A DNA stretch of 63,985 bases, filler included, from Ionaspis alba (lineage: Eukaryota), in NCBI GenBank assembly GCA_964255285.1. It is 4 parts of 4 records of this genome, joined end to end, with 100 filler letters (N's around TTAATTAATTAA, not from the genome) between each part and the next. Parts side by side here need not be neighbours in the genome. Positions count along the whole stretch, not along the records: positions 16,692 to 33,199 come from CAXUUL010000345.1; 3 more parts are not named here. One strand, 5' to 3'. Within the stretch, counting starts at the first letter, position 1; every line of letters starts with the position of its first letter. A model generated the notes under the pieces. It did no database searches and was not told the DNA's origin. It was given only the letters and a program-made list of their open reading frames with translations. A program made the translations under genes and the position numbers. Below, in pieces: positions 1 to 63,985 of the stretch.

Positions 1-2652
1 AAGATAGGAGCATCCCGGTTAGTATATCAATGTGGTCTCGGCAAGGACGCCGATTAGTTCCTCGACGCTGAAATCCGGAAAGGTGCATCACCCATCATAT
101 CAAGCGAGGGCACAGATCGAAGATTGCGACCACAAGCAATAGAGAGGAGCATGAACAGGATGATGAAGAAACATCAGCCGAACATGATCTCCGGCGATCG
201 ATCCACGAGCATGGCCTACGCTTGTGTGCAGCAAGGTGATCGAGACTCATCAATGGCCACTACTCGACCAACTCTAGAGCATGGCGGATAATATTGCCAA
301 TGTCTCGGCGAACATGTGGAAGCTAGGATGTCAAACCACTACCTTGAGCTCCTCACGTCTGTACCCGGCGTTAAGAGTCGAGACGGCAGCTGATGCAGAG
401 CGTAGTGGTAGTGATCTGACATCATGTAATCCTGTACGGGCGTCCGCGATTTGATCGTCAAACGGCCATTGCTTGTTGTCTCCGACAGCGGGATGCTCGT
501 GCTTGCGGCGAGAATCATCCGTGGATCTGCATGTTGTCTCAGCTATTGACCGTTGCAAAAGCCGAGACTGGCTTGGCATAAACAGCACGTAGTAGATCTT
601 GCGGAGAAAATGGCGGGAGCGGGAGCGGCGTTCAATTTGACAGCTGCCGTGGTGGCCCACGGGAGAATGGTGGTTGGTGCGTACACGAGGAACATTGGGA
701 TTCTTCTCGAGCGGCTGTACAGGTACTAACAGGGTAAACATGCAAAATAGGAAAGGCGCAGCGCTGCCGTGGTAGATACTTGAGATCGCAAAGTGCTCAG
801 TGACCGATAGAATAGTGTACAAGATCACATTGATCTGTGCGCGAGACATGTCCGACGTCCGGTATGGTTTCCGAGACCGGGCTCATTGCTGTGGGGAGAG
901 AAAGCTTGGATACTGAGATTGTTCCTGACTGGTTCGTGCAAACGGAACATGGATTGAAGATCGAGGTCTTCCGATGCGAGTAGGATGTTTCCTCCTGCGC
1001 AAAGCTCGCCAAAGGCGCGGTGATTTGCAGGTGATATGACTCGTTCTGGTATGGTTGTCGCAATGTCAAACGAGAACCCATTAGCGTAGGTAGAATTTAA
1101 TCATCTAATGCCATGGCTCCATGATGCTCCTTTTGCAGGCTGCGGTGGTTGTCTTTGCGAGTAGGGTTCGGAAGCAGAAGTCTCTTCCCCGTGGATGGAT
1201 AGATGCAAGACATCGTGCAGTTAAAGACAGGGTCTCGGCAACTTTCGACATGGCAAGATGACATCGTGTCTGCAACCCGGAATTGAGACATGCAGATATG
1301 CGGGAGCGTTGAAGAAATTTCTACGACGGTCACTGCTCAGACCGAGGGTCAGGGAGTTCGGAAAATGCAGGCAGACTCTGAACAGGCAGGTGGAGCAAGT
1401 GCTGGCGACGCTGTCAGGTTTGTTGAGCAGCCAATTCAATAATATTGTAGAGGCCTTGCTGAGGTAGGTTCGGTTTGAGGTTGGTGTGGGAGAATCGAGC
1501 AAGGGATGACGATTGACCGAATCTTCAGAAACAACCACCCTACTGCATCACGACGAACTCGCATGGCGCCACCGAGCAACGATTGCTGTAACAAGCCCGA
1601 TTGGAAGAGCAAGAGTGTGGAACGTTGTCCTCGCCGTTCCAACGGCTTCGAAGTGATTGCTCAATTGGCGAGGGTGGATCTCCGCAGAGACAATTTGTGG
1701 AGTGCAGCGAGAGGCCTTCCAAACCCCGGCAGGAGCATTAGAGCGTGTCATATTAGCATGGAAAATGTGACACGGCGAACTGGTCAAATAAGGGTTCTGG
1801 CGTGTTATGTCGTGGTTGGAAGCGCATCTCGTGGGAGCTGCATTACAGCAGGAGATTATCTGTTTCGTTGCCGGACCGACCACTGGGATCAAGGCGTATT
1901 GAGTAGTGCTTTGTCTTGCTGTCAATTGAACAAAGTTGATTCCGCGTGGGTTGTTGGGGGATGTACAGAAATGTGGAGGTGGCGTCCATGCTGGTACAGT
2001 AGTCCGCATTCGAGGATTGCCTTGATTGGCCGGAATTTGGTAAGCCCGTTGATCTCTGTACTAACGTCAGCTGTCAAAGTAGAAGCGACGAAAACTATTG
2101 GTAGTAGCGCCGGACTGCAACATCTGCCTCTCTCATAATTTGCGTCGTCTTCTGCTTGGATGAGTTAATCAGCACATTCAGCCTCACCGGGATAGGGACA
2201 GTAATTAGGTCAGTACAAGATGAGGGTTCTGTCCACTTTGCAAGCGGACTACCAAGATCTCTGGCGAAAATGCTATTGTACATTGTATGTGGATGGAGAC
2301 CATGTACATATTATCTCGAACCGGACAAAACCAACAGCCGTTCGCGCCGGAAATGCCATCGTCTAAATTTCCTTGCATGATGTAGTGTAAATGAAAGCCA
2401 TGCACGCTCGCAGTAAGAACTTCAGTTGCTGCAATGCTTGTATGCAGGGACTTGAGAACCTGGTCGGTATAAGCAAAAAAACGGAAAGATAGATACAGAA
2501 ATCTGTGTGACAGATCAGGTAAACATAACGCATTCCAACACTGGACCATCCCGTCGTAAAAAAAAAAAAAGGCAGCAGAGATGCCGCATATGCACGGGGC
2601 TCGTAGACGACCATAGCTATCTCGCCTTCATGGCTGTCTCCTGTCCAACGAA

Positions 2653-4313
2653 TCAATGACGGACAAAATAACCGAATTCGGAGTTCTCCTCTAGATGGGA
2701 TTCAGAGTTGTAGAATGAGTGATCCGAAAGCATAGGATCCGTGGTATTCTTGGAAAAGCCATTGTCATAAGTGCTGCTGCAGAAGAGAGGTTCGTTCTCA
2801 AGGGTACTTGCGCAGCCTGTAATGTCTTCAAATCCATAAGGCATAGTATCGGCAATGGAAGATTGTACTGTCGAGCTCGGGGTATTGAGATAATAAGGCA
2901 TGTCGGATATCTCAAAATTGTCGTTGTTGAGACTTGAGATCACTTCGTGATTGTTGAAATGGTCGGCTTTCGTTTCTTCTGGTGTGGCTTCGAATTGTCG
3001 TGGGTTCCTCGGTTCTTCATAGTGGGCTCTGAGTCTCATCTTGATCGTCCTTTTGGTCGCTCGCCCACCCTTTGCGCCGCAACGCTGGCGCAGCTTTCCA
3101 GCAGGATCGACCTTTCCGGACTTCTTGTGAGGAGTCTGCTTGCGATACCTGGTAGTGGATTCGACACCATTTATTAGGGCAGAAGGCTCCAAAACCCAAA
3201 CAAACCCCTTCTTGCCATCATCGGATGGTGGAAGTTGATCGACTTTCCTGAAAGCCTGATACTTATTAGCTCGAGTCATAATGGTAGTGTGTTGTACTGT
3301 TCAGCGAAACTTACCCCATTCATAGACAGGTTGTGCCGAATGCTGTTCTGCCATCCTTTTGAGGACCCATCATTTGCCTTGTCAGTGTTCTTCTCAAACC
3401 ATTCATAGATTTCCTTGAGCACCATGCGATGTTCTGGTGCACTCTTCAACGCTCGATAGATCAGTTGAGCATACGGCTCAGAGTTCAATTCTCCATCGAG
3501 GTCGTCGTCATTTGGCTGGTGTATTGTGCTGATATCCATGTTGTCGTACTCTTCAGTGGTCTCTGGAGTTAGAGCGATAGAGTTCTCGGCTGGGATGGAT
3601 TGGGAGACAGTAAGTGGCGACAAAGCTGGAGAGACACTCGGAAGTGGTCTGTATGTTGTGGATACTCTAGGTCTACCGATACCTTTGAAAGAGTGCTGGT
3701 CAGAATGCTTTGGCCGATACTGGGACGACAGGTAATCCGCGTGCGAGGACTGTTGTGGAGGCCCAACGAAGTATGGTGAAGAAGGTCGAAAGACATTCTC
3801 TGAGTGATCTTGTCGAGCGGCTAGATTTCGTATGGCATTCATTGCAGTATTCGCATCTTGTGGGAAGTTGCGAGGACAAGTCATGGAAGCTTGTTCATGC
3901 CTCTGATTTCCTGGCAAACCATTTTCCCATTGGGAGCTTTCCCAGCCATTCCTGTTCAGTTGACGTCGACCAGGCTTCTCTGCTTCGAGCTGATAGTAGG
4001 TATAAGTCGAAGGTGTCTTAGGGGAGAACTCATAAGACATTGTCGAGTAGCCCTTTGAAGAGGTACCCCAATCTGGTATGGACGCTTGACTGCTCTGTGG
4101 CAACGGATCATATTCGTACGGAGAAGTGTCTAAGGAATGCGAGTTGTTGTAGACCTCGTAGCCTAAATTTCTAGAAATATCTGCTGCCATATTGATGTCT
4201 ATAAGACGGGGTTTGGTGCTGTGGAAGTCAAAAAGCTCGTTGTTTGAAGGAAGGTCTTGGGAGCGAAGAGAGGAACAAGAGGTTCTCTGTGGAGGCATAA
4301 GTGGGTCTTCCAT
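2653..4313 (-). CDS. Forkhead (winged-helix) transcription factor, 2 exons
   Basis: EPYAQLIYRAL...LKEIYEWF...GWQNSIRHNLSMNG|AF forkhead signature. A GTAAG...CTAAT...CAG intron at 3256-3314 joins ORFs 3276..4313 and 2653..3279 in frame. Confidence 0.9.
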
Positions 4314-5691
4314 TGGGGCTGAGTGAGGAATGAATCGAAAGTGCTTGAGATTGATATCGTGCGATGGTAAGGCACTTTAGGGTCTGCCAACGGACCGACC
4401 ATGTGTCGAAGGACTCTGTGGGTGCCGTGAATCTAAGACATTGATACTCAAACATTTATTGGCTGGGCATGATGGAAGATGGAGGGCTGACAGATTCCTT
4501 GCCCTTCTTCCATGTCATGCAGCATGCCAGCACATGGATCCATGGGCCCAAGGTAGGCTGCAGGAGACTTATCTTTCCGTTGGGCAAACACAATAAGATC
4601 ATGTTGCAGGTATACGTGATTTAATGAATTGTCGGCGCGTGGGTGTGCATCTCTCTGAGCTCAACTAAGGTAGTGACGCAGCATGGTTCCACAGCATGGC
4701 AAAACTTTCTCTGAGGCTTTGCCTTAGGTACATCGTGGAAGATGATCCAATCGCCCGCAAGGCCACTAAGGCAGTGCTGAATGGGTTCTATGCCTCCGAC
4801 GCTCTGGCTGAACGGGTAGCGGCAGCTGAAGATCGACCTGATTGGTTGGATGGTTACCTCAGTGGATCTTCAACGGGCTTCTAGAAGGATTCATGGAAGG
4901 GTCAACTGCTTTTCGCCGCATGACAGTTGTTGGGCCCTGGTCAGGCACCGGTCGGTCATCCTGTCAATAATCGACGAGAAGGTACCTATACAGATACAAT
5001 GAGCTTCGCGTGATACATGCCAAAGCCATCGATTTCGGAACGCACCGAGCCTTGTCCGTTAAGGCTAGTACCCGTTGACTCCCAAGCCCGACCTGCCTCG
5101 CCTTCGCGGACGAGAGAGTTGCTACAATAGTGCAGAGATTCACTGCGCCCATGCAAATCTGAGAAGTCGCCCAGACAGTCAGAGATTGTATTCTTGTCAT
5201 ACCTTTGATGCCTGCGCAGATCCGGTGAAGTAGATGAAGTTCGATCAACGAGCTGCCATACGAGATGAAAATCCCGAGATCTATTCCAAAGCCTTTGCTG
5301 CCAGATTCTGAACACCTCACAGTTTCCACGGCAGTATGCCTTCAGGACATTTTGCCTTGATGAACACGTAAGAATGAGACTAAACGGGCTTTTCCCTCAA
5401 TCACTGAGGAGGCTTGTGGGATCGAAAAGCCTTTCAAACTATTAAGATATTCTCGAAAGTAATCGCTGACAGAGCAAGGGTCAGATGCACCTCCCTGAAA
5501 GGGAATCGTCCCTGCTCATGACCCCTCATGCATGATTTCTTGCTGAAAGTATGCTATACGCCCGACATGGGCGTGTAATCGGAATTGTGGCAATCAAGGC
5601 CATGGTGAAAAGTCGTCTTTCGTGCGGTAAGGCTTTGTAAGACATTAGGCTGCCAAGCAGCCAAGCTCCTCGCTGACTGGTACCATATGAT

Positions 5692-7593
5692 TTACTTTCT
5701 GTAATAAACCTATAGAGACTTAGTCGATCTGAGGCTCTGGTGTTGGTAGAAGTATATAGGTATTACCTTTTTGAACTGGAAATGTAGCTGTAGGATACCC
5801 TAGATTCAAGTCAGTCCTGGTACAAAGCCGCAGAGCAGTATTCAGCACAACTTGCCTTATCAAAGCTACTTCGGAAGCCTCGCTCTCTTTTCGCGCTGTA
5901 GTCCCATTCCTTATCGACGATTCGGAAAGCCAAGTCCTCGTAAGGCGGACCACTAATGAAGCGAATGAGGCAAGTGTCTTCTTCGCCTGCTGGCGCAAAT
6001 GACTGTCCACGTTTGCGACCATTTTCTCGCTCAATCCGGTAGGTTGGAGCTCTCGTCGTGTCAATTAGGTCTGGGTAGAAGACATTGAACTTGTAGCCTT
6101 GTACAACTTTGGGCGGCGGGTTATCGTGGTCGTAATGGGTCTGATTGTACTTGTTCCACTCATAACCCATCTGCACCCGATTGAAGTATCGGGGCTTCCG
6201 TGGTCGATATTTTCCTGCCCATTGCGGTTTGGATATTGTGGATACTTCTTCCTCGCCAGTGAAGATCTCCTCGTCTTCTTGCACGCCTCTGGCAACTTCT
6301 CTATCATACAGAGCCGATGTAGCCGAAGAGAAGTCTTCATGTGCTGAGGTCGCAAAGCGCGAAGCTGATGGAGCTGTTGATTCGACGGCTTTTGGTAGAG
6401 TCGACATAGTCGATTTGTCCTGTTTGCGTTGTCGCAATGGAACATAACCCATCTTCAGCGCCTTTTGTCTCTCCCTTGCCTAACATAAAATTTTAGTGGT
6501 CTAATGATGGAGACAGGTCCAGGTATAGAGCTTACAATCTTGCTCAGAAAATCAGCTTCCTCGACCACGTCTAGTCCCTTGTCTTCCACCCGTGTTTTGA
6601 GTAGCGGCTCCGGGTCCAAGTGCTTGGTGTAATTTATTGTAGGCACTGTAAGATCTGCAGAGCCTATACCGTTACCAGCCAGAGTTGCAGCTGTAGGTGC
6701 TGAAGCATAGGCGGCGGAAAGAACGGAAAGCTTCCTTGCGACCAGTTCCGCTTCTTCAACCTGTTGCAATCTCAAGGCTTGCAAACGGCCATCTATTACG
6801 GATTTATAGATATCCTTCAGCTCGGCCTTTGCCTTGTAGACAGAGATGCTGCGGAGCAATTGCTCCCAATACTCCACATCGACTGGCTCATTGGACTGTA
6901 ATTTTCTGGCAATCTGAGTCTCTAAGACTCCGAGTTGATCCAACGACTTCGGACCCAAAAGTCGGTCGACATCAGCAGAAACGGAATGAACCCCTCTTCC
7001 TGCGGGACCTGAAGGCGCCGTTCGACTTCGACGGTCTCCACAGATTACTTTCATAGCCTACCTAGGAATTCAGCATTTTTCCTCTTCATGGTTGAGCCTT
7101 CCAATCATACATTCCAGTAAGAGCGATTGCTTCTGTTGGTTTCTAATACCAAATATGTCTCAATATCCTTCTCCAAATCACGTAGCTCTATTTCGTCCAA
7201 GTCTTCAATAACACCATCGGGATCCATAACATCAAGCTCAGACTCGGCTACCTCATCATCCAAGAGATCCTTCGTAGGGTCGATAACGCTCAATATGACA
7301 GCTAACCAATCTATTGGCTTTGCTCTTCCTTCGCGCACACGAATCTGCGCTTTCTTCTTGGATTGTTTGAGCACGAAATCGTCCTCTTTCGACACCCACT
7401 CGCGCATTTGTTCCGTCTCTTGAACTTGGTTCTTCCTAGTCTGCTCTCTCACAAAGCTCTCTTGCTCCCGCCTTGCTTTCACATCGGAGTCATCTGCTGG
7501 GGTCCTTCTATCTGTTCGAGCCATTTTGTTCGGTTTGCGCCATGGTGGTGGAGAAGGCGACCTAGACCTCTTGGCTGATCGTGGAGCGTCCAT
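5692..7593 (-). CDS. Cactin (spliceosome-associated factor), 5 exons
   Basis: Cactin mid domain (FVLKQSKKKAQIRVREGRAKPIDWL) and C-terminal domain (KPRYFNRVQMGYEWNKYNQTHYDHDNPPPKVVQGYKFN...GILQLHFQFKKVYYRK). Introns at 7058-7110, 6480-6535, 5800-5855 (GC-AG) and 5710-5766. Confidence 0.92.
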
Positions 7594-8225
7594 ATTAGTA
7601 CTTTCCGAGGGTTTGATAGCTGTGTTAGTTAGTGAAAAAAGGGAATGGATCATCAAAAGATGGGAATACTTGCAGCTTGGAGTCGCGATGCCAAGACCTT
7701 GAATTCTCTAGTCCAAAGGTGGACTAAGTCCTTAGCGGTCCAGGCGCGCTGATTCAACGACAACCCATTCTCATGCGAGACCAGAACTATTACACGTTGT
7801 GTTGAATCCACGAGTGTGCTAATTTATGCTAGCCTAGAGGAAGCTGGCTATCGTGTACGGACGGCCTTTGCCGCAAAGGAGCCTTGCAGCCCATATTTCC
7901 TCGAAGGACTTGTCGAAGCTGACAGCACTTTTAACTTCGCAAATCGTTGGGAGGGGCATTACGCAAGATTGGGGAGAAAGGAGCTCCATTTCCTTATACT
8001 TGAAGCATAAGGTGACACGTTTCGATGGGCTTCTTTAAATAATATCGCAAGCAAATCAGGACGCTTTATGGTCCTGTAAGAGAATCCCTACTATTGCTTT
8101 GACACACGGCATGTTGTCTTTCAGATCTTATCCAATCGAGCATTCACTCGGTCTCTCAAAAAACGCGCACAAAACTTCACAGATCACTTCTTATATCCCC
8201 ACCATGTACAAAGTCTCCACATTGC

Positions 8226-8705
8226 TTATCTTCGCCAATCTCTATGCTTACGGTTAGCGAAATCTGAATTCGTCTGCTTTATTGACTCACGTCGAGCCCT
8301 GTCTTTCAATTTCTGAAATGGAACGCAACAAGGCCAGAAGGCATTCTCGTCGATCTCGGGGAGGTCTGGTGTGGGCAGCCGAGGTGGAATGGGGCGGTCC
8401 GGCGGACCAACTCGGACCTCCGAGGGCGACAACAAGGCAATAGAAAATTCATCGCACAGAGATTGATCAGCGTCCTGGCCAACCGTGATCCTTGTCTCGT
8501 TCAATTTGGGTGGCAATACAATTTTCTCCGGAGAAGCTTGTTCCCAGGTGATGGACTTCGCATTTAGTATTGCCGGTTCCACTTTGATCGGCGAAGGCGG
8601 AGGCGAAGCCATCTTCGGCCGCCTATGAACAGGGAGTGGAGTCAGTGCTCGCTCGGATTTTCGTACCGGAAGCTGCTTGTTATCTGTTGTCGCTAGCGAC
8701 AGCAT
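8226..8705 (-). CDS. Hypothetical proline-rich protein (start uncertain)
   Basis: 3' half of ORF 8226..9110 looks protein-like, with a PPRLPTPDLP...FWPCC motif. The 5' half reads like UTR. Confidence 0.45.
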   Translation of the reverse strand: MLSLATTDNKQLPVRKSERALTPLPVHRRPKMASPPPSPIKVEPAILNAKSITWEQASPEKIVLPPKLNETRITVGQDADQSLCDEFSIALLSPSEVRVGPPDRPIPPRLPTPDLPEIDENAFWPCCVPFQKLKDRARRESIKQTNSDFANRKHRDWRR

Positions 8706-9592
8706 GATGACAAGTTGATTGCGCACCGGAAATATGGATACGTCGACTACGGTGGCACAGTTGTGGCTGTCTATGAATGGTTGGAAAGGAAGGTGGTAGC
8801 ACTGAGTCGATGAAGGACTGATGATATCCAGGAGTGGGGCTCCAAAGTGATCCGAGGAATGGGCAAAGAAACGAGAAATCTTGGCAGACGCAGGATTCAT
8901 GCAAAAGGGTGCCCAGGAGTCACTGACTTTGGGTGGAATAGCATGGTGGGGTGGATGTATAGCAGATATGAGGTGTTGGCGGTTGGGAGAAGGAAGAAGG
9001 GAAAAGATAAAGAGCGGGGGGATGGGGCGAGTTTTGAACATCAGAGGGTTAGACCTAGGGCACCCCTCGGCCAATGAGGGGAAGGCTTGGCGCCTGCCGT
9101 GCAGACACACCAGTCCTATTCAGGGTTTCTCGCTTATTGAACACAGCCAGGCATCCCTCCTTTACCGTCGATCCTTTCTCCTGTATGGTATATCGCTCAC
9201 TATTCTGTGCTTCACCTCCTGCTTCAATACGAAGCTGTTATTGGTCACCAGATATCATTGATTCACTCATACAATCTTGCTGGGCTTTCATTCACATTCT
9301 CCGTTGCTCTTTCTGCGGCATCTTCACGTCAATATCTGCCATCAGCTGTAGCTGATCTCGTAGACCATCAAGCACAGAGCTCTCTAATCTCCACCCTTGG
9401 AGAAGCCATATATGTTGTAACGTAATGGAGAAAGCATTGTTACATTGTAAAACTATCGGCATCCGTTTCCCTTTCCCAACCCGTAACCAGATGCAGTCAG
9501 TCGCGCCTCCCAAGAATATCCCAGTCTATTCCGTTTACCATAACGCCTTTGAAGACCGCAGAACCTGTTATACATACACAGCATGGAACCCG

Positions 9593-12500
9593 TCATATGA
9601 TAATGAGATTACTGATCGTGACTCCTTGTGCCTGCACCGTATACCTTCGCTTGAGCCCCAAAGCTACCGCTTTTCCAAACATGTCATGAACCTTCTGACC
9701 ACCCCCAACCATAACCATAGGAATCGGATTATGCCTGGGCAATCCGCTCGACGTGAATTGGGGTGTGTCCAGCAGTGGTCGAATGAGCCATCCCTGTGGA
9801 TGACCGTTCTCATCTTCTTCGAACGACACAACGATAACAAGCTGAAGGGAAGTGCTGGATGGTGCAAAACTAGGGATATTTTGAATCTTCTGGGTGAAGC
9901 TACATCCGCCTCGTTTCATCACAATGACCTGATGATCTCGAGGAACGTCAACTGGGAGTTTGGCATGACAGTTTCTACCTGCTACGTAGATAGAGTTCCA
10001 GGTGAGCGAGCCTTGTGGTGCTCCTGCTGCGTCTGGGCCTGATGCTTCTTGCACATCGGGGATAGCGGCTGCTCCAGCGCCAGTCGGAATAATGGCTGGC
10101 ATGTACTCACGTGGAAGTACCATTTTTGGACTGGGTGGCTGGTCGCGTATCATGGAGGTCACCTGTTGGGCGATGAAACTCAAAGCAAGTCTCATCTGTG
10201 AAGCTGCGTCGGAGTTGCCGTCGACCGAGACGATTTCTGGCATAGTTTCTGCAGCATCATTCGTAGTTCCATTCACTTCGTGGGCTGACACGTCTGGATC
10301 TGGATCTGGTGAATCGATATCCACGACGATGTCAAGCATGGTTGGATCTCGTATTCTGGCAAAATTCGGATCCGCTGCGCTGACCGCACTGGAAACAACG
10401 TCTCTCGAGAGGAATACTTTTTCATCCTTGCCGAGCGGGATATTGTTGATGGCGTGAACTCGAAATAGATCGCCGTCTCCATTACCACTTTTCATTATTG
10501 GTACATCCTGGATCATGCCTAGCCGAAGTCCACCCATTCCGTTGATAAGGATGCCGTTTCCCACCCGTTGTAGAAGGCTGGAAGAAAATATGGAGCTAGG
10601 TGTAGAGGGAAATGTGATATCAAACGTTGGTCGAGGTATCATGACGGAGCACGTGCCGTAGCGGGGAACAAGCTCTAACGGTAACGTCCAAGGATAATAA
10701 GTGAAGTTGGAGGGAGATCGAATGTCTGACAAAGAAATACTCGGATGATCACGTGAATATTCAATGAGAGGTGAATCGAGATTTTCCATCGTGGGCATCA
10801 GATGCAATCGAGCGAGATTTGCTGCATGGAAGATGTCGGGCCTTGCAGCTGTGGCAGAAACACTGAAAGGCATGCTGGTTTTGGGCACAGGACAACTCTG
10901 GACCTCAATTTCGGCGCGATGTTCGTCCTTTGTAGATGCCTGTGTTGCAGACTTCGAAGAACGTTCCGACTTGGGTATGACAAGAGGATGACCTTCTGTT
11001 GTGAAGACAAAAGGCGCATCAAGCTTGTTCAATGGATGATCTGGATCAAACAGGAGGTACAGGTACTTCGTAGTTTCCCCAAGGAAAAAGCTCTCCATTC
11101 GGTCGCTCCGCTCCCCGTTCCGAACGTCTTGGACTCCCGACCATCCACACTGTGTCCAACATCGCCTTTTGATATCTCTCAGCGCCATTTCACCGACATG
11201 AAGGTACCAAGGATCACGTGTAGCTCTGTAAATATGATAAGTAGACTCGATGAATTCAGGTCGACCTCCCCACCAGCCCAGACCACTTTCTACGCTACCT
11301 GTGGCTGCTGACCATCTTTCTGGTATTGCTGAGTATCGCGTCCAGAGTGCGGTGAACAGTAGATGAGTCTCAACGGCTTCCTCCATATCCCCAGTAATGG
11401 CGAGAAGGCCTGGAAAGAAAGCACTGAGGCTGTCCATCCAGAACGCTCGGGCGGCTCCAGTATTCAGGTCAGCTTGGATGTAGTGTGGATGGATATACGT
11501 TTCCCCACGATATAGATGACGCTTGATTGCAGCGTGCGCCAGCTGCCAGACCTGCAAGAAGCTCTCAGGGTCGTGATGCTCCACACCGAGAGGCGGAGCA
11601 AAGTCGAAGTCTAGAAGATCGTCTTCCGAGTCTTGAAACACTGGTTCGGGTTGGGATGATCCAGAAAGTAGGATATAGGACTTAACCGCATATTCGAAGA
11701 AGCTGTCGATGCCCGCCCCAAGACCAGTGTAAGGACTCGTCCATAATCCAGTCTCTGCATCAATACCTGAACCAATGAGGTCAATACCGCTCCTGCGTTC
11801 CCATATTGACCAGAAAGCACGTTTAGCTACAGTTTCAAATCGTCCATCGCCCGTTAGTCGACTGAGAACGGTGAACTCAAGGACAAGACTGCCGGCTCCA
11901 GCACTACATGTTTCGGTAAGTTCGCGTCCAGCTGATGGTGCTGCAAGACACTGTCCTTGTTCGTCTGCAAGACATTGACCGTGCTCGGCGTCTTCACACA
12001 GTGGGGAGTTCTGGTAGAACGGAACTCCATAGCGAAGATTAGCCCGAGGATAAGGAATTCCTGTAGATGTGCTGAATGCTGGGAGCAGACGCTCTGCTAG
12101 ATCTCGAGCTAGTCTCAACAGCTGCCCGTTGTAGGTAAAGCTTTCCGACCACTTGATTCGATTTGCGCCAAGATCGTCGGAATCGGCAAAGTCTTGTGGA
12201 TGATACCCTGCGATAGGTAGCTCCCCAATTGCGAACAAATGTGCGCTTAAGAGTCCTCCAACGCCTCTAATGACTGTCTCAAACACTTGCACTTTGCTAT
12301 CGAGATCGAACCCTCTTGCTCTTTTGCCTTCTCCCGATGCTCCGTCCGTCCCATCTCCATACTGCTCCACCAGTGCGGCGATCCCTTCCTGGAACTGCGC
12401 CAGTGCATGCTGCCCGCGATTCTTCGATCCAGAGCCAGAAGCTAGTATAGCCAACGTCGATAGGCTGTCGATCAAAGTCAGAGAGTAATTCCCCAGTGGA

Positions 12501-12832
12501 TCATTGAGTTCGATGTGCGCTGGATTTGCCCGGTCCCTGGTCAATGGCTTGCAGGATATAGGTCGAAGCTCATCTTCTGGGAAAGCATGCTCCATATAGT
12601 TGTTGTAGCCATGATAGAACATGTGCTCTGTTTCTTGTCTAGTATATGTTAGAAGTCTTTCGTTGATCTGGAGATTGAATCTGATGTACCTCAAGCTCTT
12701 GAGCTCTGTATCACTCATGCAGATTGCGCTTCCAATCCACACTATGAGTATCAGGAGGCATGAGATGGTAGGAGAGCTCTGATAGGCTCTCCGACCATGC
12801 GCTGTCGATTGTGGCCAACATCTCAAGAGCAT
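9593..12832 (-). CDS. MNL1: ER alpha-1,2-mannosidase-like protein (GH47, EDEM/Htm1 type) with C-terminal PA-like domain
   Basis: N-terminal hydrophobic segment. GH47 motifs AFPEDELRP, FETVIRGVGGLLSAH, GAGIDSFFEY, RPEFIESTY, DRMESFFLGETTKYLYLLF, TTEGHP. PA-type KRGGCSF. Probable in-frame intron at 12639-12689. Confidence 0.92.
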   Translation of the reverse strand: MLLRCWPQSTAHGRRAYQSSPTISCLLILIVWIGSAICMSDTELKSLRYIRFNLQINERLLTYTRQETEHMFYHGYNNYMEHAFPEDELRPISCKPLTRDRANPAHIELNDPLGNYSLTLIDSLSTLAILASGSGSKNRGQHALAQFQEGIAALVEQYGDGTDGASGEGKRARGFDLDSKVQVFETVIRGVGGLLSAHLFAIGELPIAGYHPQDFADSDDLGANRIKWSESFTYNGQLLRLARDLAERLLPAFSTSTGIPYPRANLRYGVPFYQNSPLCEDAEHGQCLADEQGQCLAAPSAGRELTETCSAGAGSLVLEFTVLSRLTGDGRFETVAKRAFWSIWERRSGIDLIGSGIDAETGLWTSPYTGLGAGIDSFFEYAVKSYILLSGSSQPEPVFQDSEDDLLDFDFAPPLGVEHHDPESFLQVWQLAHAAIKRHLYRGETYIHPHYIQADLNTGAARAFWMDSLSAFFPGLLAITGDMEEAVETHLLFTALWTRYSAIPERWSAATGSVESGLGWWGGRPEFIESTYHIYRATRDPWYLHVGEMALRDIKRRCWTQCGWSGVQDVRNGERSDRMESFFLGETTKYLYLLFDPDHPLNKLDAPFVFTTEGHPLVIPKSERSSKSATQASTKDEHRAEIEVQSCPVPKTSMPFSVSATAARPDIFHAANLARLHLMPTMENLDSPLIEYSRDHPSISLSDIRSPSNFTYYPWTLPLELVPRYGTCSVMIPRPTFDITFPSTPSSIFSSSLLQRVGNGILINGMGGLRLGMIQDVPIMKSGNGDGDLFRVHAINNIPLGKDEKVFLSRDVVSSAVSAADPNFARIRDPTMLDIVVDIDSPDPDPDVSAHEVNGTTNDAAETMPEIVSVDGNSDAASQMRLALSFIAQQVTSMIRDQPPSPKMVLPREYMPAIIPTGAGAAAIPDVQEASGPDAAGAPQGSLTWNSIYVAGRNCHAKLPVDVPRDHQVIVMKRGGCSFTQKIQNIPSFAPSSTSLQLVIVVSFEEDENGHPQGWLIRPLLDTPQFTSSGLPRHNPIPMVMVGGGQKVHDMFGKAVALGLKRRYTVQAQGVTISNLIII

Positions 12833-13231
12833 CACCGAGGTGAAGATGTCTTAGTCAAGGAAAGCGGCATGAAATGGGCCGGCGATTTCCGTGAAAGCCC
12901 CAGGTTGACGAGTAGTTGATAGTGAGCATTTGCGATGGGGCATAATGTCGTTCTTGAGGGATGCGACATAATCATAAGACCAGGAGCATGATTGGCGCAA
13001 TATGTACAAGTCGTCTATGTCGCCGGAGTTGGAATCCTAAGTTCTTAGAGGCTCGGCGGGAGCATTGTCATCGGACACTAAAATGCGATAATTTTGAGTT
13101 TCGGTTCAAGCTGCCGTTCTGCGTATTCTGGCCGCGGGAGTCATCTTTTGCGGACCTACAACATTTCGCCTTCATACCGCGATGACTTGCAGAGCTCATT
13201 TCAATTTAGGAGAAACTTATCTTCCTTGACG

Positions 13232-15093
13232 ATGAGCGACATGGCCGCCGATCTGACCTCGCAGGTCTTAGACGCCCTGTCCAAAATCGATGGCTCAATC
13301 CTTACCGCAGATGTCTTCCCTTCGGTACCCTTCGTCACGATCAAGAGTGCATTAGACCGACTAGGCTCGCGGCAGATGGTAACATATAAAGCAATAGACC
13401 GAGAAGAGGCTCTTTTGACTGAAGAGGCTGAGGGAATCGCTGCCGATGGAAGCCATGAAGCGAAGGTCTTCGAGGCCGTTAGACAGGCGGTGGAAGGTTT
13501 GAAAATTGCAGATCTGCCAGTATGTGGGGCGAAGTGTACGCCAGCAGTTTTGCATGAATACTCGGGCATATGGAAGACTGAATGATGTGCTAGGGTCTTG
13601 TGGGTAAAGAAAGTGCCAAACTCGGGCAAGGCAAAGCTCTCAGTGCAAAGTGGATCAAGATGGACAAGGAAAAGGGCCTATTAAGACCCAATGTATAAGT
13701 GCCTCGATGCCAAACCCAATCAGCTTCTGATTATTCAACTAGGCCGAATCAATCGTGGATATTACCCGTGAGCAGCTACAGACCATTCAAAGGACCAAAT
13801 CACACCCGGACAACAAGGTCATCAACGACATGAAGAAGAGGAAATTATTGAAGCTGCAGAAGGCTATTACTTTTGAGGTCAGGAAGGGACCGAAATTTGC
13901 CAAAGAATTTGTGAAAGAGGAGACGGATCTCACAGCGGACATGTTGGCTAGGTAATATCTTGGACTCGCCAACAACAGAACCTGGGTGTCTGACGTGGAC
14001 ACAGTGGAGCTTGGAAGAATGTGACCTTAAAGCCGTACAATTTTAAATCAAAAGGAGCTCTCACTCCCGCTGGAGCGTTACACCCACGTACGAGCTTCCA
14101 CTTCCCGCTGCTTCAAGACAGCCCACTTACGCCAAACAGTGAACAAGGTCCGGCACGAATTTAGGCAAGTATTCTTCGAGATGGGCTTTGAAGAAATGCC
14201 CACGAACAAGTACGTCGAGTCTTCCTCATGATGCACAAATACTGAGCTCCGAAAGCTTCGTCGAAACTGGATTCTGGAACTTCGATGCTCTCTTCGTCCC
14301 CCAACAGCATCCAGCCCGTGACCTGCAAGACACCTTCTACATCTCAGACCCAACCCGCGCTGATAAACCACGTGCCGACCCTACAGCGTCAGAAGGTACC
14401 CAAAAGCTTGACTACGAACAGTACTGGAACGATGTCCGAGAAGTCCATCAATATGGCAAATTCGGCTCCATTGGGTATCGCTATCCGTGGAAAGAAGACG
14501 AATCTCTCCGTCTTGTACTTCGTACACACACAACGGCCACCTCGACATATATGCTTCACAAACTTGCCGCTGACCCACGGCCAGCACGATACTTCTCTAT
14601 CGACCGTGTTTTCAGGAACGAAACCGTCGACGCAACCCATCTTGCGGAGTTTCACCAAGTTGAAGGAGTTATTGCAGATTTCGGCTTGACGCTTGGAGGT
14701 CTGATTGGTTTTATGGAAGCATTCTATGCGAAGATGGGCATCCACAAACTTCGCTTCAAGCCAGCGTATAATCCATACACAGAACCGAGTATGGAAATCT
14801 TCGGTTTTCATGAGGGACTGAACAAGTGGGTTGAGATCGGGAATAGTGGTATGTTCCGACCCGAGATGTTGGAGCCAATGGGACTACCAAAGGATATGAG
14901 AGTTTATGGCTGGGGTTTGAGCCTGGAAAGACCTACAATGATCAAGTAAGTGAAGATCTAAGATGAAGCCCTCCACTTAGATACTGATCACGCATTTAGG
15001 TACGGAGTCAACAATATTCGGGAGCTTCTGGGACACAAGGTTGATCTCAACTTCGTGGAAAGTAATGCTGCTGTTCGACTAGAGAAGAATTAG
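13232..15093 (+). CDS. FRS2: Cytoplasmic phenylalanyl-tRNA synthetase alpha subunit, multi-exon
   Basis: [75 protein letters not shown]. Canonical GT-AG introns join the pieces. Confidence 0.95.
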
Positions 15094-15169
15094 GCCAAAA
15101 ATAGAGTAAATAGAGCATTGATTTCCATTCCCTTGTTCTTCTAATCTATGTTCTTTTCGCAATTAGAGT

Positions 15170-16375
15170 CTAATTCACCGGCGGCACCGGAGTGTGCCCT
15201 CCACCAGTCGCCCGTCTGATGAAATTATCGATGGTCGTGCGCGGCGCACCCGGCGTGAAATAGGTGTCTTCCATATTTGCTCTTGTTTTCTCCTGCTGCA
15301 CAATCGCCCTTGCGAACATGTCTTCCTCGTAAGCCTTGATACCCTCGTTCAGTGCTTTTGGGTCTTCTGATTTCGTTCTTTCGATAATGGTGTGAGCCAG
15401 TTTCAGTGCATCCATCATGCCCAAATTCACTCCTTGTCCTGCAAACGGCGTCATCAGGTGCGCCGCATCTCCCATAAGAGTCACTCCAGGTCTGTTTTCC
15501 CACCTGTTCCCGACAGGAAGCATGTACAGGGACCGGGCAGTCATATCGTCCTCGTTGGCAACTTGGGTGAGCTTCACCAACAATTCCGTCCAACCTTGAT
15601 ACTCGGCCGCAATTGCCTTTCTCACCTCCGCGGCGTTCTTCACATCGTACCCACAATTCTTGATCCAGTCCTCCTCACGAACACTGAACACATAGACCAG
15701 GATGCTGCCGTCTCCTTTCTGCTGCGCCATCACGCTCTTGCCGTCGGTGTACGTGAACAGCGAACCTCGATTGACAAGCTTGTGTAGGTCGGGGAACCGC
15801 TTTTCCGCGTCCGCGATGAACAGATCCATGCCCCCCATACCAGCATAAAAGGGCTTGACATCCGTTACCAGGGGTCGCACCTTCGACCACGCACCATCAG
15901 CACCAACGATGAGATCAAAACCCCTCTCAACTCCATGCTCAAAATGCAATCCCAGCTCCTCATCCACTCGTTGCAATCGACATCCCCATCGGATACATCC
16001 TTCCGGCAACGACTCCACCAGAACTCTCCTTAGCTGCTCACGATCGAACTCAGGTCTTCCTCTACTGGTTTCCTCACTCGTATTGCCCTGAAGCTCGAGG
16101 TACTTTGTCAAATCCTTGTCTGCGATTGTGAGCGCTTCGCCGTCGTAGCGTGCATATTTCTTCAACTCGTCCCAGAGCCCAGCTTCTTTGATGGCTGCAA
16201 GTCCTGCGCGGGGATGCAGATCCAGGGTCCCGCCTTGAGCGCGGATGCTAGGCGATAATTCGCCTTCGAAAATGGTAACAGGAATTGAGGCGAGGTGTAA
16301 GAGACGCGCTAGGGTTGTGCCCACGGGGCCGGCGCCGATTATGGCTATCTTGGGAGGGTTGAATGAATTGGCCAT
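15170..16375 (-). CDS. FAD-dependent monooxygenase (class A, TetX-like), intronless
   Basis: IIGAGPVG Rossmann motif, GGTLDLH, RPEFDREQLR, DLIVGADGAWS, TLMGDAAHLMTPFAGQGVNLGMMDA. Confidence 0.9.
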   Translation of the reverse strand: MANSFNPPKIAIIGAGPVGTTLARLLHLASIPVTIFEGELSPSIRAQGGTLDLHPRAGLAAIKEAGLWDELKKYARYDGEALTIADKDLTKYLELQGNTSEETSRGRPEFDREQLRRVLVESLPEGCIRWGCRLQRVDEELGLHFEHGVERGFDLIVGADGAWSKVRPLVTDVKPFYAGMGGMDLFIADAEKRFPDLHKLVNRGSLFTYTDGKSVMAQQKGDGSILVYVFSVREEDWIKNCGYDVKNAAEVRKAIAAEYQGWTELLVKLTQVANEDDMTARSLYMLPVGNRWENRPGVTLMGDAAHLMTPFAGQGVNLGMMDALKLAHTIIERTKSEDPKALNEGIKAYEEDMFARAIVQQEKTRANMEDTYFTPGAPRTTIDNFIRRATGGGHTPVPPVN

Positions 16376-16591
16376 ACTGGAAGTTTGTCCGAGATGTTTG
16401 TTTGGTGTAGAGTAATGTGTTTGATCTTGATTTGTATCAAAACGATTGTAATATGCGATGACTGTATATTGAGAGATGATGATCCAGTCTTTCGGTGGTA
16501 GACTTCGTACATATTTGTAGACCTTCGTTTCCTTAGGGTTATTCTTCTTCGGCCCCGAGCCCCGAAGCGAGCTGAAGCTGTGCCATTTCGG

Positions 16592-16691
16592 NNNNNNNNN
16601 NNNNNNNNNNNNNNNNNNNNNNNNNNNNNNNNNNNTTAATTAATTAANNNNNNNNNNNNNNNNNNNNNNNNNNNNNNNNNNNNNNNNNNNN
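16592..16691. other. Assembly spacer: 44N + TTAATTAATTAA (six-frame stop linker) + 44N
   Basis: Directly visible; same structure at 33200-33299 and 49807-49906. Confidence 0.97.
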
Positions 16692-16815
16692 TCCCATATT
16701 CGCGGTCTAGGATGCTCTCATCAGGGTCGATAGTGGACAGGTCGTCCCCAGCATTAATAGTCGATGCCGAATCCGAGATCAAGTGATTACCTAGGTGTGT
16801 AAAAGCACCCTCCAT
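16692..16815 (-). CDS. NAM7: 5' fragment of UPF1/NAM7 NMD helicase, truncated by the spacer
   Basis: Translates MEGAFTHLGNHLISDSASTINAGDDLSTIDPDESILDREYG, resembling Pezizomycotina Upf1 N-termini (recalled, not searched). Open until the gap. Confidence 0.7.
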
Positions 16816-17361
16816 AATAGGTCAAGGGTTTGAAATTGTTGGAGTTTGTAGCAGGCTGGGGAATCTGAGTGCTGTTGTGGTAGACGATGCGTCTCAATGA
16901 CGCAAGGGAAGTTAAACAACCCGATCAAATAACTCTAGTAAAGCCTCTCACTCCCCTCAACCGGTAAACGAAAGTAAAGATTTGAACAAGGGAGTGCTAT
17001 CTGAGACTTCTCACATTTGCATGCTTGGATGCGCCCCGCTACTGTCAATCTGCCGCGCGACTCAACCTCTACTAAAATGCCCTGCAACCGCCAAGAAACA
17101 CTACTGCGGAGGATCTCCAGGCCGGCCACCGATGAGCCAAGAGGATAGACCAGTAGTATTGCAAGAATTTCTCTATAAAATGCTCTTTACCGCTTTCATG
17201 ACAATTCTGCTTGAGTGATTTTTGTTCCTATCCAACATTCCAATACTACATCTGGCAATGATATCCTGTTACAATGACCTATCCCAGCAACTCATCTATG
17301 ACTATGTACACATATGTCGATTCACCTTGTGCTCTATGTGCAAATAGCGTTTTCGTCTTCA

Positions 17362-18120
17362 TTAGATCACAACAGCTATCACAGTCAGGAGCCCAGCCAT
17401 GACTAAGCTCAAGCCAAGTCCAATATGTGGCGCACCGGCCGTGGCGATTGGTGTCATGCCCGAGCTTGTCGTCGACGCATTTCCGCTTCCTCCCACTCTT
17501 ACAGTCGTGTTGCTGCTGATGGCATCACAGGTAGTGAAGTTCATTCCACCCAAGAATTTCCCCACTGTCTGTGCGTCCTGCAAGTGGATAGTGTGCAGGA
17601 TGCTGGTAGCGAGCGTCACATTTGTCGCGCAAAAGTTGATGGTGAAATTAAAGGCCGAGGCTTTGCCATTGCAGACTGGCGTGACAGTGGTCGCATCATA
17701 GTCACCATAGAAGGAAACACTGGGAGTTGGGATGGTCAACGGCGCAAGGGTATGGACTTCGTAATATGGGCCATTGGCAGGCTTGGAGTAGACTGTGATG
17801 TTCTCGACTACATGGGCGCCGGCGGTGTTATAGTAGCGAGCTGTACCGACTGTGTTGTCTGGCTGTCTAAAGCCTTAGCGTTGTAGAGATAAAGAGACAG
17901 TGTGGGGTACACTCACACCGTCCAGAGTGACTGTGTTTTCCGGAATGTTGCTCCAAGTCAGGTTCTTGAAAGAGCCGATGATGGATATGACCTGCTGGTA
18001 TGTGTAAGGAGTGGTATAGAGAGCAGTATCCGTTGCCTTCGAATAGCCGGACATGCAGCCATTAGATTGAGCGAGCGCCACACGCGCAATCACGAACACA
18101 TACACAATACTGAATCTCAT
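17362..18120 (-). CDS. Secreted, probably GPI-anchored protein (SRPBCC/Bet v1-like domain suspected), 2 exons
   Basis: Signal peptide MRFSIVYVFVIARVALA. Intron 17863-17916 (GTGAGT...CTAAG...CAG). S/T/G-rich linker and hydrophobic C-terminal tail. Several N-glycosylation sequons. Confidence 0.75.
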
Positions 18121-19006
18121 CTCTGCGATCAGATGGGAGCAGAATCTCCTGTAGCTCTTGAAGATATCCTTAATAGAGTGAGATCGTGCAACAATACTGG
18201 AAATGAATGCAACGTCAAGTACGGAGGGATAGAGCCGTGTTGAATCACCTCCACCACCCATCCGTGATCCTCCCGCCCCTGAAGTGCCATGTCGGTAATA
18301 GCGCGAGGGGAGGGAGCGGGAAAGTCCATGTACGGAACGAGTTTCTGATCAATCTATTTTAGGGCTAGCATCGCGTCCAGCGATCTGGGCCCGAGAGCCA
18401 AGATTTGGGGACATGCAGGGCCTGTGGCCGACGAATCACTTCTTAGCAGCTATTATTTAGAACAAACATATCCTTTTTTCTCGTTCTCTAGATCTCCAAC
18501 ATATCGCACTGACTGAAGCCGTCCATGAGCTGACCGAGGTCTCTGAGTTGACCAAAGCACATGTATGTACTGTGGCACGCAGGAATCAGTGTTTTAATGT
18601 GTTTTATACTTAAGAAATCCATAAGAAATATGAACTCAAAAATCGTTTCGAACGAAGTCCTCGACTTTATTTCGTGCGTGCCTACACAGAGTGACTTTCC
18701 GCTTATGGATAGTCGTTGGTAACACATCGCTGCGCGAAGCTGGAATAGGCTTGATGAGGCAAAGGCTAACGAGAAGGAACAGTGTTTACAATATGGTCTG
18801 TTGACATTGTCATAAGCTAAGATCGACCAATGCATCAAGGCCTATCTGCCTACCTATATAGTATCCAACCGACCCACCAATGCCCAAACACCAGGGTATC
18901 ATGCTCAAATGTGCCGATCCAGAGATCCCGCCTTCGCTCACGCCATGCAATGACAATTTCCCAGCCACATTTCCTAAAGCCCCTTTCCCCCTTTCCAATT
19001 TTCCAC

Positions 19007-20450
19007 CTACTTGTTGCTTACATCCAGTACAAACCGTCGGTCGACTTCCATCTCCTGATCCTGATCGTCCTCAAATCTTAGTCGACAAACTCCTTTCGTC
19101 GTGCCGGTCACCTCAGCACGATAGAATGTCGTTGTCTCTGGATAACGCGCGAGGACATGCTTGCCGACAGGATGATCGGGGAGAACGGCATCTGGTAAAG
19201 GGATTGCGATAAGGGCTGTTGCGGAGGCTTTATAGACCTGACCTGGGGCACCATTCTCGTCGGGCTCGGGGTCTTGGACTTCGTAGCTACACGAGCAGGA
19301 TAGTGTTAGCATTGGCTCGCCAGGTATCATAGAGGAAGGAAGTAGACATGAAAATGCTGGTTGCCGGGTAATGAGCGAAAAGGGGCGAGAGAGGCGTGAA
19401 GATACCGTTTCTTATTTCCGACTTCCGTGATAGCAACAATACTGCATTGGATCCACTGACTGCCATCCTCTTTAATCTTCGCCTGCTTATATGCCACCTC
19501 AGCGCCCACGAAGAACTTCCCCGCCCGCTCCGCACTCGGCCCCTTAATACCCTCCGCGCCGCCATCTTCCAGCTTGATGGGGGCTTCTTTCGCATCGCGT
19601 GTCGAGACAACAGAGCCGCTGCGGGCAGAGTTGCCTTTAAGGCGCGAAACGGAACTGGACACACTTGGGGAGGGACCGGGAGAGTCAGCTGCTCCATCCA
19701 TCTCGATCTTCGGAGCGGGGCCTTTGGGCTTGCGAGACTTGGATGGACCGGTGGGGCGAACGGGTTCCTTTTCGCTGGCTGTGCGCAGAGCACGCAGAAT
19801 GCCGAGGTTCTTGATCAGGTCCGCGGGCTCTTCGTTCAGCATGCGGTGTTCTTCTTCGGCTAGCTTGACGTTTTCGCGGTAAAGGGCTTGGAGCTCGTCG
19901 ATCTCTTTCGTAGAGGGTGCTGCAGATGTATCAAATTAGTAGGGAGAATTGAACGACGGATACGAGCATTCCAAGCAAGATTATGATAAGCAATAGAAAT
20001 CAGTAAGACAATTAAGATTGTTTCGTATGTATAGAAAGATACGCTATCTTGTGCCAAATGGCAGGTATGAATAGTGGGATAATCATGAGATCATGCCACC
20101 CATCTCCGCCCTGAAATGATGGAAGAAGTGCTCATAAGCGCACAACGGTACGCGGGAAAGCCGACTTCTCATATATGAGCTACATGGTCTGTTTTACAGT
20201 CTCTTGTAGAAAATTTGCAGCATATATGGTCGAGACTTTGGGCCAGAGAAGCCCAGAAAATGAAGGACTTACATTTGCCCATCTTCTCTTCCATTTCGAC
20301 AATCTTGCTCGATACTTCTTTGCATCTTTTCTGGATCACACTACACTTCTTTATGTCCTTCTCGATCCCATCCCACATTGAGAGCTCTTCATGCGCATCG
20401 GCTGGATCCTCCTTAATAGCTCCATTACGAGGTCTGCTGCGTGCCGCCAT
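19007..20450 (-). CDS. SGF29: SAGA-associated factor 29 (tandem Tudor), 3 exons
   Basis: VAYKQ...QWIQC...R|YEVQDPEPD...VLARYPETTTFYRAEV...LRFEDD...VDRRFVL. Introns 19920-20272 and 19287-19405. Confidence 0.9.
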
Positions 20451-20829
20451 TTTGTGTCCGATTTCAATGGTAAGGTAGGACTGCTTTTGCGCGAGCTCGG
20501 AGTCCGGGACCGTTTTACCAGCTTTTTGGAATACTTCCGCCTGTAGAGCAGCAAGACCCTGTATAGATTTACCTCCAGGTTGATGTTGCTTGTTGTCCGG
20601 AGAAACAGCATTGTCGCCCCCCATGGTCGAGGGTTTGGCCGATTTCCGAGTTCGTGCCGTCATTGGCTACCGAAGCGAGTATCCAGATGTGCGTCAACAG
20701 GGGCTGCAATGACGTCCGCAGAGTTACCTACACCTTAGATTGGAGGAAGATTGTGCAGAGCCTGGTTTCTTTTAAGAAGCAAGTAGCTATCATCTTGAAA
20801 GAAGTGAAGTGATCGGCCAAGATCTCAAT

Positions 20830-22446
20830 ATGCAAATCCCTTTGATTCGCTTACAATGTGGTATGTTTGCTTGAATATTCGTGTTGAAACAAATATGTTG
20901 ACGCTATCTTAGGCGTGAACAACTATGTTTGGGGTATGAATTTGTGTTTGTCTTGACTACAAAGGAAGAGCAGTGTTGAGACTAAGATCGCAGGAAAGAT
21001 TGGCAAGGAGTCTGCAGCTGCCAGGTTTGCTGCAGCAACCCCTTCGGAGGGATTCTCCATTGAGGACGACAAGCCGTACTCTGAGGTATCAAGAGAGAGT
21101 CAGAAGGTTTCAGTGCACTTGTTGAGTATATACAGATATGGATGGGCACACATCCCAAGACCCCTTCCAAAGACCTGGAGACACGACGCCCTCTGCTCGA
21201 TCTCTTGCAAGACAACCAGGCGTTGATGTCCAAAGATATTGGGGAGAAATTCGGATGGTCATTGCCGTTTCTCTTCAAAGTTCTGTCAATTGACAAGCCA
21301 TTGAGTGTACAAGCTCATCCCAATAAAAAGCTTGCTGGGGAGCTTCACAAGAAAGACCCAGAGAACTATCCCGGTATGGCAGCTACGAAATCGACTTCTA
21401 GCTGCTACTGCTAACGCCAGTGGAAGATGACAATCATAAACCTGAGATGGCTCTCGCCATAACACCCTTCGAAGGCTTGTGCGGCTTTCGACCGTTAGAA
21501 GAGATCGAGCATTTCTTCTCTACAGTACCATCATTTAAAAAGCTGGTCGGTGATGATGCCGTCGAGCAGTTCGAGGCCACAGTTAAAGGGCAGGAGACCT
21601 CAGGCTCTGAAAACGCCAAAGCGAAGAACAAGAAAGTTCTCCAAGCTGCGTTCTCTGCTATGATGAATCGCGACAAGTCGACTGTCAAAGCTGCAGTTGA
21701 AGAACTTGTGCAATCTGCGAAGGACGAGGGCGAAAACTTCGCTGGAAACGGTGGTCCTTCTACTACAGGCGAAGAGCTCTCAGACCTTGTTGTACGATTG
21801 AATCGCCACTTCGAAGGAGACATTGGTATCATGTCGCTCTTCTTCCTCAATTACGTCAAGCTCGCCCCTGGCGAAGCTATGTTTCTCCGAGCAGACGATA
21901 TCCATGCGTATATCAGTGGCGGTAAAGACTGCCTGAATTTTTCACTCTACGAGAGCTGACCACCCTGCAGATATCATTGAGTGCATGGCAAACTCCGACA
22001 ACGTTGTTCGGGCTGGATTTAGCCCCAAGTTCCAAGACATACCCACGTTGATAACCATGCTTACATACTCCTATGCGCCAATCTCTGAGCAGAAAATGAA
22101 GCCAGTAGATTACCCCTATGTCACATTGAATAGCACGGCCTACTCATCAGGGTCATCGGCAATTCTCTATGACCCACCCATAGAAGAGTTTAGTGTCGTA
22201 AAGACAGACCTCAAGAAGTCAGGCTCAAAAGCAACTTTTGAGGCTATCCAGGGCCCAAGCATTCTGATATGTACAAAAGGGCAAGGGAAGATTTGCGTTG
22301 GGCCGAAGGTTGAAGACTTCAACGAAGGATACATATTCTTTGTTGGAGCCACTGCGGAACTCGTACTCGAGAGTACCGGCGAAGAGTGCATCAGCTACAA
22401 GGCGTTCTGCGAGTTGGGCCACGAAGAGACAAATGGCGTCCATTGA
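20830..22446 (+). CDS. PMI40: Mannose-6-phosphate isomerase (class I), multi-exon
   Basis: [65 protein letters not shown]. Short 5' exons with canonical splice sites. Confidence 0.95.
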
Positions 22447-22985
22447 CCGATTTAGCTCAGCAAGCAAGAGATGTCATGATAGCTTGGGTTGGAGACGACT
22501 CATGCAGCAAGTCCCATCCAGTTAGAAATAGACAACATAAAAAATAGCATACAGGAAGATTATTGCAGTTCTGTGGTCCTTTGAACGCTAGAAAAGATTA
22601 TTATGGTAGACTTTTCGCTCAGCTATGTTGATTAGATTCGCCCTTGCGCCTATGATGTTGCGCCCCACGTTATTTCATCAGCCAGTTTCCGCGGTGACAA
22701 TATATCAACCACAGCCACTCCACTCACATCTTCTGACACCGGTCGACAGCAATCCAGACCAACACCTCCAATCGTAGGTAGATTGAGAACTTCCGAGACA
22801 GTGTAGGTATAGTGGCCCAAGCCCCTTTGTTGTGCTGGTCATCCTCTAGTCACACATCGTGACACCGCATCTTGTTGTGACTAGTGCTCCGCTCTACCTC
22901 GAAATTCATGCAATGCATAATCTCTCTTTACAAAAGGCTGACAAGAATTCCCAGCACATCCTCTGACCCGAAGCACTTGGACCAG

Positions 22986-23590
22986 ATGCCAGACCCGCCT
23001 GTTCAGGGTCCCAAAGGATCATCTAAGGCTCAGAAGAGGAAGGTCAAAGCGATCCAAGCAAAGATCAACGAACTGCAGACAAAGATAAGTGAACTAGAAA
23101 TAAAGATCAGGGCCAATGAAACAGACCAATCCGAACTTCGACATCTCCGCTATCACGAAAACTGGACCACAACAGCACTATGTTACAGTCTTCTTGACCT
23201 GGGACATCAGACTTGGCATGGGCCAAACGGCTACCCTGAGGGTTACCACGAAGGTTTCAAGGAAGCTGCTGTTGACATAAGAGGAGACTATGACGATATC
23301 TGCAAAGCACTGGACGCTAAAAAAACAAACGGAGAAAAGTTGTGCGAGGAGGTGAGATGAAGACATGGAAATAGTACACCACATCAGCAGTGCTAATGAA
23401 CATCTAGAAGAAGCGCTGTGAGGCTGAGATTACGACTCTCGTTGAGAAGATGCATGAGGCCCCAGCTCAGAACGCAGATTCAGGGAATGCAGCGGAGAAC
23501 ATGCCAGGGGAATCAGCAGTGGGAGCAGCCAATAGTAGCGAAAACTTGGAACACGAGATGGAACAATTGAAGCTCGGAACTGGCTCCTGA
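22986..23590 (+). CDS. Hypothetical coiled-coil protein, 2 exons
   Basis: ORF with heptad-like KINELQTKISELEIKI. A GTGAGA...GCTAAT...TAG intron (~23353-23407) continues in frame to TGA at 23590. Confidence 0.55.
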
Positions 23591-23658
23591 GTATTCCTAG
23601 GTACTCTCCTAAGATCCTGTTGTATGTACAGATCACACTACCACAAAGAGTAAGAAAT

Positions 23659-24112
23659 TCAATTACTCCTTGCTCCTCCTCTGGCCGCTCTTAGCTCTTC
23701 CTGCTTTACAACCCTCCTTGTGTATTCTGCAAATTGACACTTCTCGTAACCATGTCTCTCCTCCTGTTGGCAAGACTCATTAAATATGACTGATATGACA
23801 TGAGGCTAGAACAACATACCTCACACTTCCACGGCAAATAGTACTCCTTGACCCGACAACGATTAAGAGGGATGAGGAGGTGGGCACAACTATCTCTGTA
23901 GGCTAGGGGCAACCGCGCGTCTGACATCTCTTCTCTCGTGGCAGCTGTGATGAATACATGTCAATTTATTGGGCAGTTTCCCGGCATTGATTGAATAAGG
24001 CAATCGTATGCGACCAAATGCAGTGTGCTAAACGTAGTGATAAGTGTTCCTTACGAGTCTGAGCTCCCCCGTCCATTCCAATTGCATGTTTGACAGTTTC
24101 TGTAACCGTCAT
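23659..24112 (-). CDS. NDUFB7: NADH:ubiquinone oxidoreductase B18 subunit (NDUFB7), 3 exons
   Basis: ATREEMSDARLPLAYRDSCAHLLIPLNRCRVKEYYLPWKCE|EERHGYEKCQF twin CX9C pattern. Confidence 0.92.
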
Positions 24113-24237
24113 GATGCCTGATCAACGAGTGCTATGGTGGCATGCAAATGCTGCTAGCTTTGATAGAGCATCCGTCGTTCATGTTTCGGCAATTGACGGA
24201 AAGGACGCTAATCCACAAATGGATCGAATCCTACTCT

Positions 24238-24262
24238 ACGCGTCCGTTAACCGGCGTCGCGT
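24238..24262. promoter_or_regulatory. Putative MCB (MluI cell-cycle box) elements
   Basis: ACGCGT at 24238-24243 and TCGCGT at 24257-24262, in the divergent NDUFB7/Mbp1 promoter. Confidence 0.4.
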
Positions 24263-24503
24263 CTTTCGATTTCAAAGTCAGGCGCTCGGAGGCACAAAAC
24301 CCTAAGGCGCCCTCCCTACCGCACAATTCCACATTCAGAATCATGGAGATAGCACCAACTCAGTGACCGCTGGAACAAAGCTATTCAGGCGCGCTTTGTC
24401 GAATTCCAAGTGTGAGCGTTCCAGGATCGTTCGGCATCTCGCTACTCTGCAGCGCTTACGACACAGCGGTGCGCCGTTGTATTCAAAGAATACCCCCACC
24501 AAT

Positions 24504-26701
24504 ATGCCTCCTGGTCAAATCGTCGAGCAGGATGGTCCGGTATACTCTGCAACTTACAGCAATGTAAGTTCTTTGCGATCGCTCATTGAAAAAACGGTGC
24601 TCAAAATGCGCTAATTCCAATGTCCAACAAATTTTAGGTCCCGGTCTATGAGTTCCTCTACTCTCCAAATGACCAGATCATGCGGCGTCGACATGACGAC
24701 TGGATCAATGCAACTCACATCCTCAAAGCCGCCGATTATGACAAGCCAGCCCGTACTAGAATCCTAGAACGTGAAGTCCAGAAAGGTGTTCATGAGAAGG
24801 TGCAAGGAGGTTATGGCAAATACCAAGGTGAGCGTCCACCATATAGCGTCCTTCGCTGCATGTTAATTCCCATCTTCAAGGTACCTGGGTGCCTCTAGAA
24901 CAAGGAGAGAAGCTCGCTCGCAAGAATGGTGTTTATGAGCTTTTGAAACCGATCTTCTCCTTCGTGCCAGGCTCCAATACTCCTCCACCCGCGCCAAAGC
25001 ATAAGACAGCAGCTTCAAACAAGCCCAAGCTTCCCAGAACTGCTCCTTCGCGTAAAAACGCCAGTACGTGGTCCTTACTTGCAATGCATCTACTCAGCTT
25101 GCTAATCAGCAGATCCTAAACCAGTACCTAACTCTCGACACATGCACGAAGAGGACTATGAAGACACAAGCCAGATTCTCGAAGAGGACACTCCTGACAA
25201 CTCTACCATTGTATCCGAGTCAATGATTGACGATGAAGAGTGTGTTCCCCGAGGTCAATACTCTGCATCTCGAAAGCGTAAGCGTATGCCAGAGCAGCCA
25301 AATGGAGTTTCCAAGGAGGATCAAGACCACGGAGCTTATGCAGACGCCTTGTTGGACTACTTCATGCTTCACGATGCAGAACCGCAGTATGCGAATCTCC
25401 GTCCACCGACGCCACCGACGCCTTTCCAGGTTGACAAAGCCATCGATAGTCAAGGCCATACAGCACTTCACTGGGCAGCTGCCATGGGAGAGGTTGACAT
25501 TGTCCGAGACCTGTTGAATCGTGGAGCGAGCAAAGACGCTCGAAACCTTCGTGGCGAGACTCCTCTCATCCGAGCCAGCCTCTTCGCCAACTGCTACGAG
25601 CGCGATTGCTTCACAAAGATGGTTCACCTCTTCAGTGACACTATCGCTATCGCAGACAACTATAATGGTACTGTGTTTCACCATGTAGCTTACACAGCTC
25701 ACGGCTCCTCCAAGACTCAGCGTGCTCGTCACTACCTTAACGTGCTTTTGAATAGGCTTCGTGAAACTCAGGACCCACTCCAAGTCGCTAGTTGCCTCGA
25801 TATTCAAGATCACCGTGGTGACACTGCTCTTCACATCGCAGCCCGCCACTCCAAACGCTGTCTACGCGCTTTCCAGGGCGTCGGTTGCTCCAGCGACATC
25901 AAGAACCAGAACGGCGAAACAGTGGATCAGTATCTCCGCGATCGAGCAAAGCAGAAGAGAAGCGATCAGCTTCCGTTCTCATCATCACCTATTCAGCCAG
26001 AAGCCGAAACTCCCACCGGGCGTGACACCGTCACTAAAGCCAGCGGAATCTTCTCACTCTCGGGAGACACATTCCAAGCTCAAGCTGCACGCTCCTTCTC
26101 GGAATCCTTCACCGCAATCAACGAGAAAGCTCTAGAATTCGTGCAAGCCGGCGAAGCTGAGTTCGAAGAGAAAGCCACTGCTCTCTCGGAAGCGATGCGT
26201 CTGCTCCAGAAGGCCACGACCGAGCGAAACGCTGTCAGGCTGAAGACTTTGGAACTCACTGCGACCATGGAAGATGAGGATATGGCTCTTCTGCAAGAAG
26301 AAGCCGATATCCTCACTCGTGAGGCTGAGGCCATTCAGGAACAGAAACAGCACCGTCAACTCCATACTTTGGTCCGAACTGAAGAGGACAAGGCTGCTTC
26401 GCGTGGTCATGGCAATGGCGCTAGCAACGAAGAGGAGATGAGTGCTAAGATTACGGCTGCGCATGCTTTGAGTACCGTACAGAAACAAAGGCGCGAGTTG
26501 ACTAAAGAGGTTGTTCGCTGCCAGGGTGATGAGGGCATGACTGAGGCGGGCGAAGGCCTTGTGAGATTACTCGCTACTGCTATCGGTGTGCCTGTTCAGA
26601 GTATTCCGGGTCTTGCTGATGATGTACTCGAGGAGTTGGAGACTGTCAGGAGTGAGGGCTTGGCAACGGCTGCTACGCCTGTGGGTCTTGTGGTTGAGTA
26701 G
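24504..26701 (+). CDS. MBP1: MBF/SBF G1/S transcription factor (APSES + ankyrin repeats), Mbp1/Res2-like, 4 exons
   Basis: [14 protein letters not shown]...[17 protein letters not shown]...[30 protein letters not shown]. Ankyrins [26 protein letters not shown]. Coiled-coil tail. Confidence 0.9.
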
Positions 26702-26842
26702 TGCTTTGCTGGTGATACCCCGTGGCTCTGACTGGGGCTTGTATGTTGTGGATATGGTTTTCGACCACGGTTCTTATCTGTTCAGATTCTGTTCGGATTC
26801 TGTTGGATACGCGACGAATGTCTTGTGTTACAGTACTGAGCT

Positions 26843-26942
26843 NNNNNNNNNNNNNNNNNNNNNNNNNNNNNNNNNNNNNNNNNNNNNNNNNNNNNNNNNN
26901 NNNNNNNNNNNNNNNNNNNNNNNNNNNNNNNNNNNNNNNNNN
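26843..26942. other. 100-N scaffold gap flanked by an exact 55-bp duplication
   Basis: 26788-26842 is identical to 26943-26997. Confidence 0.95.
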
Positions 26943-27486
26943 TCTGTTCGGATTCTGTTGGATACGCGACGAATGTCTTGTGTTACAGTACTGAGCTGTA
27001 CGATTGCTGTTGGGTACTGTGCCACCACTGTATCAGATGGAAGCTGAGTATTATGTCTCAGTCTCATCTGATGTACTTCCTGCCGAAGCGATTGAGGCTT
27101 CTTGCATCTTGACTACGGTCAGAGGTGAGGCTAATGATGTACTCATTACCTGATAGGTAGCAACATAGAAATGAATCACTGTGCAATGAACACTTGGGTT
27201 GGTCGTTATCAGAGTAATTCAATTGTCTCTAAACAAGGCCCATATCAAGCCGTATGACAATTGAGAGAAGTCGTCTCATCGACGTCTATGAAAATTTGTG
27301 AGAAGTAGTTGAACCACGACTAGACCATGTATGTCGGCTCATGTCTAGAGTTTCATCTCATCCAGAGCTTTCTGCACATCCTCTCCCAGGACCAATGCTC
27401 CCACTCCATTAGCCTTGTCAGGTAGTATCTCGCTCTTCTTTGTAGCTTCCTTCATCGCCTTTTCCATCTCAATGATCTACTTACAA

Positions 27487-27900
27487 TCAGCGCTCATTCT
27501 CCTTTTCTTCGTAGGAGTGGAGACTCGCCTCCAAGATAAGCACCTTCTCCCTCCTCTTTACATCACCAAACTCATCTCCCAATTTTCGTAAATCACCCAC
27601 AAGCCATTCTTTCCAATCCGTCATTTCCTGAATGAAACCTTCTTCAGCAGCTGAGTCGTAGGATGTAGATAGATCGTGCTTCATGGTTTCGATTAGAGCT
27701 TGCGTTTTGAGTAGTTCGGTGTGGCGGCTTTCGGAACGGGCGATGTAGAGTGGGATGGTGTCTTGGAGTTTATGCAGGGTAGCACGATGAGAGGCAATGG
27801 TCGGAGGATTGCTGGGTTTTGTGGCGACGTCCGGTGAGGTGGACGATGAGATGAATTGGGGGGAGACGGGTTCAGGTGATAGGGGAGGAGAAGAGGCCAT
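27487..27900 (-). CDS. Hypothetical protein (P/S-rich N-terminus, coiled-coil-like C-terminus)
   Basis: 137-aa ORF from ATG 27900 with protein-like composition. No recognisable domain. Confidence 0.4.
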   Translation of the reverse strand: MASSPPLSPEPVSPQFISSSTSPDVATKPSNPPTIASHRATLHKLQDTIPLYIARSESRHTELLKTQALIETMKHDLSTSYDSAAEEGFIQEMTDWKEWLVGDLRKLGDEFGDVKRREKVLILEASLHSYEEKENER

Positions 27901-28208
27901 TATCTGTGCTGTGCAGTGGGGATTATCAAGTGTATGATGCTGTGGTGGTTCTGTGCTGTTGCTGTTGTTGAAAAAAAGTTTCAACGAGGTCTGTCTATGC
28001 AGTAGTAAAAGAGATCTCGATTCGAGAGAGTAGGTTGCTTCTGAGTCGAGAGTATGAAGAGGAAGAGGTCGAAAGTCGTCATCAAGAGGAGCCTGTGCCG
28101 ATGGAGGTGGTCAAAAGCATGGTCTAGAGAGAGTTGAAAGATACCAAGAGTTGACGTAGGAACCTCCGAGCCAGCCGTCCACCACAGGCCGAAGACAGCC
28201 AAGGGAGT

Positions 28209-29129
28209 TCACTGAGAGGCACTCTCTCGCTGGCTTGCCTCTGCAAGCACCGGCAGCGATCCCTCTCGCCTAGCTTGGTTGTCAAGGCGTTCCTGGGTCA
28301 GTGCCGCGAGATTGAAGGGGCCAGGACTCATGTAGACCGATTCCCTACCACGCGGTGTCTCCACGAAGTGCCTCTGTAGTACCGGCGCCGAGGGACTTCT
28401 TCCTCTGCGACGGGTAGATCTCGATCTCGATCTGGATCTAGATCCAGACCGAGATCGAGATCTTGGTCGTCGAGGCTGTGGTGGGAGCGGCACCATCTCG
28501 AAAGCTGGTTCTCCACGGCTCTTTCGAGGATCTAGTCACGGGGCGGGCTCGCTTAGCTAACCCTGAACGTAAATAGCCCAATAGAACACTTACGCCTGAT
28601 CTTTTTCCACGCCTTCTTGATTGCCTTTTTGGCACGCTTGAAGGCAGATGGGACGGCCGCCCGCTGCACATCTGCGGAGGCGTTGGGGGCGGAGGCGGTC
28701 GTAGACGGGGGCTGCCATGTATTAATTAGATCTTCAAATGACAAGATATGGAGGTAGACTCACGGTGGGGGCCGGGGGAGGAGGCGGCTGCCCTGTGTCA
28801 ACTCAAATGATCAAACGACAAGACAAAATGGTATACTCACGGGAGGGATTGTGGGGCGGGGGGGCTGGACATGCGTCAATTCACGTTATCAAATGGCAGG
28901 AATAGAAGGGTATACTCACGCGAGGCGTCCGAGGACGAGGCGGCTGCTGTATGTTAATATAGATCATGAAAAAGGTAGAATCATATATATATGTATATAC
29001 ACTCACCGCAGGGGTGGGAGGTCTGATCTGGACTGGGCCCTCCGGCTGCGAAAACGACATGGTTGAGCCGTGCGAACGCAGGGGATGGAGACCCGCCATG
29101 GGATGATCAGTCGGTAGCTGTGAGGCCAT
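28209..29129 (-). CDS. Orphan ~211-aa Pro-rich/basic/RS-repeat protein, 6 exons including three 24-nt microexons
   Basis: Exons 29129-29007, 28943(or 28946)-28920, 28864-28841, 28787-28764, 28711-28594, 28531-28209. Donors GTGAGT x4 and GTAAGT, acceptors YAG, introns 52-63 nt. The spliced frame is open from ATG to TGA. Confidence 0.7.
28416..28463. repeat. 48-bp near-perfect palindrome encoding the RS tract
   Basis: AGATCTCGATCTCGATCTGGATCT|AGATCCAGACCGAGATCGAGATCT, one mismatched pair. Confidence 0.9.
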
Positions 29130-29205
29130 CTCGAGACGGTGTTGTGCGTAGGAGGTGGTCGTCAAGGCGTGATAGTCGTGGTGGTGATGAGAGTGAAGGT
29201 TAAGC

Positions 29206-29337
29206 GGGAGACAACAACAGGAGATGCGGGAGACAGCAAAAAGAGATGTGGGAGACAGCAACAAGAGATGTGGGAGACAGCGACAAGAGATGTGAGAGAC
29301 AGCGACAAGAGATGTGGGAGACAGCAACGAGAGATGC
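29206..29337. repeat. Minisatellite, 6 x 22 bp
   Basis: Consensus GGGAGACAGCAACAAGAGATGT, head-to-tail with no spacers, 0-4 substitutions per unit. Confidence 0.93.
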
Positions 29338-29498
29338 GGTTTGCTAAACTTCAGTCCAATTTCGTGCCATTGATGCAAAGCTATTGCAGCCGAATATCAC
29401 GCTTAAACCCTGGGGTATCTCTTGCAAAATAACGCCATGCTGAAGACCGCCGCCGTGCAGTACATACCATCGCAGCCCTAGCAGAAAACCCCCTCGAT

Positions 29499-30996
29499 TT
29501 AGACATCACCAGCGCCACCCTTCACGTCTTTGAGAATCTCATAGCCAAACTCATCCTCGAACTTCTCCGGTTCCATCCCCAACGCATTTCGATACGCCCT
29601 GACCTCGTTCTGCAAGCCAGCGACAACACGGATAGGCATTTCCTCCTCCTCACACCTCAAGCGATAAGCCTCCCTGATCATCTCGACGCTCCTCATGAAC
29701 TTGGCGTGCCAGTCGTCTTTCTCGAGACGGGTGGCCAAGTGTGCATCTTTCTCGTCTTGCAACAGTTTGTTGTAGTCGCGAGAGAGCTGGGCCTTCTCCA
29801 TATTCTTGCCATACGAGAAATTGCGGATCTGCTCGACGATGTTGCCGAGAGAGGTCTCGTATTCGCCAATCAGCTTGGTGTTCTCGCGCTGCTCCCTGAG
29901 GAGAGTTTGCTTGACGTGCTGGAGCTGATTGACTTGACGAGTGAGGTCTGCGATGCGAGCAGCTAGGGAGGTCAGCTGCTGATCACATACTCCCGGCGGC
30001 TCGAAATGGCAGCTAGATTTTCTACATACCAGAGACTTCGTGGTTGGCTTCCTGCAGAGACGGACTTGCTCCATTGGCAGCAGCACGAGTCTGATTACGG
30101 GGAAAGGTCAGCAATGGACAGCTTCACCAATAGCAAGACCGTGGGTGGGCGCGAACATAACAAAAAGCAAGAAATACACTGGAGAACAGAGACTCTACAG
30201 GACGATACGGAAGCATACAAAGAAGTGTACGTGCAATGCTTGAACCACTTACAGCAAGCTCCTCCGCTCCAGCCACAATCCCCTGCGTCCTCTCTCGATT
30301 CTCCTTGAGCAGTTCGCTCAACTCATTCACCTTCTGAAACACCAAATTGAGATCCATCTGCTGTCCCGCATTGACCGGCATCCCCATTCCCATCCCATTC
30401 AAAAGCCCGCCAACACCATTCGGCCCATTGTTGTTTCCCTGCTGCTGAGACAGCGGAGACGGTGCCTGGCGCTGCATGCCGCCACTAGCACCGACATTCT
30501 GGTTCGCGGACGGCCCTTCGAGATAGGATGGGTAGCTGCCGTTCGTGGCATTGAGACTCATGATTCCGGTGCCGTCGACGTTGAGGCCGAGAGCGGTGTT
30601 GATGGCAGGGTAGATGAAATTGTCCGCCAAGATTTCCTCATCCTCCACTTTATTCGCGGAGAGTTTGGGAGGGCGATTGGCTTGGTTGAATCCCTTGGAA
30701 GTGGCTTTGCCGGGATTGTCTTTGTCAGCTGTGGCTGGGTCGTCGGCAGGGGGTCCCTTCGGCTGCCGTGTTGGAACATTGAAAGTTGTGGATCTTTTCT
30801 TCGTCAAGATCTTTGCGATGATGGGCTGGCTTTGACGTCTTCGATGACGGGAGGTTGACTGCTCGAGCTTTCGCAGCAGCTCTGCTGTCAATCTGTGCGA
30901 GTCGCTGGAGCGCCTGGAGTCGCGGGTGGATTCTTGCTGCGGTGGGAATTCTTTGGCGAACTGCTCCCGCAGCTCTGCGAGTGACAGATGATCCAT
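29499..30996 (-). CDS. Coiled-coil protein resembling STRIPAK subunit Far3/SCI1/SipB, 3 exons (start uncertain)
   Basis: QMDLNLVFQKVNELSELLKENRERTQGIVAGAEELA resembles the Far3-type N-terminal helix (recalled). Introns ~30091-30252 and ~29964-30029. Coiled-coil C-terminus. Confidence 0.6.
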
Positions 30997-31200
30997 ACTG
31001 ATTGGCTTATGATGAAGGGCAGATGGATCGAGTTGACTGCTTCGATATTCACACTGTGTTTGCAGTTGCAAGTGGAGTGCGAGTGACCTTGCGTGGTTGT
31101 GAAGTCAGGAGTCTAGCACGATTTCCTTTGTTTACCATTCGCAGCAAAGGGAGACACTACCCAACCCTACCGCGCAATTTTCTATGCTAAAGTACAATAT

Positions 31201-32362
31201 CTACGCCTTTGGCTTTGGCTTGAACAGTGCCGCCTGTGTATCATAGGTATACTTCAGGTCCAGGTGCCAGTAATTCGGCGCGGTAGGCTTAGCCACCAGC
31301 CATGCCTCATCTAACACTTTCACCACCTCTTCCGGAAGAGGTCCTTTCTCCAGATCCTTCAGATTGCTCTCCAACTGGGCGAAGCTACTTACGCCGATGA
31401 TAACGCCATCTCTGCCTCCATTCTTCATATTGAGCGCTGAATGATGCATGCACCATCTAAGAGCAATCTCAAGCAGGGTCAGATTGTGCTTTTGAGCAAC
31501 CGGCTCGATCATGCGGAGAGCGTCGAAGGTGGCATCCTTGAAGTACCGGTCTCGGTAGAGCTTACCGGAGACCGCGGTATCACTATAGCGGCCCTCTGAA
31601 GGGACATCCGACGTCTTGATCTTTCCGCTGAACAAGCCGCCTGCGAGTGGATTGTATACGACGACGTCGATTCCATATCTGTGGCACGCAACAATCGTCT
31701 CCTGCTCCAACGATCGAGCTAAAGAGTGCTATGAGCGAGGCTCTCACTGTGTCACGCATGGGTAACTTACTTATACAGTTATACATGCCCTGATAAATCG
31801 TCGGCCGCACCCATCCCCTCTCAGTGCAAGTGATAACAACCTCCGCGACCTCAAAAGCTGTGAAATTGCTCAATCCCAACTGCACAAACTTCCCCTCCTT
31901 GTGCATCTTATTCACCTCCTCCAATGTCTCTGCAAACGGCACCGATCGATCCGCAGCATGTAAATAGAAGATATCCACACACTTCGTCTTCAACTCCGCC
32001 AATGACTTCTCGAGCATCTCTCTGACGACTGCCGGCTTGTGGTGCCCTGGCTGGGACGGATACCATTTCGTCGCCAATGTCAATCCTCGCTCCTGCCAGT
32101 GGGCTTCCGTGGTCCAGGCTTCTTGTTTTCCACCGACATAAACGCGAGCTGTATCGACTTCGTTGTAGCCTTGCTGCTGGAAGTAGTCGAGGCATTTGTT
32201 GTATTCGTCTAGGGAGGTGATCCGGGCTCCTTTGTCCTCGTCAGGCCCAAAGGTCATGAGACCAAGGATTACCTTGCAAGAAGCTTAGTATCACCCATTG
32301 ATTTGATGAGGCAAAGCAATCTCTCTTACCCTCGGTTTGGGATTCTGCGTCAAGAGAGGCAT
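31201..32362 (-). CDS. Aldo-keto reductase, aflatoxin B1 aldehyde reductase (AKR7)-like, 3 exons
   Basis: ILGLMTFG, EVDTARVY, LATKWYP, DIFYLHAAD, LGLSNF, PTIYQGMYN, VYNPLAGG, IALRW, IIGVSS. Confidence 0.9.
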
Positions 32363-32986
32363 ATTGATTTGGCTTGGGGCACTGGATTTCTAGCTTCGTG
32401 AATCTTGACTTCGCTGTGCCAGATATATAGCAGTAGGATTGCTCTTTATACGTATATTAACGACTTCCTTCTTTACAAAGCACGGATATTGTTAAATATC
32501 GAGTTTACAAAACACGGATTTATTGAGTACGGAGTTTATGGGCAATAGAATGACGTTCGAGGGGTAGTAAAAGCCCCACACTGGATCCCTGCTGGCTGGG
32601 CCGATAGCCGACAAAGTGGCATACCAGCCTGTGTATAGCATTAAAAACCTCCGCCTGGTGTCTTAACGATTTCTTGTCCCGTCAATAAGATTAGATGTTG
32701 AATGCATGCATGTTCAGTCATATGCAAGCTCTTGGCACAGAATACCTTGTTGGAGACAATGGATGTTATGTCCACAAAACAAAAAAACCCAAGAGGCTTC
32801 ATCATAGGCCCTGCAAAGACTTAGATAGTCCAGGTCTCAACGATCAATGTAGAAGCATCTCGCACCTAGCTCCAAGCTCGTCCAATCTAGCCCAGCACCA
32901 CTGCATATATTGCCCCAATCCTCAGAAGTCCATCCCATCCCAAAACCCCCCGGGAACACTCCAGAAACGCCTCCCAGAAATCCAAT

Positions 32987-33199
32987 CTAATTCCTCAATG
33001 CCCTCAACCTATCCCCCAAGCCCTCCTCCTCGACCTCCGTCGGTCCCTGCACCTTAACCGGCGCCTCCGCATTCCGCATCTCCGTCTGCAATTCCACACC
33101 CGCCTCGTCCGCAACCTGATTCATCAGCTTATCGACGTCGTCCTGGGGCGTGCCGACGGCGGTGGCGGAGGAGGTCGCGTTCTCGTAGTAGCCGGTAGC
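32987..33199 (-). CDS. DID2: 3' fragment of ESCRT-III Did2/Vps46 (CHMP1), truncated by the spacer
   Basis: ATGYYENATSSATAVGTPQDDVDKLMNQVADEAGVEL...EEEGLGDRLRALRN*, with a C-terminal MIM1-type motif. Confidence 0.85.
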   Translation of the reverse strand, partial: ATGYYENATSSATAVGTPQDDVDKLMNQVADEAGVELQTEMRNAEAPVKVQGPTEVEEEGLGDRLRALRN

Positions 33200-33299
33200 N
33201 NNNNNNNNNNNNNNNNNNNNNNNNNNNNNNNNNNNNNNNNNNNTTAATTAATTAANNNNNNNNNNNNNNNNNNNNNNNNNNNNNNNNNNNNNNNNNNNN
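33200..33299. other. Assembly spacer with six-frame stop linker
   Basis: 44N-TTAATTAATTAA-44N. Confidence 0.97.
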
Positions 33300-34106
33300 T
33301 CTAAGTTGGGCGAGTTCTGCATTCAAGTCAGTCTTCTATGTTCCGGTCAATACCACTTATTGCAGACAGCTTACATTCCAATCCGCGCCGGTCAAAGCCC
33401 TGTAGGCACTGAGATCGATGTCCAAAGCATTCCTACTTCCACTCCCACATCTCTCATCCGCTGGAACTTCTGTCTTACAGAAGTTCCATGCACTCGAAGC
33501 AGGGCAGCTATCGATGATCTGGACAATGACAGATTGGTTGGGATCTGATGGGCTAGTAGCGCCACTGCCATAGTCCCCGAGACGAGTAACTCTATAGCAG
33601 ACCCCGCAATTGTTCTTCGGACAGGATGGGCCTTGGTAGCCTCCGACGGGAGATTGGCCGTTACTGCATGATAGAGCGGTCAGACTATTTGCAGTGGAGT
33701 ATTTGGAGTCTCGAAGGCGAAAGGCCCCATACCATAAACTCATGTCAATGCTGCCTTCACACTGTCCACCGGAGATATCGGGGCTGATATCTCCAGCTGC
33801 AGCAGCGTAATATTGCGAGTTTGCTGTAATCTGAATCAGTTTTTATGTCCCGCAACTTGGAATATATAGTCAAAGTAGAGCTGGAGGAAGCTTACAAGGT
33901 GCTTTTGGACCGCCGCAATTGACGTTTGTTTGAGCCTGGATGTCAGTAAGTATGGCACCACGCTGGTAGAGGGACGAGTTAGGACGAACAGCGTAATTAT
34001 TGAACGTGGCGACTCCCGTGAACTGCTGCTGTCTGGCTACAAGTTGTGGCCGTCCATGAACCCAAGCAATGATGCTGAAGAGCACAATGAAGATGCCTGA
34101 ACGCAT
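33300..34106 (-). CDS. Small secreted Cys-rich double-psi beta-barrel (expansin/GH45/barwin-like) protein, at least 5 exons, 3' end cut by the gap
   Basis: Signal peptide; FTGVATFNNY, YAAAAGD, CGVCYRV, VIVQIIDSCP, ALDID motifs; four canonical introns. Confidence 0.8.
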
Positions 34107-35749
34107 GGTAGCTACGCACAAAAAGCGACGATATCAACAATGAATGTACTTAAATCAAGGACTTTGAAGCTGATTATATAACGAATGTGAAGCTTTGCAG
34201 AACCAATTGAGATACTTCACAATCAAGACCGGAACAAACATACGTCTTTTATGTTTCCCATTCCACACCATCATTTCTGATCCTTGGTATAGTCCAACCC
34301 TCCCTCGCGGCATGGCCATTCTGGCCGCCATCAGACCGGCAGGCATCCTGAGGAGCTGTACCACACAGGTGTGCCGAACGGCCATCCTGAAGCGGTTCAA
34401 GAGGCAGCCGGGACGGCTCGTCTCCCCATATTCTAATAACTCTGTGCAGCGGTGAAGAGCTTGTAAGTGGTCAGCTGCAATGCTGCTTCGGAGACTTAAG
34501 ATTCGAGGAGGCTTCTTGGTAATATTGACGCGGGACGTCAAGGTTGGACTACCTGGGTTGTTACCATAGCCGAGGGCTGGCGCACAGTCAAATCAAGGTA
34601 CAGAAGAAGCGCAGCAAGAGCTTGGTGTAGATTAAGCTGTCATAGAATGCAAGCAACGTGGTATTAAGTGAGACAGCCAATCCACCGGCTCTTGCAGAAT
34701 ACATGCGGGCGAATGACTGAGCGCTATGATGACATGGGGAGGGTTAGTGAGGCAAGAAGGAGTAGGAAGAAATCCTTTGGCCGTCCGATTGTGGTGGATG
34801 CTTGATTGGGGGCGCTGAAACATCTGGTGTCTGGAAGAATGGCTCGGACATATTGGCCCAAACAACTGTGCCGTTGACTTTGCCTTCGGAAGTGCACCAT
34901 TCGGGAATAACTTTGGGATGGGCGGCCGGACTAGCTTATGTAGGTACCGTTCGGTAACGCATCAAAGTAGTGAGTAATTCCAGCTTCAACATCAACGAGC
35001 GAGAGACTGGAACGAGAAAAAAATGTGGAAATGTGATGCCGCTATGTCCTCGTGGATACCATTAAGATGCCGTGTCTATCTTACCCTATATTTGAGCCTT
35101 CTGGAGTATTATGATGCTATACTAACAATACTCGGCTCTTGGAATCCGCACTTCTAATCTCGATACGAAGGGTGTGATGACTATTCCCGAGATGCCCTCC
35201 GAACTAGCACAGTCGAGAATCATCCATCCATTAAGCATTTCTCCGGGGACTTCGGGTCTACATCAGCTACACCATCAATGTTCTCCGCCTCCAACGGTCA
35301 TGTTTTGCAAACAGAATGAAGGCAGTCATCTAAGACTTCGGCATGGACCGCAAGATCGCCACAGCCATTTCGATGGCATATGGGAAAAGATGTAGACATT
35401 GTCAGGGTCAGGGACTGCTCTGCCCGTGATTAGCTCTTGACTTGAAACTCTCACCTCCCGTCCCCGAGGGCTTGGCTGTTCCTCTGGCAGTATATTTGTC
35501 AGATACCATCGGTCACAACATCGACGAACAAGCTAAGATTCACAAACAGTTCTAACGATATTGTTGGCTTGTTGCTTATAACGACACGAAAGAAGCATGT
35601 GCAGAGACCGTAACAGGGATCTAGAGCCAAGCAGGAAGACAAACCGTCGATGCCAACCACGTCACACCAAACAAAAGAAACACGCTAGTATATGATGAAC
35701 ACCTAACGGAGTCTGATCCAACCGTCCCGTGCCAGCCTCTGTCAACTTT

Positions 35750-37409
35750 CTACATGGCGTCGTGCAACAGTTCCTTGAAATGACTCTTGAGCTGCTCAAC
35801 TTCCGAGTCAATGAGATCTTCGAGTTTATGTAGGGTGTCGGTCTTAAGGTCAACTTGCTTGCTTGATCTACCTTTGTTCACGATATCTGTGTAATTGGAA
35901 GATCCTCCTCCGTTCCAGGCAAGGATCTGGAGAATCAAGTCAGTAAAGAAGCTTACGGATGAAGGAAAGGGATTAACGTACGTTCTTGGTGTCGGAAGGC
36001 ACATTGGTGAGGGTGTTAGGTGTTGCGATTGAGAGTAAACTCTCCTTTAGCTTCTTGGGAGTGATATCTGCTACGGCGTAGGCTGAATCCTTAGACGGCT
36101 GCAAAGAGAGGAAATAGGCCAAAAGACCTGCAACATGGGGCGATGCCATGGAGGTACCAGAGATGACGTTGGTGGCATATTTGCTACCAATCCAGGTAGA
36201 CTTGATGTTGAGGCCGGGTGCGAAGATGTCGTTGCACTTTCCATAGTTAGAGAAATAAGCACGCTCATCAGCCAAGTTCGATGCTCCAACAGTGACAGCC
36301 TTGTCGGCGGCAGCTGGTGAGTAATTGCACGAGTCGGCATTGTCATTTCCAGCTGCGACAGCGAAATGGATACCCGCATCGACAGCGCCGTTAACGGCAA
36401 GATCAAGAGTGACTGACTTTCCACCTCCTAGACTCATGTTCGCGGCACTCCCTTTGAAGCCCTTCTTCTTGCCTTTCTTAGCCGCGTCAGCATTCTTGGT
36501 ATGGCTGACCGCAGCCCACTCGACACCCTTGACTACATCTGACATGGTGCCGGAGCCGTTTGACTTGAGGACCTTGACAGCGTAGATGTTGGCTTTCTTA
36601 GCGACACCGTATTTCTTGCCAGCAATAGTGCCGGAACAGTGAGTGCCGTGGCCGTTGCCATCTTTGTCTTCGTCGTGGGCAGGAATGGTCTTTCCCCAAT
36701 TGGCCCTACCTTCGAAGTCGACATGCTCAATATTTGTGCCAGTGTCGATGACGTATACATCCACACCTTCACCACCATCGGCAGAATATAGATACTTGTT
36801 GAAGGTACCGAAGCTTAGGCTGTTGCGGTGCGATATTCTGGCAAGCCCCCATGGAGCGTTCTTCTCGAGTTCACTATCCTCCAATGTGTGGACCTCGGAG
36901 TCCTTCTCAATCCAGGCGACCTGTCATATCCTCTAATTAGTATAGCAACAGAGTGTGTGAGTCTGGGGGTTGACATAGTTGAGCAATCACGTGCTAGTGT
37001 TTCAGAGAAGATAAGCGATCAATGCGGCGAAGCTTACATCTGGATGCCTGCGAACTTGCTCAATCACATCTTCATCGAAGTGTCCAGAGTAACCGAGAAG
37101 ATTACCAGCGATGTTGTATGTATGTCGTAGACCTGCGAAAACGTCGGGCATCAAGGGGATCTGAGACCGTTTCCGGAGCTCTGTCCTCGTATCCTCAGCC
37201 TTTAGATGCAAGTCCTGGACCCACTCATGATGAGCCGTGGCTTTAGCATGAGTTACGTCCTTCTTAAAGACGACCATGTAAGAGTTGGGGATCTCGATGG
37301 CGTTTGAGGATGAATGGATTGGGGCGACATCGTTGTGGATCGTTTGAACGAGGACCGGTGACGCAGAAGCCAACAGCGGCAATAGCGAGATGATGGAGAA
37401 GCCTTTCAT
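35750..37409 (-). CDS. PRB1: Vacuolar subtilisin-like serine protease (protease B / Alp2 / Spm1), 3 exons
   Basis: Signal peptide and I9 propeptide. Catalytic triad motifs YVIDTG, GHGTHCSG, SGTSMASPHVAG. KKGFKGSAANMSLGG. Confidence 0.93.
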
Positions 37410-38059
37410 GATGAAGGGATATGTTGCAGGCTGTAGTCGGTCAGACCATATAAGAGAAGAGGATACGACGAGAAATGTACAGTTCGAAGGTTGATGGAAG
37501 AGCAAGATAGCAGATGGTCTAATATGGGGCGATGATGCTGGTGCTTGCGGATGGCAGATGATAAGAGCGATGCAAGTGATCGGAATCACCCAGGCAGCAT
37601 GGCTTGGCGCGCTTAACAGCTTGGAGGCTGGTGCGCTAGTCCTCAGTCATGCTTAGCTTAGTGAGGCGGTGAATTCAACGGCCCGACACGGTGCAGATCC
37701 GGTTGGATAGTGAATCTAGCGCGGATCTTTCCGAAAGCTGACCACGTCGGTTGTGAAGCCTCGAGGGCGTTGGCAAGAAGTTCGACGCGTGAATTGCGCG
37801 AGTAGGGCTTCGGACCCTCACGAATGCACCCCAAATTCTTGTGCAGCCTAGGAAGAGAGCTCCGTCTTCGCGGGTGCTACGCAGAGAAGCAAACACCATG
37901 TTTAGCTCATACTTGCAACATTGGGTACCAAGGTGCACGAGACCTTGAGCCAATCTCGAGCCTTCGCAATCGAGCACAAGATTTTCCAAGACCTGGTGTT
38001 CTTGACTCTACCAACTGACTTTACATCTTCTAGAAGTCAATGAGATTTCGAACCTGGGC

Positions 38060-41000
38060 ATGGCGAATTCACGCAGCCGGGCCTCAACGGTCAGCTACTC
38101 CGAGTCTGAAGCTGCAAGTCTCGGTGGTCAGCTTAACAAACTGCGTTCGATGCTTGGGAAAGGCGGCGAGAGGCAGGCTGTCGACGGCACTGAGTCAAAG
38201 ATCAAGACAATCTCTTGCGTGCGCCAATTGATTACCAACAATCCAAACCCTAACCGGATTCGAGACGCCTTCCGCCATCAGGACGGGTTCCAATTATGTC
38301 TCGAATCACTACGGAGCTTTACCAAAGGTTTTGTGGAGACAAAGAAGGGTGCCGAGGCTATTCAAGAATGTTCAGAGCTATCTAGCAGCCTGCTTGGTCT
38401 GCTAACTGCGGCTCTACAAGATCACTGGGGAAATCGAAAATATTTCCGCAAACGCGTTGAGGGCGGAGGATGGATTGCACTGGAATCCATTCTGTCCGCA
38501 CAACTGCAAAAATGGGAGGAGAGTAGTGTTGACCCCGATGCTGCTCATACGCAATTGTTTGGGGCCTTTTTCGCATGTGCAATGGAGCGCGACTCGTTGA
38601 ACGATTTGTACCTCGAGCTGCGATCTCATCTTCGTGGGAGACCAGGACATGGAGAGGAACCGAAAGCAGATGCTCTACAAACATCACTTTCAGAAGACCA
38701 CAAAGACGCTGAAGCTTCGCGGCTTATAAACGCAGCTCTTGCCTTTCAGCCTCTTCTTCATAACCCAGAGATAATTCCATTGGCTGTGAAGCTATGGCTT
38801 CATGTTTCTCGAAGCACATCTACATCAGGGCGAGAGGCTCAGAATGGTTTGTACTTTTTACCAGAAGTTGTCAATCGTGTGATAGAAATTTCAACGCACA
38901 ATCTACTGGCTTTGCATAGTTCCGGCTTACTTCGTGTAATATTTGCTACATTTGACGACACATCTTTGAGCCTATATCATAGATTCTGGCTTCATAGACT
39001 GGCACTCGCTCTTCTGAAATTTGGTATCAATGAACTCGATGACGCTCATTTTCTGTACTCGACTGCTGCGTCCTCGCCTGAGGTGGCCGAGCTTCTCCGA
39101 GGTGCTCTCGAACATGACAAGACGCCGCCTTTCCTTCATTTCGATCTTGCTTTACATGGGTTTGCCTCAATCGAATTGTCCGATATTGGACGTACATTCC
39201 CTCCAGCATCAGGAGCCGGGTACACATTATCGATGTGGCTTCAAGTTGTTCACTTTGATCCGGACTCACATACCACGATTTTCGGGGCATTTGACTCGAG
39301 TCAGACGTGTTTTATCCTCGTCTATTTGGAAAAAGACACGCACAATCTAATCCTTCAGACGTCTGTCACTTCATCAAGGCCCAGTGTCCGCTTTAAGTCA
39401 TTTGTGTTTGAGGCCAATCGATGGTATCATCTTTGCCTCATACACAAGCGACCAAAATCAACAGCTTCATCCAGAGCGTCCCTTTTTATTGACGGAGAAT
39501 TTGTGGAGCAGATTAAGGCTCATTATCCGTCAAGCCCACCGCCAGCCGGTCCTAGTACTGATATTGCTGGCATTCTCTCTCCAGGGCGAAGGCATAAACC
39601 TGTTCAAGTATTTCTGGGCACACCACAGGATCTGGCGTCGAAAATTGGAAAGGGGCTGGTTCTGTCTCAGTGGAGAGTAGCCTCGGCTCATCTCTTCAAC
39701 GACGCCCTCAGCGACGACCTAATCGCTGTCCACAAGCAACTTGGACCTATATATCATGGAAATTACCAAGACTGTCTTGGATCCTTCCAGACCTATGAGG
39801 CATCGGCGGCTCTGAATCTTCGGAATGAAAGCCTCCATCCTGGTAAAGAAGAAAAGTCCGAGATCGTTGCGGCAATACGATCAAAAGCCAGCGGCATCTT
39901 GCCCGAGCATAAAATCATTCTCAACTTCTCACCCACTGGCGTCATTGTCGACGAAGAGCAGAGTATTGTACTTGAGGCGCAGCTAATCAAGTCGCTTTCA
40001 AAATCGGCAGCTAAGAACTTACGTGCTTTGACTCGTGGAGGTCGCACTGCTATTGTCATCAATGGTGCAATTCCATCCATCAATGAGGCACTACTTCATC
40101 CCCACGGAGTTGCTGTTCTTACTGGAGACCCTGCCGTTGTCGTCCCGCAAAGGCTAGACGATGCGGCCTGGCGAATAGGAGGTTGTGCTTCCGTTGGATT
40201 GGCATTGGTCGAAGCCGCTCAGGGTCGAGAAGCAATCGTCCGTGCTCTCGATATCTTGTTTGCAAGTATCAGAGATAGTTGGCGCAACAGCGAGGCTATG
40301 GAACGAGAGAACGGATTCGGAGTCTTGGCTAGTCTGCTCACAGAGAAGCTCGGAGGAGAGATTCACGAAGCTACAACAAGCAGAACACAGGCTATCGCTC
40401 AAACGGAAGAGGATCGCGAGACTCTTACATTCGAGGTTCTGTCACTTATTTTGCAATTCATTGGTTACAGAAAAGAAAGCCTTGCAGATTCTGTAATCAA
40501 CAATCCACTGGCATATCGAATTCTGATAGTCGACCTGGACATATGGCGGAGATCTCCGTCTTCGGTCCAGAAGCTGTACTACGAGCAGTTTGTCACCTTT
40601 GGCGCTGGCAGCAAACATCGTAACTTCAATGCTAAAAGGCTTGCTCGAATGCGTGAGTTTTGATGCATTCACTCCTATGTTCCTCACTAATGGTCATGGT
40701 ATAGGTATCACGAAGAAATGGCTTGAAGCATTGAAAGGAGACGTGTTCTACCCAGAAACGTTCGGCTACATGATCCCAGCATTCCAATCGCTTCTGGGTA
40801 CGACGCTGTCCGCAGAATCGTTGCGGTCGTTGGCCTTATATGTCACATTCGCGGTCCACAGACCCAAGGAAAATGATCATTATCTCCTTCGTTCCGCAAA
40901 GAGTGTGAGAAGACCTCAGCAACCATCACATGGACCAGTGCGAAGATCTACGAACTCCTCAACTTCTCCTGCTCCGCATCACAATGGCACACCTCGAGCG

Positions 41001-44000
41001 ATGACACGACTGGAAACTGGTATTAAAATCCTGAGCATGTATACGGATTTACTCTGCGGTAAAGATACGACAAATATCAAGAAATTTGCCAGGACCGTGA
41101 CAAATAAGGTATTGTGTTCGCGTTCCAAGCTGGACAGGTATTCTAACAACCGCAGTGGCTGCTCCATCTTCTGGCCGATGAAAGTCCTTCTGTAGTGGTT
41201 CTGACCATGAAAATACTAGCACGCGTATTGGTTGTCAATGGATCAAGCTATGTTGACAAATTTTCAGACAAGACAGGTGGGTTCGTGATTATGCGATACC
41301 GGCTCAGGCGCTGGTGGAATATAACGACCTTGTGGCCCATTTGCTTTGCGATTCTTTTCGGCCATGACGTTGCTACCATAGAGTTCGATCGACCCTTCGG
41401 CCTATATAGCTTGGTAGAGACTTTTAATCCAGGACCAGAAACGAAAGCTGTCTACTCAGGAATTCTTCCAGTCATAGTGGCGATGCTACAAAACGGTCTC
41501 AAAACCATCACCAAGGATCAGCAAGATCCGGAGTCTCCATCTGATGACAGAGTCAACGGCAATCGCAACCCTGGAGAAAGCGCAACTCGTCTTACGGGTC
41601 ACATTCGAAAGCGCTCCATGTCACTACACACGGAAGTCGTGTCAATGAGTAAGTCTCTCCGCTTTAACATGCTTCAAAGGGGTCTGACACGTTTGCAGAG
41701 GCTCCGAAATCGCCTGCTGAGCGCCTCGACGAATCGGCGAAGACTGTACAAACGGTGATTCGCTTCTTAGCTGACATGCATTCCAACGCCCAAGGCTTCC
41801 GTGACTTTTCCATCAGCACGCCATATGTTCAAGAATTGCTGTTTCTGTTGTTTCCTCTCATTGTCAGCTCTGACATTGTCAGTCCCGAAACTGAGCTGAA
41901 TTCGCGGGACTCGTCATTGACATTCAACGGCCACGATGTTGTCATCAGACCACTGTCACAAAACTCGATGAGGACCACACCAATTGTTCGAACGACGTCT
42001 GTGGAGACATCCTCGAGTCCTCAAGCTCTGAAAGCTCAGCCTCTGAAACGCGGGTCCTCATATATCCTGGTCACTTCTGAGCAATCACCATTCCAACCGT
42101 CATCGGCAAAACTACACCCTGTCATAACACCAAAAGACAAAGCTGGCTCGTCGTTGACGGCGAGCAATTCCCTGATCGAGGAAGTCTTAGAACTCATTAT
42201 AGCTGTGTTCTCCGATCAGGTCCTAGCAAGGAAAGACTTTCCAGGTATCGGTCTGTTCATGAAAGTTCCTCCTGGATTCCAGGAGCACCAGGCTTATTTT
42301 GAATCTTTCATCCTTCGAAATACCGTCTCGAGCCTAGATAATACTATTCGGCTGAACCAGAAGCTCCTGTGGGAGCCTAGGGTGCTAACCAACCTAGCAC
42401 GTTTTGCTACACATCTAGGCGAAGCTGTATACGAAGGATGGTTCATCGATGGCGCAGATGTTGTGCTTGACTTTCTAGGCGGCCTTCTCGAACACCTTCA
42501 GAGACCGGACATACAGCAGTTGAAAAGCGTTAGGTTATGTAGCGAGATCATCTCGAGCATAAGGACTGTTGTGTGTCGTGTCGTTCTCTTACGCTTATCG
42601 GAGCCTCATGACTCCCAAACTGAGCCCAATACTGTGGCTTTACTGAAAAAGATCACTTACTGGCAGACCGTTCTTTTTGCTCCAGGTGCTGCGCAAGAGG
42701 ACTTCTTGAAGTTGCTGTGCTATCTATTGTATACAAAGCTCATGAGCCCATACGAGGTAGTCAGAGACGCATCAGTGGATCTCTGGCGAACGCTGTTAGT
42801 ACAAAGCACTGACGAGGCCTCAGGAGCTTTGTTTCGAATGATGAATGTTGACCACAAGCATCTTGCTCACGGATTTGAGAAGATTCTGGAGCTAGACAAC
42901 GCGACGTTCTTGGAATGGATCGATGATCATCGTGTAGATCTTGATGCAATCTTTCTCGGTGGACTCGCAAGTTTTTGGGAAGATTTTGTTACGGGAGAAA
43001 ATCGCAAGACTGAAGAGTCGGCTAAAGCAAGGATTGCCAAGAGGCAAGAGAAATTGAAGACGTGGGTCTCGGACGATGTTCTGAAAGAAGATATCATTCG
43101 CCGCCACGAAATCAGCTCAGATCACTGGAGATCAAATATCTACGCATCAGAACAATCGAAGCTCCAACGAGCCAACCAAGACCAGCAAGACAGTCTCAAC
43201 TTCAATATATCGTGTTGGAAGACCATGAAAGAACATCTCCATCGGCCTTGCGGTGTGTTTGATGATGTGGTTGTACTCAAGTGGCAGTTGGACCAGACCG
43301 AAGGACGAAACAGAATGAGACTACGGATGGTTCCTGACAAGAACGCCCATTTGTACAAGTATCAAGCTAAATCATCGTCATCGCGGACTCAGCGACCGCA
43401 CAGGGCTACCCTCAGCATTCCAAACACCCCTGAGCGATCAAACACGCCTCTTGCACGATCTCCAGTGAACGGCGATGTGGAGCCAACTAATCTGCCCAAC
43501 TTGCCTTCTGTGCTTACAAGAGCTTCCACCGATCTCGAACAAAGGGCTGAGGCTGAGGATGGATTCGAAATGGTTGATGACCCATCCGAGGGCGACGATG
43601 GTTTCGAAGACAAAAATCGTAAAGTTATGAGAAGTCTTCGGCGCGGTGACCAAGTCGAGCATGTCCACAATATCTCACGCATCATTGGACTCGAAGCCTG
43701 CGAAGGTCTTCTCATCATTGGCAAGAGCGCTCTTTACCTGCTCGATAATTTCTTTCAGCGTTCAGACGGGGAAATTGTTGATGTTTGGCATGCTCCACAA
43801 GAAGAAAGAGATTCATACATGCAGATGATTTCTGGTCATGAAGTTGGAGATCGTAATAGTAGACCGTCAAATACTTCGCACGATACGCGAAGCTGGCTCT
43901 GGGAAGACGTTCTTAGCATCTCTAAACGCCGATTCCTTTTCCGTGATGTTGCAATCGAAGTTTTCTTCGTTGATGGTCGGAGCTACTTACTAACCATTGC

Positions 44001-46146
44001 GTCTCCCAAGCTTCGAGATGAGCTTTATCAGAACCTGTTCGCCAAGGCACAAACTCCTCCAACCACTTCTACCGCTGCAAACACCGAAGATCTATGGCGG
44101 ATCGAATCTCTAAGGACACCTGAGGACAGCCCACAAACCTTTGGCTCTAGGCTGACCAGCGTGTTTGCTAGTGGACTGTCAAGTCCTGCTACTAAGAAGT
44201 GGCTGAAAGGTGAAATGTCAAACTTCCACTACCTGATGCTTATCAATACTATGGCTGGCCGGACATTCAATGATTTGACGCAATATCCTGTTTTCCCATG
44301 GGTACTTGCAGACTACACGAGTGAAGAGCTCGACTTGACGGATCCTAAGAGTTTTAGGGACTTGACCAAACCAATGGGCTGCCAGAATTTGGAGAGGCAA
44401 GCCGAATTCCGAGAAAGATACCAGTCATTCGCAGAAATGGGTGACCACAATTCACCTCCTTTCCACTATGGGACACACTACTCTTCAGCAATGATAGTGA
44501 CGTCCTATCTCATTCGCTTGCAACCGTTCGTTCAGTCCTATCTGCTTCTGCAAGGTGGAAATTTTGATCATCCCGATCGTCTTTTCTACTCGATTGAGAA
44601 AGCCTGGGCGTCTGCGTCGCGGGACAACATGACAGATGTTCGAGAACTGATCCCAGAATTTTATTATCTACCTGAGTTTTTGAGAAATGGTAACGGCTAT
44701 GACTTTGGCTCTAGGCAGGGAGAAGGAGGTGCAATCGACAACGTTGAACTGCCTCCATGGGCGAAGGGAGATCCAAAAGTCTTCGTCACGAAGCATCGTG
44801 AGGCACTGGAGAGCGAACACGTCAGTAAGCATCTCCACCAATGGATCGACCTGATCTTTGGACACAAGCAACGAGGAGAAGCAGCTCTGGAAGCTACTAA
44901 TGTGTTTCACCACTTGTCGTACCGTGGCGCAAAAAACCTCGATGAGATCAATGACCCTGTCGAAAGGCTTGCAACGATTGGTATCATTCATAACTTTGGG
45001 CAGACTCCGCATCAGGTCTTCCAACGTGCACATCCACAGCGGGAGGACTCAAAGCAAAGATTGAAGAGATTGGATACTTTGGCCAACACGCTGACACGGT
45101 TACCGTTCCCGCTACTGGAGACTCAAGATCGCATTGCTTCTTTGCTCTACTCGGCGAAGCATGATAGACTGATGTGCTCTGGTGCCTTTCGTCTTAATAT
45201 GCCACCTACCTATGATAAGCACATGGAGTGGGGTTTCATCGACGGTAGTGTCCGGTTCTACTCTGCTGACGGCAATAAGCTCATTGGACTTTTCGAGCAT
45301 ATACATCAAGGTCAGCTTTCTTGTGTAAAGTTTGCGGACTCGCGGACCCTCGTCACTGCCGGAACGGACTGTACCATATCAGTATGGCAGGTCACAAACA
45401 CTGCTAAGTCTGTCGACCTGACTCCTCGTGGATGTCTCTTTGGTCACAGGACATCAGTCACGACGATTGCCGGCTCAAGATCTTTTAGTACCCTGCTTTC
45501 AGCGTCATCGGATGGCCAGATCCTTCTCTGGGATCTTAATCGCTTAGAACTAATCCGCAAGCTTGCTAAAGGAATGCCCGTCGAGGTAAATCTTGTCTAA
45601 CAGGCCCTAGCGCAGCAAGTACTGACACTCTGCAGTGTGCCAAAATAAATGATGTAACAGGAACTATCATGCTTTGTCGTGGCCGTGAGGTAGCGCTGTT
45701 CACACTCAACGGAGAACCTCTTCTTGAGCAACACGTCTGTGTCGAGGGTGATGATATGGTCACATCATGTGCTTTCTATGAGGGGTCTGGGAATGAGTAC
45801 TTGGAGCAGAATCTCATTTTCACGGGCCACAAGCGTGGAGTTGTCAATGTCGGTGTCTCCTTCCCTTATCTCGTGATGGGGAACAAGCTAAATGTCGATA
45901 GATTTGGAACTTAGCTATACACGATGGCAGATTTGCTTTGGACCATGTCAAGCGGATGAACCACATGGATACGGCAGGGTTTAATGTAAGCGCTGCTATA
46001 TCGTGCATACTTCCGATGGCGCAGACCGTGTATACTGGAGATGATGATGGCCGAGTCGTAAGTCTAGCCAACCTCCTCACGACATGCCAGTGCTGATCAA
46101 TCCACAGTATGAATGGGATTGTATACAAAGGCATGACGGGCGCTAG
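38060..46146 (+). CDS. BPH1: Beige/BEACH domain protein (ConA-like, PH-BEACH, WD40), about 7 exons
   Basis: MSNFHYLMLINTMAGRTFNDLTQYPVFPWV, HYGTHYSS, DVRELIPEFYY, LPPWAKGDP, WIDLIFG, NFGQTPHQ, followed by WD repeats. Canonical introns join ORFs 38060, 40590, 41195, 41755 and 45669. Confidence 0.9.
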
Positions 46147-46961
46147 GAATCTGGAAATCAAGAGGTGTGGAATAGCTCTTCGGCGTAATTGTTACTATAT
46201 TTCAACGCGCTTTGACTTAAAAGTCTGTCTCTGGTTGTTACTTAAAGGATATAAAAGGGATGGATTAGATCTCGACAACTTGCATCAATGGCGTTACAAA
46301 TCTCCTATATATTCATAAATGCAAATAGCTTTCCGAGACCTGATCTGTATGTACGCTCCCTAGATTGATCTACGCACGCACTCAGTAGCCCGGAGTATCC
46401 CTGCTTTACCCCGGATTTGCTAGTGTTGCTGTAAGCGAACCTCCAATACCACACCAAGTACCGCTGGAAGTCTAAGTATTTTTGAAGCCAAGGTATGTCT
46501 ACTTGAATCCCCTCACCAAAAGCTCCTTACTCGCTTCCCTCAGGAGACTAGACAGCTAAGATCAATTGTATAGGTTCACAGCTCAATCCTCAATACCCCA
46601 GACCACAAGAATCGTCGTGATTGGTATCCCCTCTGGTTTTCGAGTACTCGAGACGTAAAGAGCCTATCGTTTACAAAGGTACGACGGCTCAGACTTCTCA
46701 CACGGGACTTCGTCGCTGTAACTCGGGCTTCTTAGACAAATATTTGAAGGGCTGTCTTGCTGCGCTCGAAATGCTCTCTTGCTTCGACCCTCACCAGCAA
46801 CATACTGATTGACTCCGTACAATAAGTGTCGGCTGGCGATGTATCGGACTCTGGCTGATATTGAGCGCCCCACTAGATCCGCATACGCGCCGCATCCAGA
46901 GACCAAATCCCCACGTTCTGCCAGCATCAGACTCAAAGAGTCTGCAGAAACATCCTACATC

Positions 46962-49782
46962 ATGCCTACCTTTCAAGCTGTTGTCAAGGCAGCTCTATCC
47001 GGAGACACGGTGGTCTTGCATGCGGTGAATAATCCGAGTCAAGAGAGAATACTGAACTTGGCTGCGGTTACTGCTCCACGGCTCCGGCGTGAAGGGGAAG
47101 AAGTAAGTGTCAATCGCTTTACCCCGGCCAGTTAGTTCACAAAATAATCCTTGTCGATGAGGACGGTCTCCAGAGCCTTTGCAGCAGTGGTTGACACGTT
47201 TTACAGCCATTTGCTTACGCTTCGCGGGAATACCTGATTCGTGCACTCCTCGGCAAGACCGTACAGTTCCAAGTACTCTACAATGGCTCTACAGGAGCCA
47301 AACCACGGGAGTATGGCACCGTCACCACGTCAGACAAGATCATGTATCCGCCAGCAGCTGTCGCGGAAGGGTGGCTAAAGGTAAAAGAAGACCCTGGGAC
47401 AATCGAAAGCATGAAAGACCATAAGCACATTCTGGACACAATGGAGCAGGACCAAGCAAAGGCGAAGGCGGATTCCAGAGGCTTATGGTCTACTGAGGGC
47501 GGCCGGGTCGAGTGCCAGTACGAGATCTCAGATCCAAACGCCTTTGTGGAGAAATATAAGGGCAAGGCTATTGAGGCTTCGGTCGAGCGAGTCCTGACTG
47601 GTGATCGCATGATTGTCAGGCTGAAAGTGGAACCAACCCAGCATGTCCAGACTATGGCCCTTGTGGCTGGAATTCGTGCACCATCAACAAAGCGCACACT
47701 GCCAGATGGAAAGGAACAACCAGCAGAACCCCACGGCCAAGAGGCGCAATCCTTCTTGGAAGCTCGAATGCACCAACGACCTGTGATTGTTGAGATCCTG
47801 GGCACCAGTCCCCAAGGTCAACTTGTTTGCAATATCAAGCACACGAAACAGGGCAACATCGCAATACACCTACTGAAGGCGGGTCTAGCACGTTGTACTG
47901 ATCATCAATCCACCATGCTTGGTGCGGAAATGGCCCAGTTCAGACAAGCCGAGAAAGAAGCGAAAGAGAAGAAAATGGGTCTCTTCAAGGGCCATATTTC
48001 AGTCAAAGCTGCGGCCGACGTTGAAGTCACAGTGACTAGGGTACAAACTGCAGACACTATATATACACGAAGCAAATCTGAAGGTGAGAAGCGGATGAAT
48101 CTGAGCAGCATTCGACAGCCAAAGCCGTCGGATCCTAAGCAGGCACCTTTCCAAGCTGAGGCGAAGGAGTTCTTGAGAAAGAGACTTATTGGCAAGCATG
48201 TTCGGATCACCGTCGACGGGAAGAAAGCTGCTTCAGAGGGTTTCGAAGAGCGAGACGTCGTCACGGTCATGCAAAACAACAAGAACATAGCACTGCTCTT
48301 AGTTGAGTCTGGCTATGCTTCCGTCATCAGACATCGACGTGATGATGGTAAGTAATCGAATCTGGCTCCTTCACCACCAACGGCGGGACTAACATATATG
48401 TAGAGGATCGAAGTCCCCACTACGATGAGCTTCTTGCCGCGGAGGAGGTCGCAATGAAGGAGGAGAAGGGAATGTGGTCGCCAAAGCCTCCAGCGACAAA
48501 GAATTACCAAGACTACTCTGAATCACTGCAAAAAGCAAAGGTACAAGCGTCCGTGCTACAGCGGCAAAAGAGAGTGCCTGCTGTAGTAGATTTTGTCAAG
48601 GGTGCTTCACGCTTTACTGTCCTTATTCCACGAGAGAATGCCAAGCTCACCTTCGTACTATCCTGCATCCGAGCACCACGCTCAGCGAGGAATGCGTCCG
48701 AGTCATCGGAACCCTTCGGTCAAGAAGCCCACGACTTTGCCAACCGTCGATGCATGCAGCGAGATGTTGAAATAGACGTCGAAGGTACTGACAAAGTAGG
48801 TGGCTTCATTGGTAGCCTCTACGTCAATCGCGAGAACTTTGCCAAGTTGTTACTAGAAGAAGGACTAGCGACTGTCCATGCCTACTCCGCCGAGCAATCC
48901 AGCAATGGGCCAGAGCTTTTTGCTGCTGAAAAACGAGCCAAGGACGCTCGTAAAGGTGTATGGAACGACTACGATCCCAGCAAAGAAGCAGAAGACGAGT
49001 CCGCCTCCGAACCTGCCTCAACAAATGGTACGCAAACTAATGGTGATGCTCCGTCTGCCCCTCGTAAACTCGACTATCGCGAAGTCTGCATCACACACGT
49101 CGATCCCGCGACGCTGCGGTTGAAACTCCAGCTCATTGGTCCTGGTACCGTTGCTCTCACTGACCTAATGGCCCGTTTTCGCACTCACCACCTTTCCTCA
49201 TCCTCCAATACCCCTCTACCTACTCCACCGAAAGCCGGCGACTACGTATCCGCCAAGTTCTCCGAGGACAACACCTGGTACCGAGCCCGCATCCGGCGGA
49301 ACGACCGCGAAGCCAAAACCTCCGAGATCGTCTACATCGATTACGGCAACGAAGAAAAGCTCTCTTGGTCACAGCTGCGGCCACTACCCGCCCAGTTCTC
49401 GACACAGACACTAAGACCACAAGCACAAGACGCGATCCTCGCGTTCTGCCAGTTCTCCACAAATAGCGAGTACATCGCCGACGCGTACTCCTTCCTTGCG
49501 GAACATGCTGCGGGCAGGGAAATGGTGGCGAATGTCGAGGCGACGGATGCGAAGGATAACGGGGTTATGTATGTGACGCTCTTCGAGAAGGACCTGGCGA
49601 AGGGTGCGCATGAGAGTTTCAATGCGGATGTGATTGGGGAGGGCTTGGCGATGGTGCCGAGGAAGTTGAAGAGCTGGGAGAAGGCGGCGCCGGATGTGCT
49701 GAAGGGGTTGGCCGTGCGGGAGAAGGAGGCGAGGGAGGGGAAAAAGGGGGTCTGGGAGTATGGGGATTTGTCGGAGGATTAG
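46962..49782 (+). CDS. SND1: Tudor staphylococcal nuclease (Tudor-SN), 3 exons
   Basis: Repeated SN domains (VKAALSGDTV, VERVLTGDR, VTRVQTADT, VVDFVKGASRF), Tudor domain (AKFSEDNTWYRARI...YIDYGNEE), C-terminal GVWEYGD. Confidence 0.93.
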
Positions 49783-49806
49783 TGCACTTCGTGAGGAGAT
49801 GTAAGA

Positions 49807-49906
49807 NNNNNNNNNNNNNNNNNNNNNNNNNNNNNNNNNNNNNNNNNNNNTTAATTAATTAANNNNNNNNNNNNNNNNNNNNNNNNNNNNNNNNNNNNNN
49901 NNNNNN
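49807..49906. other. Assembly spacer with six-frame stop linker
   Basis: 44N-TTAATTAATTAA-44N. Confidence 0.97.
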
Positions 49907-50634
49907 AGCACAAATTCCCTACCCACCCTCGTGCGTTCGACGGACTCTACACCTCGGGACTTCCATCCACACCCTCCACAAACTACTCCAGATCCAACTC
50001 CTCACATTCCAGCACCCATCCCACTCCCGCTCTCGTCCTCCCCCGCTCCCGCCTTCTCGTTTCCCTCTCCCCCATCAACCCTCCCATCCACGCCCTCAAC
50101 GAAGTCCTCCTTCACCGCGGCTCTTCACCACATCTCACGCACATCTCGATAGCTGTCAACGGCCACCCGTTGACGACTTTCATCGGCGATGGTATTCTTG
50201 TCTCTACGCCTACGGGCAGCACCGCCTACGCGCTCTCGGCCGGAGGGTCCATCATTCATCCCTTGGTGCCTGGACTACTGCTTACGCCTGTGTGCCCCAG
50301 GAGTTTGAGTTTCCGGCCGTTGGTGCTACCAGCGGGAGTGGAGATAAAATTGGGGCTTGGTGGCCGGGGTGAGGGAGAGGTCAGTGTTGATGGGGTGCGG
50401 TTGCGTGGCAAGTCTGGGCCAGGTGGGGATGAGGATGCAGATGGTATGTGGCGGGTTGGGAGGGAGATTACCATTAAGGGTGAGGTGGCAGAAAAGGATG
50501 AGCATGGAAAGGTGCGTGAGAAAGGGTGGGGCGTACCTGTCGTCGTTGACGCGGAAAGGGGAGGGGATGGCGGATGGGTTGGGGGCTTAAATGGGTTGTT
50601 GAAGTTCAATTATCCTTTCGGAGAAGACGGGTAG
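49907..50634 (+). CDS. POS5: 3' fragment of NAD(H) kinase, Pos5-like
   Basis: ALNEVLLHRG, GDGILVSTPTGSTAYALSAGGSI, TPVCPRSLSFRPLVLP, WVGGLNGLLKFNYPF. 5' part lost at the spacer. Confidence 0.85.
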
Positions 50635-51195
50635 AGTATTTCTCATAAGAAGGCACTGGGTTTGTGATAGGGTGAGATGGTCTGTATGGGAGAGTCCCTA
50701 TGAGAGTCGACAAAGCGAGGGTCTTGCTCCGTCAATTCTACTCTGGTTATGGGCACCATGTACTGTCCAAGACCGTCCAATATCTTGGAATCACAGTTAT
50801 TGGAACCTTTGCTGAAACTAGATATTTCTCATTATTTTCACGTCGTCTACACACAAATACATAATCTAAGTCTACCGCCCATGATAATACTGCACACCGG
50901 CTTTTCCACCCTATCCCAAACACCCTTGTCCCTTAAATGTGATGCGCCATATTCCGTGCCCTGTCCCTGCAGAGTTCACTCAGGAAATGCCCCGAATCTA
51001 ACAATAACATCTAATCTATAACCTGTCCCCCGCGAAAATCGTAATTGAACATCGTTGCGTAAGTCATAGTTAGATAACAACTCCATGAAAGCAAAGTAGG
51101 AGAACATGCGGCGAGTTATATAAAGGTTGGTGTGCTAATACGAAAGAACGAGTTTGGATGATAGCTTGTATTTGTAATGTATGAATTGTAACAGA

Positions 51196-53775
51196 TCACT
51201 TGCTGGTCGTGGTGGGGAATAAGCTATATGAGCTCCGGCCCGATTTGCTTTTCCCCGAGAAAGATGTGGCAGCACTTGAGGAGCGTGTTCGTCCAGCAAG
51301 ATTTCCTGCGCTCGACTTCGAAGCCAAGTTATTAAGCAGTTTGCCCGCCGAGTCAGAGTTCGATCTCTGTCGACGTACCGAAGCTGGCGTCCGAGTCCCA
51401 GCAGCAACCTCTTCACTCTCTTCGGCGATACTTTCGGTGCTGGTCGCATTGCGCACAAGGTCTTGTCTTGCAACATCAATCATGGCGCTGAGCTCTGCGG
51501 GATTTCCGGCCACATGAAGAGAAGAGATTTGATTTGCAAGTTGATCCGCAGCTAGGACGAATTTCTCGCGGCTATTTTTGCTATGGATGAGCTCCGGAAG
51601 GCTGCCCACTGAGCTGCTGTTACGGTGACGAGGATCCAGCGAATTCGGACGACTGGCTAACATGCTTTCGCGAGAGTTGCACTTGCTAAGCGGTGAGCCA
51701 CTGCTGCGTGGGGAATAGTCGCGTCGGACATCGGTGTCGATAGGAGGGCGATAGTAGGGGTGAGGGAGCTTTATGGCTTCAGCATCGGTCAAAGTCTGTT
51801 GGAAGGTTTCTTCGTGAATTAGGCGAGAGGTGTACTCGTTGGGTATGAGCAAGGATGGAGTTAGCGGGAACAGAGGGGTGCCTGACGAAGTTCTTGGCAA
51901 AGCGAGAGGAAGAGGAGACTGCGCTGCGTCAACAGGAGTGATGATGCCGGGCATCGTTACAGCAGACGACGTGCCAGATCCAGCAAATATGTCGTTAGGA
52001 ATGTCGTTGACCAAGGAGCAGTCGAGTCGAGGATGAAGCGCGATACTTCGTGTAGACTTCGACGTATTGAGCAGACCAGAGGAAGAAAGAGTATGGCCAT
52101 GTTTATTTGAGTTGATCGGACGACTGTCGGGTCCTGCGGAAGAATTAACATCTTCATCACCATGTGCGGACGATCTGTCCCATTCGAAAGCGCAGTCGGC
52201 TTCTGCAGCATGTTCATAGCAGTAATCGATGTCGTCTTCCCAATTTTCATCAATACCCTTAGAAACAATTGAAAGCTTTCGTGACGACCGGGGCCGCAGT
52301 GGGACATCCTCAGCCTCGCGGTTCAAAAACGGAAGTGTGGGATCTGACGCGGTGGATCCGTTACCGAAGGATAGAGACTGCGACGGCATCAGATTATAAA
52401 CTGACGGTGTTGACAGTTTGGTAGGCGATTCGGTAACAGGGAAAGATTTCGCATGTCGTAGTGCAGAGCTCGAGGTAGAAGGACGATGTTTCCTAGTTGG
52501 CCGTCGAGTCCATGGGAAGCCTTCCTCTTCTTCAGGAACATCGGCTAAAGCCGCCGGAGAGCCGAGCTGGTATTGCCCTAGAGGACAAGCGGTGTCATCA
52601 GGTGTCGTCACCGCTTGCGCGATAGTTCCTAGATTGGGATGGTCCGTACTGATGTCAAAGCCATTCATCGAACTTGGGGACAGAGGAGGGCTTGTGCGGT
52701 CCACAAGTGGGAGGCCGTCTATCATAGAAGACGTGAAAGTTGGAGCAATGGGTGACTCTGGAGAGAAAAGGCGAGAAGGAACATGTCGTTGCAAAGCCAT
52801 TCGTGATGATGTACGAGGAGGTGGACTAATAGGTGGCGTAGGTGAGCTAAAAGATCTGGACGAAACACGTGTGAAGCTGTCAACAGATCTGGAGTTTCGA
52901 ATGCTGCTGTTATCATTGATTGTTGACGCCTCGCTCCATTGATCTCGTGATTTTGTGGGACTTTGTGGCACTGACGTTGTCGGACTATCAAATATCGATA
53001 ATGCGGGTGAGCGAGTCTCGATGTAGAAATTTTTGGGAATCAGATCCTCTGCCTTGATGCCTTTCAGCTCCCGACGAGGCGCTTGGGAAGCTCTGATTGC
53101 AGAGAACTCCGTGACAAGTTCGTTCTGGCTCACGGTTTTCAGATCCTTGACCTGCTGGGAGCCAGTATGGGTAAGATGCTGGAAATTATAAGGCTCGGAG
53201 ATACTCTGTTTGAGCATTGTTTCTTTCCCACCATAAGCATGTGTAGTGACCAGGATGCCCGCATAGTACTCACCATATCCAGCAGTCTGCGCTCTGCTAT
53301 GCTTCGACCGTCTCCGCTTCGACAGCTCCTGTACATCCTTGCTATTGACGCCGTCTTCTTTATCCTCCAGCCATTCCATCGTCCTCACAGACACCATGCT
53401 GAGCTTGCTACTTTTCCTCTTCAATAGCATCTTGGAGCTTTTGGTCAAAAGAGTCTTGGCAAAGCTCTCTTGACGATCACCTAACCAATTTGGATGCGGC
53501 GAGGTGTTTTTATCGCGTGATGGTAGCCGCATAGCAAGTTCGGAGGATGACGACCGTACCTTGTGCAGTGAAGAGAAGGTAGGCATCGTTGTCTCGCTTT
53601 TAGAACGAGCATCAAGCTCTGGCCACGATCCAGCGTCTGTGATAGCTCGTCGACGAGGGGAAATCTGTCGATTTGCCTTGAAAGGTTCAGTCACCCGCCG
53701 CTGGTGCCTCTCCATACCGGATGGTCGATGTACTCTTGCATGCAGGCGAGGAGGGTAAAGATGTTCCGAGCTCAT
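51196..53775 (-). CDS. Ser-rich CRIB-motif protein (putative Cdc42/Rac effector)
   Basis: ISEPYNFQHLTHTG CRIB motif and a conserved-looking WEDDIDYCYEHAAEADCAFEW block. Possible in-frame intron at 53223-53273. Confidence 0.75.
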   Translation of the reverse strand: MSSEHLYPPRLHARVHRPSGMERHQRRVTEPFKANRQISPRRRAITDAGSWPELDARSKSETTMPTFSSLHKVRSSSSELAMRLPSRDKNTSPHPNWLGDRQESFAKTLLTKSSKMLLKRKSSKLSMVSVRTMEWLEDKEDGVNSKDVQELSKRRRSKHSRAQTAGYGEYYAGILVTTHAYGGKETMLKQSISEPYNFQHLTHTGSQQVKDLKTVSQNELVTEFSAIRASQAPRRELKGIKAEDLIPKNFYIETRSPALSIFDSPTTSVPQSPTKSRDQWSEASTINDNSSIRNSRSVDSFTRVSSRSFSSPTPPISPPPRTSSRMALQRHVPSRLFSPESPIAPTFTSSMIDGLPLVDRTSPPLSPSSMNGFDISTDHPNLGTIAQAVTTPDDTACPLGQYQLGSPAALADVPEEEEGFPWTRRPTRKHRPSTSSSALRHAKSFPVTESPTKLSTPSVYNLMPSQSLSFGNGSTASDPTLPFLNREAEDVPLRPRSSRKLSIVSKGIDENWEDDIDYCYEHAAEADCAFEWDRSSAHGDEDVNSSAGPDSRPINSNKHGHTLSSSGLLNTSKSTRSIALHPRLDCSLVNDIPNDIFAGSGTSSAVTMPGIITPVDAAQSPLPLALPRTSSGTPLFPLTPSLLIPNEYTSRLIHEETFQQTLTDAEAIKLPHPYYRPPIDTDVRRDYSPRSSGSPLSKCNSRESMLASRPNSLDPRHRNSSSVGSLPELIHSKNSREKFVLAADQLANQISSLHVAGNPAELSAMIDVARQDLVRNATSTESIAEESEEVAAGTRTPASVRRQRSNSDSAGKLLNNLASKSSAGNLAGRTRSSSAATSFSGKSKSGRSSYSLFPTTTSK

Positions 53776-56700
53776 GGTATCGACACGCGGTGGTTCGTCT
53801 GAAGTAAGACCAGGTCATTGATATATAGGAACTCCTACGACCAGAGGTATGTATATTTTTCGAGTACTGTAACGCAAGAAGGATGAAGGATTGCAGGAAG
53901 GCGGACAAGTAGTCCCCGCTAGCACAATGATCCTCCAGCAACCCGTACTTGGGCTGTGGGTCGAGAAGTTGCTTGAAATAACTGATCAAGGAAGCCCGGC
54001 AGGCTTGTTGGCGGGGATGAGAGCGTGAGAGGAATGAGATTGGCGTCGTGGTTCCAACGGCAAGGCTATCGTTCCTTGCAGATTGGTTAGCCAGGGCAAG
54101 GCCTGTATTTAATAGGCTTAGGCTGCAAAACAGTCTAGGTGCAAGGCAGCAAAATGATCGCAATCAATGCCAGAGTTGCAAATGATTGCCAACAAAGACG
54201 TTGGCATGGGGAAGAACAATAGCGGATGAGATAGGAGAGTCTTCAATGCTCCGACGCTGGACAATAAAAGGATAAGTATATCAAGCAAACTCTATGCTTG
54301 TGTTATTGTGCCAAGTGGCGGAACGTTGAAAAGCATTGCCGAAGCTTAAAAGATTTACGGCACGGGAAGGATTTTATGATAGGGGAAGTAGTAAAACTCA
54401 CAAGTGAAAAAAGGAACGATAGGAATGCTAGCAGCTTTGAAGAATTCCGTGCCGCTCCTCGAATCATATGCCTAGATCTGGGGATAGTGTCCTGGTAATC
54501 GAGTAAAGTATCCAATGGCTGGTTCAACTAGGGTGCAATGATTGCATGATTGCTGTTGCTCTTTCGATTGAGTGTACTATCTCTGGTGAGATGCAGCGGG
54601 AAGAATGGAGCGGAAGTCGGTGATGAAGACGCCAATTGAATGTGCTGAAGCAGAGGGTTTTGAAGACTATATGGAGCGTCCAGAACTTGTACGGGGTATG
54701 CTCGAAAGCCAGACGATTATCGCCCAGGACAATCTTTCCCCAATCCCCAATGATGGCTTGCAGGTCGGGGGAAGCTTTCGATAAAGCTTTCCCAGCCCTT
54801 CTCGCGTTTTGTTCGACCTGCGAATTCTCTGTGCGACCCGACGGGGCAAATCGTGACAGAGGCCAGTCGGTGTTTCGTCCAGGGACCCGCTCGGTAGTAG
54901 ATCTACCTTGCGTCAGCCTGTATCCATGTAGTTCTCGACAGTCGAAAAGACCGGTTCGTAATTGTCGACGTGATTTCGGCATGTCGACTAAAGCCAGTTG
55001 CCCGGGGTGTGTGTCCCATCAAGTCAAGGTGCATAAGGCCGTGCATCCAATATGTATCCCTGTCCCATCGCCCATACAGGCACAGCTCGAGGGGTGCGCG
55101 TAGAAGCAAAGAGTCTAGTCGGAAGGTGAGAAGGCTTATTGCTCGGTAAACCTAGAAGTGTGGCCTTGCTCTCGCAATGTGGGAGTCAGCAGCTGGTAAC
55201 CATTTGCAACATGGGAATGCTTGTAACCCAGCAGTCTGGTACTAACGAATTGGAAGCGGCGGAAAAAGATTGGCGGCACACTTACAACAAGTCAGATCCT
55301 AGCCGTAGAGATGCCCATTGGTCTCTGCGACTGTTGGATCGTGGTCTGCAAGGCCCTTCCCGCCATTCCCAGCACCGGCGCGTTCCTTCTCTCTGCCGTC
55401 TCACTCTACTGCGTTAAAAAGTCAATTGCAACGCGATGGTGGGCCACCAACCTCTCATCCATGTGCGTTTAGCAGTCAGGTACCGAGTCACACGAGATTG
55501 ATCAATCATTATGCCTTTTGTTGGCTATACCGCAGCATCTCTTGACTCGAGATAGTGGTCAACGACACTGTGCTTCCCCAACATTGTATGAATCAAGCTT
55601 CGAGAGCAATCGGAAGACCAGAATGTTCTGGCTGAATTGTGATAGCATTGCAGGAAATGGATAAGGGATTGGTCCAACTCTTGCAGGGGCATGCGCCGTC
55701 TTTGCCTGGCACCCATATCAAGGCTTAAGCCACAGGTGCAAGCGGTTCTCTAGTCTACCAACAGTTGCATGGGATAAAAGCACCACTTTCGAGTTAGATG
55801 GAGGCGGAATTGATTGGTGGATCCGAAGGTTGGCGACAGGATCATGATGAGAGCGAAAAGCAGAGCGACGATGATAGCCTCTGCAGATGCAAAAGATTGG
55901 TGGATTTTGGGAAACATATAGGCGACAGCTGCTCGACATTTTGCAATTGTGACGCTCTGACAACCAAACTTCACAAGGCCGTTACGACTTCTCACAGTCC
56001 TAGCTTGAATTTCTGGCTGCACTTCTCCTTTCCTTTTGAGCGAGCTGCGGATGCGGAGGAGTGACCTTCCGTCACGCACGGTAAGGAAGGAATCCTTCAA
56101 GCCATCTGGTAGAAACTAGAGGAGAGGAAGGCTAGGGAATGATCTCATCCTGCCGTTGATTTTTGCCTACGAGTAAAAAAGATTGGTTCGATCTGCTATG
56201 ATTTGCTCGGTGTTACCTCGTTACAGGCTCGAGATGTCGGTTGCTGCACCAGACAAGGATAAATGTATTGCTTTCTTGAGAGACCTGCTGTGTATGCGCT
56301 CTAAACCCATGGCTCTGACATCTACTTTCCTGGCCTTTAAAGCAGGCCTATTCCCCTTATGCCCTGCATTGGCCTTGAATGCTAACATTGGTTGACGGGT
56401 CCTGTAGACGCGCAATAGATCCACTCTCCTCTCTTCGCTTCTGCATACAGGTCGTATCATGTGGTGATCACCTCAAACTTTCCATTGTATCGGAACGCCC
56501 GCGACATATGCAATGAGGCCTGATCACATCGCAGGAAACTGGGTTCTATTCTGCTCCAGCGCGATGAGAAGGGCATCATTCTCCGAACAAGATCCACGAC
56601 AGTGATGTCGACTAGGTGTGCACTGATCACCTAGTCCACTTCATTACCATACGGTTCCCCTCCAGGTTGCATGCTATTAGTCGACTTTTGATCCACTATG

Positions 56701-59584
56701 TAGTTTTCCCAATGAGACGGTCGACATCATGGATCCTAAAGATAGAATACCCGGTGACGATCACAAGGACTTCTCGAGTGGCTCACCGCCCATAAGTAGG
56801 AGGATTCCCGTACCTGGAGGAATGGAAAGAATTGTCAACGCCTTTGAAGTGCATGGAAACATTCCATTCTCTACGGTCCGGCGGTCCATACAAAATGGCT
56901 CTGCAACGACTAAGTTGACTAAAGCTTAGTAGTGGTCGTAGCGCCAGGAGCTGGCTGGTGTCAGAGGTCGTCGCAGTGCCGGCATCAAGAATTGTTTTCA
57001 AAAACTCTAAACTTCTTGTGGCCTGGTCTAAGACAAATTGCGACTCCCAGAGCTTTCTTCGCCTGTTTGTATCTGCATACAAAGCTTCTCCAGTTGACGG
57101 ATATCGAGTGCCCGATGATACGAAATCCCAACCTCCTGAATTATGGCTACGAAAAGGTCGATATCGTCTACGAAATCAATGTTCAAGTTCCAGCTCGCCC
57201 ACAAGTCTGGACCATGTACAAAAGATTGACAAGACCATCAAATGGACTTCGGCAAGCTCCTAAGCACAAAGCTAAAATATCTACAACAGTGGGTGTTCCT
57301 AAACCAAAAACATGTGTGCTTATTCGCCACACCCATAGGGCCATACTTATAGTGCAATTGAACAAAATTAGCCGTGAACCGTCGTCCACACTCTATAGCT
57401 GTCATGATTTGCGAGTGTTAGGAGCTGGTGACCAGGAAGAGCTCTAATGCCGTTGTTGCACTCGGAACATATTCAACACCCTCCACAATAGCAGTGGACT
57501 TGCAGATCAGATCTGGATGATTTGTCTCATGAAAGGCTCCGGCTTTCCCGGGAACAAATTCTTTACAAAACCGATCACGGGCTTCCACACTTTCAGCTGC
57601 TTAGTCTCTACGTTGTGCATCACTCCCCTCTGTCAGACATGAGAGGCTTTACGAAGCATCTGTCAACGTATGGGGCATAGCATAGTCTACTTCTATCCGC
57701 ACCCCCAATCAAATTGACAAGTGCACACACTTCGATCAAAATTAGAGCCACTCAAACCCCGTGTTGACCTCGAGCGCGCCTTGTGCCCCTAATACGAAGT
57801 CAAGCCACCTGCATGACATCCTAGCCTCTTTTCCCTATTCGTCCAACCTTCTTTACAATCAATCCCAAAGCAGATGCTGTCGAGCCATAGCTAGCTCAGG
57901 CCTCGGCGAAATCCAGAACGGATACGATGCAGAACTTCCGTCCCAAGATAAGTCATGAGCTTTTCTCCCCAGTATATACGTGTCGTGATTGTACAAGAAA
58001 TTCGCATGCTTCCACGAAATGTCTTGCATGAAGGCTCCCGGAAGGGACGGACCGTCAAGCATCTGCTAAACATGGCATCCTTCTATCAAGGTACATATTG
58101 TGGCTTGAGCCTGCATCAAAATCCAGAAATGCCAACAACGCATTTTCAGATGCACCCAGCGAACAACCAGTCCGAGCAGACAGATGCTTGTGACCCTAGA
58201 CCTTGCGTAAAGCAATGTGGGTTCTATCATAAACATGAACTGCGAGATGTGAATAATGCTGCGTCTGCAAAGACAATCCTGCTGTGGACTCAGCCTGAGT
58301 CTGCAGGCTGTACCGAAATCCCCCAACAAACTGTTCTTGCTGCGCTCGCTGCGCTCGAAGGTAAATCATTCATGGCAAGCAGACTCTGGTCGCAACGCAA
58401 GAATCAGGAGACCCCCGCGCTCCACGTTCCATCTTCCAAGTCTTGCTTATTGAGATTCAACAAATCCACCCTCGCTACTGTCCTTGAAAAGGTGCCCATC
58501 CTCTCCTAATACATGCCTGTTCATTCTCACACCTCGTCACCCTACACCCTTTCCAGTCGCGCATCAGATGCAGGATTTCTACCTCACACCACACAGCAAT
58601 CACAGCCGAAGCCCTTCCCATTCTCCTACACCCTCATTCAAAACGTCAAATCCTTTAGCTAACGCCACACAAGCAAGTCGCGTCTCAGCAGACGATGTAA
58701 TAGCCTAGAATAGCGTTCCTCCGAGCAACACACCCTCTTTTTCGGCCGGAATCCTGCTCCGGAGGCATTCAAACGTCGACGCTTAATTGATGTTTGTGGA
58801 TTGGGAACACGCGACACCCTCAATGAAAAAGGAGTGAGGGTATTATCTACTGTAGGCTAGGGTGCCGATTGATAAGGGCTTTGCGCCCACTTCGAGATCG
58901 AGCACTTCGCTTATCTTCACGGCAACCACAGATGCTAAGCCTGCTATCCAAACAAGGCTCCATAGAAATAGATTTGATTTTCAACCACGTGGCTAGTCCA
59001 CACTTGTACCGCGTCTAGTACCAGACGTACAGGCTGGGACAAACGAGAAGCCACAGAGCCTTTCTTTCCGTCAAAGTAAGCCTCAAGACCCATTGAGTCA
59101 ACGAGGAAAAGTACATCCACAGAGGTTCCCACAGGTACAGGAACAGCACGATATTTCCCACCACACAAAGCGTAACACCAACCAGCGGATAGACCGAAAC
59201 ATCGTGCATTACGCCCGTAAGCTTCTTAGCTTATTCCTAAGTCCCGGCTATCGCCAAGATAGACAGACCGCACGGCCCTGGACGCTTCGACGAGGTCTAG
59301 GATAAGTAGGCTACAGGTACCGAATGCAGCGCATGTAAGAACAATAAACCACATACCCGGAACGTCAAAGCCACAATAGCCACGCCACGCCCTTGCTATC
59401 CTCCCGCTCGCTAGTAATTAGCATTCCCGATAGATTGGTCTTCTTGCGACGACTGAGCACCTCCCCAGTCGTCGCCAGCCCGGTTTGGGGGTCCCAGAAT
59501 GGAGACCAAGCAACGCAATTGGAACACGATCGTGTCGATGTGATATTATGAAGATCATCAAAGCTGAATCGAAAGGAAGCATGC

Positions 59585-62500
59585 TCAGTACTCCGCCGTG
59601 TCGCTGTCACCAGCGGCTCCCACTGTGTCATTGACCATTGGCTCATCCTCCGGGTCCGCGAAGACATTCCCATTGGTGGCCCCGTTCATCTTGGTATGTT
59701 CCGACGACGGAGGTGACGCAGCATCCTCCTCGACCTCTTCCTCTTCTTCACTTTCATCCTCGTCGTCATCCGCAATCCGGCGCGAGATCTTTTTCCGCGT
59801 CCGTGGTGCGGCATCATCGTCCTCTTTTTCATCGCCCGCATCAGCCATCTCTGTATCCGGATTCCGGTCTTCAACTTCGTCGTCGTCGTCCGGGTCAAAC
59901 GCGCCACTGCGCGCCTGTGTACCGGACGGTGCAGCGGCGTCGGCGTCAGCATCGCTGTCGCTTTCAACAACGAGTTCAGAGCTCTTGTACTTATCGTTAG
60001 CCCCACTCTTCCTGGCCAGTTTCCTCTTTTTCTTCGGCTTCTTTTCATCCCCACTTCCCTCGCTACCCACGGCACTTTTCCTCCCTCTCCTCTTCCTCCC
60101 ACTGCCAGCTGCCTCCTCATCACCACTAACACCATCATCCCCACTCTCACCCTCCTTCTTCCTTCTCTTTCCTGACCCCTTCGGCCTCCGTTTCCTCTTC
60201 ACCCTCTCCCCTTCAGAATCGACCGTCCATTCTGCCTCTTCCCTCCTTGCCTCCTCCTCGGCCCGTTGCTCCGCCATTTGCCGGCTGTGTTCCAGCAGCT
60301 TTTGTCGTTCTTCTGCCAGCAGTCTCTTGCGTTCCGCAACTTCTTCCTCCGCCCGTCTCCGCTCTTCTTCCCGTTTCTGTACTTCCTTCTCCCGTAACTC
60401 TCGAGCTTTGTTCAGCTTCTCTTGATTCGTATCTTCGTATTCGCGCTGCCCTTGTACCGCACGTTCTAACTGTCTTCGCATGGTATTCCGACCCATATTT
60501 GCACGTTGCTCAATATCGTGTCTTGGATAGGGAGGGTTCTTTGCACGAGCAATTTCTCCAAATGAGTTGATTGCTTCGTCGAGGCCTTGAGCGGCAGCTT
60601 CTACTTCGGCGAGAGTACGCTGATGTTCGGGAAGGGTATGAATGAGCTGAGCTAGTTGGATTTGTACGAATGCGATATTGAACTGGAAGTGGATTTGCTG
60701 TGGAGCGAGCTCAAGCGCCCGGTGAGAGTACTCAAGGGAGGATTTCATCGCTGCTGGGGACTTTTCGTGTTTGCCTTTCAGTAGCCAGACGCGGCCAAGA
60801 CAGGCGAGAATTTGGGGATCCGTGGTGCGGTCTTTTGCTAGAGCTGTCTCATACTAGAATATATTAAAATCGAGTTGGGCCTTCAAGGCATTGAAGACAT
60901 GTGAACTTACACTTTCGATGGCACGAGAGTATTGCTTCAACTCCCCATATACATGACCGAGGTTGATAAAGACACTGGCTTCTTTGACAGTCTCCTTGAT
61001 TTTGGAGAAGACTTGAATGGCGCTGGTGAAGTCTTTCTTATCTTCTGCAAGAGCAATGGCAATCCCTTGAGCAGCATACGCATTCCTTGGATCTAGCTGT
61101 ATTGCCTTGAGGTAAAATTCGACGGCTTTCTCGTAAGTCTTCCGTCGTTTATCTTTGTCTTGGTCAGTGTCCCTCCTCATTTCCCGTGCTACGATAAGAT
61201 AAAGGTTTCCCATGCCAGTAAGAGAGTACTGGTCATGCTTGTCATGAAGCTGCAGCGTATGCTTGTAATGTCGCTGCTCTTGGTCTTCGGCAATATTGAG
61301 AGCTCGTTTCTTCGATTTGCTAAGATACCATCCATAAAGCGATCGTACCTCCAGGTTAGAGGAGTCCATCTCGTACAGAGCTGCCATGGCCCTTGGCCCA
61401 TCGACTGTGGGGTTTTGTCGAAGCTCGATAAGTGCCAACCGTATCTGAGCATCAATATAATCCTCGTGTCTTTGCAGTAGTCCTTCGTATACAGCTCTTG
61501 CTTCGTCCAGAAGACCAGCAGCTTCATAAGTACGAGCGAGGTTGTAACTAATGGACGTTACCAAGGCGTCTGTGTCAAACCCCTCTTCTTTCTCTCCTGT
61601 CTTCATACACGCAGTGAGAGCAGTCTGAAACATCTCCTTGGCATCTTCAAAGTTCTCTGCCTGGTACTGGAAGCATCCAATATTATTCAGCAGCTGTGGA
61701 GACATGTGTTCTTTGAGTTTGGCCGATCGGGACTGTTCATCCTCGATGTCGCCGTAAAGCTCTTTCACCGAGTCTGGAAGATCCATTTGGGACATATGCT
61801 GAGCTTCCAGCAGACACTGCAAACTTTTCTCCGGTTGATCTGTCTCATACAAACGTGACAGGGCATGAAGGACAGAACTATCAGGATTGACGTGTTTCTT
61901 TGGGTCTTTCCAAGCAAGCCGAGCAGCCTCTAGCAAAGATATTGCTTTCTTCAGCACATTCGACTTGTCGTCTTTAACAGCGGCAGTCTGATTTGCAAAC
62001 ACTTCCTGGGCGTACAATGATCCCAGCAGAACCATTGCTTCGACGTTCTTTGTATGTTGAATGATCTTCTCGAGTCGGAATTTCGCGCCATCCAGGTCAG
62101 CGTTGAGAATCTGTATCTGAGCAATGCCGAATTTGGCGGGTGCGAAGCCTCGATCTCCACCTCCTCTTGCATTATCAGCCCTATTATAGAAATCGGCAGC
62201 TTTTTGGAGATTTGGAGACCTTTGCTCATGTTCCTTCCGAGCAAGAAGAAACCAGCTATCACTGGCAATTGCATTGACATCCGTCAATTCGATGGCTTTT
62301 CGAGAAAGGGTTTCCACGGTCTCCCATGCTTTCTTGGGTAAGAAGTAGGCACCAAATGTCACGCAGGTCAGGGCAAATTCCTGGTCAATACTGAATGCCC
62401 TCTGGATGTAACCGGACATGGCTTTCCTGTAGGTATTGGCAAACTCCGCATCTTTGAAGGCGTACTTTGAGCTTTCGGACACATAGTAGATACCGAGAAG

Positions 62501-63438
62501 AGCGTGCGCAATCTGAGAGTCTGGGTTCTGCACGTGAAGTCAGTGGATATTCGTCCTTCGAGTTCGGTCAAATTTACTATCTCCAATGCCCGCTCCCAGG
62601 CATCTCTAGCTTCTTCCCTGTATGAGAGTTGCCAATAGCAACACCCTATGCCTATTCGAGGGTCTGGGTCCTGGAGTTCTGGCATTTTCATCAGCACCTC
62701 TTGATAGCACTCCAAAGCTTCCGCGTATCTCCCCAGGGAAAAAAACGCCCTGCCCTTCCCCATCAAAGCCATCATATTCCTGCCTGATGAAACACGAGAC
62801 GCATCATCGAAGCACTTCAAAGCTTGACGTAATGTTTCGATCCGTTCCGACTGTTCTACCACGCCCGGCGCTAGATTTTTCGAAGGAGGTTGCAGTGAGG
62901 CTCGGAGGAGGGAGAGAACGCCCCGCGCAAGGAAGAGTGGAGGAAAAGAAGGATTCACACGCGACGCTTCGTTCAGGGCGCCCGTCGCAGCTTGGAGGTA
63001 GAAGTCTTTCGTCCTAGCTTCCGCGACTAGCTGCCCTTCGGGTACCACTCTGGGTGCATTTCGACTCTTCCACAGATACAGCCAACACAGCAGACTTAAT
63101 AAGCCGATTTTCTCCTTTGTCAGATTCTGCTTTGAAAGCGATACCAAGCCCCTGTTGAGAAGGTCGATGGCTTGGTCGGTCATGTGTTGTTTGGCATAGG
63201 CCAGAGCGAAGGTAATCCAGAGGTTTTTGGACGCGTGCTCTGCCTCGAGCAATGTACAAAGTCCATCAGACTCTTCAGCGAGATCTTCCAGATCGATATC
63301 GACCGCCTCTTCACCTTCTCCGCCTTTGATGGGGATCTCGATAGCCGACGGGATGTCGGAGAAACGTTCGTTCACATGGAGTGGAGAAGAGTAGCCATTG
63401 CCAAGCCCATTCGTGTGCCCGTTGACTAGAACTGCCAT
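59585..63438 (-). CDS. CTR9: Paf1 complex TPR subunit Ctr9, 3 exons
   Basis: RFSDIPSAIEIP N-terminus, TPRs (PDPRIGIGCC, LLNNIGC, NAYAAQGIAIAL), RANMGRNTMRRQLER, long K/R then D/E-rich tail. Introns 62528-62577 and 60854-60910. Confidence 0.93.
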
Positions 63439-63985
63439 GGTGTATTGAGGGCGGTGGTGAAGGAGATGAGGTCGAATGGATGGTTCGAATGTCTAGCAAG
63501 CTAGGACTGAGAGTTGGTATCAGATCGCTTTCATGGTGGGGCGCGCTATGAGGTGAGGCGGGAGATGAAATTGTTGGATCAGCGATAGGAACCAACGGAA
63601 GCCCAGCGGCGCAGATATAGGGAGGAGAAGTCGTGTAGGCATGGAACGAATTTGATCGGAGAGCAACTTGTGTTGTAGATTCACTTCGGTTGCGCCAAGC
63701 TTCGAGGAAATCCATGTCACTCCAGGATCACGCTAACTCAGTCGGGACTATGGACGAGCCGAACTATCGCCGCTTTCGCTCTGACGCATGGTTTGTTATG
63801 AGCCTCCGACATCTTTATCAGTGGTCAGCTATCTCAAAGTCCTGAGTCAACTACAAGAAGGGTGAAGGGAGATTTTCTAGGTGTTCTTATAGCAAAGAGA
63901 GCTTCATTCACTCCATAAATCCTTCAAGCGAGTCCCATGGTATCCTTCGGATCTGGTTCTTCCCCACCAAACGCCCTTTGCCTAC

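Follow-up and report, generated by a model that had tools for sequence, protein, structure and literature searches.

On the minus strand at positions 28209-29129, the DNA of Ionaspis alba that was analysed (63,985 nucleotides in all; hereafter the window) appears to carry a gene in which three microexons of 24 nt lie in a row. At a probability of roughly two in three, as judged from sequence, the gene is real, lineage-specific and mostly spliced with all of its exons included. That the locus holds a real, spliced gene at all is highly probable from its sequence.

The gene model and its coding signal

A consensus scan of the minus strand over 28150-29400 returned GTGAGT at 29006, 28919, 28840 and 28763 and GTAAGT at 28593, with no other donor-consensus matches; these are the five donors of the original prediction, at the same positions. 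Joining the exons (123, 24, 24, 24, 118 and 323 nt) gave a coding length of 633 nt without a stop or frameshift, in a frame open for 211 aa to the TGA at 28211-28209 (212 aa if an extra Q is included). The introns of 52-63 nt, the three phase-0 exons of 24 nt with the peptides proposed for them, and the product of about 211 residues were thereby borne out. The model, exon by exon, is as follows.

29007-29129, minus strand: exon 1, 41 codons, opening at the first in-frame ATG; both coding models rank its frame highest of the six
28944-29006, minus strand: intron 1, 63 nt (60 with the proximal AG), phase 0, GTGAGT...TTAAC...CAGCAG
28920-28943, minus strand: microexon 2, 24 nt, phase 0, PPRPRTPR
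28865-28919, minus strand: intron 2, 55 nt, GTGAGT...TTGAC...CAG
28841-28864, minus strand: microexon 3, 24 nt, phase 0, PPRPTIPP
28788-28840, minus strand: intron 3, 53 nt, GTGAGT...TTGAC...CAG
28764-28787, minus strand: microexon 4, 24 nt, phase 0, PPPPPAPT
28712-28763, minus strand: intron 4, 52 nt, GTGAGT...CTAAT...CAG
28594-28711, minus strand: exon 5, 118 nt; its best coding frame is the one that the splice model needs
28532-28593, minus strand: intron 5, 62 nt, phase 1, GTAAGT...CTAAG...TAG; the weakest of the five
28209-28531, minus strand: exon 6, 323 nt, with an RS tract and the TGA stop; best of six frames

Intron 1 contains a TA microsatellite, and the junction of microexons 3 and 4 creates a run of seven prolines.

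The proposal of a hidden spliced gene is indirectly supported by this open joined frame and by coding scores. In a codon-position Markov model trained without the locus, the spliced frame scored +31.3 bits as compared with at most +0.8 for any of the other five; training on 355 kb gave +25.9 and at most +1.8. Exons 1, 5 and 6 each scored highest in the frame required by the splice phases, while all five introns had negative coding scores in the three frames of the gene's strand. The three microexons taken alone were not best in frame (2.8 as compared with 4.1, 2.9 and, on the other strand, 10.9). Differences between them fell at codon positions 1, 2 and 3 in the proportion 6/8/14 (p 0.050), or 17/18/30 when the end of exon 1 was included (p 0.011), and pS exceeded pN in the gene frame (0.58 and 0.29) while pS was below pN in both other frames; these codon tests comprise 24 columns. 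GC content was 0.59-0.88 in the exons and 0.27-0.52 in the introns, intron 5 having the value of 0.52.

These data bear on the possibility that the array is a decayed non-coding minisatellite with GTGAGT in its unit, lying between two unrelated open frames that the gene model joins by chance. A loose single-microexon pattern had 96 matches genome-wide as compared with 284 for its control, so that the count is uninformative and any one match meaningless. Four donors within 250 nt have a probability of 2e-6 at the window's rate, and about 0.34 such clusters are expected by chance genome-wide; because of this the donor cluster alone is not decisive, and it is the paralogy of the intron interiors, described below, that decides. 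Against a chance join stand the third-position bias in the correct frame, the GC contrast that tracks the splice sites, the agreement of the best coding frames of the three flanking exons with the splice phases, and the completion of the frame by a fifth, unrelated intron. Furthermore, a chain of three among the 96 matches occurs only at this locus. A minisatellite is very improbable.

A second allele was found in contigs of one public run (X1), possibly from the source sample, for which 40 of 57 substitutions were listed; these contigs drop isolated variants. Among the 40, 12 lay in the 308 nt after the stop and none inside the gene, and one changed the stop from TGA to TAA, a stop being kept. 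In the coiled-coil gene that neighbours the locus, the listed substitutions numbered none in exons and three in the first intron. The X1 contig over 28211-28828 (exons 4-6), which has one further differing letter at an unlisted place, showed a depth of 52 as compared with 71-127 for the seven other listed pieces; the second allele may be missing here instead of identical, and the evidence from alleles is weak. No X1 contig covered 28829-28995 (microexons 2-3), where the flanking contigs account in full for the binned depths; in filtered records such a hole proves nothing. The X1 contigs cover intergenic DNA and introns and contain no splice joints. Over 27000-33100 the depths of the two alleles stood in a ratio of about 2:1, and non-coding parts contained clusters in which they differed by up to 10%, which would fit mixed individuals or a heterozygous sample.

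Origin of the 24-nt exons and their splice signals

The original prediction held that an exon-plus-intron unit had been duplicated in tandem, and the paralogy of the introns together with the likeness of the 24-nt phase-0 exons supports this. Introns 2-4 were mutually paralogous inside their splice signals (z 6.7, 4.4 and 6.3 for the three pairs). Intron 1 gave z 3.5 with intron 4, 1.9 with intron 3 and 0.8 with intron 2, and intron 5 was unrelated to introns 1-4 (z -1.7 to 1.4). Compared with the reference copy, whole repeat units showed identities of 70% and 61%. The duplicated units stood, but they number four and not three, since the array also takes in intron 1 and the 18 nt of exon 1 that precede it.

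Those 18 nt matched microexon positions 7-24 at 29 of 54 comparisons (shuffle mean 22.3, p 0.033), whereas exon 5 matched the same positions at 23 of 54 (p 0.46). For the first 6 nt of the microexons, matches to the start of exon 5 numbered 13 of 18 and matches to the end of exon 1 only 6 of 18. A chimera joined at 5 or 9 nt gave 43 matches of 72, as compared with 35 and 36 for the single ends, with a join chosen post hoc in C-rich sequence. Three rounds of copying of a segment that joined the end of exon 1, one phase-0 intron and the start of exon 5 would be expected to leave just such exons, with an exon-5-like start and an exon-1-like remainder. That each microexon is such a chimera is plausible, not proved, since the join point was picked after the fact.

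The sequence suggests that in the ancestral gene one phase-0 intron separated exon 1 from exon 5. Three tandem duplications, through unequal crossing-over or slippage, would have copied a stretch of about 77-80 nt that took in this intron together with the final 15-19 nt of exon 1 and the initial 5-9 nt of exon 5, every copy giving rise to a new 24-nt exon. With an exon length divisible by 3 and an intron in phase 0, each step would have left the frame intact. The intron interiors would then have diverged by about a third, with the donor, branch element and acceptor retained.

Four similar introns close together might also be produced by introner-like elements inserted singly into a proline-rich coding stretch. 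However, no copy was present elsewhere in the assembly (18.3 Mb in 1282 contigs, possibly incomplete, the scope of all genome-wide pattern counts given here): the intron motif had three matches and the 24-nt doublet pattern two, all of them in the array, with none for either control, and exons 5 and 6 and the array were single-copy. The intron copies share only about two thirds of their positions, and the intervening exons are also alike and of equal length. The introner reading is largely refuted and hardly credible. As the intron motif is confined to the array in the 18.3-Mb genome, the array reads as a local tandem duplication and not as an introner family.

A YTRAY-like branch candidate had been proposed for each intron. 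This was correct for introns 1-4 and failed for intron 5, which has no YTRAY and whose sole candidate, CTAAG, is non-consensus and lies 22 nt from the intron end. The candidates are of TTRAC form, 11-12 nt from the end, in introns 1-3, and CTAAT at 15 nt and TTAAT at 11 nt in intron 4, so that TTRAY is kept at -11/-12 in four of four introns. In intron 3 a nearer CAG, at 28793, is just 6 nt from the branch A. The NAGNAG acceptor of intron 1 had been proposed to add a Q. The frame of the 212-residue form is indeed open, but this form is the less likely one because 8 nt separate the branch A from the proximal AG, which falls out of alignment with the sister introns.

Across introns 1-4, eight of nine splice-signal columns were invariant, the exception being a matter of gap placement, as compared with 16 of 44 in the interiors (Fisher p 0.005); with introns 2-4 only, the difference (8 of 9 and 25 of 44) was not significant (p 0.07), and the units in this test had been chosen by their donors. 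Of 55 heuristic introns from elsewhere in the genome, a noisy set, 4 had a TTRAY at 11-15 nt from the end. A genome-specific splice model yielded two introns at the first attempt and, at the second, these 55, as compared with 53 for a non-consensus control; about half or more of them are false, and the set is a hint only.

Splicing pattern and predicted product

In the original prediction the symmetry of the modules was taken to allow any subset to be skipped. All seven skip combinations do preserve the frame. This is no evidence of skipping, because viable duplication itself requires frame symmetry. Retention of intron 1 keeps the frame (232 aa), whereas retention of any of introns 2-5 truncates the protein, which ends at 61 aa with intron 2 and at 117 aa with intron 5. 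As reported for 23 fungi, skipped exons make up 3% and intron retention 61% of alternative-splicing events, and intron definition has been proposed for fungi in the same source (PMC3925392). By analogy with fungal practice, each intron of 52-63 nt would be recognized singly by intron definition, and a failure of splicing would for that reason give retention, not skipping. On these published fungal figures (PMC3925392), combinatorial skipping has a low prior.

Frequent or regulated skipping of microexons 2-4 in the same gene would give up to eight isoforms of 187-211 aa. The donors of introns 1-3 would bypass their own TTRAC branch sites, which are the weaker ones, in favour of an acceptor further on, chiefly that of intron 4 (CTAAT), and the 8-residue proline modules would be interchangeable despite the short introns and intron definition. 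Such a route fits the seven in-frame combinations, the four identical donor hexamers with their paralogous acceptors, and the contrast between the TTRAC form of introns 1-3 and the CTAAT form of intron 4; the microexon variation described for nank of Tuber melanosporum (PMC4986451, PMC10197012) provides a fungal precedent. It is opposed by the 3% share of skipped exons in the fungal survey (PMC3925392) and by the occurrence of TTRAY in 4 of the 55 noisy introns. The frame symmetry, being needed for the duplications to survive, is uninformative. In addition, skipping could not adjust the number of canonical SH3 or PPxY motifs, since the microexons have none. We regard combinatorial skipping as quite unlikely. 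If it did occur, graded branch-site strength would set the ladder and tune the length or valency of a disordered RS protein, in a compact natural model of cassette-exon origin within a lineage that almost never skips exons.

With all exons included, the predicted product of 211 aa is 19% Pro, with a pI of 12 and a net charge of +27, and is predicted to be disordered in 10 of 13 windows. It has no hydrophobic segment (best 19-residue hydropathy 0.17) and, by hydropathy, no signal peptide (best 8-residue window near the N-terminus 0.56). An amphipathic basic helix and an RS tract had been anticipated, and both were recovered. Exon 5 ends in a basic amphipathic helix of 17 residues (hydrophobic moment 0.78, shuffle p 0.002), and a single-sequence model (pLDDT 73) gave helix for residues 11-39 of its peptide; seven RS dipeptides lie in residues 128-143. 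The RS tract is encoded by a 48-nt near-palindrome at 28416-28463, a hexamer repeat that reads RS on both strands, and the tract may be a by-product of this repeat. As RNA, the palindrome folds into a hairpin of -39 kcal/mol, a value calculated with no shuffle control.

Canonical SH3 ligands are RxxPxxP (class I) and PxxPxR (class II), and a further ligand motif is PPxY. The supposition that the microexons supply SH3/WW-ligand-like motifs was not upheld, as their part of the protein is without RxxPxxP, PxxPxR and PPxY, and the sole PxxPxR is in exon 6. Bare PxxP is frequent in the microexon part, and PPR, T-P and the seven-proline run are present. Composition points only tentatively, at less than even odds, to a nuclear, RNA- or RNP-associated disordered protein. 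In such a protein the RS tract and basic helix would give import and nucleic-acid binding, and the proline block would be a stiff spacer or a low-affinity docking site. Membrane binding through the helix, again suggested by composition, comes next as the main alternative function.

The locus, its relatives and known systems

Orphan status, as originally proposed, was upheld within protein, Atlas, Pfam, structure and 38-locus searches, in which the exons served singly as queries; exon 1 was searched against Pfam, the 38 related loci and its own genome as DNA. None of 8000 scored candidates matched exon 6 at E 0.01 among proteins of 187-2000 aa, and none of 22 candidates matched exon 5 among proteins of 71-2000 aa. 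Among 1.84 billion representatives, exon 6 had one match (E 1.8e-4), a repetitive RS-rich protein that was rejected as compositional. In the Atlas, exon 6 had no usable match and exon 5 reached 0.77 at best; Pfam gave no family for exons 1, 5 and 6, solved structures no relative (best E 2.3), and Rfam two matches far below the gathering score. The 38 related loci yielded low-complexity matches only, the best (E 1.6e-5) being the RS tract with an R/S-rich frame. A likeness by eye of exon 6 to an ORF behind MBP1 in two of these loci, L020 and L025 (6 of 13 residues, opposite orientation), was rejected as chance. Within the open-access literature we found no account of such an arrangement of duplicated microexons, whether under microexons in fungi and lichens or under orphan genes at inversion breakpoints.

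The coiled-coil gene upstream is conserved and belongs to no Pfam family; its top named relative is a protein of Xylographa opegraphella (80%), followed by those of other lichen fungi, in keeping with a lichen-type ascomycete as host. Its first exon (30124-31104, minus strand) may start some 500 nt upstream of the part that most relatives match, the extended 5' portion being open in frame and scoring as coding. In 20 of the 38 related loci this gene is followed by NDUFB7 on the opposite strand, 514-680 nt apart, with no room between them for the microexon gene. In the remaining 18, one has NDUFB7 3.4 kb off in the other orientation and 17, several of them short, are without it in the sequence available. 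The MBP1-like KilA-N/ankyrin gene comes after NDUFB7 in 10 related loci, followed by phosphomannose isomerase in 8. The 21 NDUFB7-bearing loci represent 12 distinct neighbour peptides, and locus counts are thus not independent. In the window, the pair of NDUFB7 and the MBP1-like gene (about 23650-26700) is inverted with respect to the order in related lichen-metagenome loci. The microexon gene sits with a 137-aa ORF at one end of this local inversion, and a 124-aa ORF lies at the opposite end; all three are without family. No orthologue of the microexon gene appeared in the relatives whose DNA was compared. Since these are distant (neighbour identity 44-75%, as against 80-88% for closer relatives by protein), de novo birth, insertion and fast divergence of the microexon gene cannot be told apart from these sequences.

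Several further features of the region were recorded. The features first listed are these.

29206-29336, minus strand: pyrimidine-rich 22-nt unit in six copies (period 22, 6.0 copies, 90% matches)
Related loci: unrelated ORFs behind MBP1, at L020:10086-10691, L025:10080-11381, L015:10188-10794, L018:10176-10775 and L011:8112-9229

The 22-nt repeat lies 77 nt upstream of the ATG and after the end of the neighbour, is unique in the genome, and has three allele differences listed in its last copy; it is possibly a core promoter or 5' UTR element. Because the ORFs behind MBP1 are unrelated and differ between relatives, that interval looks like a turnover site for lineage-specific genes. Just downstream of the microexon gene, the intronless 137-aa ORF (27487-27900, minus strand) is single-copy, has no Pfam family and reaches an in-frame coding score of +31 to +35 bits. 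Four of the listed changes of the second allele fall within it, two silent and two conservative (S/T, E/D), and it is probably a second orphan gene. The 124-aa ORF (22986-23360, plus strand) has a coiled-coil-like start, a coding score of +19 bits and sub-threshold Pfam matches only; a short possible ORF follows at 23393-23590, and three loose 24-nt repeats lie at 22718-22971. A gap of 100 N between MBP1 and the microexon gene (26786-26998), inside one contig record and with duplicated flanks of about 54 nt, is likely an unmerged overlap. In a distant relative, a tandem repeat of four copies with a unit of about 158-167 nt (L037:7058-7600) lies downstream of the neighbour gene.

This setting bears on whether the locus is a once-working gene or a proto-gene of recent origin, in either case silent or neutral today, its frame and splice signals being relics and its protein without a selected role. 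Consistent with such a state are the lack of a homologue in any search, the low-complexity product, the derivation of the RS tract from a hexamer palindrome, the position at a rearrangement end among other family-less ORFs and the high pN between microexons (0.29). Yet donors, TTRAY and CAG are intact in four of four copies whose interiors have diverged by about a third, the 633 coding nucleotides are uninterrupted, and the allelic change at the stop preserves a stop. A relic or proto-gene is unlikely.

The preferred reading of a working, spliced gene can be set beside known systems. SR and SR-related proteins combine an RS tract with an RRM or other RNA-binding domain. The predicted product shares with them an RS dipeptide tract, strong basicity and disorder, but only seven RS fall within its 16-residue tract, and neither an RRM nor another domain was found; an SR protein by domain was rejected on the Pfam results for exons 1, 5 and 6. 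Titin PEVK-type arrays of animals also owe their short, in-frame, proline-rich exons to tandem duplication; in the animal proline-rich arrays, exon definition and long introns prevail and skipping is common, whereas intron definition is expected here.

The Schistosoma MEGs likewise have a run of very short internal exons, in lengths that are multiples of 3, and a lineage-specific product. They are described as 35 genes whose short exons number 10-20 and whose introns span 0.1-5 kb, with isoforms that have been verified and a product that carries a signal peptide (bioRxiv 2023.06.21.545858). The present gene, predicted from sequence, is single-copy with three microexons, introns of 52-63 nt and no signal peptide, and MEG identity was rejected on its few short exons, its short introns and the lack of that peptide. 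The nank (NACHT-ANK) genes of Tuber melanosporum are also ascomycete genes with several in-frame microexons; as described, those exons are 3 nt long and subject to alternative splicing, and the genes form an expanded NLR family (PMC4986451, PMC10197012). In contrast, a single gene with 24-nt exons was found here, and a nank-type identity was rejected on exon length and the lack of NACHT or ankyrin, there being no Pfam family on exons 1, 5 and 6. Fungal introner-like elements resemble the array in that similar introns share a common descent; this identity was rejected because, within the possibly incomplete assembly, the intron copies occur at this locus only.

The closest likeness is to within-gene tandem exon-intron duplication, with which the gene shares paralogous, evenly spaced introns, similar exons between them and a preserved frame; it differs in that the duplication was repeated three times and produced microexons. 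By the figures reported for Zymoseptoria tritici, this route accounts for <1% of single intron gains (PMC4457414). The microexon gene appears to be a case of ordinary tandem exon-intron duplication, a process known and rare in fungi, with a protein for which no relative was found. If its splicing is constitutive, it is an annotation curiosity; if skipping does take place, it offers a small testable system for cassette-exon birth under intron definition. Such genes may be undercounted, since frame-only gene calling misses them. In this gene a rare fungal route to new introns and exons would have been taken three times over, and its sequence still shows the individual steps.
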